A stretch of DNA of 59,253 nt, taken from the NCBI RefSeq assembly GCF_001447785.1, contig NW_015167097.1:151870-211122 (forward strand), written 5' to 3'. Of this stretch, positions 1 to 59,253 are shown one piece after another. The position numbers and the translations under genes are program-made. Each line of letters begins with the position of its first letter. Position 1 is the first letter of the stretch. Source of the stretch: Gekko japonicus (Eukaryota). The notes beneath the pieces are model-generated. The model had not been told where the DNA came from. It made no database searches and was given only the letters and a program-made list of their open reading frames with translations.

Positions 1-198
1 GTGCCCGCCCTTGCCCCACGGTTTCCGGAAACTAGTACCCCGGAGGTACTAGTTTTTTACCCCGCATCTTCGACGGGAAGCCTCGGGTTCACCGCGGGAG
101 CTCTACGCTTCCCAGACGTGGAGCTGTGATCGCGCCCGGAAAATCCGCCTATCTTCCATCTCTGTAGAGTGGCTAATGCTCCGTGTGACCGCAGCCAC
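1..198 (+). mobile_element. Right-hand part of a CpG-rich non-autonomous DNA transposon (Harbinger/PIF-like MITE), truncated by the window edge
   Basis: Shares blocks (tttccggaaactagt, ccgcatcttcg, ctacgcttcccagac/t, gtgtgaccg) with the elements at 15831-16343 and 35766-36290; ends in a degenerate TIR gtgtgaccgcagcc. Confidence 0.6.
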
Positions 199-611
199 AG
201 ATTATCTTTGGATCTTTCCTAAAAAATTTAGTCATCATGCCATGAACATCAGAAGATGTTTTTATTCTTCTTCATATATGCTTTGAATATTTATTTAGAA
301 TGTCCTGTAGGTGGAAAGTCCTGGGGCACTGTAGAGGAAGGAGGCACCAACAGCATCAAAACCTTCCCAGGAGCGTGCCTTGACTAGTCAAATGGATTCA
401 AGAGCATTCAAATCAAACCAGTGATCAGAGATTTGGGGGAATACAGATTATGTACTGAGTGAGAGCACTTTCACATGTACTGCTTGTCCTTTTCCAACAG
501 GCTATAAGTCCACAAGGGGATGAGCTGGGGGTTATCTAGCAGCAGCTACCAGATATAAGCTCTAGGCAGAAAGGACACTTTCTGCAGAGCTCGGGAGAAT
601 GTCTAGGGAAT

Positions 612-770
612 GCATGAAGCTGCCCCCTACATTGAGTCTGACCATTGGTCTCTCCAGGGGTCTTAGGCAGAGGTCCTTCATATCTTCTACCTGGTCCTTT
701 TTCAGCTTGAAATGATGGTAATTAAACCTGGAACTTTCTGCATGCAAAGCAGACATTCTCCCAGGTTCAG
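612..770 (-). mobile_element. tRNA-derived SINE remnant
   Basis: Reverse complement of the element at 35300-35480 (tRNA-like head ...gcatgcagaaag.tcccaggttcaat and tail ...cagcttcatg). Confidence 0.55.
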
Positions 771-806
771 TCGGCTACCGTCACAATTACATTGCATGCA
801 TGCATG

Positions 807-830
807 CACACACACACACACACACACACA
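807..830. repeat. (CA)n microsatellite
   Basis: Direct observation. Confidence 0.9.
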
Positions 831-3656
831 TCTGTTCAACTACAGACAGTACCATAAGAAAGGTGTCTCCTCCAACTGGCTTGGAAATTGTTAATGTCAG
901 CCAGAGCCTACACAATTGAATTCCAGGGACATGCTGGGAGACTCTTTATATATACACCACATTCCTTGAGCTATATGTTGTGATCCAGACTGATAACCAG
1001 TGAATTCAGGTGACAAGAACTGAATATCCAAGATTAAGAAAACAGTGGTTGTACGTTAACCCAGGAAGTTTGATTACAAAAATCCCATTCAATCATTATT
1101 TAGTTGGGTTTATTATAACGATCACCAGCCATCTGGACCAGTCCTACCTTAAGGCAGAGTGAGGCTGCTACTTTAGGAAACAGATTTTGATCACCATGAA
1201 AAGGATAGCAAATTGCCACTAATATTTGTTAGTGTATATGTAGTCTTAAACTCTGTCCTGTAAAACATAACTATCATTTTGTGCTAGAAGATGATTGATA
1301 CATAAATGACTTTGTGTAGTTTGTCACACTAACAGTGCAGGGATATCCACGCAATATGAGTATCTGGGAGGAGAAACTGCACATTGTGGCCGGGAGGAAC
1401 CCATTTGTATTTTCTTCTGCGGGCATTAAAAGGAAGGCCCTGACTTCTGTGGGTCAACAGGCAGCATTGGGGATGTTTAAAACTTCTAGTAGAGCACCCA
1501 AAAATAGACCTTTAGGTTTGTTCGTTGTCTACTGAGCTGTGAACCATGGTAAACTGCCTAGACCAATCCATTCTGCACCGATCAGCTGATGATACAAAGT
1601 GATGATGGGTCAGCTGAGAAAAGAAGAAAGTACTTTAGGCATTAGTCATTTCAACATGCTTGTATATGAACTATTATATTGCCAGGGAAATTCTTTTTCT
1701 GGTGGCTGCAAAATTGAATCATTTTGTAGTATTTGGCCTAACAGGTGTTTAGTCTCCACTCATAGATTTTGATGGCATGTGGTTAAACCACTTCCTTCTG
1801 AGGCATGCAATATTTCACTCTCCCTTCAAAATGCTGTGATATAAGTTGATCCAGGACACAGATTAGTCACTAGTAATAGAAAATCTTGCAAGTAAAGCTG
1901 TCGGTTTAATGAGCTCTGTCCATCCTGAACCAAGCAAAAGCTTGGCTTCTATTTTTCATTGTCTCCCAAGGAGTTCTTTCTCACAGGGTATACATTTTTA
2001 GAGGACTATTAGACAGCATTAGACAACAATCTTATTTTTTAACCTTAGGTTTCCACATTACAACACTTTAAAAAAATTATAGACCATTACCTTGGCATAT
2101 AGAACATTACCTCAGCAATTATTTAGAAAAGGGAGATTTGGATCAGAGTTCATCTGATGCTTTAGAATTATAATGACACAGTAGAAATAAAACCACAGGA
2201 AAACCTCACCACATTCTCCCCTAGCTTCCAAGCCATGCTTCATTTTTGCTCCTTCTTTGATGGACCACCACTTCAAACCTTAGCATCACTGACTGGTTTA
2301 GCAATTTGTTCCAAATATCATATGGCAAGTTTCTGAAGCTTTAGATGTGTAGTGGCATTTGCTTCTTGTCTTAAGGGGGAGGACGGGACAAGAGTAGAAC
2401 ACGAGGATCCAATTGTCTGATAAACAGAAACATCTGTTGGAGTTATGAATGGTTGATTAGTGGAGTTCATTTCCAGGGTACGGCTTCAGTGGAACTCTCT
2501 TGTTTCTGAATTTTGCATGTGTCAGCAGTTCCCAAATGGTGGGTCAAGACTCACAGCCAGCTCATGAGAGCCTTGTGGCTGAATCACTGGGTTGTTGGCA
2601 GTGTAGGGTCAGTGGAAAGGCTTCACAAAGGTAACTGAGAAGTGCATCATGGGATATAGACTCTTATTTTCCTAGGATAGCATTTAATTCCTTAGCTCCT
2701 AGTTCGTTTACCCCAATTCTCTTTACAATCTTCTTGAATTATGTCCATTTCTTTTGTCAACAAATTGCATCCTGGCTTTTGTCTTTGTGTCACCTTTTTA
2801 TGCCTTTGGGGGCTGGTTGCTTTTTCTTCTGACCTACTGGGACAGATATGACCATATACATGACTTGAGCCAAGATGTGTGTGTGTGAAATAAGCATACA
2901 CGTTGATCATGTTGAGCTCACAGTGAAATCTTCAGTTGCTGTGCAAGTCTGGCGTCATGCAAACTTCCCAATGGAGTGGAAGAAATGTGTTTAGACCCCC
3001 ACCCTGCTCTGGAACAGCCAGGCCAGACACCCTAACAGCCAGTCATTATCCTGGCTCTTGACAGCTAAATAACAACTTCAGTATCCCAATTACAAAACAA
3101 AAAGCCCACCAAATGAGGACACCTTTTTGCATTTGAGAAGAACTCTGCATAATTAACTAGGCTGCAGCTCTAATTTGTTTTTACAGACTGGGTTTCAGTC
3201 ATCTGCAATCACCCAGCGTTTTCTGAGTTTTGAGCAACCATACATGTATTTTTTCTGGCATTCTGCATGCTAAGGGAGGGGGCATGCTTCAATGGGAGAG
3301 CAACTGGAAAAGAAAGAATTTCTAGCTGGAAACTGAACAAATTTTCTACTCGTTACTTAAGAATTCTTTCGTGAACAATGAAGAACTTTGCATGGTTTTA
3401 GATTAAGCTGATAGAACAAAAGCAAACTATAAAACTGTAGATTAGAATTTTAAATGGTAGGAGTAGAACATTTTACACACAGTGCCGTGTATTGGAGCTA
3501 TTTGTCCCTGGCTTTCTGTAACTCAGAATCACTATGCAAGGAAGATGTCCTCCAACATCTAATCATGAGATGTGAAATCCAGCTCTTCTTCTTTCAGTTG
3601 TGGTTGACACTCACTCATGCTTTCAAGACCATAGGACTAGGAAAGTTGGTTCCATA

Positions 3657-4249
3657 TAGGCTTCCAAAGATCCCACTTGGGGTGGGGAATCCTCTGCCCC
3701 CTAGGCTTGCCACTCCCCAGGTTGGGGCGGGGTTTTCCCCAGGGCTTCTCCCCACCCCCAAACAGCCACATCTCCATGTGACTTCTTTGACGTGATGAGA
3801 CCACCTGGAAGTGACATCATGCTGGAGATGTCACGTAGGGATGCTCTGGTTTAAGGACAAAACGTTATGGTTTTAAGCTGGCATTACCATAGAGATTTGC
3901 CCTTAGACCAGCGTGTACCGCCTGACTTTCAGGTGACATCATCACATCTGGGACATCCCAGAATGCCCCCCAAATTCCCCCACCAGAGCGACAAGGAGAC
4001 TTGGCAACCCTACTGCCCCCAATGGACCCTCCCCACTGCTGCTCAGTTGGGTGATGGGAGAAAAATAAAGAAGAAAATGAGGGGACGGTCAATGTCCCCC
4101 CATGTAAGTGGAAGTGACATCAGCCTGTCACTGGATACATTCTAGCATTCAGGCACAACCATATATGGTCATTATGTTTCTGGCGAGGGCCCCCACTGCC
4201 CCCCTCACTGAGTCTCCCGCCAGTTGCCAGCCTTATGCTGGCAAGCCTA
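3657..4249. mobile_element. hAT-type MITE (outer element) hosting a nested hAT MITE
   Basis: Termini TAGGCTTCCA...TGGCAAGCCTA; flanked by near-identical 8-bp TSD GTTCCATA (3649-3656) / GTTTCATA (4250-4257). Confidence 0.7.
3702..4012. mobile_element. hAT-type MITE (inner, nested)
   Basis: TIRs TAGGCTTGCCA...TGGCAACCCTA; perfect 8-bp TSD CTGCCCCC at 3694-3701 and 4013-4020. Confidence 0.85.
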
Positions 4250-4315
4250 GTTTCATATGTGGAGCATGGAGCTGAACATGAAAGCCTGGAGCACTGCACG
4301 GTGAGCAAGAGACTT

Positions 4316-4528
4316 GGGGTTGCTAACTCCAGGTTGGGAAATTCCTGGAGATTTGCGGGTGGGGGCTGGGGGTGGTGGGGCTTGGGGAGGAGAGGGATGT
4401 CAGTGGGGTACAATGCCATACAGCCCACCCTCCAAAGCAGCCATTTTCTGCAGGGGAGCAGATTTCTGTCATCTGGAGATCCATTATAATTCCAGTAGAT
4501 CTCCAGGCCTTACATGGACATTGGCAGC
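4316..4528. mobile_element. hAT-type MITE (TAGGGTTGCCA family), degenerate
   Basis: Same body as copies at 13433-13889, 14760-15078 and 53236-53668 (gggaaattcctggagatttg...ccaccctccaaagcagccattttct). Confidence 0.65.
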
Positions 4529-4595
4529 TTTAGCAGATATTCTGAAACAAAAGTAAATCATGTGCCTATAACATTGTGCCTAGTGGTTAAATATC

Positions 4596-4951
4596 TGTCA
4601 GACTCCTGCAGCAATCAGTTCCCAACAACTTTTATTCAAAGAAGTAAAAATTTATTGAGACATTGAGAGTATGCAGATATCTTAACTACTTTGTGTTAGA
4701 ACTGGGTAAAAGCACGTGAAGCAAGCAGATATACATTATTCAAGGGGGTCCCCTGGTGGTGTCGAGCCAATCAGGTAACAGGTAAGAGCCAACCAAAGTA
4801 ATGGGCTGCATTTCCCAAGAGAAAGACTACACTAGGCACTCAATGTCAGACATAAGTCGCAGAGATAATAAAACCAGTGAATGCACAGCAGAATCGAAAG
4901 CAGACATTCCAGAGTCACCCCAGCCAGGACTTCACAGAGACCTAGCTGACA
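4596..4951 (-). mobile_element. Solo LTR (Gypsy/ERV-type), 356 bp
   Basis: TGTCAG...CTGACA terminal inverted repeat; perfect 5-bp TSD ATATC at 4591-4595 and 4952-4956; AATAAA on the minus strand near the left end (tttatt ~4631 and ~4651). Confidence 0.8.
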
Positions 4952-5759
4952 ATATCTCTGGGTTTGCATCAATAAAATACCATATAGGCCTCCCTCCCCT
5001 TTCCATCTTAAGTCACGAACCACAGCATCATGTTCCTCCTGTCCATATCACCACTTTTTGGCTGAACTTTTATGGCTGAACTGGGGTCTTTCCAATCCTA
5101 ATCTGACACCTTAATCACTATACCACACTAGCTTCACCTCAGTAAAACTAACATTCATAAATCTGATACAAATAGTAGAGGTTATTTTGATTTGGGCACC
5201 TTTACTGCTCCTCTAATGTTTGGAGGGCTCTTCTATTGAATTATCTCACTGCATTAATTATCACAAGCTACAGTCTCCATGACTCCATCCAAAATATATC
5301 ATTTTGTACCAGCAATATTTCTGCCATAATATTCATTAATTAAAAGCAAGAACTCTTGGAACACCCTATAAGCAATTTTTCATACGTCTTTATTTGTTAG
5401 TCTAAACACTCTTTTGTGTTGCTTATTTAAATTCAAATAAATAAATCAAGAGTAGATATGAACCAGAGTTAGTCTCAGAAGTCAGGCAACTAATTCGATC
5501 AGAGTTTTATAGTTTCCAGTCTAGTTCCCTTAACACTCTGCGAGCAAAACCCATGGTGATTCGAGGGAGAGTGTGACAGCAGTATTCTTTGAAGAGCAGA
5601 CTTCTCTTACTCATGACTCTTTATTGTACTTTTCACTGTACAAAATGCTTTACAATTTTTATCTCATTTTGCTTCTTGGATACTGTGTTTTTCATGTGCT
5701 ATAGCAATAATTCACAATGGGATTTTCCCTGGTGGAAGACAAACCAATTCTGTTGCAAA

Positions 5760-6082
5760 TAGGGTTCCTAAGTACCTACCTACGATCCAGCAGGGGACAC
5801 ATGCTTCCCTGCCAGAAGAGTCTTGCTTGGAACACAGGCGCTGCACTATTCCATCGCCCAGACATGACGTAGGCATGTAGCTGGGTGACGCTCTGGTAAT
5901 GGGACTGGAAACTCAATGGTACCATCGAGTTTCCAGCCCCATTGCTACAGCGTCACCCGGCTACATGCCTACGTCACATCTGGGCAACAGAATAGTGCAG
6001 CACCTGTGTTTTCCCCGTGGGAATGGTCCCGCAAAGAATAATACATCCCCCACCGAATTAAGGTAAGTACTTGGGAGCCCTA
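5760..6082. mobile_element. hAT-type MITE with ~180-bp internal palindrome
   Basis: Termini TAGGGTTCCTAAGTAC...GTACTTGGGAGCCCTA; perfect 8-bp TSD GTTGCAAA (5752-5759, 6083-6090); inverted repeat 5831-6010 centred on GGTACC (5918-5923). Confidence 0.85.
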
Positions 6083-8024
6083 GTTGCAAATGACTGCTAT
6101 AAGCACAATAGTAACTACATGTGGATGTTTTTTTGGTCTTCACATCATCCCCACTGAGCAAGCTAAAATAAAAAGGGAAATATTTAAGATGTTCCATGAA
6201 CAAAAAAGATGCTTCTAGCCTTGGGTTGCTGCTTCACATTTTCTTCTTGCTTGACCGAAGAGTTGCCACCTGTTAGCTCCTTTGTCTTTAACAATTGCAT
6301 TAAAACAACATGCCTGCCTTTCCCAGCATTAATCTGCAAGAAAGGGGAAAGTTTCACCTGTTGAAGTTCTGCTACTCATGATGCCCCTGTTAAAGGTACA
6401 CCAGCCCTTCTACAAGTAAAGCAGCAGCCCTACACAGATTAATAATCCGTAATAAAACATATAGCTGTAATAAGATAACTGAAAACCCTAACAACAAAAA
6501 TGCTCCTCTTAATCTCTCTTCTTTCCTCTCTGCAGCTACATCATTTTGTCTCTACCTATATCTGTTTATATAAGACGTCATTTGTCTTCTGCAGTTCTTA
6601 TCAGTTTTACAAAACCAAAAATGATTCCCTACTTTAAAGGAAAAGATAGCCTGGGAAACTGAATGTTTAGTGACTGATCTGCATTTCTGAAAGGGAAGGA
6701 GGAGGAGGAGGAGTTCACCAGATTAGAGTCCTCAGCATTTACCCACTACACCACACTGGCTCTCAGAAAAACTGTGTGGTAGGGTGGAGGCAAATTATAA
6801 TCCTAATGGTCTTGATTGCCTTCATTGTTGGGAAAAGTAGCACCTTGTATCCATTGTTGTGCACTCAGATACTGGGGGGGAGGGAGACTGTGAACATGAA
6901 TGTTTGATTAGCCTCTGTTTCCTCTCCTTCCCTGGCATAGCAGGGGGTGGGGGGGTAGAATAGTAAAAATGGCAGACGACATGCGTTATTTCAGATATAC
7001 CAAAGAAGTCTGCTTAACATCTGTCTTTCAACCTCACATGCCCCCCCAAAAAAGACTAACATATATTTCCTCATTCCAAGATTCTTAGCATCTGTTGGTA
7101 TTATAATGTGCATCTCATCATATGCGCCACACTGTCCATCTTACTCCCTTTATGCCATCAGCAACAGGCATCCCTTGAAGGAAATCCCCTCTGTGGATGG
7201 TTGATGGGTGGACTGGCAGACTCCTCTGCTGCTATTTTGTCTTGGGCTACCTGGAAGTAACAGTGAACCTGTCATTTCGTAAATGAGCACATTTCTTTAA
7301 AGTTCCTCCCACCTGCTTGGAACAGTTTTTATACCAATTTATGGAGTTTTAACTTTGGGTAACTATGGAAAATAAATGGGGCATTTGGGATGAGAGAGGG
7401 GGAAAGTTCTGTGAAGGTACAAAATATATGTTCTCCATTTCTCTGAAAAGGAAGATTGCATTTTTGGCTTCCTTAGTTCATAGCCATTTGTGTTAATAGG
7501 CATAAAACATCCAATGGCAGTTTTGCAGGTTATCTAGGGATATGTAAGGAAGTATTTGCTTTCAGGAAGTTTTAGCATTGGACCTTTGGCAGCCACAAGA
7601 GTTTTGTTCACAGTGACAGAAAACAAAACCATATTCGAGAGAGAGAGAGAGAGAGACTGACTGATAATATATGTGGAGGTTTGCCTTAACCTTTTAAGAG
7701 CTAGATGTCATAGCATAAGTAAAGTAGACAAAGATAAATGCCCAATACCATTTACCAGATTACATGGACAAGTTGCTCCTCCATAGCCATCAAACTGCAA
7801 TGGGTGTTGTCAGAGCATCCATACATCTTTATCCTCCTCCCACTTCCCTTCTGTCACCTTCTGTGGTTTCCCCTTTCCTCCAGCATTGCTGGAAACATCA
7901 GCCTCAATCAGGGTTTCCTACAGTGTGAACGAGAAGATGTAGATTTCCATAGTCCCAGTCATATCTGGCACCATTTTTCTTCCCTGTCCCCTTGCACCCT
8001 TCCCCCACTGCTGTCAGTGGGCCT

Positions 8025-8364
8025 TTTAGCTCAAGTGGTTAAGACGCTGAACTGCAGGCTGTGGAAGGTCAGTAGATCAACAGTTTGGGACCCAAGTGTG
8101 CCGCATGACGGAGTGAGGGCCTGTCTCTAGTTCCAGCTCCTGCCAACCTAGCAATTCAAAAGCAAGAAATTGCAAGTAGATAAATAGGTACCACTTCAGT
8201 GGGAAGGTAACAGTGTTCCGTGCGCCTTGGTGTTTAGTCATGCCGGCCACATGACCACAGAAATGTCTTTGGACAGCGCTGGCTCTTTGGCTTTGAAACG
8301 GAGATGAGCACCGCAACCCCAGAGTCGGATTCTGCTGGCTTTCGAGCAAGGGAACCTTTACCTT
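8025..8364 (+). mobile_element. Sauria SINE
   Basis: tRNA-like head (gctcaagtggttaagacgctgaactgc), conserved body and ACCTTT-type tail (ggaacctttacctt); reverse complement of the copy at 48531-48873. Confidence 0.85.
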
Positions 8365-9754
8365 ATGTCACTATAGCACTATGGTGATATACCTACTTAT
8401 AGATTTTAGCAGTAGGTATGTCACTATAACACTATGGTGATATACCTACTTCTAGATTTTTAAGACAGCAAAAAAGCCCCATGGCAGCATAGTGGTGGGG
8501 GAAAGGTAGGTGTAAGAAAATGTGGTGGGAAAACCAGAGAATCATGTAGTGTGAATGCCCAGTTGCTTCTGTGAATGCAAGGAGTCCACAGTTGGGAAGC
8601 AGCTCTAAGTCAACCAGAAACAGAAGTCTGACCATGCTTCCCCATGAAATGTTGACCCAGAACATGCCCCATGACTTTGGACTCTTTCCAAAGGAATATC
8701 ACATTGTGGTTCACCAAGGTCCATTGCTGTCTTGCTCTTTTCTTCATATAAGAATAGTTTGTTAAACAGCTGCATGGCCCTGTTGGCTAATATGCAATTT
8801 CCTGGGACTATTCTGCATGATTTTAACACATATGAATCAGGCCAATGTCATAATTCACAGCAGAGACCAAGAATTTAGTAATAAGGGTCCAGTTCATATT
8901 GCAAATTTCTCCCTAAGATTATATACACAGAGAAAACTGTAGCCTTAACAATGAAATTGTCATGACACTCTGCACTTACAGTGCAATCCTTAGTACACAT
9001 TGCTGCATACTTGTATAACGATCACAGGTGGTCATCTGCCATGTGAAGCAGCCCAAAGAACTGAACATCTGTGCTAATAAAAAGAATACCCAAAGCTAGA
9101 TAGGTAAATGAATATGCCTACAAATAGAGAATAGCTCTTGTGGGTCTTCCAGAAGTATTGTTCTTTGTATACTTTCAGGCCACCTGGAGAGATCTATGAA
9201 ACACAGGTGCTGCCAGAGCACCTTTGGAAACTTTATACCTGGTGGCAACTCACCCGCCAGCTAGATTACAACACACTGGAGCATGATCTCACAGGCAGGA
9301 ACAGATCTCTCCCACTCTCCCTTGCTACATTTCTCAATAGGAAATGAAAAATTAAGCCTCTAGGTTGATGGCTCCACTAGAGAAGCCATTCAAAGAAACC
9401 ATGCTACATTTTGAGGAATGGCTGCCAGAAAGGACCAAGACATTACAATGAAAGGATAAAAAGAGATTTCTTTGTCTCACTTTTTTTCTTAACTCTGAGA
9501 ACCAGGAAGATAGGAATTATTTGATCCTTTTTCAGCCCTCTTCCATTGCCAGCCCTGCCATGTGTTCATGCATGTTCCTTGATTATGATGAGACAAAAAT
9601 GGAAAACATCACTAGGTCAGAGATGTGCCACTGCTCCTGGGACATGTGGGTGGTATTCAGAATGTTCTCTGAAGGCATTTCTGAACTAGATGGGGCTCTA
9701 TCACACTGATGCATTTTGTGCCTCACAAAATTCTAGGTCACACAGGAAGGATCA

Positions 9755-10480
9755 TCTATACATATAAAAGAAAGTCCCCTCACTGTAAAATGGCCCGGCC
9801 AAACCGCTGGACCTAGAGACACCAAATTCGGGGAGAGCACTCCTACCATGGCATAGGTGCTCACTAAGAAGGGATTTTTAGAAATTCGACCCCTAAGTAG
9901 GTAAAATTGATTCCTATGCAGCTGCCAGGCAGCTGCCTCCCTGCACCCCCCCACTCTCTGATTGGTCAGCTGCAGAGCTCAGTGCTCTGAGGTAAAAAAA
10001 AAAAACACACCAGTTACAGGGGACTGCAGAGAGCTAATGACAGCTGAGGAAATCAGGAGTGGCCAACACCCACCTGTGAGGTGAAGCAAAGCTGCTGGCC
10101 CAGCCTCTCTGATGGCTTCCAACACACTCCCCCCACCTCCTACACCTAACAGGCAGTTGTCTGTCAGGTGCAGCAGCAGTTGCAGGGTGCTTAAAGCCAC
10201 AAGAGAGCCCACCCCAGCAGTAACACCTTAGTGATTCTGCCAGCCCCGCCTCCACAGTGGCTTCTAATACTCCTCCCCCTCCTATACTGGACAGGCAATT
10301 GCCTGTCAGATGTAGGACAGGAGGTGGGATGCTTACAGCTGCCGGGGGGAGTTTTGCTCAGCATGATTGCCTTAGCTTTGCTGCTGGCCCAGCCTCCCTG
10401 ATGCCTTTAAATATAACCCTCCCAAACACCAGACAGGCAGGTGTCTGACAGGTGTAGGAGCAGGAGCAGGAAAATTGGTT
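9755..10480 (+). mobile_element. Non-autonomous Helitron-like remnant (5' end recognisable)
   Basis: Begins A|TCTATACATATAAAAG (TC after A, Helitron-type 5' end); internal ~180-bp tandem repeats (aggcagttgtctgtcagg..., gctgctggcccagcctc). No clear CTAG 3' end found; right boundary approximate. Confidence 0.45.
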
Positions 10481-11575
10481 CATATGAACTTCCTTAATAT
10501 CTGATTGCTCGGATGGTGTTTTGAATACATAGTTATGTCCTACTTCTTAAACGTAACATAAATGAGAGGCAATTTTGTAAAAACAGGGGGGGTATGCCCT
10601 CCCTCCCCCAATTCAATGCCCAGGCCAAACCCCTGCACCAAGAAACCCAACATAAGGGTAGTGCATTCCTTCCATGACATAAAACCTCAGGAGCTGACTT
10701 AACAGATGACTGCTTCTTAAACGTTGCCTGCTCCAGAGTGAGCTCACCAAGCAGCCGGTCCTAGCACTTGAGGGCATAATCACCAATGTGGTCTACAGAG
10801 AGGTCCTTCAGTAGAGAAAAAAACAAGTATGTATGTCTCGCTTCATTTTTTACACTACAATTCTTCTCCATTAGAATTCCTACAACAAATGTTACATTTC
10901 AAACTTCACATCATCAGTATTATAACTGGATTTATGGAACTTAAATATCGTAGCAAAGCACAGGTATCAGGCTAGTTTTGCATATAATCAAATTCATTTA
11001 TGGAGTGTGCTTCCTAGTAGTAATTAATGTGCACCCCCATTGTGGAATGTTTCAGGATATTATACAGCCATGTTAACTACTGAAGAGCTTAAACAGCTAA
11101 CCTTTTCAACATTCTGTCATTATTGTTTTACACTCACACCATACGAAGGCATAATTAGCCACAGATTCTCATGACATATATGGAATATACACATCACAGA
11201 AAATCCTGCCACAGGTCTGCCATAATAAAGTATGCCTTAGTGTTTGTTCAGTGGTAGATAAAGCAATTAACTAAATTACAATTCTTACATCGTTGGTTCC
11301 TTTAATATAGGAATTTGATTTTGTGCAAATCTGTCTTCATTTATGTAACCCACTTTAGCTGTACTAAAACATACAGAAGTTCCAGCATAGCTTTAACAGG
11401 ATGTTGCTATCTGATGTGGGATAGACTTTGTTATTCCATAGCATAAACTAGAATCTCTCAAAATCTGGGTCAGGTTAGAATGATCACCCTGATTTGAAAA
11501 GAGAATTTTTCAAGAGTTTATTCTTGACCAGAAGAAACGTGCAATGGTGTAAACAGTTCTCAGTAGTCTTTCTTA

Positions 11576-11809
11576 AAGGTAAAGGTAAAGCTTCCCTTGC
11601 TCGAAAGCCAGTCGAATCTGATTATAGGGTTGCGGTGCTCATCTCCGTTTCAAAGCCGAAGAGCCAGCGCTGTCCAAAGACGTTTCCGTGGTCATGTGGC
11701 CAGCATGACTAAACACCAAGGCGCATGGAACGCTGTTACCTTTCCACCGAAGTGGTACCTATTTATCTACTTGCAATTTCTTGCTTTCGAACTGCTAGGT
11801 TGGCAGGAG
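11576..11809 (-). mobile_element. 5'-truncated Sauria SINE
   Basis: (AAAGGT)n tail on + strand; body matches other copies; 10-bp TSD GTCTTTCTTA at 11566-11575 and 11810-11819. Confidence 0.9.
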
Positions 11810-12540
11810 GTCTTTCTTACAAGACATTAAGAACCTAATTAGGCATTATCTAAATCTGTGGATGGAACCCACAATGTCAGAAAGGAGATTTTTCTCCAAA
11901 CTTAGGAGAACCCCAGGTTTGCAGATAAATCTAAAAACAATGTAAAAACCCTTGGGGGGTTTAAATCCCACTCCCCAATAAAAGCATCGTCTATGCATGC
12001 GCAGACAATGCGCCTTCCTCCTCCAAGCACTGTGGATGGTGGTGATGGTGGGGTCTTGGGAACAGAAGTGATTGGGATGGAGAAGCTGCACCATGTCTGA
12101 TGTCGACAAGGAGCATGGCCTAGAGCTACGGCAGCCCCAGAGGTGGAAGCAGCAATTGGGGGTGGTGAAGCAGCTGCTGGCCCAGTGCTGGAGGTCAGGA
12201 GCCACAGCCAGGCCTGATTCCAATGACAGGACAGGGGTTGGCCAGGAGCCATGGCAGCCCCAGCATGACAGCAATGTTTGGGGGTGCAGGGAAGAAGGAA
12301 GAGAAGATGGGGGAAGGGGGAAATAAAGAGAGAGTGATGAGTTGATAGGCAGAAAGAGAGTGGTGGGAGCAGAAGGGAAAAGAGAATAACGGAATGGAGG
12401 CAGACAGAGAGCAAAGGAATGAGGATGTGGGCAGAGAGAGACAAAGGGAGTGATGGGGTGGGAATCAGAAAGAGAAAGAAAGTGATGGGGTGGGCCAGAA
12501 AGAGAGAGAATGAAAGAGATAGAGTAGGGGACACAGAAAA

Positions 12541-12862
12541 TGTAATGTACTGCCGCCATTACTACATGCAAGGTATTCAGCCTGACATGCCCGGACTTGC
12601 CCGGGCTGGCCAGGCACAATTTATCTGTAGCATCAGCCGAAAGACAAAGGATCCGAAGGATCCTAGCCGGCCCAATCAAAAGGGCTAGCTTCCCAGCCGG
12701 GAGACCAATGGTCGCCCGGTTACTGTAAATAGCCTATCGGGAGTAGGGGGTGTGTTTAGGTGTACTTGGTGGCTACTGAGTTGAGTGCTTGTTCGTTACT
12801 TCCAATAAAGCTGAATCACTTGCTGAATCACTCTAAGAGTCCTTTGTTAGCGCGATCTAACA
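12541..12862 (+). mobile_element. Candidate LTR (322 bp), CpG-retaining
   Basis: TG...CA termini (TGTAATG...CTAACA), two CCAAT boxes, TATA-like GTAAATAG, AATAAA at ~12804, followed by TGGCG (PBS-like start). Interrupts a GA-rich tract. No TSD found. Confidence 0.5.
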
Positions 12863-13155
12863 TGGCGGGAGGGAGAAAGAGTGAGAGACAGAGAAGCAGG
12901 GAGAGGGGGGGGAAAACAAAGTTGGGGGTAATGGAATGGCTGCCCCAACAAGTTTCTGTGGATACTTAAGTCCAGTGACTGAAGCTATGAATGTGCAGGA
13001 CAGATTTTTTTACAAACCTGAAAAATGCCCCAGATTTGCAGGCGAATGTGAAATTTAAAAAATAAACAAATTAATTGGAGGGGGGTTCAGTGGCTGTTGC
13101 TGGACTACCACTACTCTCCAGGCTTGATTCTATCAATGAAAAGCAAGGGGAGGGG

Positions 13156-13361
13156 CAGTGTTCCCTCTAAGCTGAGTTAGTGTGAGCTAGCTCACAGTTT
13201 TTTGGCCTCCAGCTCACAGATTTTTGTCTTAGCTCTGGAAGGATGGCTCCAGAGCAAACTAATTTATGTGGTAGCCAAATCACTTCCTCATAGCTTTAAT
13301 GTCAGTAGCTCACAAAGTAGAATTTTTGCTCACAAGACTCCACAGTTTAGAGGGAGTATTG
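13156..13361. mobile_element. hAT (Tip100/MER45-like) MITE
   Basis: TIRs CAGTGTTCCCTCTAA...TTAGAGGGAGTATTG; perfect 8-bp TSD GGGAGGGG at 13148-13155 and 13362-13369. Confidence 0.85.
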
Positions 13362-13432
13362 GGGAGGGGGCAAGATCCTTTCCAGCCGTATTTTAGCCTT
13401 TGAGGCTAGAATTCATTGGGGATAGGACTAGC

Positions 13433-13889
13433 TTGGGTTACCAGCTCCAGGATGGGAAGTTCCTGGAGATTTTTGTTGTGGATTCTGAGGAGGGCAGGGT
13501 TTGGGAAGGGAAGCTGGATAAAATGCCATAGAATCCACCCTCTAAAGCTGCCATTTTCTCCAGAAGAAGAGTTGGTTTTTATACCCTGCTTTTCTCTACC
13601 AGAAGGAGTCTCAAAGAGGCTTACAATCTCCTTCCCATCCGCTTCCCACAACAGTCCCCTTGTGAGGTAGGTCAGTCTGAGAGAGTACTGAGAGAACTGT
13701 AACTGGCCCAAGGTTGCCCAGCAGGCTTCATGTGTAGAAGTGAGGAATCAAACGTGGTTCTTCTGATTAGAATCTGCTTCTCTTAACCACTACACCACAC
13801 TAGCTCTCTTTCTCTCTGTCATCTGCCATCTGGAATTCAGTTGTAATTTCAGGAGATCTCCAGGTTCTACCTGGAGGTTGGCAACCCTA
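13433..13889. mobile_element. hAT-type MITE interrupted by a SINE
   Basis: TAGGGTTGCCA-family body resumes after the SINE at 13562-13808 and ends in TGGCAACCCTA. Confidence 0.7.
13562..13808 (-). mobile_element. Squam3-like tRNA-derived SINE
   Basis: Reverse complement of the copy at 47355-47632 (head ...taaccactacaccacact, tail gaagaagagttggtttttataccc). Confidence 0.75.
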
Positions 13890-13985
13890 TGCATGGCACC
13901 AACCTCTGGGCAACTTGATACCACCCAACTTTCATCAGTAAACTAGGCCCGACTACTTGCCACTCTTCAATTGCAGCCACCCTAT

Positions 13986-14212
13986 GAAAGCCAGTGTGGT
14001 GTAATGGTTAAAGTTTCAGAGTAGGATCTGGGAAACCCAGGTTTGAATCCCCATCTTGCAGTGGAAGCTCACTGGGTGAACTTGAACCCTAACCCTTACC
14101 TACCTCACAGGGTTGTTGTGCATATAAAAAGAAGGAGGAGAGAAACATGTAAGCTGCTTTGGTCCTCACTGTGGAGAAAGTTGGGGTACAAATGAAGTAA
14201 ATAAATAATAAA
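13986..14212 (+). mobile_element. Squam3/MIR-like SINE (older subfamily)
   Basis: agccagtgtggtgtaatggttaa head, ggtttgaatcccc B-box, cctacctcacagggttgttgtg core, (TAAA) tail. Confidence 0.65.
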
Positions 14213-14759
14213 TATAGCTGAAGATGGGAGGTAGATAAAAGGTAGTTTGGTGAATGGCTGATAATAATAATTATTATTGTATGGCAGTGGGTATAGTATA
14301 GACAGGAGATCTGAAGATTGCCTGGCAGCCTGAAACTCTAGCTCTTTTTGTGGCAAGCTAGGTTTATTTTTTGGGCTGAGAGAACTGTGACGGACCCAAG
14401 CTCACCCAGCTGGTTTCATGTGGAGGAGTGGAAAATCAAACCCAGTTCTCCAGATTGAAGTCTGCCACTCTTAACCACTACACCAAACTGGCTGAAAAGG
14501 AGAGAATGAGGCAGGGAAAGGAGAGAGGATATGGGGATTGCCAGGGGGAGGGGAAAAGGAAATAGTGTGGGGAGAAGGATACAGGGAAAAGTGAGGTGCC
14601 ACTCCACAAGTCCTTGAGAGTTCCTACCAAGCAAGTGGCCTGGCCCAGTGGCCAGCAGCACATAACTGCACCACAGTGTTCCTAGGTAGAGGCTGCTGTG
14701 GGGGGAAGCTTAAGACAGAGCGGTAGATAAAGATAGGTTGGCTATTGTTGGGAAAGAGA

Positions 14760-15078
14760 TAGGGTTGTAAACTCCAGATCAGGAAATTCCTGGAGATTTG
14801 GGGGGGAGTAGACCCTGGAGATGGTGTGGTTTGAGGAAGGGAGGGTAAAATGCCATAGACTCCATCCTCCAAAGCAGTCATTTTCTCCAGGGGAACCCAG
14901 AATTACAGCTGATCTCCAGATGAAAGAGATCTGTTCCCCCAGATAAAATGGCTGCTTTTGTGGCTGGACTCTACGGTATTATACCCTGTTGAGGTTGCTT
15001 CCCTCCCGAAACCTTGCCTTCCCAAGGCTCCACCCCCAAATATCCAGTAATTTCCCAACCTGAAGCTGGAAACTCTTT
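14760..15078. mobile_element. Two oppositely oriented partial hAT MITE bodies (composite inverted structure)
   Basis: 14760-14900 and 14905-15078 are mutual reverse complements of the same MITE body (ccaaagcagtcattttctccagggg / ccccagataaaatggctgctttt). Confidence 0.55.
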
Positions 15079-15563
15079 GGTAGTGACCAAGAGTATCTTT
15101 TATCAGCTCCATCTAGTTAATCAGTTCTCTCCTGATTCATGCTTTTGTAACCTTGTGGTTGGATTACTATGTGGTGCCTTTGAAGACAACCTAAAAACTG
15201 CAGCTGATTAAGAATGCAGCAGTGGCTAGCCGAGAGGAATGTATCTTGCCAATCTGATTTGACGCCAATACATGCCCTTTAAAACCCTTCATAGCCTAGG
15301 ACCCATATAAGTCTACTATATGTCTACTACAACAGACAAAACCCCCGGGGGGGGGACTCAACCCAAGATGTGGCTGTGATATATGAGGGTCAAGCTAACA
15401 AAATAAGTTATTATAAAAATACAAATATTTATTATGGTGTACACATAAGTAAAAGATAAAATAGGTTAAAAGAAATGATCCAAATATCAGACTCTTAAAT
15501 CTTTTTACTCACAGAGGTGAAAGTTTTACATATACAATTGATGGGTATATCTTATGACCAGTA

Positions 15564-15605
15564 GACCAGACACATTTCGGCCCCTTAGGGCCTTCCTCAG
15601 TGGTC
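15564..15605 (-). ncRNA. Minimal type I hammerhead ribozyme motif
   Basis: Minus strand reads GACCA-CUGAGGA-A-GGCCC-UAAG-GGGCC-GAAA-UGU-GUC-UGGUC: stem I GACCA/UGGUC, catalytic CUGANGA, 5-bp stem II, GAAA, vestigial stem III, GUC cleavage triplet (C at 15569). Confidence 0.75.
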
Positions 15606-15830
15606 AATATTACTATTGTAAAACAACACACATCCAGAAATAAATATATGCACAAAGAATTTCTTTAGAGCCAAATGTTGCTTTTTGGAATTGTCAAAAG
15701 GGAGAGAAAAAAGCCAAATTATTACATATCAATGGCACATAATAAATGCACATAATAGTAAATTTTAAAATACCAGCATTTTTTTGCTGTTGTTATCCCA
15801 TGTGATGTGCAATTGCTAAAAGTTTACATA

Positions 15831-16343
15831 GGCCCCAGTCACAGGGGCCAGATAACGCAGGGGGGAGGCGTGGCTGTTTGCCCTGGAGAACAATAAAGCG
15901 CGGTAGCCCAATCACACGGTCCCCTGAGTCTCTGTGCCTAGGCTGTTAGCTGGCGATCACACAGCGATGCTGCAGCGTGGCAAAGAAGCGGCGCAGCACA
16001 ATCACACAAGCGTTTCGGTGCAGTGCCACGGAGCAGCACTGCTTTCAGTTTCATGTTTGCGCGCATGTGCTTAAGAAAAACATCCGGTTTGCAACGGGAC
16101 GTGGACAGGCGGCAGATGCCACAGGATACTAGTGCTCCCGCGATTAGATGCCCGCCTATGCCACGCATTTCCCGGATACTAGTGCACTTTCCTTGGTACT
16201 TTTTAACTCCGCACCTTCGATGGGACGCCACGGGTTGGCCACGGGTGCGCTACGCTTCCCAGATGTTGCGGTGTGATCACGCCCTGAAAAGCCGCCCAAC
16301 ATTCATGCCTTTCGCGCAGCAAATTCTCCATGTGACCGGGGCC
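15831..16343. mobile_element. Complete Harbinger/PIF-like MITE (513 bp)
   Basis: TIRs GGCCCCAGTCACA...TGTGACCGGGGCC; 3-bp TSD ATA on both sides; CpG-rich; related copies at 1-198 and 35766-36290. Confidence 0.75.
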
Positions 16344-19300
16344 ATAGTAGGCCATGGATAATCTCTCATGGTAACTGCACATGCTCACCAAATTGTTCTA
16401 CATCAAAGTGGAAATTATATAATTGTTAGAATTTATAAATAGTACAGTTATACAAACAATTTTTAGCCATAGAGTATTTAGCTATAGAGGACAATATCAC
16501 CCCAATGAAAGGATTTATACCATCTTCGGAGACCATCTTGTTTGTATGGAGCACTTTATTCTTGTTTTGTTGTTATTTAATGGTTTTACTGTTTTATCCT
16601 GTTTTTATGTATGGGCTTGTGCCCTCTTGTAAGCCACCCTGAGCCCGTTCGCGGGGAGGGCGGGGTAAAAATGTTAACAATAAAAAAATAAATAATAAAT
16701 TACCCAACCAATCTGGTAACAAATATCCAATGTGTCTGGATGTGTGTCTCTTCCATCAACAGTAGTAATCAAGTTGCATACGGCTAATGTTACATCAATA
16801 TATAGTAGGACCCAGGAATGATGCAACCACCCACATGCATTGCATAATACTGTTGCCAAGGGAGGGATTTTTTTATATTCCATAGTGGGTAGGGGGTAAG
16901 GAGGGGAGAGAAAGCAAAAAGAAGGGGGGGGGAAATCACAAGGTCAGCACTACCAAATACAGAATGACAGGTATACATTTTCTCAAAAGCAGCAGGTCCA
17001 GTCAAACTGGCTCTCAGTACAATATAGTACAATAACGGCAAACCACCCTGATCTATGTTATAGAAAAGTAGGTCTTGTTCATATGGACACCTCTATGACA
17101 GAAATTCAACAGAAGCATGAAGATACAGCGAAGGAAAGGATTGTTCAACTATGAACTGATGAACTGCATCATGCCTCTTCCGCAGTGTATTTTTATGTCA
17201 GATAAAGTGTCTTTGAGACATTTTTTATGTATGTTGTTAACAGAACCAAAAGTGAAGAGAGCCATTTTAAAATAAATTGTTCAGTTTTAGCCAATGAGAG
17301 TTGGATGAAGTTTTACAGAGGAAAGGTAATGCAACATTAAAGCAGCATTTGCATGTTTCTTGTGAAAGCAACACCCATATAACACTGCCACCCCACCACC
17401 AATTTGGGGCAATTTTGCAGTGTCTTACAATTGCCATGGGCAGGGAAGAGGGAGTGTAGGTGACAAGAAGCCTGGGTGTCAATGTGAGGTTCACATTTAG
17501 ATGTGGAGACTTGTAGCTCTACTGGTGCCCTGGCTGGGCTGAGGTGGACTACTGCAAGCTTGTTGCAATCACTGCTGAGGACAAGGGAGGCTGTTAACCC
17601 TGACATGCTCATTCCCACACCCACGTCTTTAGAGGAAGACTTTTACCTTTAATCTGCAGCACTCTTTTAAGGCAAAGTGAAAATCTCCAGCTTTGTTGAT
17701 CTTGCTTCCAGGGAGGGCTTTGTTTGGCTGACAGACTTGCGAAATACTGCTGCTGTTAGCCAAGGTACTAAAAAGGGGGGTTGCTGACACAGCAATTTGG
17801 AGGAAGCTGGAGGAAGCTGGCTGTAGATACCCAATTTCTGTGGACCAAAGCGAGGGACTTTTGCTAACTGCTGGTAGCATGAGGGAGTTTAGCCGTTACA
17901 GCAAATACACGTACATCCTGCCTGTATGTGTGCACATCGGTTTGTGAGCAAGAAAAATGCATGTTCACCTTATAGATGAAACTGGGGACCATTACCTGGG
18001 TAAATGTGGGGGTTTGTATTATGCATTCAGCTGTACATGTGTTGACTGTAACATGAGAATTGCTCAACACACATGCAAAGAACAATCAAGTGTAACTGTA
18101 TGTGTATTCACTGCAACTTGTGAACAGGGCTACTGGTAGCTTGGAAACTGTACAAATATAATGAAGGAGCTAGTTGAGGGTGAAGTCTTGCTAGGGGGGA
18201 TTGTGTTCTGGTTTCTTTATTTCTAATTACAGTAACTTCTGCTAGTCCCATACATGTCAATGATGTGACAACTTGACTGGGTCAAGTTAAAAGTTCTGTC
18301 AGGTTAAATGCACATGAATGTGTTGTGGGGGAACTTAGCACTGGTTCTTCTTGTACCTTTATTTAAAAAGCTATGATATAAATGTATACGTGTAATATGT
18401 CATTCACATATTAAAAATCAAGTGAAGTGAAAGGCCTCTGCTTGAGACCCTGGAGCGCTGCTGCCAGTCTGAATAGACAATACTGACCTTGATTCAATGT
18501 AAGACAGCTTCATGTGTGTTGAATAATGATTTTTACAAACTTTTTTTTAAGTCCCAAGACTACTCTGGGCATTTTGGTGTATTTTACTCATGGGCACCAT
18601 TCAATAATTTTTGGCAACAAACAGTCCTAAACTGCAACAGTGGCCATGTTTTAGTTCCAGTTCCATGTTTTAGGGCAAAACTCAAAGAACAACACTGCAA
18701 CATGCAACTGGTTTCATTTATCAGTCATTGAATGAATTATTAATAAACAAAGGACTTGATATCCTATGGGCCATTGAAGTCAATGGCGAAAACATAGGGT
18801 ATATTCTGGGGGCTGGAGGAGAGGGGGTTTGAGGGAAAGGCCCCGAAATCGCAGGGTAGCTGCTGGAGCCTCTCCCCAAGATACCCGCCATGTTTCAGGA
18901 ACATTGAACCAGGGAGTCCAATTCTACGGGCCCCCAAACAGGTTGCCCCCATCCCCTCGCCTCCTTCCCTCCTGCCTGCTATGGCTGCATAATTGTGAGA
19001 GATTTCTTAACATAGTGTTCCTGCCAGGGAAGCTGGGGACCCTGCCCATGAGTCTCCATTTCATCCTCACAACAACCCTGTGGGGTAGGTTAGGTAGAGA
19101 AGGGGAGATTTGGCCCGGGGTCACTCAGCCAGCAGAGTGAGAATACAAACCTGGGTCTCCCCACATCAATCTGCAACTCTGACCACTGTGCAGTGCTGCC
19201 TCTACTGATCTGTAATGTTCCAGAGGTGTTGTAATGTAATACTCAGTTTCTCAAACGAGTGTATGCCTGTCTGTTGGTCCACTTAGGAGTCTTGATCCTG

Positions 19301-19425
19301 GTTGTGTGGTGGGCTAGTTGTGGCAAATGGTAGGGAAGCTCAGTATTTCTGTATACAGTTGTAGGGGCTTTATTGCAATGTGCTATGGCCTGATATTATG
19401 TTCTTATTCCAGTGTGGAGTGTGTG

Positions 19426-19582
19426 NNNNNNNNNNNNNNNNNNNNNNNNNNNNNNNNNNNNNNNNNNNNNNNNNNNNNNNNNNNNNNNNNNNNNNNNNNN
19501 NNNNNNNNNNNNNNNNNNNNNNNNNNNNNNNNNNNNNNNNNNNNNNNNNNNNNNNNNNNNNNNNNNNNNNNNNNNNNNNNNN
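19426..19582. other. Assembly gap (N run); further gaps at 21211-21220, 25216-26086, 26229-26651 and 45874-45931
   Basis: Direct observation of N runs. Confidence 0.99.
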
Positions 19583-20597
19583 GCGTGGAACAGGGGTCAC
19601 TGGTGTGTGTGTGGGGTATTGGTGAATTTCCTGCATTGTGCAGGGGGTTGATGACCCTGGAGGTCTATGATTCTACAATTCACCCAGGCTGGCTGTGGGC
19701 ACGCCAGCACCTCTGTCAGGCAGAAGCGCCTGAGATCCTCCCCCTCCCCTTTTCCTTCACCAGACTTGGAGGTGAAGGGAAGGGAGAGGGGGGAAAGAAT
19801 GGATCCCAGGTGCTCCTGCCTGACAGAGAGGCTGGTGCACACTTCCGGTGATGTCAGGGGGTGTGGCATATGCTAATAAGTTATGCTAATGAGCTCCTGC
19901 AGCTCTTTTTCTACGAAATGACCCCTGCATGTAACTATTATGTTCAGCTGAAACCTCGTTTGCTCTGTCCCCCCCCCCCTTTTTGTGGTAAGTATTTCCT
20001 TTTGTTATGTTTACATCATGACTGCAACAAAAATCCTTTCAAAAACTGGGCAAAGAAAACCAAGAATGGAGATACTGAAGTCCTGTGACTACAACCACAA
20101 AATCATGTCCAACCACATCCCATTCTATACCTTTCCAGTAGCAACTTGATATATTTATATAGAAGCATTGTCAAATTCTACACCTACTCACCAGTGATAA
20201 AGGGCAAGTACAATAGGCAACTTTTCTTTTCAGTATTGGGGCTCAAAATATTATGTGGGAACCACCCCCTGCATATTTCTCATGGTGGCTCACTGCTGTT
20301 TGTATCAACAGCTGCTTTGGTACATTAACCTCATTCTAAATTAGTTTCATTTCCCCTCCATGATATTGCATATAGACATATCAGGTATGCCTGGCCCCCT
20401 CTTTTTTGATCTTTAGGAGACAGCTTAATATGGTTTTATTTAGGACCACATTTGGTTAAATTTACTAGCAGTCATGAATTATGGTTTTAAATTTTGTTTC
20501 TTATGTTTTAAAATTTATATTATGCATTTTATCTATGTTGTAGGTTGCCTTGAGCTGCCTAAGGAAGAAAGGTAGCTAATAAATGTTTTAAATTATA

Positions 20598-22093
20598 GTC
20601 AAGTCAAGTGAGCCTTTATTGGCATAAATTATCAGAACCATTTATACATTTTAAAACCAGTTAAAAGCACATATATAAGAATTCTAAAAGAACCTTTGGC
20701 GCAGCTTTAAAGCCAAACAGAGAAACTTAGCCACCTTCTCAGTAATATCCAGGCAGAGATCTCTTAAAAGTCTGTTCACCTTAAGAGCATCAGAACAAAC
20801 ACCCATACTGGTTAAAAGAGATTGTAAATATGTGATCCTTATGTCCATGTACAGGTTACAATGCAGGAGAACATGAGTGATAGATTCCATGCATTTCTTT
20901 CTGCATGGGCAGTATCTGGCCAGCTGAGGAACCTTATTGAATCTGCCAAATAAGATGGCGGACGGCATGACATTGCATCTGGCCAGGGTGAACACTCTAC
21001 GTTGTTGAGGGACCTGCAGGGAGGATAAATACGTAGCCATCATCCCTGTTGTAAGGAGAATCTCAAAATTCAAGGGGGAGCAGGTTTTATTAGCTAAACT
21101 ATATAAATTTTGGCGCTCCGAGTCTAACAATCTGTTTTTAATCTGTTGGAATGCAGCCGCAAAAGGCAACATGGACAGGGATTCCAAAGAGAGACCCAAT
21201 ACTTTGATTTNNNNNNNNNNTGGTCAAAAGCTCTAATCCAGATTGGAATGCCGTACAATAACTGGGAGCTCACTTTGGACCTAAAAATTTTGGTTGCAGC
21301 TGGCACAAATTGGTTGCCCCTGCGGTAAAAGAAACGTACTATGGCCGATGCACTAGCACTGGCAAGCTTCACCGCATGTTTGCGATGGGTAGACCACATT
21401 GCATTATATTGAAAATGAATGCCTAAATATTTGTATTCTTTGACTTGCTCTATTACTTTACCATTGATGGACCAATGGTATAATCTCCACTTTTTGGAGA
21501 ACACCAGGATTTTGGATTTATCATAGTTAAGCTGAAGCTTGTAGTTGGTAAAGAAAGCAATACAGCGAGACAACAAACGTCTCAGCCCAACTTTAGAGTG
21601 GGGTAACAACACTGTGTCATCAGCATAGAGTAATACAGGAACATGTGTTTTCCCCAGTTTGGGACTGTGACAATCAGAATCAGAGAGCTGGGCCGCAAGA
21701 TCGTTAAGAAAGATGTTGAATAGAAAGGTTTGAATAGAAAGATTGTTTGTGGCAATCTTAGGTGTCAGATTGCCTAATGGTGAGCATTTGATCTGACATG
21801 TATTGAGAGTATAAAGTTGTTTGATAAGTAAAAGGAGTCTCTTGTCCAAATTTAACTGGTCAAGTTTGGACCAAAGGAGGTCCCTGTCAACTGAATCAAA
21901 TGCCCCCTTGAGGTCCAGAAAGGCTACAAAAAGTTTCTGGTTGCTCCGTACAGTATGGATGTCAACAAGGTGGGATAAAGTGATACAATGATCTAAGGTG
22001 GTCTTCCCTTTACAGAACCCCAGCTGTTCGGGTCCTAAAAAATTTTCTTGTAACATCCAAGAGTTGAGCTTAACCAATAGGTGTTTGGAATAT
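20598..22093 (-). mobile_element. 5'-truncated non-LTR retrotransposon (RTE-X/L2-like LINE) with reverse transcriptase domain
   Basis: ORF 21124-22077 has RT motifs (EQLGFCKG, FVAFLDLKGAFDSV, LLYADD, YKYLG); ORF 20684-21199 has a C-terminal CPC...ESITHVLLHC motif; AATAAA plus (ACTTG)n tail; 16-bp TSD AATGTTTTAAATTATA at 20582-20597 and 22094-22109. Clade assignment uncertain. Confidence 0.88.
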
Positions 22094-22239
22094 AATGTTT
22101 TAAATTATACATGACAATCACTCTTCCCAGGGGAAAAGGTGACTTGCAAACATATAACAGTGTTGCAGCAGCAGCAAATTACAAATAGGTTTGCCTTGGA
22201 GTGCCAACATTACCTCCATGCTATCTACTGAGACTGAAC

Positions 22240-22830
22240 GAGATCTTGGGGTTGTTGGGGATGGGGAAAGCTTGATGAAAATGTTGACCTAGGGTGTGGT
22301 AGCAGTGAAAAAGAAAAACTCTGAACTAGGAATTATCAGGAAAGGGACTGACAATTAAACAACCAATATTGTAATACCTTTATATAAAGTAAGGTGCAGT
22401 CTCATTTGCAATACTGTGTGCAGTTCTGGTTGCCATATCTCAAAAAGGACATTGCAGTGCTGGAAAAATATACAAAGAAGGATAACCAGGATGATTAGAG
22501 TGCTGGAGTACCTTTCCTATTAGGAAAGGCTGAAGAGTGGGACTTTGCAGTCTAGAAAAAAGCTAAGGGGAGACATGATAGAGGCTTATGAAATTGTGTG
22601 TAGGGCGGAGAATGTTACTAGAGGGAGCTTGTTCTCCCTGTCCCATAATGCTAGGATAGAGGCTTATGAAATTGTGTGTAGGGTGGAGAATGTTACTAGA
22701 GGGAGCTTGAACTCATGGGCACCCAATGAAATTGTTGGCAAATAGGCTCAGGACAGACAAAAAGAAATACTGCTTTATTCAAAGAGTACTTAAACTGTGG
22801 AATTCACTCCCAGTGATGGCCATGAATATA
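22240..22830 (+). mobile_element. CR1 LINE 3' fragment, degenerate
   Basis: Typical CR1 3' ORF2 remnants (tactgtgtgcagttctgg, aaaaaggacatt, ggagacatgatagag, tgtggaattcactccc). Confidence 0.75.
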
Positions 22831-23909
22831 GGTCCATTCCACATATGTACTTTACCTTGGATAAATCGTGTTACAGCATTTCTAATTTTTTGTTCTGCAA
22901 GTCAGATCACTGTTTTTGTGTGTGTCAGAGTACTTACAGTCCGATTTCATTTTCAAGCTGATTGCCTCAGCTTGTTTCCATGTGCGAAACATTTGAATTA
23001 TTATTTTTCGCAGCAGTGATCTCTGCCCCCTTTGAACATCCTCCTCTGTATCCATGCCCCTTTCTACCTTTTCCATCCCACTTCCCTTCCCCCTTCATCC
23101 CCACTCCTCTCTGGTACACATTATTTTTAGTTATAATGGAGATTACTCTGAGCCACTGAATAATTGACCACACCATTGAGTGGACCCTGTGACTTTCTTT
23201 GACCTAGATACCTACTTGAAACACCTCACAATGGATGGTAAACATCCATGTCTTGGACATTTATGCTTGATTTGTTAGCTCAACTTTCCCTTTGTACTTA
23301 GTGTACTGAATTCCATGTCTCAAAAGTAACAAATAAACCCACATACATATTTACTTTTCTATGTGGTTGAGCTAGTTCTCTGGTTAGTCTAGAGTGGAAG
23401 TAAAGAACCAACGAAAAAACAGGACCTTGTCACTGGCACCCAAATCTCTAAACAATTCACTTTTAAGAATGATTTCCTGTAAGATTTGCTAAAGTTTGGG
23501 GAACACTCCTGGATCCTGCCCTGCTACTTGAAAAACAGGTAATGGAGGTATCCTGGAGGACAGGAGGGCAAGAGGCAGTGGGTTTTTGTGCTTCCGCAAC
23601 CGGCTTCAAAGCTGGCTGCAAGAAGCAGGAAGACCAGCCTGGTGTGGTCGCCTCTTGGTCGAGCAGGCGGGGAGGGTGAGAGGATGTGGTGGGTCTTCGT
23701 GTTCTTGCAGCTGGCTTCAAAGCTGGCTGCGAAAGCAGGAAGACCTGGCCCTCCACTTGCCTCTTGACTTTCTAAAATGCCCAAGACTTCAAAAATTCTG
23801 GCTACGCTCCTGCTGCCATGGTGCTGACTGGGAGGTGAGCTTCCACAACTTTACTGGCTCCCAGTTTATTTCTGAGTCAGATTCAAAACGCAGGGACTTA
23901 CTCTCCCCC

Positions 23910-24885
23910 ACCCCATTTATTTATAGTTTTACCATCTTAACAACATTACTTAACGAATCATCATTACATATTTGTGAGTCACTATTACGTCGTGTTTTTC
24001 AGCCATACATACATTTTGTTCCATCTTTTTTCAAATAGACCTTGGTCTTTCCCTTGTAACATTAAGCTTAACCTGTCCATTTCTGCCATTGACAATAATT
24101 TTTCTATCAGTTCCTCCTTTGAGGGTATGTTGTCTGTTTTCCAACATTTAGCTAACATTATCCTTGCCGCAGTAAATATATATGTTGTTACATATACATT
24201 TTCTTTATTAACTGTTTCTGGGAGTATATTCAATAAACATATTTCTGGTAAAACTGGTATTTCTATTCCTATGATACCTTTTACTATATATATTTTATGC
24301 CAGTATTTTTGCATGCTTTCACACCTCCACCACATATGCAAGAACGTACCTACGGGTTTTTTTACATTTCGAACAATTTCTATTTGTTGTCGCATATCAT
24401 TTTGCTATTCTATCAGGTGTCCAGTGCCACCTGTGGAACATTTTATGTATGTTCTCTTTATATGGTATTGCTCTCATCAGTTTAACTGTATTCCTAATTT
24501 TGGACCATTGATCTATCTCCAAAAGTGTGTTCTAGGTCTTTCATCCAGGCCACCATAACCCCTTTTACTGTTTCATCTTGTAGACAGTCAGATAATAAGA
24601 AAGTATATAGCGTTTGTATACGTTTATCGCTTGAGGAGAGTCATATCTTGCCTAAATCATTATTATTGCTATAGAATCCTATTTTTCTATCCTTTATAAA
24701 TCTTGTCTTTAATTGAGCATTTTCTCGCCACGTAAGCCTAATATTCTGATCTGTCGGTTCTTCTGCTGTTCTTAGTCTATTATTTCTGTCTAAGAGCTTT
24801 TCATAAGTCACTCTGTTGTTATTATCAGTTAGCGACAGCATAATAAGAGCTTCCAAAGGTAATACCCATTTCGGAGTTCTAAGGT
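23910..24885 (-). mobile_element. L1-clade LINE ORF2 3' fragment, frameshifted
   Basis: GTFLHMWWRC zinc-knuckle remnant and AARIMLAKCWK motif in ORF 23985-24395; continuation in 24641-24925. Confidence 0.8.
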
Positions 24886-24888
24886 AGT

Positions 24889-25210
24889 AGCCAGTCGAAT
24901 CCGACTCTAGGGTTGCGGTGCTCATCTCCGTTTCAAAGCCGAAGAGCCAGCGCTGTCCGAAGACGTTTCCGTGGTCATGTGGCCGGCATGACTAAACACC
25001 AAGGCGCACGGAACGCTGTTACCTTCCCACCGGAGTGGTACCTATTTATCTACTTGCAATTTCTTGCTTTCGAAATGCTAGGTTGGCAGGAGCTGGAACC
25101 AGAGACGGGAGCTCACTCCGTCATGCGGCACCCGGGTCTCTAACTGCTGAACTACAGACCTTCCACAGCCTGCAGTTCAGCGTCTTAACCACTTGAGCCA
25201 CCGCAGCTCC
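24889..25210 (-). mobile_element. Sauria SINE lacking its 3' tail
   Basis: Near-identical to the 48531-48873 copy, but missing the ~25 nt containing the ACCTTT tail. Confidence 0.85.
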
Positions 25211-26183
25211 TAAGGNNNNNNNNNNNNNNNNNNNNNNNNNNNNNNNNNNNNNNNNNNNNNNNNNNNNNNNNNNNNNNNNNNNNNNNNNNNNNNNNNNNNN
25301 NNNNNNNNNNNNNNNNNNNNNNNNNNNNNNNNNNNNNNNNNNNNNNNNNNNNNNNNNNNNNNNNNNNNNNNNNNNNNNNNNNNNNNNNNNNNNNNNNNNN
25401 NNNNNNNNNNNNNNNNNNNNNNNNNNNNNNNNNNNNNNNNNNNNNNNNNNNNNNNNNNNNNNNNNNNNNNNNNNNNNNNNNNNNNNNNNNNNNNNNNNNN
25501 NNNNNNNNNNNNNNNNNNNNNNNNNNNNNNNNNNNNNNNNNNNNNNNNNNNNNNNNNNNNNNNNNNNNNNNNNNNNNNNNNNNNNNNNNNNNNNNNNNNN
25601 NNNNNNNNNNNNNNNNNNNNNNNNNNNNNNNNNNNNNNNNNNNNNNNNNNNNNNNNNNNNNNNNNNNNNNNNNNNNNNNNNNNNNNNNNNNNNNNNNNNN
25701 NNNNNNNNNNNNNNNNNNNNNNNNNNNNNNNNNNNNNNNNNNNNNNNNNNNNNNNNNNNNNNNNNNNNNNNNNNNNNNNNNNNNNNNNNNNNNNNNNNNN
25801 NNNNNNNNNNNNNNNNNNNNNNNNNNNNNNNNNNNNNNNNNNNNNNNNNNNNNNNNNNNNNNNNNNNNNNNNNNNNNNNNNNNNNNNNNNNNNNNNNNNN
25901 NNNNNNNNNNNNNNNNNNNNNNNNNNNNNNNNNNNNNNNNNNNNNNNNNNNNNNNNNNNNNNNNNNNNNNNNNNNNNNNNNNNNNNNNNNNNNNNNNNNN
26001 NNNNNNNNNNNNNNNNNNNNNNNNNNNNNNNNNNNNNNNNNNNNNNNNNNNNNNNNNNNNNNNNNNNNNNNNNNNNNNNNNNNNNNCATGGCCCTTAGTT
26101 TGCAAGACCTGAGCAAGGCTGTTAGGATGTTTTGGAGGACATTAGTTCATCTGGTTGCCATAGGTCAGAAGTGACTTGACAGT

Positions 26184-26803
26184 GGGGAATTTCACATTAC
26201 CAGTCTTCTCCCGGTTTCAAGCCGGGAGNNNNNNNNNNNNNNNNNNNNNNNNNNNNNNNNNNNNNNNNNNNNNNNNNNNNNNNNNNNNNNNNNNNNNNNN
26301 NNNNNNNNNNNNNNNNNNNNNNNNNNNNNNNNNNNNNNNNNNNNNNNNNNNNNNNNNNNNNNNNNNNNNNNNNNNNNNNNNNNNNNNNNNNNNNNNNNNN
26401 NNNNNNNNNNNNNNNNNNNNNNNNNNNNNNNNNNNNNNNNNNNNNNNNNNNNNNNNNNNNNNNNNNNNNNNNNNNNNNNNNNNNNNNNNNNNNNNNNNNN
26501 NNNNNNNNNNNNNNNNNNNNNNNNNNNNNNNNNNNNNNNNNNNNNNNNNNNNNNNNNNNNNNNNNNNNNNNNNNNNNNNNNNNNNNNNNNNNNNNNNNNN
26601 NNNNNNNNNNNNNNNNNNNNNNNNNNNNNNNNNNNNNNNNNNNNNNNNNNNTTCCTATACGGAACAGAGACTTTTGTGTGTGAAATGGCAGTCAGATCCC
26701 GGTAGGGAACCGATTCTCAACCGGGTTCTGTCTGAAATGACAGACCAGAACCCGGTTGAGAATCGGTTCCCTACCGGGAGATAGCGCCTGTCTGAAATTC
26801 CCC
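26184..26803. mobile_element. Harbinger-like MITE with a perfect internal hairpin (middle lies in a gap)
   Basis: TIRs GGGGAATTTCACA...TCTGAAATTCCCC; 3-bp TSD AGT (26181-26183, 26804-26806); perfect 34-bp inverted repeat 26697-26730/26746-26779. Confidence 0.75.
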
Positions 26804-26807
26804 AGTA

Positions 26808-26838
<31 letters not shown>

Positions 26839-29559
26839 TACACACACTACTTTTCCTTTGTGGCTCAAGGTGGCCTAATTTGGCTTTTTCCACATGCTCA
26901 CTTTGCAAGAAGTAAGACTATGGGCACGTGTGGGAGACAGCCTTCTGTGCAGTAGCTCCATTGCTCTTGAATTCCCCTGAAGTCTCAAATGCTCTTCTCC
27001 TAGAAATGACCTTCAGAAGACTGGCTATGACTTTTTTTTTCAAAGGACCAACACACGGCTAATAGTGCCATCTTAAGCAGAGCTATACTCTTCTATGTCC
27101 ATTGAAGGGCTTAGAAGGGTATAACTCTGCTTAAGACAGCATTGTCACTGATCTATCTCCCCAAAGCTGACTGTCCTTTTGACAAGTTGTGTTTTTGGAT
27201 TATACTGAAACTGTTATTTTTTATTGATTTTACCATTTTTACTTTGACTACTTTTAATTGTTCTAGGGGATTTTAAACTAGCTTTAGATGTGCTGAGAAT
27301 TTTAAATATTTACTGTTGTCCATTTTACTAATTTTATTATTTTTATATTAGTTAAATTGTTATTCTTATTTATTCAATGTTATTTTTTTATTCTGTGCAT
27401 AAGCTACCCTTAGCGGTTTTAAAGAAAAAGGAGCTGATGAATAAAATCAGACTTTGGAAAAACATTAGGCTAAAGGAAGTTTGTTGTTTAACCTAGGCAT
27501 AGAAAACTGGCATGCTTTATGATGTTTAAAGGACCCCAGGACAGCAAGAAAGGACATGAACAAATGGTTCTCAGTTTCTTCTCACCCAGGCTTTGGAATT
27601 CTTTGTCTCAGGAGACTTGTGTAGCTTCATCTATGCCCATTTTAAGCATCAGGTCAAGACGTGACTATTTCACTGCATGTTGACCTTGTGTAGTAATTAG
27701 ATCTCTTTTTGCTTGCTTGTTAAAAGGACTGCATTGACTGAGTTGCTGCTGTCTTATTATGTTGGTGTTAATTATACCTGTTCCAGTTTTGTGGTGTTCT
27801 GATTTTTATTATGACTAATCACCTTGGGATAGAAATGTTTTAAGAAACACATTAAAATAAACAAACTTAGCCTTGGGATGCAGGCTTCTTGTAATATCTA
27901 GTTCCATCCTGCTGTAACATTGGTTACATCTAATTCAACTTCATCACACAGTCATTGTGTTGTGTACTTCCCTGGATCCCCCAGCTATTGAGATGCCCGG
28001 GAAAACACACAGCATAAAGACACCCAAATGACCCACAATGTGGAGGGACCTCAACACAGGTTAACATTTTGGGAAGCAGCCCTTTGATTGTTTTTTTTCC
28101 CCTTCACCCCAAAATTAGATAAAACTACTTCTTTGTAATGTAAACTTAAGAAAAATATCAAACAACTCAGCAATGCGACTGATGTATGCCATGCCCCTAC
28201 TATTCAACATTTGTTACTAAATTTCTTTTTTTTAAAGAATCTCTTAAGAGTTCAGTGAGCCACCAGAATGATGTTTTCTCTACAGTTTGGTGACAGCAAG
28301 TGGTGTTATAGATTACATCCCAATGATGGTGCCCCCTCATGGGTTAGTTATTCTGTAATACAGCCAGTGTGGTGGAATGGTTAGTGGACCAGGTTCATCA
28401 TCAGCTACCAGGGAGACACAGGTTTAGGGAGCCACAGGTTCAAATCCCCACTCAGCTAGGTAGCCCATTGGGTGACCTTGGGCAAGTCATACTCTCTTGT
28501 CCAGTTTGACCTGTTTCATAGGACTGTTGTGCAGATAAAATGAAGGAGGAGAGAAGTATGTATGATGCCCTGAGAAAAGGAAGAATAAAATGTATAAATA
28601 AACAGGATAATCATCACCCCTTGGTTCTACATGCATCATAACTGCCACTTCTTATAATCCTCACTTTACTTGTAACAATACACCAGGAGGGTGGTGAGAA
28701 GGGTGGAGAATTTCACCCATTAACCATTATTTTGCAATTTGTGTTAAGTAATAGTCAATATACACATTTTGTATGCTTTTGCCCAATAATAACATTCAAT
28801 GCAGGGAAAGTATATCTAGAGATTTCAGATATCAGTCAGAATCTTACATGATTATAATTGTCAGAAAGAGCAAACCAATGTAAATAAAGTCATGTACCAA
28901 TGGCTTTTAACGATAACAACAATATGAATCCAGATTTGAAGCTATAGAGGCAAAAGATTCAAACTGGTGATTTTACTAGGAATCCCTCAAGCTGCAAACT
29001 ACAATGAACTCACTGATCTCACAGAAATTCACTTCTTTTCCTGGTTAGCTGCGTAGTCATCTTCCTTCCTGGTTGTCAAGAATCCTATTGCTCTGACAGC
29101 TGCTGCAACAGTATGAGGTGTCATCTTGGAGAGGATGCCAAATTCTCTGTTAATTTAATTTTGTGTGTGCATGTGTGTATTCTTAAAAGCATTGTAGAAT
29201 CTTTCTGGGCTTCTGCTCAAATAATGTGTAACACAAAGGATCCCTGATCGAGGGTACTATTATCAGTGAACCAGATGAGTCTAGAACTTTCAAAACATAT
29301 ATGGGTTTTTTTTTAAAGACAGTTGAAGCAATCTCTCTTTTTTAATTGTGAAGAAAATGCACCACAGAAATAAATTTGCAGTGTGTTTATTTATAAATTT
29401 GCAGTGTTGTAAAGGCAATCAGGGTATGGGTGAGGGTAGCACCAGCTTTACCATAAAATAAAATGAAACACTCAAGAGAGGACATCATTTTCCTGCCTCC
29501 AGTCTCTATTATTTATTTAAGTTTACATAGCCACAAACTGTTTCTTTCCCAATCCATAA

Positions 29560-30310
29560 CTAAATAGAAAATATCTAACATACAGCTCTCTAAACTAATG
29601 CCAATATGTGTCACTGTACTTTGCAATTAGAATAGTTCCAGTATGTAGCAAATGGAGTCCAGGTATCTACAAAACCAGAAGCTGACCACCATTTCTGTGT
29701 CCACATGTATCGATAACTAAAACACATACTAGACTTTGTTTTAACCACTGCCTCAAAGATGGGGTGTCCTGCTGCTTCCACATTTGCACTAAAGGCATCC
29801 TAGCCGCAATAACCTGCTGCTGTAGAAGATTCTTTTGGAGCCTTCCCATTCCAACTAGTAAACCTCCTAAAAGATAAATCCTTGATGTAGGTTTAAAAAC
29901 ACACCTCAGGATCACCTCTGCTTTTTTAATGGCTCCTTAGCCTGGAGAAAGGCTCCAAGCTTTGCTCAGTGGAGTTGAAAGATACAGTCCATTATTTTCT
30001 GCTGATGCTGATCAACAGCACTTAGCCCATCCATGTACGTTTGCTAATTTTTTTATATAGTAGGTCTGCTAATCTTATAAAATCATATAAAGAGAGGTCT
30101 AGGAATCCTGTTATGTTATTTATAAAGACTAGGAGAAGAGCTGCACATTATATGTCTGTGATTCTTTTTTCTGGACAACTTTTAACGAAACACGGCCTTG
30201 GGGGCTGCAGTCTAAGAGATGGATTGATGTGGGAGAAGATTCATTTGGGGAGATGGAGGCAGGGGGAAGGAGGCTATTTAACTCTTTCAATTCTGCAATT
30301 TTCACTCTGA
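29560..30310 (-). mobile_element. Old L1-clade ORF2 3' remnant
   Basis: ORF 29667-29915 contains IAAR...WKQQDTPSLRQWL, resembling the L1 ORF2 C-terminus of the other L1 copies in the window. Confidence 0.55.
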
Positions 30311-33300
30311 AATATATCTTTCACAAATTGCTTGTACCCCTGCTGGGGTCGGGGAAAACTTCTGAGTTCCTTTATGTTTTCCCTGGTGGAGTAAAAGCAG
30401 CTTGAGTGGCAGTTTTCAAAGGGAAATTTGAACAAGGGGAAACAGTAACAACCTCTCTCCCCCTGTGTCAATCTTCTTTAAATTACAGCCCCCGTGGCTA
30501 AATTGTTTCAGAATAATTGTACATATCTAAGTTGCACCCCACCTTTCCTCCCAATGGGAACTCCAAGCGCCTTCCATCATTCTTCTCTCTTCCCTTTTAG
30601 CTTCACAACAACAAGGTGAAGTAGGTTAGGCTGTGAGCGTACAGCTGGCCCAAAGTCACCCAACAAGCTTGCATGGTGCAGTGGGGATTCAAACCTGAGT
30701 CTCCCAGATCCTAGTGTGATACTCTAACACCAGATTGGAATAATCATGGAATTGCTTGCAGTGTGAAATTCTAGTCATAGGCATCAGGATGGTATTAAAT
30801 CACGGGAGAGGCGGGATTCAGCACAACAGGAACGGTCGCACTGGGAAGAGCTCCCGGGTGCTGGCTGGATCGCCGGCTCCTTTAGGAGGGTTCGGGGGCT
30901 CCCCTCAAATGAACTTCCCATACAGAAGCTCATTGCAAGGGGCTTGATTTGGACCCCCTCACAAGCAGCAGCAAGCAGGCGCAAGGTCCAAATTTGCCCC
31001 GACGCAGGAGCCCACTGAGAGCGCCCATGTCAAACATGGGCGCGCAGTCATGACTGCCCAGCAGGAGGGGACAAGCTGGAACCTCATCCATACCATCAAT
31101 GAAGTACAACACCATGAGTACATTGTAAAGCAACATCAGAGAATCTACCATCTATTGTGAAGCCCCTTTAAAGTTTAAAAAGACATTGGAATGGAGGGGT
31201 GAAAAATTCACTTCCTGCCCCCCTCCTTCCTTTCCGGCGGCTACGAAAAGAATTCAAAGCAACTTCTCAAATAGCCTCTTGTCTAAGACTGTATTTTGTG
31301 GAATATAAAATATAAAATTGGAGAAAAACTTGTTGAATTTGACTCTGAATCTTAGTGAACAGAAACGGAATCTCCCCACCCCACCCCTATTTCTTGTCTG
31401 GAAATAAAAAGAAAGCAGCCGAAACATCATGAAGACCTTCTAAAGCATTAAACCAAAGTTGCTGAAATAAGGACTAAAGTTGACTATACTTTAAATAAAT
31501 GGAATATAAAGACTTGATCTCTTAAGGGGGAGGGGGAATTGGACCCTACACTGATTTTTTTCACTTATTACATTCCCATAACAATTTTATGTTTTCCTTT
31601 ACTGAAACTACAAATCTCCATTTTGTTCTGACCGCAATGTCTTGAAATGTAAATAATAGATAACATTCCCAACTCATTTCGATATTGTCTCTCTGTTTAA
31701 TATGACTATAACAATTGTTGATATATGCTTATTAGACATGGTGCCATTGTAAAACTTTGTTGGAAAATATTTCTAGAGATTCTTTGTTTTTAACACGTTG
31801 TTGAAAAAATTGATGGCACAGATAAACTTCAAATGGTGCCAGAGGCTTTATTCTCAGATACAATGGAACTTATAAGCATTGAATTATTACAGATCTCCTT
31901 AAAAGATTTGCATAGTTTAATTCAAAACATAGTTATGGTAGCTGTAAAAAGGGCAGTCAAATAAATTTTTTACCCTACACAAGAGGAAACAGAAATGCTG
32001 ATGCAACAAACTAAGAAGGAAACAGTTAAGATAGCCTGGAAAGAGGAGGAAGAAAGACATGACTGTGTAGAGGATATAGAGGAAACCTACAATCAAGATG
32101 ACATGATCCACAGAATGGAGTTTGCGCCTATAAAGAGAAACAAAACTTCCACAAATGTGCATCAGAGACTTAATAAAAGAACCATCGGTGAGCCTTTTGA
32201 CTGGAGATGCTGTGGACTGAACTTGGGGCCTTCTGCATGCAAAGCAGGTGCTCTACCATTGAGCCATGGCCTCTCCATTTGGTTTCCCTCAGAGCAGCCA
32301 CACAGTTTACTGGCTCTGAATGACTTACCCTTTCTCCTGAACAGCTATAAGTGAACGACACGTAGCAATTGTGGTATTTTACCCTGATAACTGGCAAATA
32401 AACTAAACATTCTGTTTTTAAAAAGAGCTTCAAAGAATACCAAACATACACATAAAAGCTAAGTAGTGGTGATTTAGCAGTACTATCGTATTTTAAGTGA
32501 AACTATATGTCTAATCTCACCCCTAAAGAGACACACTTGTTTTTAGACTCATCTTTGGCTTTTCCATTCAGCAGAGAAAACTGAAGCAATAAAAAGAGAA
32601 AGCAAACCTCCAGCCACATGTACATGCATTCCCTTCCATTCACGCTGACTGAAATGAGCAAATTATTATTTCTCTTGGTATTCTAAAAATTATGGGGTGG
32701 ATCCTACCTAGCTTTCACAGAAACTTCTCAGTATATCTCCTCTTGCTATAACCCAGCTGTGCCTCCTGGGGAACAAAGTGGGAGGAGGAACTTGGCAGAT
32801 AGCTCCCTTTTCCTCCAGCAGAAGTTCATTCCACCAGCAGAAAAATATAGTTAGGATTCAGCACTATATGTGGTGAGAATACTTGGTGCAAGAAACATAC
32901 GACCTTGTAAAGTAGTAGCCTCTCCAAGTGTAAGCCTTCGATGCATTCCTTGCTGGGCCTGTATTATTGTTGCCAACTTCCCGGTAGGACCTAGAACTCT
33001 CCTGGAATTGCAACTGATCTCCAGACTGCTGAGATCAGTTCCTTTGGAAAAATGGCAGCTCTGGGGGTGTGTGAGAATTCTGGGGCATCATGTTTGTGCT
33101 GAGCCCCCTCCCCTCCCAATCTCTGTTCCCAAATCTCCAAGAATTTTGCAACCTGGAGTTGGCTGCCCTAGCCTGTTTCCAGTAGTCAAGTCTTGATACA
33201 CTTACCTAGGGCAATCTCAACATTCAGTTTCTCTCAGCAAGAAGATATCTATATCCTTTCCTCTATTCTGGTCTAACCATATTAGAAAAGAACCTGACTC

Positions 33301-35299
33301 AGTCCAAGATGACAGGCATTATTTGCATCCTCAAGAAAGGCAAAAAAGTACACATCATCATTGCTCATGAAAATACAATTGCTTCCAAAGATCCATTTAT
33401 CCCTGCTTTCCCAAATAACATGTTTAGGTGCAGTATAGATGAGAAAAACGTAACATTACAGCCATTTAATTATTCAGATAATCTGACTGTTTCAACTCAG
33501 CCTATATTGATTGCTTAGAAAAGTCTGTAAATCAAAATATCCATTATCATTGGTCAAAAGGATCTGCCTTTGTCATCTACAGAAGAGAGTTCATTTCTAG
33601 GACTGGCTCACACAGAATCACTCAGACATGTAAATGGATACTGTCTGTAAAAGGTTAATGTTTCACATCAATAAAAGGAATATTTACCTTAGGAGATCAG
33701 CAAAAACAGACCTAAAGTAATAGCTGATTAATAATTTAGCTTTTTAATGATGCTCTCTAAAATTCTGGATTCCATGGCAGCAGGCCACAAGTTCTCAGTA
33801 TTTATTTCTGTAAGATTTACTTCTAGTATGCCTGTGCTGCATGGTATCAAATGGAACTCAGCTGAGTGTAAAAGCTCAGAATGATTTCCAGTATCCCCAC
33901 AGCCCATAGCTGCCTGGTATTGCAGAAGTAAATTGCCTTGTTTATTACCATACACCATATTATAAGAAGGAGATGTACCCAAGGCTTTTCTTGACTTTCA
34001 GGATTTTCATACTACACCTAAGTTTCCGCTCCATCTTGATTGATCTTAAATACATTTGCCTGGAAGCAAGCTCATTGATTTATAATCCCATGCCAGAACA
34101 ACACTGCAGCTACTTGTGGAGTTGTGCTGGCGTCACTAGCTCCTCCAACATGTTCTGTTGGTGTGGCAATAGATCCATAAGAAAAACAGCAGCAGATGCG
34201 GCAAAGAGGCAACATGCAAAAGCTTGACAAGAAAGATATGGCAGAGAAGGGATGCAGCAGGCAGGACAGGCTGCATGCAGGATTCACTCTTGTACTTCCT
34301 AAGAGGCACTGTAGAGTCAGCTACGTTGGCAAAACCCTACCCTGCTGGAGTAGACTCAAATTGGACTGCAACTGTTTCACAGCATTATAGAATGGAACAA
34401 TCCAATTCTAGAGTGCCAAAGGAGCTGACTCGGCACCAGCCATAGCTATACAGACATGTAGGATCAAGAAGCTGGCATTGTAAGATAAGCCTGTTAATCA
34501 AAGTATGTGCCAATTAGCAGTATAATTAATGCTTTGGGAGCTGGATGTTTTGCCTGCCATAGCTAGAGGCCTACATTTTGTCCCTAGAGGAACTGGAAAG
34601 ACCTGCTTTGATTGTGGCCAATCTTGTGATACCACATTTGTGAAAAAAAGGAAGTCCAGCCCTCACTGTTACATAAGCAGCTACAAAGGGGGCATAATGA
34701 ATGGAGCACTCTGCAATCTCACAAAAGCAAGGGAGACCATTTCACTGAAATGTTGTTCAGTTATACTCAAGAATCAAGAAACCCTTTCGTCTTGCATACA
34801 TTCAAATAACTAGGAGTCTGTAATGCTCTTTCAACATTTTGTAATGCTAGCTGCAAAGCTGATAAAAAGCAGACTGTACCAATAACTGAATCAAATATTG
34901 TATGATAACCTGTCAAAACATACAAAACATACAAAACCTGTCAAAACATACAAAGGGCACAAGAGGGTGGACTTGGGAGTCCAAACTTATGCAGACCTAC
35001 TCAGAGGTCTGTCCCATTTTATTCAGTGGGGCTTACTCCCAGGAAAGCAGGATTGAAGCCTTCATTTCATAACAGTTGGAACAACTGGTCAAGAGCCTTT
35101 CTGGAAATTTATTCTTGTGACTAGCTTGCATAGATATGAAACAACTCTGGAAAGTGCTCCTATTAACACTGGATAGGTTTTCCATCCCATCATCAAGCCA
35201 CCAACTGCAGCCACTCAAAAAGGTAAATTTTACCTCATCCCATTCTACACTGTGGTCTGTCAGGGTCAGCCCTTCTGCTAAATGGTCTCAGGTATTTGG

Positions 35300-35480
35300 G
35301 AGGGGCCGTGTTTCCATGGCAGAGCACCTGCTCGGCATGCAGAAGGTCTCAGGTTCAATCCTGGGTATCTCTGTTAAGGATCAGATTTTAGGGGATAGGA
35401 AAGACCTGAAACCTTGGAGAGCCACTGCCAGTCTAAGTAGACAACACTAACTTTGATGACTCAGTACAAGGTAGCTTGGG
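35300..35480 (+). mobile_element. tRNA-derived SINE
   Basis: Head ggggccgtg...ggcagagcacctgct...ggttcaatcc (A/B boxes), body gagagccactgccagtct; partial copies at 612-770, 18420-18520, 32200-32270 and 48890-48952. Confidence 0.6.
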
Positions 35481-35765
35481 TATTGTATTGCTCCCAACAT
35501 AATTGTCAGGTCTCTTCACAAACTACATTTTGAAATACTTGGGAATTTGACTGTGAATCCCCCCTCCATGTTGTGTGTACCCTCTCTGGAAAATATTTCC
35601 TAAATTCTAAAAGAACTTTCTGTTGGCCGCAGAGAGAGCTCCACCTTCTTCCAGAGCACTGGGTGGGAAAAAATGCCTGATGTGGCCAGCATAAGTACAG
35701 TGCCAACAGAAGGTGGGTTGTTCTCCCAAGGTACAATCTGAAAAGGCCCCAAATTACCACACTAA

Positions 35766-36290
35766 GGCCCCGGTCACACAGGCCGGAAAACGCGGGGGTG
35801 GGAGCATGGCTGTTTGCCCTGGAGCAAAGTAAAGCGTGGCAGCCCGATCACACATCCTGTCGAGTTCCCGTGGTTAGGCTGTTAGGTGCTGATCACACGG
35901 CTATCCTGAAGCGCAGCAAAGAAGCGGCGTGGCGCGATCACACCAGCAATCGCTAGGCGCCACTTCTGTGGCAAATGGGAATTTTCCCCCCCTCACCGAC
36001 GTTTGCACATGCACCGTTGGGTGTTTGTGCGCATCCTGTGGAGACTAAAAAAAATCCAGTTTGCGACGGGACATGGACAGATGCCGAATACCATGGGATT
36101 CAAGCGGAAACGCGATCAGACGCCCGCCCTTGCCCTGCAGTTTCCGGAAACTAGTGCGCTTTCTGCAGTAGTTTTTCACTCCGCATCTTCGGTGGGAAGC
36201 CACGGGTGCACTACGCTTCCCAGATGTTGCGGTGTGACCGTGCACCGAAAATCCGCCTGTCATTCGTGTCTTTAGTGCGGCAACTTCTCC
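35766..36290. mobile_element. Harbinger/PIF-like MITE, right end degenerate
   Basis: TAA|GGCCCCGGTCACACAG left TIR; colinear with 15831-16343. Confidence 0.7.
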
Positions 36291-36539
36291 GCCTAAGTTA
36301 ACGAAACTTTCTATGGAAGATTTAGAGGACAGGCTAAATGTGAAGGCTCAGGTTGACACATCCACTCATATGGATGTTTCGAATTCTCTTCTAAAGCCAT
36401 GTTTCTGAGAATATACTAACATAAACCCACAAAAATTATATATGTGGAAAGCTATATCTTCTTTTTAAATTCCAAGGCTTTGTCCATCAGCTTCAAGGTC
36501 TCTTGGATGGGATATGTGCCACGAGACTGGGGGAGGGGT

Positions 36540-37080
36540 GGCAAAAAGGCTACTGGGGTCTTGGGGTATATCAATAGAGGCATAACATCCAAATTGTCAA
36601 TGTCATAGTCCAGCTATACACCACATTGGTCAGGTCACATCTGAAGTACCGCATGCAGTTCTGGAGGCCTCATTTCAAAAAGGATGTGGATAGAATGGAG
36701 TGGGTACAGAGGAGAGTGACGAAGATGATCAGAAAAGACTGAGGGGCTTGGGAATGTTCAATCTGGAGAAGAGAAGGTTGAAGGGGCAGATAATTGCTCT
36801 AAGTATTTGAAAGGCTATCACTTAAAGGAGGGCAGGGAACTGTTCCTTTTGGCAGCAGAGGAAAGGACTTGCAATAATGGGCTTAAATTATGGGCGGAAA
36901 GGTACTGGCTAGACATTGGGGGATTACAGTAATTGAGCAGTGGAATTGGCTGCGGGGGGGGGGGGGATCTCTCCCTCACTGGCAGTCTTCAAGTAGCAGC
37001 TGGACAAACACTGTCAGGGTTGCATTAGACTGATCCTGCACTGAGCAGGGGGTTGGACTAGATGGCCTTCCAACTCTGAG
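36540..37080 (+). mobile_element. CR1 LINE 3' fragment
   Basis: CR1 hallmarks (cagttctggaggcctcatttcaaaaaggat, ctggagaagagaagg, gcagggggttggactagatggccttccaactct). Confidence 0.8.
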
Positions 37081-37810
37081 GCCTCTAGCATATGTCAATT
37101 TCTCCTACAATGTTAAAGCCATTCTTCAGGCATCAGAATCTTCAGATGTTGGAGGGGGTCTCCCCGTTCTTTTACTGCTAGGCTCAGGTCTTCCTTCAGA
37201 CCTCAGGGGGGTTGTGCCTGGGTTTCGGTCCCCCAGGGTCTTTCTTTTCCAACTATAATTCTTCCCAGCCAACATTTTGCCCTCCCTGATATGCCAGATT
37301 TGTCTTAGAGGAGGCAAGAGCCACCAAAAGGGGGCTCAGAAATGGACCCCATCATAATTTGGCGGTCTCACGTTTTCCTACATGAATGTTTAGTTTCCGC
37401 GCAACAATGATCTCAATCATAATCAGCATGAATGAGTGGTTTTACAAAGGAATCTCATGGAGATTTTCAACACGAACAGGCTACTTAAAGTAAACAGAAA
37501 GGAAGAATATGGGAAACATATTAAGTGTGTCCAGGCACAAAGCATTGCTTCTTTACTACACTGGCATTAAGCTGTTTTGGAAATTAAGTTATTTTTAGCA
37601 CAAATTTGGTTTTTGTTTTTTATTTTCCATCTTTCATACTCTGCCCATCTGCCAGAACTATCTAGGCTGCATTTCTGAAATGTTTCACATTATATTGTGT
37701 CCATCCAAATGTAGGAATGATTTTCACCTTTTTCAGAAGGAAATAGTTTTTTAGATAAACAACTTTCCTTCTATGGAAGTACAGCATTGTACCAGAGGTA
37801 GGGAGAAAGT

Positions 37811-39014
37811 CCTATCTGGCAGACTGGAAAACCATTGAGAATATAGGGTTCCACCCTAAATCGCTGGAGGAAGTGTTATGGATGCCGCCGTCATCCCGCC
37901 CCAGAAGATCAGGATACAGTGAGCTTCTACAGGCATCTCTTGGGGCTTGGGACCGACTTAGAACTTATCTGGTCTCTCCATCTTCACCACTGCAGACGTT
38001 TTTGGGCCAGAGCTGGTTTTGCCCAGGGGAAGATCCCTCGGCTTATCGCTGCTGGAGGAAGCAGGGCCTTACCAGATTTTGTGACATCATGGCCAGAGGC
38101 TGCCTACATAGTCAACAAGAAATAGAACGTAAGTTACAGGGACAGGTATCCTGGTTTGAATATGAACAAGTTAAACACTTAGTGTGTCATGACTCGCATA
38201 CCCCTTTGCCGGATACGATTTTGCGCCTGTTTGAAGATCTTATGGCGGCTCAGATCTTACCTAATAGGGGATTGGTGTCAAAAGTGTACTGTCTTCTTAA
38301 TTCTCAACATAAAGAAGAACAGACTGGATATCAAACAAAATGGCATAGAGATATTGGTCAGTCGCTTACCTCCGAACAGTGGACTGCGATCTGGTCTTCT
38401 CCTCTTTGCCGCTCCCGTTCCACCAATATTCAAATGTTAACTTATAAACTTTTATTTCGATGGTACCTGACCCCGCATCAGCTGCATGGCATTAACCCCG
38501 CGATCTCGGACAGATGTTGGAAAAATTGTGGGGGCCGTGGCACCTATATTCATTGCTGGTGGGAGTGTCCCAAGGTCCAGGCCTTCTGGAGAGAAGTCAA
38601 TGCCCAAATACTTTTAATTACAGGTTGCGCCCTCCAACTACAACCCTCCTTGTTCCTTTTGAATCATTGGAGCCATCCTGCCCCCAATGGGCTTATGAAA
38701 GAGTTGATAGAATTGTGTCTTGCGGCCGCTAGGAATGTTATTGCATTTCATTGGAAATCCAAGAAGACGCTGCTACTGAGTGACTGGTTCCTGAAACTGT
38801 GGGACTTCTTTTTACAGGACAAAGTTTCCACTAGCATCCTACGATCCGAAAATCAACCCGTTCCTGACAATCTTCAAGAAAAATGGATGCCCCTCTTGGA
38901 AGCCTCAGCAGCACATAAAATCGACACCTCCCTGTTTGCCCTGCATAAACACCAGGACTTGCTTTCCTATTTTTAACTGTTTTTTATATTTAATAAAAAA
39001 AAATTAAAAAAAAA
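37811..39014 (+). mobile_element. Young 5'-truncated L1-clade LINE
   Basis: Uninterrupted ORF2 C-terminal frame (open from ~37813 to the stop at 38976) with CWKNC...HCWWEC zinc knuckle and AARNVIAFHWK; AATAAA and poly(A) tail; 15-bp TSD AGGTAGGGAGAAAGT at 37796-37810 and 39015-39029. Confidence 0.92.
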
Positions 39015-39629
39015 AGGTAGGGAGAAAGTGAAATTTTTATGAATGCAATCCTATGCACACTTACCTAGGAGTAAGCACAACTGAACATAATGGAGTTTCC
39101 TTCTGAGTAGACATGCACCAGGCTGATATTTAGGTCTTAAAATCTGTACAATGTGATTTCTTCCCATACTGTTCTATCCCCTATTAAAGAATTTCTGCTT
39201 ATTATTATTATTTGATCCTGTTGCCTGTGTTTCAAACAGCGAGTATCCCAAATCTTGGAGTACTGCAACAGTTTGAACACAATTGGTTCTATTTTTTTAA
39301 AAAAAATCCTCCATCTTTCTATTCACAAGCCTCCAAAGTATTTTACATACAAGAATTAAAACAAAAACAATTAAGCAGACAAAAATCAATTGAATCAACC
39401 TGATGACCGTCACAGAAAAACCGTAAACAGATTCTTAATTGTATCCTTGTAAAAGTTGGGGTGAACAATAATACGCAGAATATGCAGAATTAATCCAGTC
39501 TAAACCCACTGAAATAAAACAGCTTAGATTGGTGAAACTCCATAAAAAAAGTTTCCAGGTGGCATATATAAGGGCATCAGAAAAATGTCTGCAGAGCACA
39601 CTCAAAGAGTCATAACTATCCACCAGAAT

Positions 39630-39779
39630 TAGGGTTGCCAATAAACCTGGAGAAGAATGTCCTGCCAGTAGAGGCTTATTGTGTGAAATGGGCAGCTGAC
39701 GTTTCATGGCATGAAGTAAAACATCCTGTTATTCGTTAAAGGGGCAAGATACCTTTTATCCTGACAACTGGCAACCCTA
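39630..39779. mobile_element. Short hAT-type MITE
   Basis: TAGGGTTGCCA...TGGCAACCCTA TIRs; degenerate TSD ACCAGAAT/TCCAGAAC. Confidence 0.7.
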
Positions 39780-41648
39780 TCCAGAACAGGGCTTCAGCTG
39801 ATATTCTCTGTCCATGAGCACTTTCATGCACAATAAATACCCTGTTCCCAGGCCCACTAATGGGTTCACAGGTCAAAACCTTTTACATACATAAATGCTC
39901 TTATTGGACATCTCAAAAGCAATTCCAGCAATGTGGGGAAACAAAATGCTATCAAGGAAGCAATCCTAAACAGGCCTACTTAGAAGTAAGTCTATGTTAT
40001 TGATTGGGGTTTACTCCTACAAAGGTGCCTTCAGGATGTTACCCCAACTCCTTTTAATAGTTTTGTAAACAAACAAACAAAAACAAACAAACCCCTGCAC
40101 AACAACAGGTAGCACTGCAAATTTCAGAAATGTGAATTTGTGTTGCAAATATTATGGCTGACAGGATTTCTTCAAAGTGAAAACCTCATTTTAATCTCAG
40201 GTTGTTTCACAACAAAGTACAAAAAGTCTTCATATTTTATAAAAACTCAACTATGCAATATGAGTTCATGTAGCACAATCCCAGACACTCTACAGTAAAT
40301 TCCACTGAATTTTATTATTATCCCTAAAAGAGAGTACGTGGAATGAAGGCATCCTTCCTGATGGTTTTGAACAGCCTCCTGTCCTCCTCATTCCTCTCTG
40401 GGTCTGCGGCTCGACAGTTTCCGCAGCTAACTCTGGAGGAGGAGGAATGAAAGGCCCGGCTCAGAAGGCACACTGGTGGCAACGAGAGCCTTCCGTCGCG
40501 TCCAGCTCTTGACCAACCCAAGGCGGGTCGATGATCTGCTGAGAGCTTGGTCCTCCTTCCCAGATAAGGCTCGTACATTCTAAACTGGGTCGGAATAAAA
40601 AAAGAAAGGGAAGTCCATTAAATCTGGGGCGGTCCGCGCCCACAAAGTGTTAAGATTCTTGGCGGGAGATTTTTGAACTGAGAAAAACTGGCAAAAAGGG
40701 ACAGATTTTTAAGATCTCTTTAAAGAGCACACTGCATCAGTGGGGTGCCTCCAAAAGAATTCGTGGAGATGCTCTTTTTAACCCCACACATTTAAAGTTT
40801 GCCTATTCCCCCGAAGGGTCAGAACTGAAATTGGCATCTAAGTTCAACGTGCCCGAGGAAGCCGCTTCCCAGTCCGTTTGCTCTGAACGCTGCTACGGTT
40901 CAGCATCTACCGCCAAGCTGCCGCAAGTTCTTAAAGCATGCGGGCGGGGGAAATGGGGCTTCTAAGCCGGCCCCCACCATCCCCCTAGGGGGTCTCTCTC
41001 GCCCAACCCACTCACTCCCACGAGACGCAAATTCAACTGGATTTACTCCCTAGCAAAGATCGCAACTGTTCACCCGGTAAGAAGTCCCACTGATGTTAAT
41101 GGGATTTACTTGCAAGAAAATGAGTCAGAAGAGGCTTCACAACCTCTCCCCACCGCCACTTACATCATTCCCCACTTCTCTCCCTCACCCCCCACCCCGC
41201 TTCCAGCGCACTATCTTCGTCCCCTTTCCTGCCTGGAAGCCCTAAGCCGAGCAACAAGAGCGAGAGGAGGAAGAGAGACTCTATCACCAGGCGCCAGAGA
41301 CGTGGGGATTTAAGGAGAAAGCCGCTTAAAGAACTGAAGCTCTGATTAGGGAAATCGATTGCAACATTCAGGATCGAACCACCACTCCTGGGCCTCTTAT
41401 CTCCGGGATTTAAAACAGTGTTATCTCCCCCCAGTCCACACACACCATGATGACAGCCACGAATTTGCCTGTTTGAAACTCTACACGCTCCTCCCCCAGT
41501 CCCTTCTCCTCTTGGTTTCTCCCCGTGCAGGACTCCTCCCCCCCCCCTCCCAGCCCGGTTCCTCCAACTCCACCAGAACTCTTAAGCGGGTAACCAGATA
41601 TTCAAAAACAATACGTCAGCCCACAATGCCCTGCACGGAGCCCAGGCA

Positions 41649-41656
41649 TTACCTCA
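41649..41656 (+). promoter_or_regulatory. jun2 TRE (TTACCTCA), ATF2/c-Jun site
   Basis: Exact jun2 element in gcaTTACCTCAtccc context, as in the mammalian JUN promoter. Confidence 0.9.
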
Positions 41657-41777
41657 TCCCATAATGCTCCGCGAAAAGGGGGTTGAGAAGCTTCTAAGGG
41701 TGGGGTGGCCATGGAGATGGGAGCTTTTGCAACAGGCTGGGCCAGCGGCCCTCCTCCCCCCTGAGACGTCGCTGTAG

Positions 41778-41782
41778 CCAAT
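41778..41782 (+). promoter_or_regulatory. CCAAT box of the JUN promoter
   Basis: agCCAATgggaaggcc immediately upstream of jun1, as in mammalian JUN. Confidence 0.85.
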
Positions 41783-41797
41783 GGGAAGGCCTCGGGG

Positions 41798-41805
41798 TGA
41801 CATCA
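41798..41805 (+). promoter_or_regulatory. jun1 TRE (TGACATCA), autoregulatory c-Jun/ATF2 site
   Basis: gggTGACATCAtggg, identical to the known vertebrate jun1 element. Confidence 0.92.
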
Positions 41806-41809
41806 TGGG

Positions 41810-41819
41810 CTATTTTTAG
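41810..41819 (+). promoter_or_regulatory. MEF2 (RSRF) site CTATTTTTAG
   Basis: Matches CTA(W)4TAG at the conserved position just 3' of jun1. Confidence 0.92.
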
Positions 41820-41835
41820 GGAGTTACTGCTCGCT

Positions 41836-41872
41836 GATAAGTGTTGGGCTCCACGCTGGGAAAAGGCTCAGA
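41836..41872 (+). promoter_or_regulatory. TATA-like GATAAG and probable TSS/Inr (ctcAga ~41870)
   Basis: GATAAGTGTT about 30 nt upstream of GCTCAGAG, matching the recalled arrangement at the mammalian JUN start site; TSS position is inferred. Confidence 0.6.
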
Positions 41873-42814
41873 GTCGAGTTGAGTGTGCGGCGGAGAACGG
41901 GGAGGCATAAAGCAGGAGCGCTTCAAACGAGCGGCCCCAGAAGAGCCCGTAGCAAAGCTGTTCCCGGCGTTCAGTGACAACGCTGAGCGGCTGAAACTTT
42001 GCTGAGCGAACAGCCGGCGGGAGCCTCGTTAACGCTCGGCCGCTCCTGGCAACGAAGTGACTTCGGGATTCGCCCTGCTCCCGCGCCCTCCGCCAGACCG
42101 AGGGGAGAACTTGCCTGGTCAACCACCCCTGGCTGCTGAGTGGACTCTTCTGGACCCCGAAGAGACGGGAGCGAACGGGGCGGTTCTGACAACTTTTCGG
42201 ACCGAGCCCAGCCGGCGAGCGGGAAAGCTTTTGACAGCCCCTCCGGAGACGCGGCAGAGGACTCCAACAAGTGTGTTTGAAGCTCGCCAACGCTCCGGCA
42301 ACAAGGGCGCTCCCACGAGGAGGGGACTCGCAGTGGGGGAGCAGCCAAAGTTCCTGGACTTGTGAGTCGTGCCCAGATCGACAAGGGGCAGCTCTCAGGG
42401 GCTGAAAAGTTTCCCAAGTCCGGGATTCCTCGGTGGAGAGAGAAATCCCACCATTCAAGAAGAGGACTTTCTGTCGTTTGCGCTCAAGATTCTGGAACTG
42501 ATGCTTGTCCCGAGCTGTTTGAGCTGAAAAAGCGCCTGCTTGACAAATCCAGCCCTCCCCCTCTGCTGAAGGGGGGCAAGATAAAACGAAGAGCCAACCC
42601 AATGCCTTGTGGCTAAAAAGTAAGACTTTTTAGACTTAGTCACTCCTCTTTTTCGGAAGGACTCTTTCATTGTTGAGTTTCTTTTAATCGCGATAGGGGG
42701 TGAACTCTTGCGGCCAGACTCGGGGTTTTTTTTTCCAAGTGGAGGCGATTAGAAAAGGTTCCTTTCCTTGGTCCGTTCTTGGTTGTAAGAGAACCTACTC
42801 GTGGACTGTATTCT
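41870..42814 (+). other. JUN 5'UTR (~945 nt), CpG-island portion ~41870-42520
   Basis: GC/CpG-rich leader between the inferred TSS and the ATG; length similar to the ~1 kb mammalian JUN leader. Confidence 0.7.
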
Positions 42815-43756
42815 ATGACTGCAAAGATGGAACCTACTTTTTATGATGATGCCATAAATGCTACCTTTGTACAGCCGGAAAGTGGTACTTATGGATATAA
42901 CAATCCCAAAGTTCTGAAGCAGAGTATGACTCTGAATCTGGCTGACCCTGCCAGCAACCTCAAGCCCCACCTGAGGAACAAGAATGCTGACATCCTAACC
43001 TCCCCAGATGTAGGCCTCCTCAAGCTGGCGTCTCCAGAACTAGAAAGGCTGATCATCCAGTCTGGCAATGGCCTGATCACCACCACTCCTACCCCGACCC
43101 AATTCCTCTGTCCCAAAAATGTCACCGATGAGCAAGAAGGGTTTGCAGAAGGCTTTGTCAGGGCACTTGCAGAACTACACAACCAAAACACCATGCCAAG
43201 TGTTACTTCTGCTGCCCAGCCTGTTAACACCGGCATGGCCCCTGTCTCATCAATGGCTGGAAACAGTGGCTTCACTGCTAGTTTGCACAGTGAGCCTCCA
43301 GTCTATGCCAACCTCAGCAATTTCAATCCAAATACCCTCAGTGCAGCACCTAACTACAATGCAAACAACCTGGGCTATCCTCCTCAGCACCTAAACCCCC
43401 AGATGCCAGTGCAGCATCCCCGCCTTCAAGCGCTGAAAGAAGAACCTCAGACCGTCCCTGAGATGCCTGGGGAGACTCCTCCCTTGTCCCCTATTGACAT
43501 GGAATCCCAGGAGAGGATCAAGGCAGAGAGGAAGCGCATGAGAAACCGAATTGCAGCCTCCAAGTGTCGGAAAAGGAAATTGGAACGGATTGCCAGGTTG
43601 GAAGAAAAAGTGAAAACTTTGAAAGCGCAAAACTCGGAACTGGCATCTACTGCCAATATGCTGCGAGAGCAGGTTGCTCAGCTGAAGCAGAAAGTCATGA
43701 ATCATGTCAACAGTGGGTGCCAGCTAATGTTAACACAGCAGTTGCAAACTTTTTGA
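42815..43756 (+). CDS. JUN: Transcription factor Jun (c-Jun, AP-1 subunit), 313 aa, intronless CDS
   Basis: [12 protein letters not shown] start; delta/JNK-docking [11 protein letters not shown]; S63 (LTSPDVG), S73 (LASPELE) and T91/T93 (TTTPTPT) at human-equivalent numbering; FBXW7 degron [10 protein letters not shown]; basic region [20 protein letters not shown]; leucine zipper; C-terminal [13 protein letters not shown]. Confidence 0.99.
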
Positions 43757-44350
43757 AGAGACTAACAGTAACTGTATGTGGTAGGGAGAAATTAAGCAAA
43801 AGAGAGAGAGATTGGGGGAGGTGGAAAGCTCTCTGGAGGGGGGGGAGAAAATGTTACAAGGCATTGATTCCTGAGGGTGCTTCCCCAAAAGCATGTGTGG
43901 AGAGACTTTGATGCCATTTGTTCTGAGGTGGTGGCAAACCAGTCAACAGTGCTGTTCCTGCTCCGATGTGGCACAAGAGAATTTTTTTAGCATTGACCAA
44001 GACCTGCATGGACCTAACATTCAATGATCATTCAGTATTAAAGGTTAAACTGCAGTAGACACTGTAGATTGCTTTCGCTAGTACTCCTTTTAAGAAAAAG
44101 TTGGGGAGGGAGTTTGTGGGAAGCTAACAACAGAAGCTGAACTATACTGCCTGCCTTCAAGTCAAGTTGTGTATGTATATATCTTTTTTTATTTTATGAA
44201 AGCTGATTAATGTCAATAAAACTACTTCATGACTTTGTAAGTTATTTTTATGTTCATTTGGGTTCTTCCCAGTATTGTCTGTAAATAAGAGATTTTTTTT
44301 AGCACTCTTGAGTTTACCATTTGTAATAAAGTATATAATTTTTTTATGTT
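43757..44350 (+). other. JUN 3'UTR with miRNA seed matches and poly(A) signals
   Basis: CAGTATTA 44033-44040 and CAGTATT 44270-44276 (miR-200b/c/429 seed), ACTGTAGA 44061-44068 (miR-139-5p seed), AGAGATT 44288-44294 (miR-216b seed); AATAAA at 44215-44220 and 44325-44330 followed by U-rich tracts. Confidence 0.75.
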
Positions 44351-47300
44351 TTTTTCTGAAAACAAAAATGCAGAAAGGGTTGGTTTTATTTAAGAAAACA
44401 TCAACAATGCATCACCCACTTCCTCTGAGAACTTCTAAATCCAGCATAGACAGTGTCCCAACTTGTGGTTAGCTACTAGAACTGTTTTCCCTTTGGTTAA
44501 CAAACTCTTCTATAATCAGGGTCTAGAAGGACATATAAATGATCAACATAGCTTCTGCCTGTTCTTGTAAAACTATGCTCTGTGCAGAGCTAGTGATACC
44601 ATTTGTCAGAAGTAAAAAGAAGGGGTGAGGGGAGCTAAAAATCAAACTATTCCTTATACTAGGAATTTTCAAGTCTCATTGGCATTCCCATTTAGATACT
44701 CCATTAAGCAATTTTTGATAACATATCTAAATATAGAGAAGTGTTTTCAAAAAGGGAATCCTGAAATGGGAATTTGTCTCCTTAATGCTTTTGTTAACTT
44801 CTAGATGAAAGATGGTCTTTGTTCATGAGTATTTATGACTATGCCTGTTGTCCAATAAAATCATTCTAGTACTCTTTCCACAGATTTGAAATCCTTTTCC
44901 CTCTTTTTGTGGTTTTGCTCCATGACCTATTCTACAGCAAAGTGGGGGAAATAACTAGCTAGCTGAGGCAATATATTTTAAAACTTGTGGCATATGAAAG
45001 GTGCAGGCATTTTAGGACTGGCATTACGGATGCTGTTATATAAGGATTTGTTAATTAATATGTTCCCTTTTTTAACCTTAACTTTCTACCAGCTGAGTGT
45101 ACTTACAATGATGGGTGAAGGCCTATTAATTTCAATGCAAATTACAAATACCTGTTTGGTCTTAGTCATGTTCAGATGGAAGTCCTGGTGAGCACACTAG
45201 AATTTATTCCAAAGTAAATATCTTTGAGAATGCCCAGCATGTTTTAATGGAATGCTCTCCGTCAGCTACACATAGGATTTCTGCCCTCTTTTAACTTGGA
45301 AGCAAATCCTGTTGAGTGAAATAAAGCATACTTTCATGTAAGCAAAGATAGGAATGTGAGTCTGTAACCTTGGTCTATAAGCATTTTACTTGTGAATTCT
45401 ACTTACAATCAGCAGAACTTGTTTTTCAGAGTAAATTGGGCTGTAAGTCTGCTTACATGGGAATAAGTGCTATTGATTTGTATGGGAGCTATGTCTAAGA
45501 AAGCATGTTCAGTTTTGAGAAGATGCTGTTTCAGTTCAGTTCTAGTACTTGAAGTGGTTAATATTAAAGTGCTAAGCTTTTAAAAAACAACTCTGATACA
45601 TAATAGGAAAGTGCTTAGTTCATTATAAATAGTTTTTAAACATAGGATTCTGGAAGTATAAGTTAACTGTTCCAGGCTTCCTTTCTTTGGAAGACTAGTT
45701 GGTCTTGCTAATAAAAGTTGGCAGACCTACAGCAGCCAGAGCTTCTGCCTCATGTGCATAGTGCAAGACTCATGCCTTTGCTTTAAAACAAGCAAATTCA
45801 ACAGGTGTCACTTTGCCTAGTGACTGAAGTGCTTCAGCAGCTAGCTCTCTGCCTATCCTGCATAAGCTACAGANNNNNNNNNNNNNNNNNNNNNNNNNNN
45901 NNNNNNNNNNNNNNNNNNNNNNNNNNNNNNNTCCCAGTAGTTTTCCCCCTTGCCCCAGCACTGCTCTGTGCCTTCAATAGGTAGAAATTCTGCAGGGGGA
46001 AATCTTATTGTTTCATACATAGTTTACCTGATGAATTCCTATTTGGTTAAAAAGAAAAGCTGCTTGTTGGTGTTTTAGAAATATTTCCCACACCTTCATT
46101 TATTAATGGTGTTCATAAAGGGCATGAATAAATTTGTATGAAGTGGTCATGCAGAGATTTTGGATCCAAGTTGTCTGCTTCTTTCTATAAAATGGGTTAA
46201 TTAACACACCTCTTTCACTCATCCCTGTCAGCAGAAGAAATTCTGGAGTGCATTATTTTTTTACTGGTTATCAGACGTGTGCATTTGAATCTATAGTTAC
46301 CAGATAAAGAGTTATGGGAAGGAGCACGTGGTCTGTTGAGTGTACATAGTGCTGATGTAAGCAACCCGGAAGGTAAGTTGATTTTGACTATATGTAGGAA
46401 CAATCAGCAGAGGAGTGATGTACGCACAGCATAGCTGGGTGTGGCTTTGCAAGCTGCTAAACAAGTCCCAACTAGCAAAATAAGCAGGGCTACCTGGAAA
46501 GGTAAAGCCACAACATCTAGTTCTTTAAGGAAAGAGATTTTTAGTTCTAAAAGTTTGTCACAATAGAACATCCTGTATCTTTCAGATCACTCACATTTCA
46601 AGGAATTTTGGCCTATTTACATTGCTGAAGTCCATTTGGTGCTTTTTTCAATGGTATCTGTCTGAAAGCTCAATCCAAGAGATTTTCAGTACAAGAGGAA
46701 GGGGGGTGATTCCTTACCATCCCAGAATGTAACAACTAGCTACAGGTTGCTGAGCTTGATCTTGTGGAATGGTCAAATCAAATGCCCCCTTGCTTCTGTG
46801 GTATTAACCAATGTAAGAGAAATTCAATAGGTGTAACCTTTCTACATGGAAGTGTAGCATTACTGGTTGAATTTCTTCCTGGCATGGAGCTGCTAGAGCC
46901 CCAGGAGTCCTGCCAAAAACAACTCTGGCAATTCTATACCAAATGAAAAGTATGGGTATCTCCTTTTAGTTGGCAGAAGTTCTGTAGCTATTAACAGGTA
47001 GGAATCAACAGCCAAAACTTTCCCCATGGCTGCAATCTTCATTTTTGGAAAGGCTTTGTCTGTTCGTTTTGCCCTGATACATGACCATCTCAGTCCATAA
47101 ACAGACTGCTACACATATAGGAAAAAGGGAAAATATAGAGGTCTTGGGCATGAGTTTGAGTTCCCATGTGAGATACCCAAAGAAAGCAAAAAAGGCAATG
47201 GGAGTAGTATAGTAGTACCAGGCTGAGTGAGATTGGAGCTGATCTTTTAAAGTCCTATAATCAGTATATATACCTTAAGCATCAGTGTACAAAATTTTTA

Positions 47301-47354
47301 GTACTCTGATAGCCCCAACCATTGAAGTAGCATTGAGGTAACATGGAAACAAGT

Positions 47355-47632
47355 AGCAGTTTGGTGTAGTGGTTAAGTGCGCGGACTCTAATCTGGGAGA
47401 ACCGGGTTTGATTCCCCACGCCTCCACTTGCACCTGGCTGGATGACCTTGGGCAAGCCATAACTCTGGCACAGCTGTTCTTGAAAAAGAGCAGTTTCTGT
47501 CAAGAGTTCTCTCAGCCCCACCTACCTCACAGGGTGTCTGTTGTGGGGAGGGGAAGAGAAAGGAGTTTGTAAGCCACTCTGAGACACCATTGGGTAGTGA
47601 AGGGTGGGGTATAAATCCAATCTCTTCTTCTT
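47355..47632 (+). mobile_element. Full-length Squam3-like SINE
   Basis: Head agcagtttggtgtagtggttaag, B-box ggtttgattcccc, core cctacctcacagggtgtctgttgtgg, (CTT)n tail. Confidence 0.8.
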
Positions 47633-48530
47633 GAAAAAAAAAGTGTAGGGTTAATACACCCATTTATGTTCCCTGTTATGGGGGTAGCTATTTGGCAACC
47701 TGTAGGCTATATTACAGCACTGTCAGCCAACAGAAGTGACATGTCCAACAACTGACCAAATAAAATTGCACTTATTTTAGAATAAATGGAAAAGTAGCTT
47801 ATTGGCAAAAGAATCAAAAGCAACTGTTAAAAGAAATGTTACTAGTAGCTGTCATATTTTATTATGGAATTCTGGATAGCTGACTTCAAATGCCATCATT
47901 GTGTCCTAATAGCAAACTTGATGGTCTATTGCCTACCAATAGGGCAGCAAAATGAGGCCACCCTCAGATCAGGCATGCTTAAAAGGCTCCCCCAATATAC
48001 AGAAAAGCAGTAAATAAATCCACCAGCATGGCAACACCAGAAAATGGCCTTATTAATTCCAAACACCCTTCCAGGAGAGTAGCTAGGCATCACTTGAAAA
48101 CAGCTGGCATAGGAGAGGGTACGTTGGTATACTCAAGGCTGTTGGGGGTTTCAGTATTCTGAAGGTTGCAGGGCATTCACACATGACCCAGAGGGAAGGG
48201 GAGAAACAATATTTTCCTCTCTGCACTGTACTGCTCAGGTTGGAGGCTAAGTGAGCAGCTTTTTGTTGTCAACATTTTTGATAGGGGGGAAGAAAGAATG
48301 AAAAGACTAACGGGAGGGGAGAACTTGGCCTGCTAAGGCTCATAAGCATTTGAAGTGAAGAATTAGGGCAAGGGGGATGTGTGTTCCCTACTGCTGTGCT
48401 ACTCCAGGCCAAATCTATGAAGCTGTCTCATGCTACTCAGGCTACTGGTCCACCTAACTCAGTGTTGTTTTCTTCAACTGACACTGGTATTCTTGAGCAG
48501 AGGACAATTAAGATCCTCTAATTAGGGGTA

Positions 48531-48873
48531 AGGTAAAGGTTCCCTTGCTCGAAAGCCAGTCGATTCTGACTCTAGGGTTGCGGTGCTCATCTCCGTTTCA
48601 AAGCCGAAGAGCCAGCACTGTCCGAAGACGTTTCCGTGGTCATGTGGCTGGCATGACTAAACACCAAGTCGCACGGAACGCTGTTACCTTCCCACCAAAG
48701 TGGTACCTATTTATCTACTTGCAGTTTCTTGCTTTCGAACTGCTAGGTTGGCAGGAGCTGGAACTAGAGACGGGAGCTCACCCCGTCTTGCGGCACCCGG
48801 GTCTCGAACTGCTGAACTACCGACCTTCCACAGCCTGCAGTTCAGCGTCTTAACCACTTGAGCCACCGCAGCG
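48531..48873 (-). mobile_element. Full-length Sauria SINE inserted into an older tRNA-SINE
   Basis: (AAGGT) tail, complete head; 16-bp TSD CCTCTAATTAGGGGTA at 48515-48530 and 48874-48889. Confidence 0.92.
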
Positions 48874-51800
48874 CCTCTAATTAGGGGTACTGGGAACTGA
48901 ATCTGGGACTTTTCCCATAGAAAGCAGGTACTCTGCTACTGATCCATAACCCCAAAAGGTTGGGTTTTTTTTAAAGGCTTTCAAGAAAGGTGTTTTGAAT
49001 CCATTCTCCCTTTAGTGATTAGAATGCTCCAAGGGGAGTAAAGCCACCCCCCTCAGACTGACATAGCCTGAGGATGCTTTACATTTTTAAAGACTCTGTT
49101 AACTTTGAAACTAAAAGTGTCCTGACGGGGGAGATTAATCAAGACCAGGGGAAAACCACCCACCTCTCAACTCTTGAAGCTGCAAACAGGGCACAGCCCC
49201 TAATGGTTTACAGAATCCTGACATGGAAAGGAGGTGAAATGTGGGTTAGGGGTACATGCGGTGAGGTGTGCACTTCCAAACCCCACTTCCCACCTAAATC
49301 TCCACAGCACAGCAATTGGTAAAAATACCCCCTTTTGTGCTGTTTGGCTTATCTCGCACAAACCTCAGCCATCAGGGCAGTTTCTCTACTGCTGAGCTGC
49401 AAGGCTTGGTGACTCACTGATTTACTGAGCTCAAATCTTGTATTACAGACAGGAATTTCATTTATTTATTACATTATTTATAGTCTGCCTTTCTCACTGG
49501 CACTCAAGACGGAGTACACAGAGTGAGTCAATACAATCAACCAGATGGGACTGCCAATAAACAATGCAATAGGATTAGGATTATAGCAATCTGGAACCAA
49601 GCAAAAATCTTTTTTTAAAAAGAGATGAAGCAAAGTGTAAGTATTAACATGACACATTAAACAATGCAAAAATTATGTAGCAGGATCCTACTTTCAGCAA
49701 GCTATACACACTAGTAGAAATCACTGTCCCTAATCACTTATCCAAGCAACTTTCTGAACAATTTTGTTACAGTGGAGCCCAATTAACTGTGTAATTACCT
49801 ATCACCTCAGCTTGCACAGTTCCCCATCATCAGAAAATGTGATTGATACATTTGGTTTACACCACCAATAGTACACAGACTATAGGAAAGGTGCTTGTAG
49901 TATAGCTAGAAAATATGCAGCAAAGTGTATGTTTTCTTTTTAGTGTGTAGCATTTATGGGACAGGGCACATTCTTCTTCCAGTCTAATAAGTAGACGAAG
50001 GGTTTGGAAGAGGTCAGGTGTAGGTTTCTGTTCCACTCTCTCCAGAAACTGATCAAGCCTCCTCAGGAAGACCTGCCTTGTTTTTTATGAACTCTTTGCT
50101 TAAGGGAGTTTCTTTAACGATCCCCCTACCCTGGGAAGCCATCTAGATCCCAAGATTCTCCATACCCTGAAGGGAGTTTCCACCAGTCAGAAACAAATCC
50201 TTTAAAACTCACAGCAGAGGTCTTGTCATCATTTCTATATTCCAGGAAACTGGTTCCTTTCTGACCCACTGCGCAAAGTGAATTCTAACAGGTAGGAATG
50301 TACTGAGCATTCCACACTACTGCCTTCTTCCAAGTAGTACGACATTAGTACAGGGGGAAGGGCAGCTGCTCTTCTCCTGGACATTCCTGTGTTGCTGACT
50401 GGGCAGAGGCCATGTGCGAGTGTTTGGATATATGTAATCCTTGGCAACTCCATTTAAATAGTAGGACTTACCACAGTGGTATCCTGCTTTTCCACCAAGA
50501 AGTTCAGAACAGCATGTATGAAATTATCTTGCTTTTATCCTCAAAACCCTGTGAGGTATGAATGCCTGGGAGATAATAACTTTTCCAAAATAGGTTAAGA
50601 GGGGATTTGAACGCTGGTCTAAGTCCAGTATCTCAGTCACCACTCAGTTTTGTCACCTGAAGCCTTAGAGAACTGTTGCCAGTCAGAATGCATAGAAGGT
50701 TTAGTATGTCTAAGGCAACCCCGTATTTTGTTTTTAATTTTTATTTTAATTAGGAATGTGGGCAGCTGCCATCTGGATGTGCTATGAAAGCCAGCACTGA
50801 CGCACATGGGCTGTTTTGGGGTGTTATGTTTACACTCGTGGTGTATCAGTGGAAAGTTTATCATGGTGACAGAGTTCCACCAATCATTTAGGTTTCATTA
50901 ATTTTTCAGAAATCATAAACTGGTGGTGAATTTTGTGAGAATTTAAAAATGGGAACGAAAGCGTGAAAGTATTGTGCATTTGGAAAGATGGTGAAACCCT
51001 TGGATATATTTTGATACACTTCACCACCACCAAGGAAGGAAGTAGGAGTGATAGTGAGACATCTAGCTTCAGGTTTCTACTTCTTGCTGCTCTACATGAC
51101 TGAAAATATCAGGAGCTAGAGAAAGGGTTGGCCAGGGAGGGCTGTTGTGCCTCATGCCGCCCTCTGCCTGCTCTGTGCCCCCCCCTTTTTCTGTTTCCCT
51201 TTACATTGATTCTCTAACCATAGATTACACAATCATATCTCCAGTTCAGGCAGTAAACAATAGGGAGAAGAATAATGAATGGCAGCCATGTATTTATTTA
51301 GTCAAAAGCAAGAATGTTATACCGGCCTTGTAGTGTTGCTTTATACTTGTTGTTTATACTTTCTCCGAATGTTAGAAAGGGATTTTTTTTAAAAAAGTTG
51401 TTGATCTAGCTAGCTGACATTAAGGAAATGTTTCGCAAAGTATCACATTGTTATTATGTATTCTATTCTTCTACAATTATTGCCAGTAGATCAAGAAAGT
51501 GACATTAAACAAACAAAAAATAAAATAAATGAGCTTGAATAGGACAGGCTACATGGAAACATTACCTGATTAGTGAATGCTGCAGTCAGACCTAATATTG
51601 GTGAGATTTTCAAATCAGGAACAGTACATCTGCTCCTGGCCCTTGGCTACAAGTTGTATAAACCCTGGTGGTCTCTGAATGCATTGGCATTGCTCCAGCC
51701 TCAGGGCTGAACTCTCCTTCACTTAGTGATATTGACTGCTGCTGTCACTGCATGATCAGCTGTTTGGCTGCTAGAGTGATTTGCTGTTAAACAGCTGCTT

Positions 51801-52079
51801 TGTGCCAAACAACTGTTTTGCCATCATTCCCACATAAAACCCCAGAGAGGTTATGGTAAAACCTCTTGCACTGTACAGACTATAACATTATTATTAGCTT
51901 GCATATAGTGCTTTAGAGGGTTCATAGGAATTCATATGCATAATCAATAAAAATTATGATGATGCAGTATTCTAGTAGAAGTTCTTGTCTAAATAGAAGT
52001 GGCAGGCTTCAAGGGCAGAGAGCATCTATATTGCAGGACAAAAGCTCTACATTATTCTTCTGGTGCCCCTGACATGTGG

Positions 52080-52560
52080 AGCTTTTTCACCGGACAGTGG
52101 GCCTAAGACCACAGTTCCCACCCACACTTAACTGGCCCCTCCCGCGCACCTCTCCGGAGCCCCCCGAAGTTCGGGGGAGCTCTGCTCGCTTCTCCTGGAG
52201 GGAGAGCGAGAGCAGGAGGCTTGGCAGGTCCCCCCCGTTTCCATGGCAAGGGCGGGGGTGAGACCGGCTTGCCCCGAAGCAGAGGTGTCGGGCAGCAGGG
52301 AACATGGCTGCCATGTTTCCCATTAGCAGCAGCCAACCGCGATTTTAACAACTATTCTCTCTTTTTTTTTTTTTTTGCACGGGTATTTTCTTTCTTTTTA
52401 TATCACTTTGAACGGTGGATTTATAATCTGGCATCTCAACGAAAAGAGGATCCTATTCGCCCCTCTATGGATTTCCTATCGGTATGAAGAAAGCGGCCGG
52501 GACTATGAAAAGGACTTTACATTAAATGCGTCCGAAGGGGTAAGAGACTAAAACTTCGCT
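52080..52560. promoter_or_regulatory. Orphan CpG-rich promoter/enhancer-like island
   Basis: Local GC/CpG enrichment with no TE termini seen; RFX-like GTTTCCATGGCAAG 52237-52250, GC box GGGCGGGG, palindromic YY1-like AACATGGCTGCCATGTT ~52301-52317. Confidence 0.45.
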
Positions 52561-53235
52561 TATTTCATACTTGAAGGTGACCTTTGCATTCTTAAGAACC
52601 AATAGCTTTTTGCAACATTTTTCTTTCAATAGCAGGCTACTACTATTGGAACAAGCCACTGAACACAGGACTCATATACCAGTAGTCTCTGTATTTGAAT
52701 GGACTGCTCACAAAGTGTCTGGAGTCTGAAACTGAAAGCTGGGCCCCCATCACTCACATTAATTTGATAAAGGAGTGAGTTTTTGAAGCTATCAGCTTGG
52801 AGTGCTCCGAATTCCTGAGGAGGGGGGATGGAAGAAAGTCTCCAGGCAAAATGTGCTCTTGGGTGTTGTTTTTTGTTTGCTTGCTTATTTGCTTTCTTCT
52901 TCCTGCCTCAAGAACTGCTGGTCTCTTCTGACTCCTATATGCAGATAACATCTTTCTTTTTAAAAAAAAATTTTTTTTTTGCTTTCAGATTTCTTCTACT
53001 CCCTGCGCATACAATAAATTGAACTGGCTGATGCAAATGGAGAAATGTATATGATTTTACAAAAAAAACCCATATCTCACATGAATTCATGCTGTGGTCA
53101 GTATAAGGTTAAGAACAATTTATTACAATTGCATGCAAAATCAAGATTCTTAAGTTACAAGGTGGTTTTTTTTGGGGGGGGGGAGTTAATATCAGTATCC
53201 TGAACAACATGTATAGTTTGAGAAACATTAAGCAA

Positions 53236-53668
53236 TGGAAGTTGTCCATCTTCAGGTGGCACCTGGAGATCTCCTGCTATTACAACTGATCTCCAAATGA
53301 CCAAGATCAGTTCCCCTGGAGAAAATGGTTGCTTTGGAAGGTGGACTCTATGGCATTATACCCTGCTGAGGTAGGGTTGCCAGCCTCCAGGTGGGGCCTG
53401 GGGATCTCCTGCTTTTACAACAGATCTCCAGCTGCCAGAGATCAGCTCCCCTGGGGAAAATGGCTGCTTTGAAGGGTAGACTGTACGGCATTGTACCATG
53501 CTGAGGCCCCCTCTCCTCCCAAAACCCTGCCCACTCCTGGCTCCACCCTCAAAGTCTCCAGCTATTTTTCAACCCAGACCTGGCAACCCTATGCTGAGGT
53601 CCCTTCTCTCCCCAGGCTCCACCCCTCCCAACCTCCAGGTATTTCCCAACTCAGAGCTGGCAACCCTA
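53236..53668. mobile_element. hAT-type MITE (outer) with a same-family nested copy
   Basis: Body split at tgctgagg by the inner copy; ends TGGCAACCCTA at 53668. Confidence 0.75.
53372..53591. mobile_element. hAT-type MITE (inner)
   Basis: Perfect TIRs TAGGGTTGCCAG...CTGGCAACCCTA; perfect 8-bp TSD TGCTGAGG at 53364-53371 and 53592-53599. Confidence 0.92.
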
Positions 53669-56412
53669 TAATAGGGGGGTAACAGCTGTGTAAGCCAAGC
53701 CTAAGTCCTTAGGGTTCATGGACAAGAGACTATCATGCTATCACCACAAGAAGCCTGTGAAAACCTTGCACAGTTGCTTCTGATATGCCTCAGGCCCTAT
53801 TAGCTGGGAGATGTATATAAACATTTCTGCCTTTGGAAACATTTAGTATTGTCTCTCCCTGTAGGATAAATGTGATGAGTTCTAGTTTCAGTACCTTAAA
53901 AGGTGGCATTGTTATGAAGGCAGCTTAGCCCTTTAATGAGGCTTCATTATGTTGTGGTTTACTTCAGGCACACCTTCATTTCAAAGTTACCTGTGTGTGT
54001 TTTTTTATAGCTGCTACCTACAAAAATAGCCCTGATGTTTGGCATGAATGCCTGTTAAATGTATTTCCAAAGTATGCAAACACACCCTTAATTGCTTTCA
54101 AGAGAACTGTGGCAATTTTCGTCTAGGGCCTTTTCATTCCTACGTGTAGAAATGCATTGTTCTTTAGGAACAGGCCACTCCCTTTGCTGCTTGTGGTTTC
54201 TTGAGTCTGAGAAAATGTGTGAAAAGTTCAAAGCATCTGTGCTCTACCTTATATGACACTAATGGGAATGGAAAGTAAGTTCTTAAAAACTGTAGCAGAT
54301 AGTGCATTCACGTAAACCTTAAGTAGGTTAATGCTTCATTTCTGCTTTGTTTGCATGGCCACTTCTTTGGGAACTCAGCGACTATGTTATAGCTCTGTCA
54401 TGCTCTTATCAGTGTCCTCATTTATCTGTCAATTCTGCCCGAAAAGTGCAACTGGGTTAAGATGGTGAGAGAAACAAATAGCTGACAGGTTGTGCAGTAT
54501 GATGTCACTTCCAGGGAAACTTGGAAGTGACATCACACTGCACACACGGCTGGAGTCCCCCCATTCCTGCCCCCCCAAGCTTCCACTAGTTGCAAGTGCT
54601 AATCCTAAACAGTGCTACTATAGCCTTGTAAGTCCACTGTAGTGTAACTCTGTTTAGGATTGTACTGCTGGTGCTTGAGGGATATGCTTGTGTTTCTTAC
54701 AAAGGGGGGGGGGAGATAAGCTAACTGATTTCAATAAACATTCTCTGACCAAGGATCTTGATTCTGTGCTCTGTCTAACTAAACTGAAATAACAGACCTA
54801 ATGTCCTTGGAGGGGAAGGGAATCTAGCAACAACAAAATCCAGTTTACCCTTCGTTTCCCTGCACCAGTGCTGAACTGAGAACTGGGAACTAGCTAGATG
54901 TGCTGATTACTATGTTGTGCTACAGTATTTACTCACACAGTGTTTTCCTCCCAGTGCACTTCCCTGGGGTTTTTTTTAATGTCCACTTACTTGCTCAAGA
55001 AATATGGTCTGGTGATAAAAATATACTCCAATTAGTTGTGTTCGAAATCCAACTTTAAAGCAAAGCTGATTTGCCAGTCCTATTAATTTCCTGTCAAGAA
55101 CAAAAATCAGAGAATCATTTATGTTCTTTCAGCTTGCCAGGTAGGACCATCAACAGGGTGGTGAACAATATCAGGCACTTAAATTCTATACAATCCCTAC
55201 TCCTTGCTTGTTATTTGTTTTAATGCTCGTACTCATAATTCCTTACTGCAAGCTAGGACCTTCGGCAGGAGCTACCCTGCAAATGGGCATGATTAACAAC
55301 TGCTTATACATGTGCATTGTCTGTTGTGGTCCCCACCTTATGGAGTGGCCTGCCTGACCAGGTCAGAAAGGCTCCCACTCTCCTGACATTTACCAAAATA
55401 TGCAAAACTGATGTATTCAGGACAGCATTTTAACAAAGGCAATAGTGCTTTATTATAACTGAACTGATTTTGGAAGAGACTGCGGACTATACTAGTGTAT
55501 ATAGTTCATACTATCTGTTGCTGACTGTATTGTCCTATTATGTAATTTCTGCATCATTTAACATCATTTAACATGTCGTGCTAATGTCTATGTTTTGTTT
55601 CAGCTTAATTCCAGATTCTTACTTGGTTTTAATTTCTGCATACTTATCGTATTATATTGCTTATTGGAAGCCCCCATCCTATTTACTGCATTGACACACA
55701 CTGCAATTCACCTTAAGTCTCTGTGAGAAAGGCAAACTATAAATAATATCAAAAAGGGAAAATAAAAGAAAAATATTCAGCAATGCCTGTTAATTGTACA
55801 ATGATAGTAATTCAAGAATAGCACAATGCTTAGACACACTAGACTATAGTAAAATGGATTTAGGAAGTGCCAATGTAGTTAAATTTAATCTCCTGACATA
55901 TGGCTAAACGTAATCCCTAGTAACGTGAAAGTCAAAGGTGTTTTTTTAGTAATATGGTGCCTAATACATGCTGCTAAGTATAAGCCTAGATGTTCAAGCT
56001 TGCATGAGAAAATTCCAGTGCACAGAGGTTGTGTTAGTCGATGAGTAAGATGCTATGTTGATGTTTTAAAATCTACCCTTTTATTCCCTCTTGTAACCTA
56101 CTGAAATTATATTCTTTGGCTTACTTCTTATTTAAATACAATAAAATTTTATATATATATAAAAAGGATAGCACAATGATGACTTCTCCACATTTGTTCT
56201 GGATATGTCTGTGCAGGCACCATGATTTTAAATGTGTTTGGTTGGAATCCAGGGGTTGTATTTTGTTTCCAGGTTAATTCAGAACAAAACAATATGTAAA
56301 CTTGTTTGCTCAGCCTTACCACATGATCTTTCAGCATGTTTACGATATTCAAACTGATTTCTGTGAGATGTACTTACAAATCACAGCCTAAAATCATGGC
56401 TTTATTCACCAA

Positions 56413-57126
56413 CTAGGAAGGAAGCCCATTGTAGGGAGAAGACAATGGGTGCTAGAAAGACAGGGGGGCCCGTCCCGCACTCTCTCCCCCTCTGCAGACC
56501 CCGGGGTCGGTGGGTGGTGACTGGCTTCCTGGGTGGCTGTGGCTGGGGCCCACAGCGACGAACCCGCAGCTGGTGAAGGGGCTGGGTCGCCCGTCATGTC
56601 AGATCAAAATGAGGCCCTTCCGCCTGCTTCCCCCCCCCTCCCCAGACCCCGGCGGCGGCAGGAGTGGGCTCGGACTGACGGCCTCGTGGGCAGTGAAGGG
56701 GCTGGGGCGCCCATCGTGTCAGAGGAAAGCGAGGCCCATCCCCCCTCTCTCTCTCTGCCCTCCCCATACCGCTGGGCCCTGCTGCATCCAGCGGCCTCTG
56801 GGCTGCCTCAATGGCTCTCTGTCCCAGCGGTGCTTCAGCCCCCGTCCGTTCACAAGCTGGCCGCTGAGTCGGCCGGGGGGACAGCAACCAGTGCAGGGGT
56901 GAGAGAAAGGGGCTTGGCCAAGCGTCCAGCCGCCGGACCACACATTCTGTCCAGTGGCTCCGTGCATACTGAGGGCAAGCTGGTGGCCGGGATTTGTGTG
57001 GGCGGGACCCCGCAACGCAGCCAGCCAACGTAGGCAGCACCTTTGGAATGGCAGTTCAGGCAGCCAACTGATTTTGGCGTGTATAGAACTTTGCCACCCC
57101 AAATTGCTTTTATTAATAAGGAGAGA
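56413..57126 (-). mobile_element. Complete non-autonomous Helitron (714 bp)
   Basis: Minus strand begins A|TCTCTCCTTATTAATAAAAG and ends CTAG|T; subterminal hairpin CCCATTGT/ACAATGGG (56425-56432/56442-56449) 8 nt before the CTAG; AT insertion site with no TSD; internal ~119-bp tandem repeat; CpG-rich. Confidence 0.82.
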
Positions 57127-58659
57127 TTCTAAGTATACATTATTATTAGACATCAATCTCACTGAAGTCACTGAAGGCCTTACATCTAAGTACACATTAT
57201 TAGGATCAGGCTCCATATCTGCTCTGGCTTACCAACAAGCTTATTCTGTAATGTGATATTTGAAGACTGAGTCTTATATATGAATATGTATTTCTTCACA
57301 TGACCACTCTGTTTGAATGCTTGAAAGAAAGTTCAATGTGAGAACTGAGTCCACTGAAAATCATTGCGTTTGAAATGATATTAAAATTATAAGTTCCTTG
57401 GGTACCATTTCTATCTGTGGCCCATTAAGAAACAGATTTCACCTGTACAATTATCTTTCACTGCCTGCATGATGGACAGAGAGCAGTAGTGAAGGAGTGG
57501 GTATTGGATAGCAGCAACTATTAAAGGTGATGACCTTCAGATGAGATATTAAACTGACCTCTCTTCTGGTGATTGTCCAGGTAGAGATTAAAAATTCCAT
57601 AGCACTGTTCAGAGAATAGTATCCAGTTGCAAATATTTTCCTAATACAGGTTTGAATTTCAAAAGCTACATCTGGCATCTCCTGAACAGTACTGAAGGAA
57701 GGTGTTTTTGCTTTACTAGATAGAATACTGTATATGAAAGTCAAACCATGTTTTTAAAAACTTGTTAAACATTAGACCAAAGCAACCACCTGTAGTTAGT
57801 GATGGAGATCAATATAAGGCAGACACTGCAATAATGTTACTGTCAAAGGGGAAATTCAGTCTGGGCGAGATGAACTTGGAGAAATCTCTGTTGCATCCAG
57901 AAATGCCAAATGCATACTATAAAGTGCTGATATTAAGGACAAGGCCTGGTTTAAGAATTATACTACATAGGTGACACTGTTTTAATTGGCTGGGAGGAAA
58001 CCACTGTGTGTGTAAATTTACAAGCTGTGTAATGCATGGAGGAGGGGAGAAATGGCCACTATGAACTCAGTCTGAATCTGACCTGTTGTACTTCTTACTT
58101 AGCCTTTCTAATTTCAGTATGACAGGAGTCCTGCCTGGTAAGAAGGTGAAGGAAATAGCTATGCTGAGTAACTAAAACCTATTCTCATTCACTACCTTCC
58201 CTAACCAAACCTTCTCCCTGTTCCCTAAGTGAGAATCCCGATGATATCTTTTAGTAGCCTTGGAAATGGTATTGTTCTCTGGATGTAATGCTTAGATCAT
58301 ATTTAATCTCTTCTTACTGCAGGTTTGCAACTTCATGACTGGCTTATTGGATGGCATAAGTGGCATACTTGCAAAAAGCCAGCAAATACATTTATTTTTA
58401 TACACTGACTGGAGTCAATTCATCTTGTATGAATAGGGCTGGTGCATTATGGGCCCTATTAACAGTCCAAATCCTCATGTAGTCCCCTTCTCTCTCTTAA
58501 TACCATACTGTAGTCATACAGAAATTACAATGATACTGTCTTGTTTCCTGCGTACTTATTTATTTATTTATTTATTTAATTGTATTTCTATCCTGCCCTC
58601 CCCCACAAGCAAGCTCAGGGTGAGTTACAACAGAATAAAACAGTTAAAACATCACAGTA

Positions 58660-59020
58660 TCTCTCCTTATATATAATTCTGTTTTGGTCATGGACTCTTC
58701 TGAATATTCCACACACTCCCAAAACAGTTCGCTTCCTGATCTGTCACTCAGAAGCTGTCCCCATCCACTGGCTGTGTTGCCTGAGCCTCGCCTCCAATAT
58801 TCTAAACAGTTTGCTGTTCCTCTCCCCCCAATAGCCAGTCGGAACACAGAGGTCATTTGCATATGTGGCCTGATTGGCCTTTGCCACTAACATTCTAAAC
58901 AGTTTGTTGTCGCGAGTCATTGAATGTGTCCTGAGGTAAAATACATGTCCAATTTCCCCTTAAATGGTCACTGGAGTTGCCGAAATACATATCCCAATCT
59001 TCCCTTTAACAGTCACTGGA
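58660..59020 (+). mobile_element. Helitron-like 5' portion
   Basis: Begins A|TCTCTCCTTAT, the same 11-mer as the 5' end of the 56413-57126 Helitron; internal short direct repeats; interrupted by a hAT MITE near 59020. Confidence 0.45.
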
Positions 59021-59253
59021 GTTGCCAGTCTCCCTGTGGGGTCTGGAGATCTCCCAGAAATCACCGTGTTTCCCAGCCACAGCACATCATTTCCCCTACA
59101 GAAAATTTCCCAGTATTACAATGGCTGCTTTGGGCAGTGGACTCTATGGCATTATACCCTGCTGAAGTCCCTCTGCACCCCAAACAAGCCCTCTAACCCT
59201 CAAATCTACAGGTCTGGCCCTCCCCTTAGTATTGCCAGCCTCCAGGCAGCACC

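What the first reader, a model, noticed from the sequence alone, without database searches (positions are those of the whole stretch)
15564..15605. Hidden minimal hammerhead ribozyme on the minus strand, probably from a Penelope-like element
Seen: the minus strand reads GACCA CUGAGGA A GGCCC UAAG GGGCC GAAA UGU GUC UGGUC. Every conserved hammerhead core nucleotide is in the correct order, with a closing stem I, a 5-bp stem II and a GUC cleavage triplet. Established: minimal type I hammerheads with a tiny palindromic stem III occur in Penelope-like element pLTRs and retrozymes, and cleave efficiently as dimers. Inference: stem III here (AUGUGU) looks like the palindrome ACGCGU after two CpG-to-TpG decays, leaving only G-U wobbles. 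This copy may be weakened, but it points to a ribozyme-bearing retroelement family (possibly producing circular RNA) in this lizard genome. The ORF track does not show it.
Basis: partly seen in the sequence, partly recalled or inferred. Interest (0 to 1): 0.75.

Follow-up and report, generated by a model that had tools for sequence, protein, structure and literature searches.

The report
Decayed Penelope-type hammerhead ribozyme relic
This is a real but mutated copy of a small self-cutting RNA motif inside a very abundant repeat family, likely the tail end of a Penelope-type jumping gene; this copy is predicted to have lost its activity, and such motifs are already known from reptiles.

Summary
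The motif is real: an intact minimal type I hammerhead core with 5-bp stems I and II at 15605-15564 (minus strand), the only one in the window, with 0 equivalents in 12 Mb of simulated sequence. Public runs laid on it show a dispersed repeat family, over 2,000-fold deeper than the single-copy flank, with a sharp end at 15347; it continues past a MITE to at least about 16375. One correction: the family's position 17 is U or A (98%); GUC is peculiar to this copy. The decayed helix III is predicted not to pair with itself (+4.2 versus -7.5 kcal/mol) and no partner ribozyme lies in the window, so this copy is likely dead. No Penelope RT or GIY-YIG remnant was found nearby, so Penelope membership is inferred from ribozyme type and family shape, not shown. 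Minimal hammerheads in Penelope pLTRs, mostly as solo copies and including reptiles, were described in 2014, and an anole one has been assayed. New member of a known kind; low interest.

The parts
15564..15605 (-). Minimal type I hammerhead motif: 5-bp stem I, intact core, extra A between positions 9 and 10.1, 5-bp stem II with G10.1-C11.1, decayed 6-nt helix III; predicted cut 15569/15568
   Evidence: Sequence; descriptor scan; covariance model hit 26.5 bits, E 5e-05 (model partly circular)
15570..15575 (-). Helix III hexamer, AUGUGU here, ACGCGU in the family; the changed letters are at 15574 and 15572
   Evidence: table 3: + strand A>G at 15572 in 31212 of 37956 depth (X1) and 4184 of 5562 (X6); at 15574 in 31636 of 39328 and 4155 of 5752
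15569..15569 (-). Position 17: C in this copy, U or A in the family
   Evidence: table 3: G>A 21097 plus G>T 19382 of 41139 depth (X1); 2693 plus 2997 of 5958 (X6); 67 of 78 reads (X22)
15347..15830 (-). First segment of the repeat element (likely pLTR / 3' end of a Penelope-like element), 32% GC, 1 CpG left; sharp end at 15347, 217 nt past stem I
   Evidence: depth 71.5-139 on flank bins against up to 269,403 (X1); loose ends at 15347 in 27 (X1) and 19 (X6) contigs with unrelated A-rich flanks; composition
15428..15433 (-). AATAAA inside a second high-depth block (15407-15452), a possible poly(A) signal about 135 nt past the cut site (inferred)
   Evidence: Sequence; depth 215,928-223,582 in X1
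15831..16343 (.). Later insertion interrupting the element: terminal-inverted-repeat (MITE-like) element with an ATA duplication on both sides
   Evidence: Ends read; 69% identical copy at 35765-36290; family contigs skip it (table 7)
16347..16375 (-). Continuation of the repeat element beyond the MITE; its far boundary was not determined
   Evidence: table 7: loose ends after 15828 (9 contigs, X1) and 15831 (9 contigs, X6) match the window from 16347 on

Best explanation
This is a mutated hammerhead ribozyme motif in one dispersed copy of a high-copy repeat family, likely the 5'-truncated terminal repeat (pLTR) of a Penelope-like retrotransposon, and it is predicted to be inactive. Shown: intact core and stems; multi-copy family; family helix III ACGCGU; no second hammerhead in the window. 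Inferred mechanism of the family: two ribozymes in a tandem transcript pair their ACGCGU palindromes into a shared 6-bp helix III, probably helped by the element's protein, and cut after GUA or GUU to process the element's RNA. Inferred history of this copy: it was inserted by reverse transcription without its ORF, lost both CpGs of helix III on the sense strand by methyl-C deamination, gained C at position 17 by chance, and was later interrupted by a MITE. With four G-U wobbles and no partner it would not form the active dimer.
For: Family and sharp end at 15347, depth falling steeply on the 5' side (269,403 at 15591-15613; 16,173 at 15660-15682; 1,626-4,823 at 15683-15797 in X1). Family letters restore the palindrome in two organisms (table 3), and three loose-end consensuses show decay of the same CpGs on the other strand (CACG, CACA, CGCA in place of CGCG; table 7). 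Forced 6-bp self-duplex: -7.5 kcal/mol for ACGCGU, +4.2 for this copy; in the full dimer forming helix III costs 6.2 kcal/mol (-26.6 against -32.8). The motif fits the published metazoan PLE min-HHR consensus: CUGANGAH, extra nucleotide before 10.1, G10.1-C11.1, GAAA-palindrome-UH, 4-5-bp stem I; most such motifs are solo remnants of truncated PLEs (PMC4209133). In 1 of 80 metagenome loci examined (L069) a motif of the same class lies about 430 nt downstream of a GIY-YIG frame with a Zn-finger linker.
Against: No PLE RT or GIY-YIG remnant was detected in the window: Pfam 0 of 9 frames; profile of 120 proteins, best E 1.7, and tblastn best E 0.013 elsewhere, with only E 0.063 at 16478-16260; broader profiles from 86 proteins, nothing near the element; two single-frame database searches empty. 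These profiles come from distant relatives (one named, a sea cucumber), so a decayed reptile ORF could be missed. The depth gradient also reflects the 80% identity cut-off, and summed contig depth is no copy number. No partial tandem or inverted second copy at this locus. Inactivity rests on nearest-neighbour energies, not on an assay.
Confidence: 0.8

Rival explanations
1. The family is non-autonomous: an ORF-less hammerhead element (retrozyme-like or SINE-like derivative of a PLE pLTR) mobilised in trans, and this is a solo monomer of it.
For: No ORF remnant found. Non-LTR retrozymes related to PLE pLTRs are reported in 4 of 5 reptile genomes sampled, with units of 51-972 bp across families and many solo monomers (bioRxiv 10.64898/2026.07.22.740005). 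One X1 contig joins 15563 to 15477 across a diverged hammerhead-like stretch, which may be a short tandem (table 5c; kind of joint not shown).
Against: No tandem unit at this locus. None of the 15 joints shown (of 37) returns from the 15347 end to the element's other side, and the ends at 15347 run into unrelated flanks. The ribozyme is of the minimal PLE kind, not the canonical kind described for animal retrozymes (PMC7229834, passages).
Confidence: 0.14
2. A domesticated ribozyme that processes a host transcript upstream of JUN, like the few conserved amniote hammerheads.
For: Core and both stems are perfect in a copy that differs from family contigs at many other places; it has GUC, the triplet usually held to be most reactive (recalled). 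The insertion with its left junction is also present in organism A (one contig, 15200-15385, 4 other letters and 1 gap; table 8).
Against: The one part needed for dimer activity is broken. It is one of very many copies and was picked because it looked intact. The unique flank has no depth in organism C at 80% identity. It lies about 27 kb from the JUN start (42815) and no host gene was identified around it.
Confidence: 0.04
3. A chance match to the hammerhead pattern.
For: Rfam finds nothing here.
Against: 0 hits in 12 Mb of simulated sequence at this stringency; the motif is the deepest part of a repeat family whose consensus completes the palindrome.
Confidence: 0.01

Closest known systems
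[quoted passage not shown]
   Same: Type I topology, core, extra nucleotide before 10.1, G10.1-C11.1 pair, short stem I, palindromic helix III, C/U/A at position 17, AU-rich flanks, occurrence as many solo copies; reported there from fish, coelacanth, Xenopus, turtle and snakes.
   Different: The family's palindrome has 6 nt (the variant class with a small palindromic helix III) whereas the turtle and snake examples in their Fig. S3 have 4 nt; stems differ in sequence from every vertebrate row of that figure; this copy's palindrome is broken.
Hammerhead of the anole Poseidon element PAc (Frangieh et al. 2024, PMC11167929)
   Same: A lizard PLE pLTR hammerhead; cleavage in vitro needed the element's protein, was not needed for insertion, and no RNA-seq ends were seen at the cut site, as here for the family.
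   Different: In PAc the ORF starts inside stem II; here the only AUG at that place opens 7 codons and no ORF follows. I did not compare the PAc sequence itself.
Non-LTR retrozymes of animals (PMC7229834; bioRxiv 10.64898/2026.07.22.740005)
   Same: Type I hammerhead in a non-coding, low-GC repeat; dimer-dependent cleavage in vertebrates; related to PLE pLTRs.
   Different: Defined by head-to-tail units each with a hammerhead, and by circular RNA; no tandem at this locus and circular RNA untested.

Membership tests
PLE minimal hammerhead (min-HHR) | Core CUGANGA...GAAA...UH in type I order with closing stem I of 4-5 bp | tested here: met
PLE minimal hammerhead (min-HHR) | Extra nucleotide between 9 and 10.1 and a G10.1-C11.1 pair | tested here: met
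   A at 15593; G15592 pairs with C15579; feature list from PMC4209133
PLE minimal hammerhead (min-HHR) | Palindromic helix III, in the family | tested here: met
   C at both positions in 72-82% of depth in the two DNA runs
PLE minimal hammerhead (min-HHR) | Palindromic helix III, in this copy | tested here: not met
   AUGUGU; self-duplex +4.2 kcal/mol. Hence filed as a decayed copy of a family that meets it, not as a working ribozyme
PLE minimal hammerhead (min-HHR) | Large dispersed family of copies | tested here: met
   2133 contigs laid in X1, 1671 in X6; depth over 2,000-fold the flank in X1; 20 of 24 listed runs, labelled with 7 organisms, hold part of the stretch (only 4 runs, 2 organisms, were laid)
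PLE minimal hammerhead (min-HHR) | Self-cleavage as a dimer | not testable with these tools
   Energy estimates only
Penelope-like element (EN+) | ORF with telomerase-like RT and C-terminal GIY-YIG upstream of the pLTR | tested here: inconclusive
   None found; expected for a 5'-truncated copy, and the profiles are distant; longer family members could not be fetched (no genome held)
Penelope-like element (EN+) | Fixed 3' end with frequent 5' truncation | tested here: inconclusive
   Shared end at 15347 in 27 + 19 contigs and falling 5' depth, but confounded by the identity cut-off; 568 loose-end rows not shown
Penelope-like element (EN+) | Partial tandem or inverted second copy (often, not always, present) | tested here: not met
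   No second copy at this locus; solo copies are the common state
Penelope-like element (EN+) | Intron in the pLTR / 5' UTR | tested here: inconclusive
   A donor-like GTGAGT at 15512-15507 (minus) is not the family state (15509 differs in 28620 of 30486 depth, X1) and no matching joint is among the 15 of 37 shown
Penelope-like element (EN+) | Clade (Neptune, Poseidon, other) by RT phylogeny | not testable with these tools
   No RT sequence linked to this family
Non-LTR retrozyme | Head-to-tail units each holding a hammerhead | tested here: not met
   Single copy in the window; not excluded elsewhere in the genome
Non-LTR retrozyme | Abundant monomeric and circular RNA | not testable with these tools
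   The one raw RNA run laid is poly(A)-selected and from another organism
Conserved amniote intronic hammerheads | Few copies, locus conserved across distant species | tested here: not met
   High-copy family; flank not covered in organism C; family definition from a passage of PMC7229834 and recall

The most novel reading that the evidence does not exclude
The family is an ORF-less, hammerhead-bearing element that has spread to thousands of sites in these reptiles in two subfamilies (GUA and GUU), and its copies riding in host transcripts cut each other in trans: a decayed copy like this one would be rescued by pairing with an intact family RNA (predicted mixed helix III -3.8 kcal/mol), making a genome-wide, partner-dependent RNA cleavage network.
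Probability: 0.04. Interest if true: 0.6.

Novelty: new member of a known kind. Interest (0 to 1): 0.13.

Why it matters
Modestly. It adds one more reptile family of Penelope-type minimal hammerheads, one that Rfam does not detect, and gives a clean example of how they die: the CpG-rich dimerisation palindrome is the mutational weak point, decaying on either strand while the core stays readable. The family could supply intact and decayed natural variants for the open question of what pLTR hammerheads do, but this particular copy is a poor test object.

Tried and rejected
Genome-wide paralogue search: no genome is held for this window. Rfam: no hammerhead hit. Family-specific DNA patterns: 2 matches in viral contigs, both without the 5' core and unrelated; 0 for the element's end in viral contigs; 0 in prokaryote genomes. 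PLE ORF remnants: none. Second hammerhead at 17151-17194 (+): E 0.15, lacks GAAA, rejected. Inverted second copy at 16900-17400: looked marginal against shuffles (1, 6 and 12 of 300) but 23 of 222 GC-matched window tiles score as high, rejected. Tandem copy at 16925: not above shuffles. Intron in the tail: donor-like hexamer is private to this copy. Sigma-70 promoter/terminator scan: not relevant to a vertebrate. No RNA holder was listed as on record. RNA ends at the cut site: none piled up in X22 (table 6), but that library is fragmented poly(A) RNA of another organism with 0 of 261 reads at 99% identity, so it says nothing on this locus. Covariation in 17 metagenome motifs is partly circular, as they were chosen for stem I pairing and share the searched stem II. 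Host taxon could not be checked. Lunse et al. 2017 was not available.

Full report
Observation. The minus strand at 15605-15564 holds every conserved hammerhead core nucleotide in type I order, a 5-bp stem I, one extra A before a 5-bp stem II closed by G10.1-C11.1, a six-letter helix III region and U16.1-C17, with the predicted cut at 15569/15568. A loose descriptor finds only this site on either strand of the window. In 12 Mb simulated from an order-4 Markov model of the window there were 0 hits at the observed stringency, 1 at an intermediate and 8 at the loosest setting. A covariance model built from 17 metagenome motifs gives this site 26.5 bits (E 5e-05); the other 18 of 19 matches have E of 0.15 or more. 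That model is partly circular, because its members were found with a pattern taken from this motif's stem II. Rfam has no hammerhead match here.

Surroundings. The window is vertebrate DNA with a JUN gene at 42815-43756 on the plus strand, LINE fragments and many short repeats. That it is a lizard, probably a gecko, is my recall of the repeat types and was not tested (one search did not complete). No whole genome is held, so paralogues were sought in public sequencing runs: 20 of 24 listed runs, in 13 studies and labelled with 7 organisms, hold part of 15300-15830. I laid 4 of them, from 2 organisms, on 15200-15860 at 80% identity.

It is a repeat family. In DNA run X1 the unique flank bins have depth 71.5-139 and the ribozyme bin 269,403; 2133 contigs were laid in X1 and 1671 in X6. 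Summed contig depth is no copy number, but a ratio above 2,000 means very many copies. Loose ends pile at 15347 (27 contigs in X1, 19 in X6) and run into unrelated A-rich sequence (agreement 0.48), marking one end of the element 217 nt past stem I. On the other side depth falls to 16,173 at 15660-15682 and 1,626-4,823 at 15683-15797. Nine contigs in each DNA run continue from 15828-15831 directly into the sequence that the window has from 16347, so the element is interrupted by a 513-bp inverted-repeat element (15831-16343, ATA duplicated) and goes on beyond it for an unknown length. One X1 contig bridges the 15347 junction with 4 other letters and 1 gap in 186 bases, so organism A has the same insertion; the flank has no depth in organism C (all).

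The CpG-decay inference is right, the GUC is not typical. At 15572 and 15574 the family has G on the plus strand (C in the ribozyme) in 82% and 80% of depth in X1, 75% and 72% in X6, and 45 of 74 and 55 of 77 reads in X22. Three loose-end consensuses show the same two CpGs decayed on the other strand (CACG, CACA, CGCA), which points to CGCG as the source state. At position 17 the family has U or A in 98% (X1) and 95% (X6) of depth, in about equal shares, so C17 is a private change. Of the 40 variant rows shown (193 more are not shown), 4 places fall in the motif: position 17, the two helix III letters and one loop II letter; none falls in the core or stems, but the table is incomplete and no compensatory change within the family was seen. 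Among unrelated metagenome motifs, 55 of 119 pattern matches close a stem I after UH, and 44 of these 55 have a palindromic helix III, a feature not selected for.

How it works. Minimal hammerheads cannot form helix III alone; two copies pair their palindromes (PMC4209133; review PMC6765202, passages). A forced 6-bp self-duplex is -7.5 kcal/mol for the family hexamer, +4.2 for this copy's and -3.8 for the mixed pair; in the dimer of the 42-mer as found, forming helix III raises the energy from -32.8 to -26.6. There is no second hammerhead in 59 kb. This copy is therefore predicted inactive; that is computed, not assayed. For the family, cleavage of tandem transcripts after GUA or GUU is inferred from the published PLE ribozymes, whose activity is low in vitro and, for the anole element PAc, depends on the element's protein and is dispensable for insertion (PMC11167929).

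Expression. Poly(A) run X22 (organism C, about 20% read) gave 261 reads, 0 of them 99% alike, in both mate orientations, 84% running on into unlike sequence, with no pile of starts or ends. This fits family copies carried in other transcripts; it is no evidence about this locus or about cleavage.

Is it Penelope? The motif matches the published consensus of PLE min-HHRs point by point, most of which occur as solo remnants, and in 1 of the 80 metagenome loci long enough to examine a motif of this class lies downstream of a GIY-YIG frame. But no RT or GIY-YIG remnant was found beside this copy with Pfam (0 of 9 frames), profiles of 120 and of 86 PLE proteins or two single-frame searches (both happened to cover the same frame of the overlap), and there is no tandem or inverted partner. 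Membership is thus likely but not shown, and a non-autonomous pLTR derivative remains possible.

Comparison with print. Read: PMC4209133, main text parts 1-2 of 4 and supplement parts 1-2 of 3; PMC11167929, parts 1-2 of 4, supplements listed but not read, its GenBank file unreadable; bioRxiv 10.64898/2026.07.22.740005, parts 1 and 3 of 5 and passages, supplements closed, and they may list reptile families like this one; passages only of PMC8557442, PMC7229834, PMC6765202 and PMC6050309. Lunse et al. 2017 is known to me only through the review and recall. Six searches returned no paper on this particular family, and three motif terms were absent from the one supplement searched, but the library lacks most subscription journals and Repbase was not available. 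The kind itself is described for turtles, snakes and anoles.

Verdict. A correct catch of a real motif, with a correct guess about its decay; a likely dead solo copy of a known kind of ribozyme in a high-copy reptile repeat. New member of a known kind, interest 0.13.

Noticed in passing
window 42815-43756 (+): Intact intronless JUN (c-Jun) coding sequence, 313 aa; Pfam Jun and bZIP. The hammerhead lies about 27 kb upstream.
   Followed up: partly
window 15831-16343; 35765-36290; 2-200: Terminal-inverted-repeat element of about 510 bp, 57% GC with 37 CpGs, three copies or part-copies in the window at about 70% identity; likely a PIF/Harbinger-type MITE (class recalled).
   Followed up: partly
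window 15685-15798: Many family contigs join about 15684 to 15799, skipping some 114 bases that this copy and a minority of others have: length variants or subfamilies (table 5).
   Followed up: no
window 15477-15563: One X1 contig joins 15563 to 15477 across a diverged hammerhead-like stretch; it may be a short tandem of the ribozyme region elsewhere in that genome (table 5c).
   Followed up: no
window 20684-22104 (-): Reverse transcriptase fragment of a non-LTR element (Pfam RVT_1, E 8e-20), not matched by the PLE profiles.
   Followed up: partly
window 37759-38976 (+) and 23985-24404 (-): Open frames of 405 and 139 aa that look like the C-terminal part of LINE ORF2 (recalled; no Pfam match at E 0.001).
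   Followed up: no
window 8029-8365, 11582-11809, 24889-25211, 48529-48876: A young short repeat, four copies 91-96% identical, probably a SINE.
   Followed up: no
window 17151-17194 (+): CUGAUGA followed by a 4-bp stem but without GAAA; covariance model E 0.15; taken as chance.
   Followed up: yes
L069 724-1849 (-): Penelope-like endonuclease frame with Zn-finger linker and one stop, about 430 nt upstream of a minimal hammerhead, in a metagenome contig.
   Followed up: partly
L060 1373-1633; L099: Two loci each hold a pair of near-identical hammerhead motifs on opposite strands a few hundred bases apart, the inverted arrangement described for PLE insertions.
   Followed up: no
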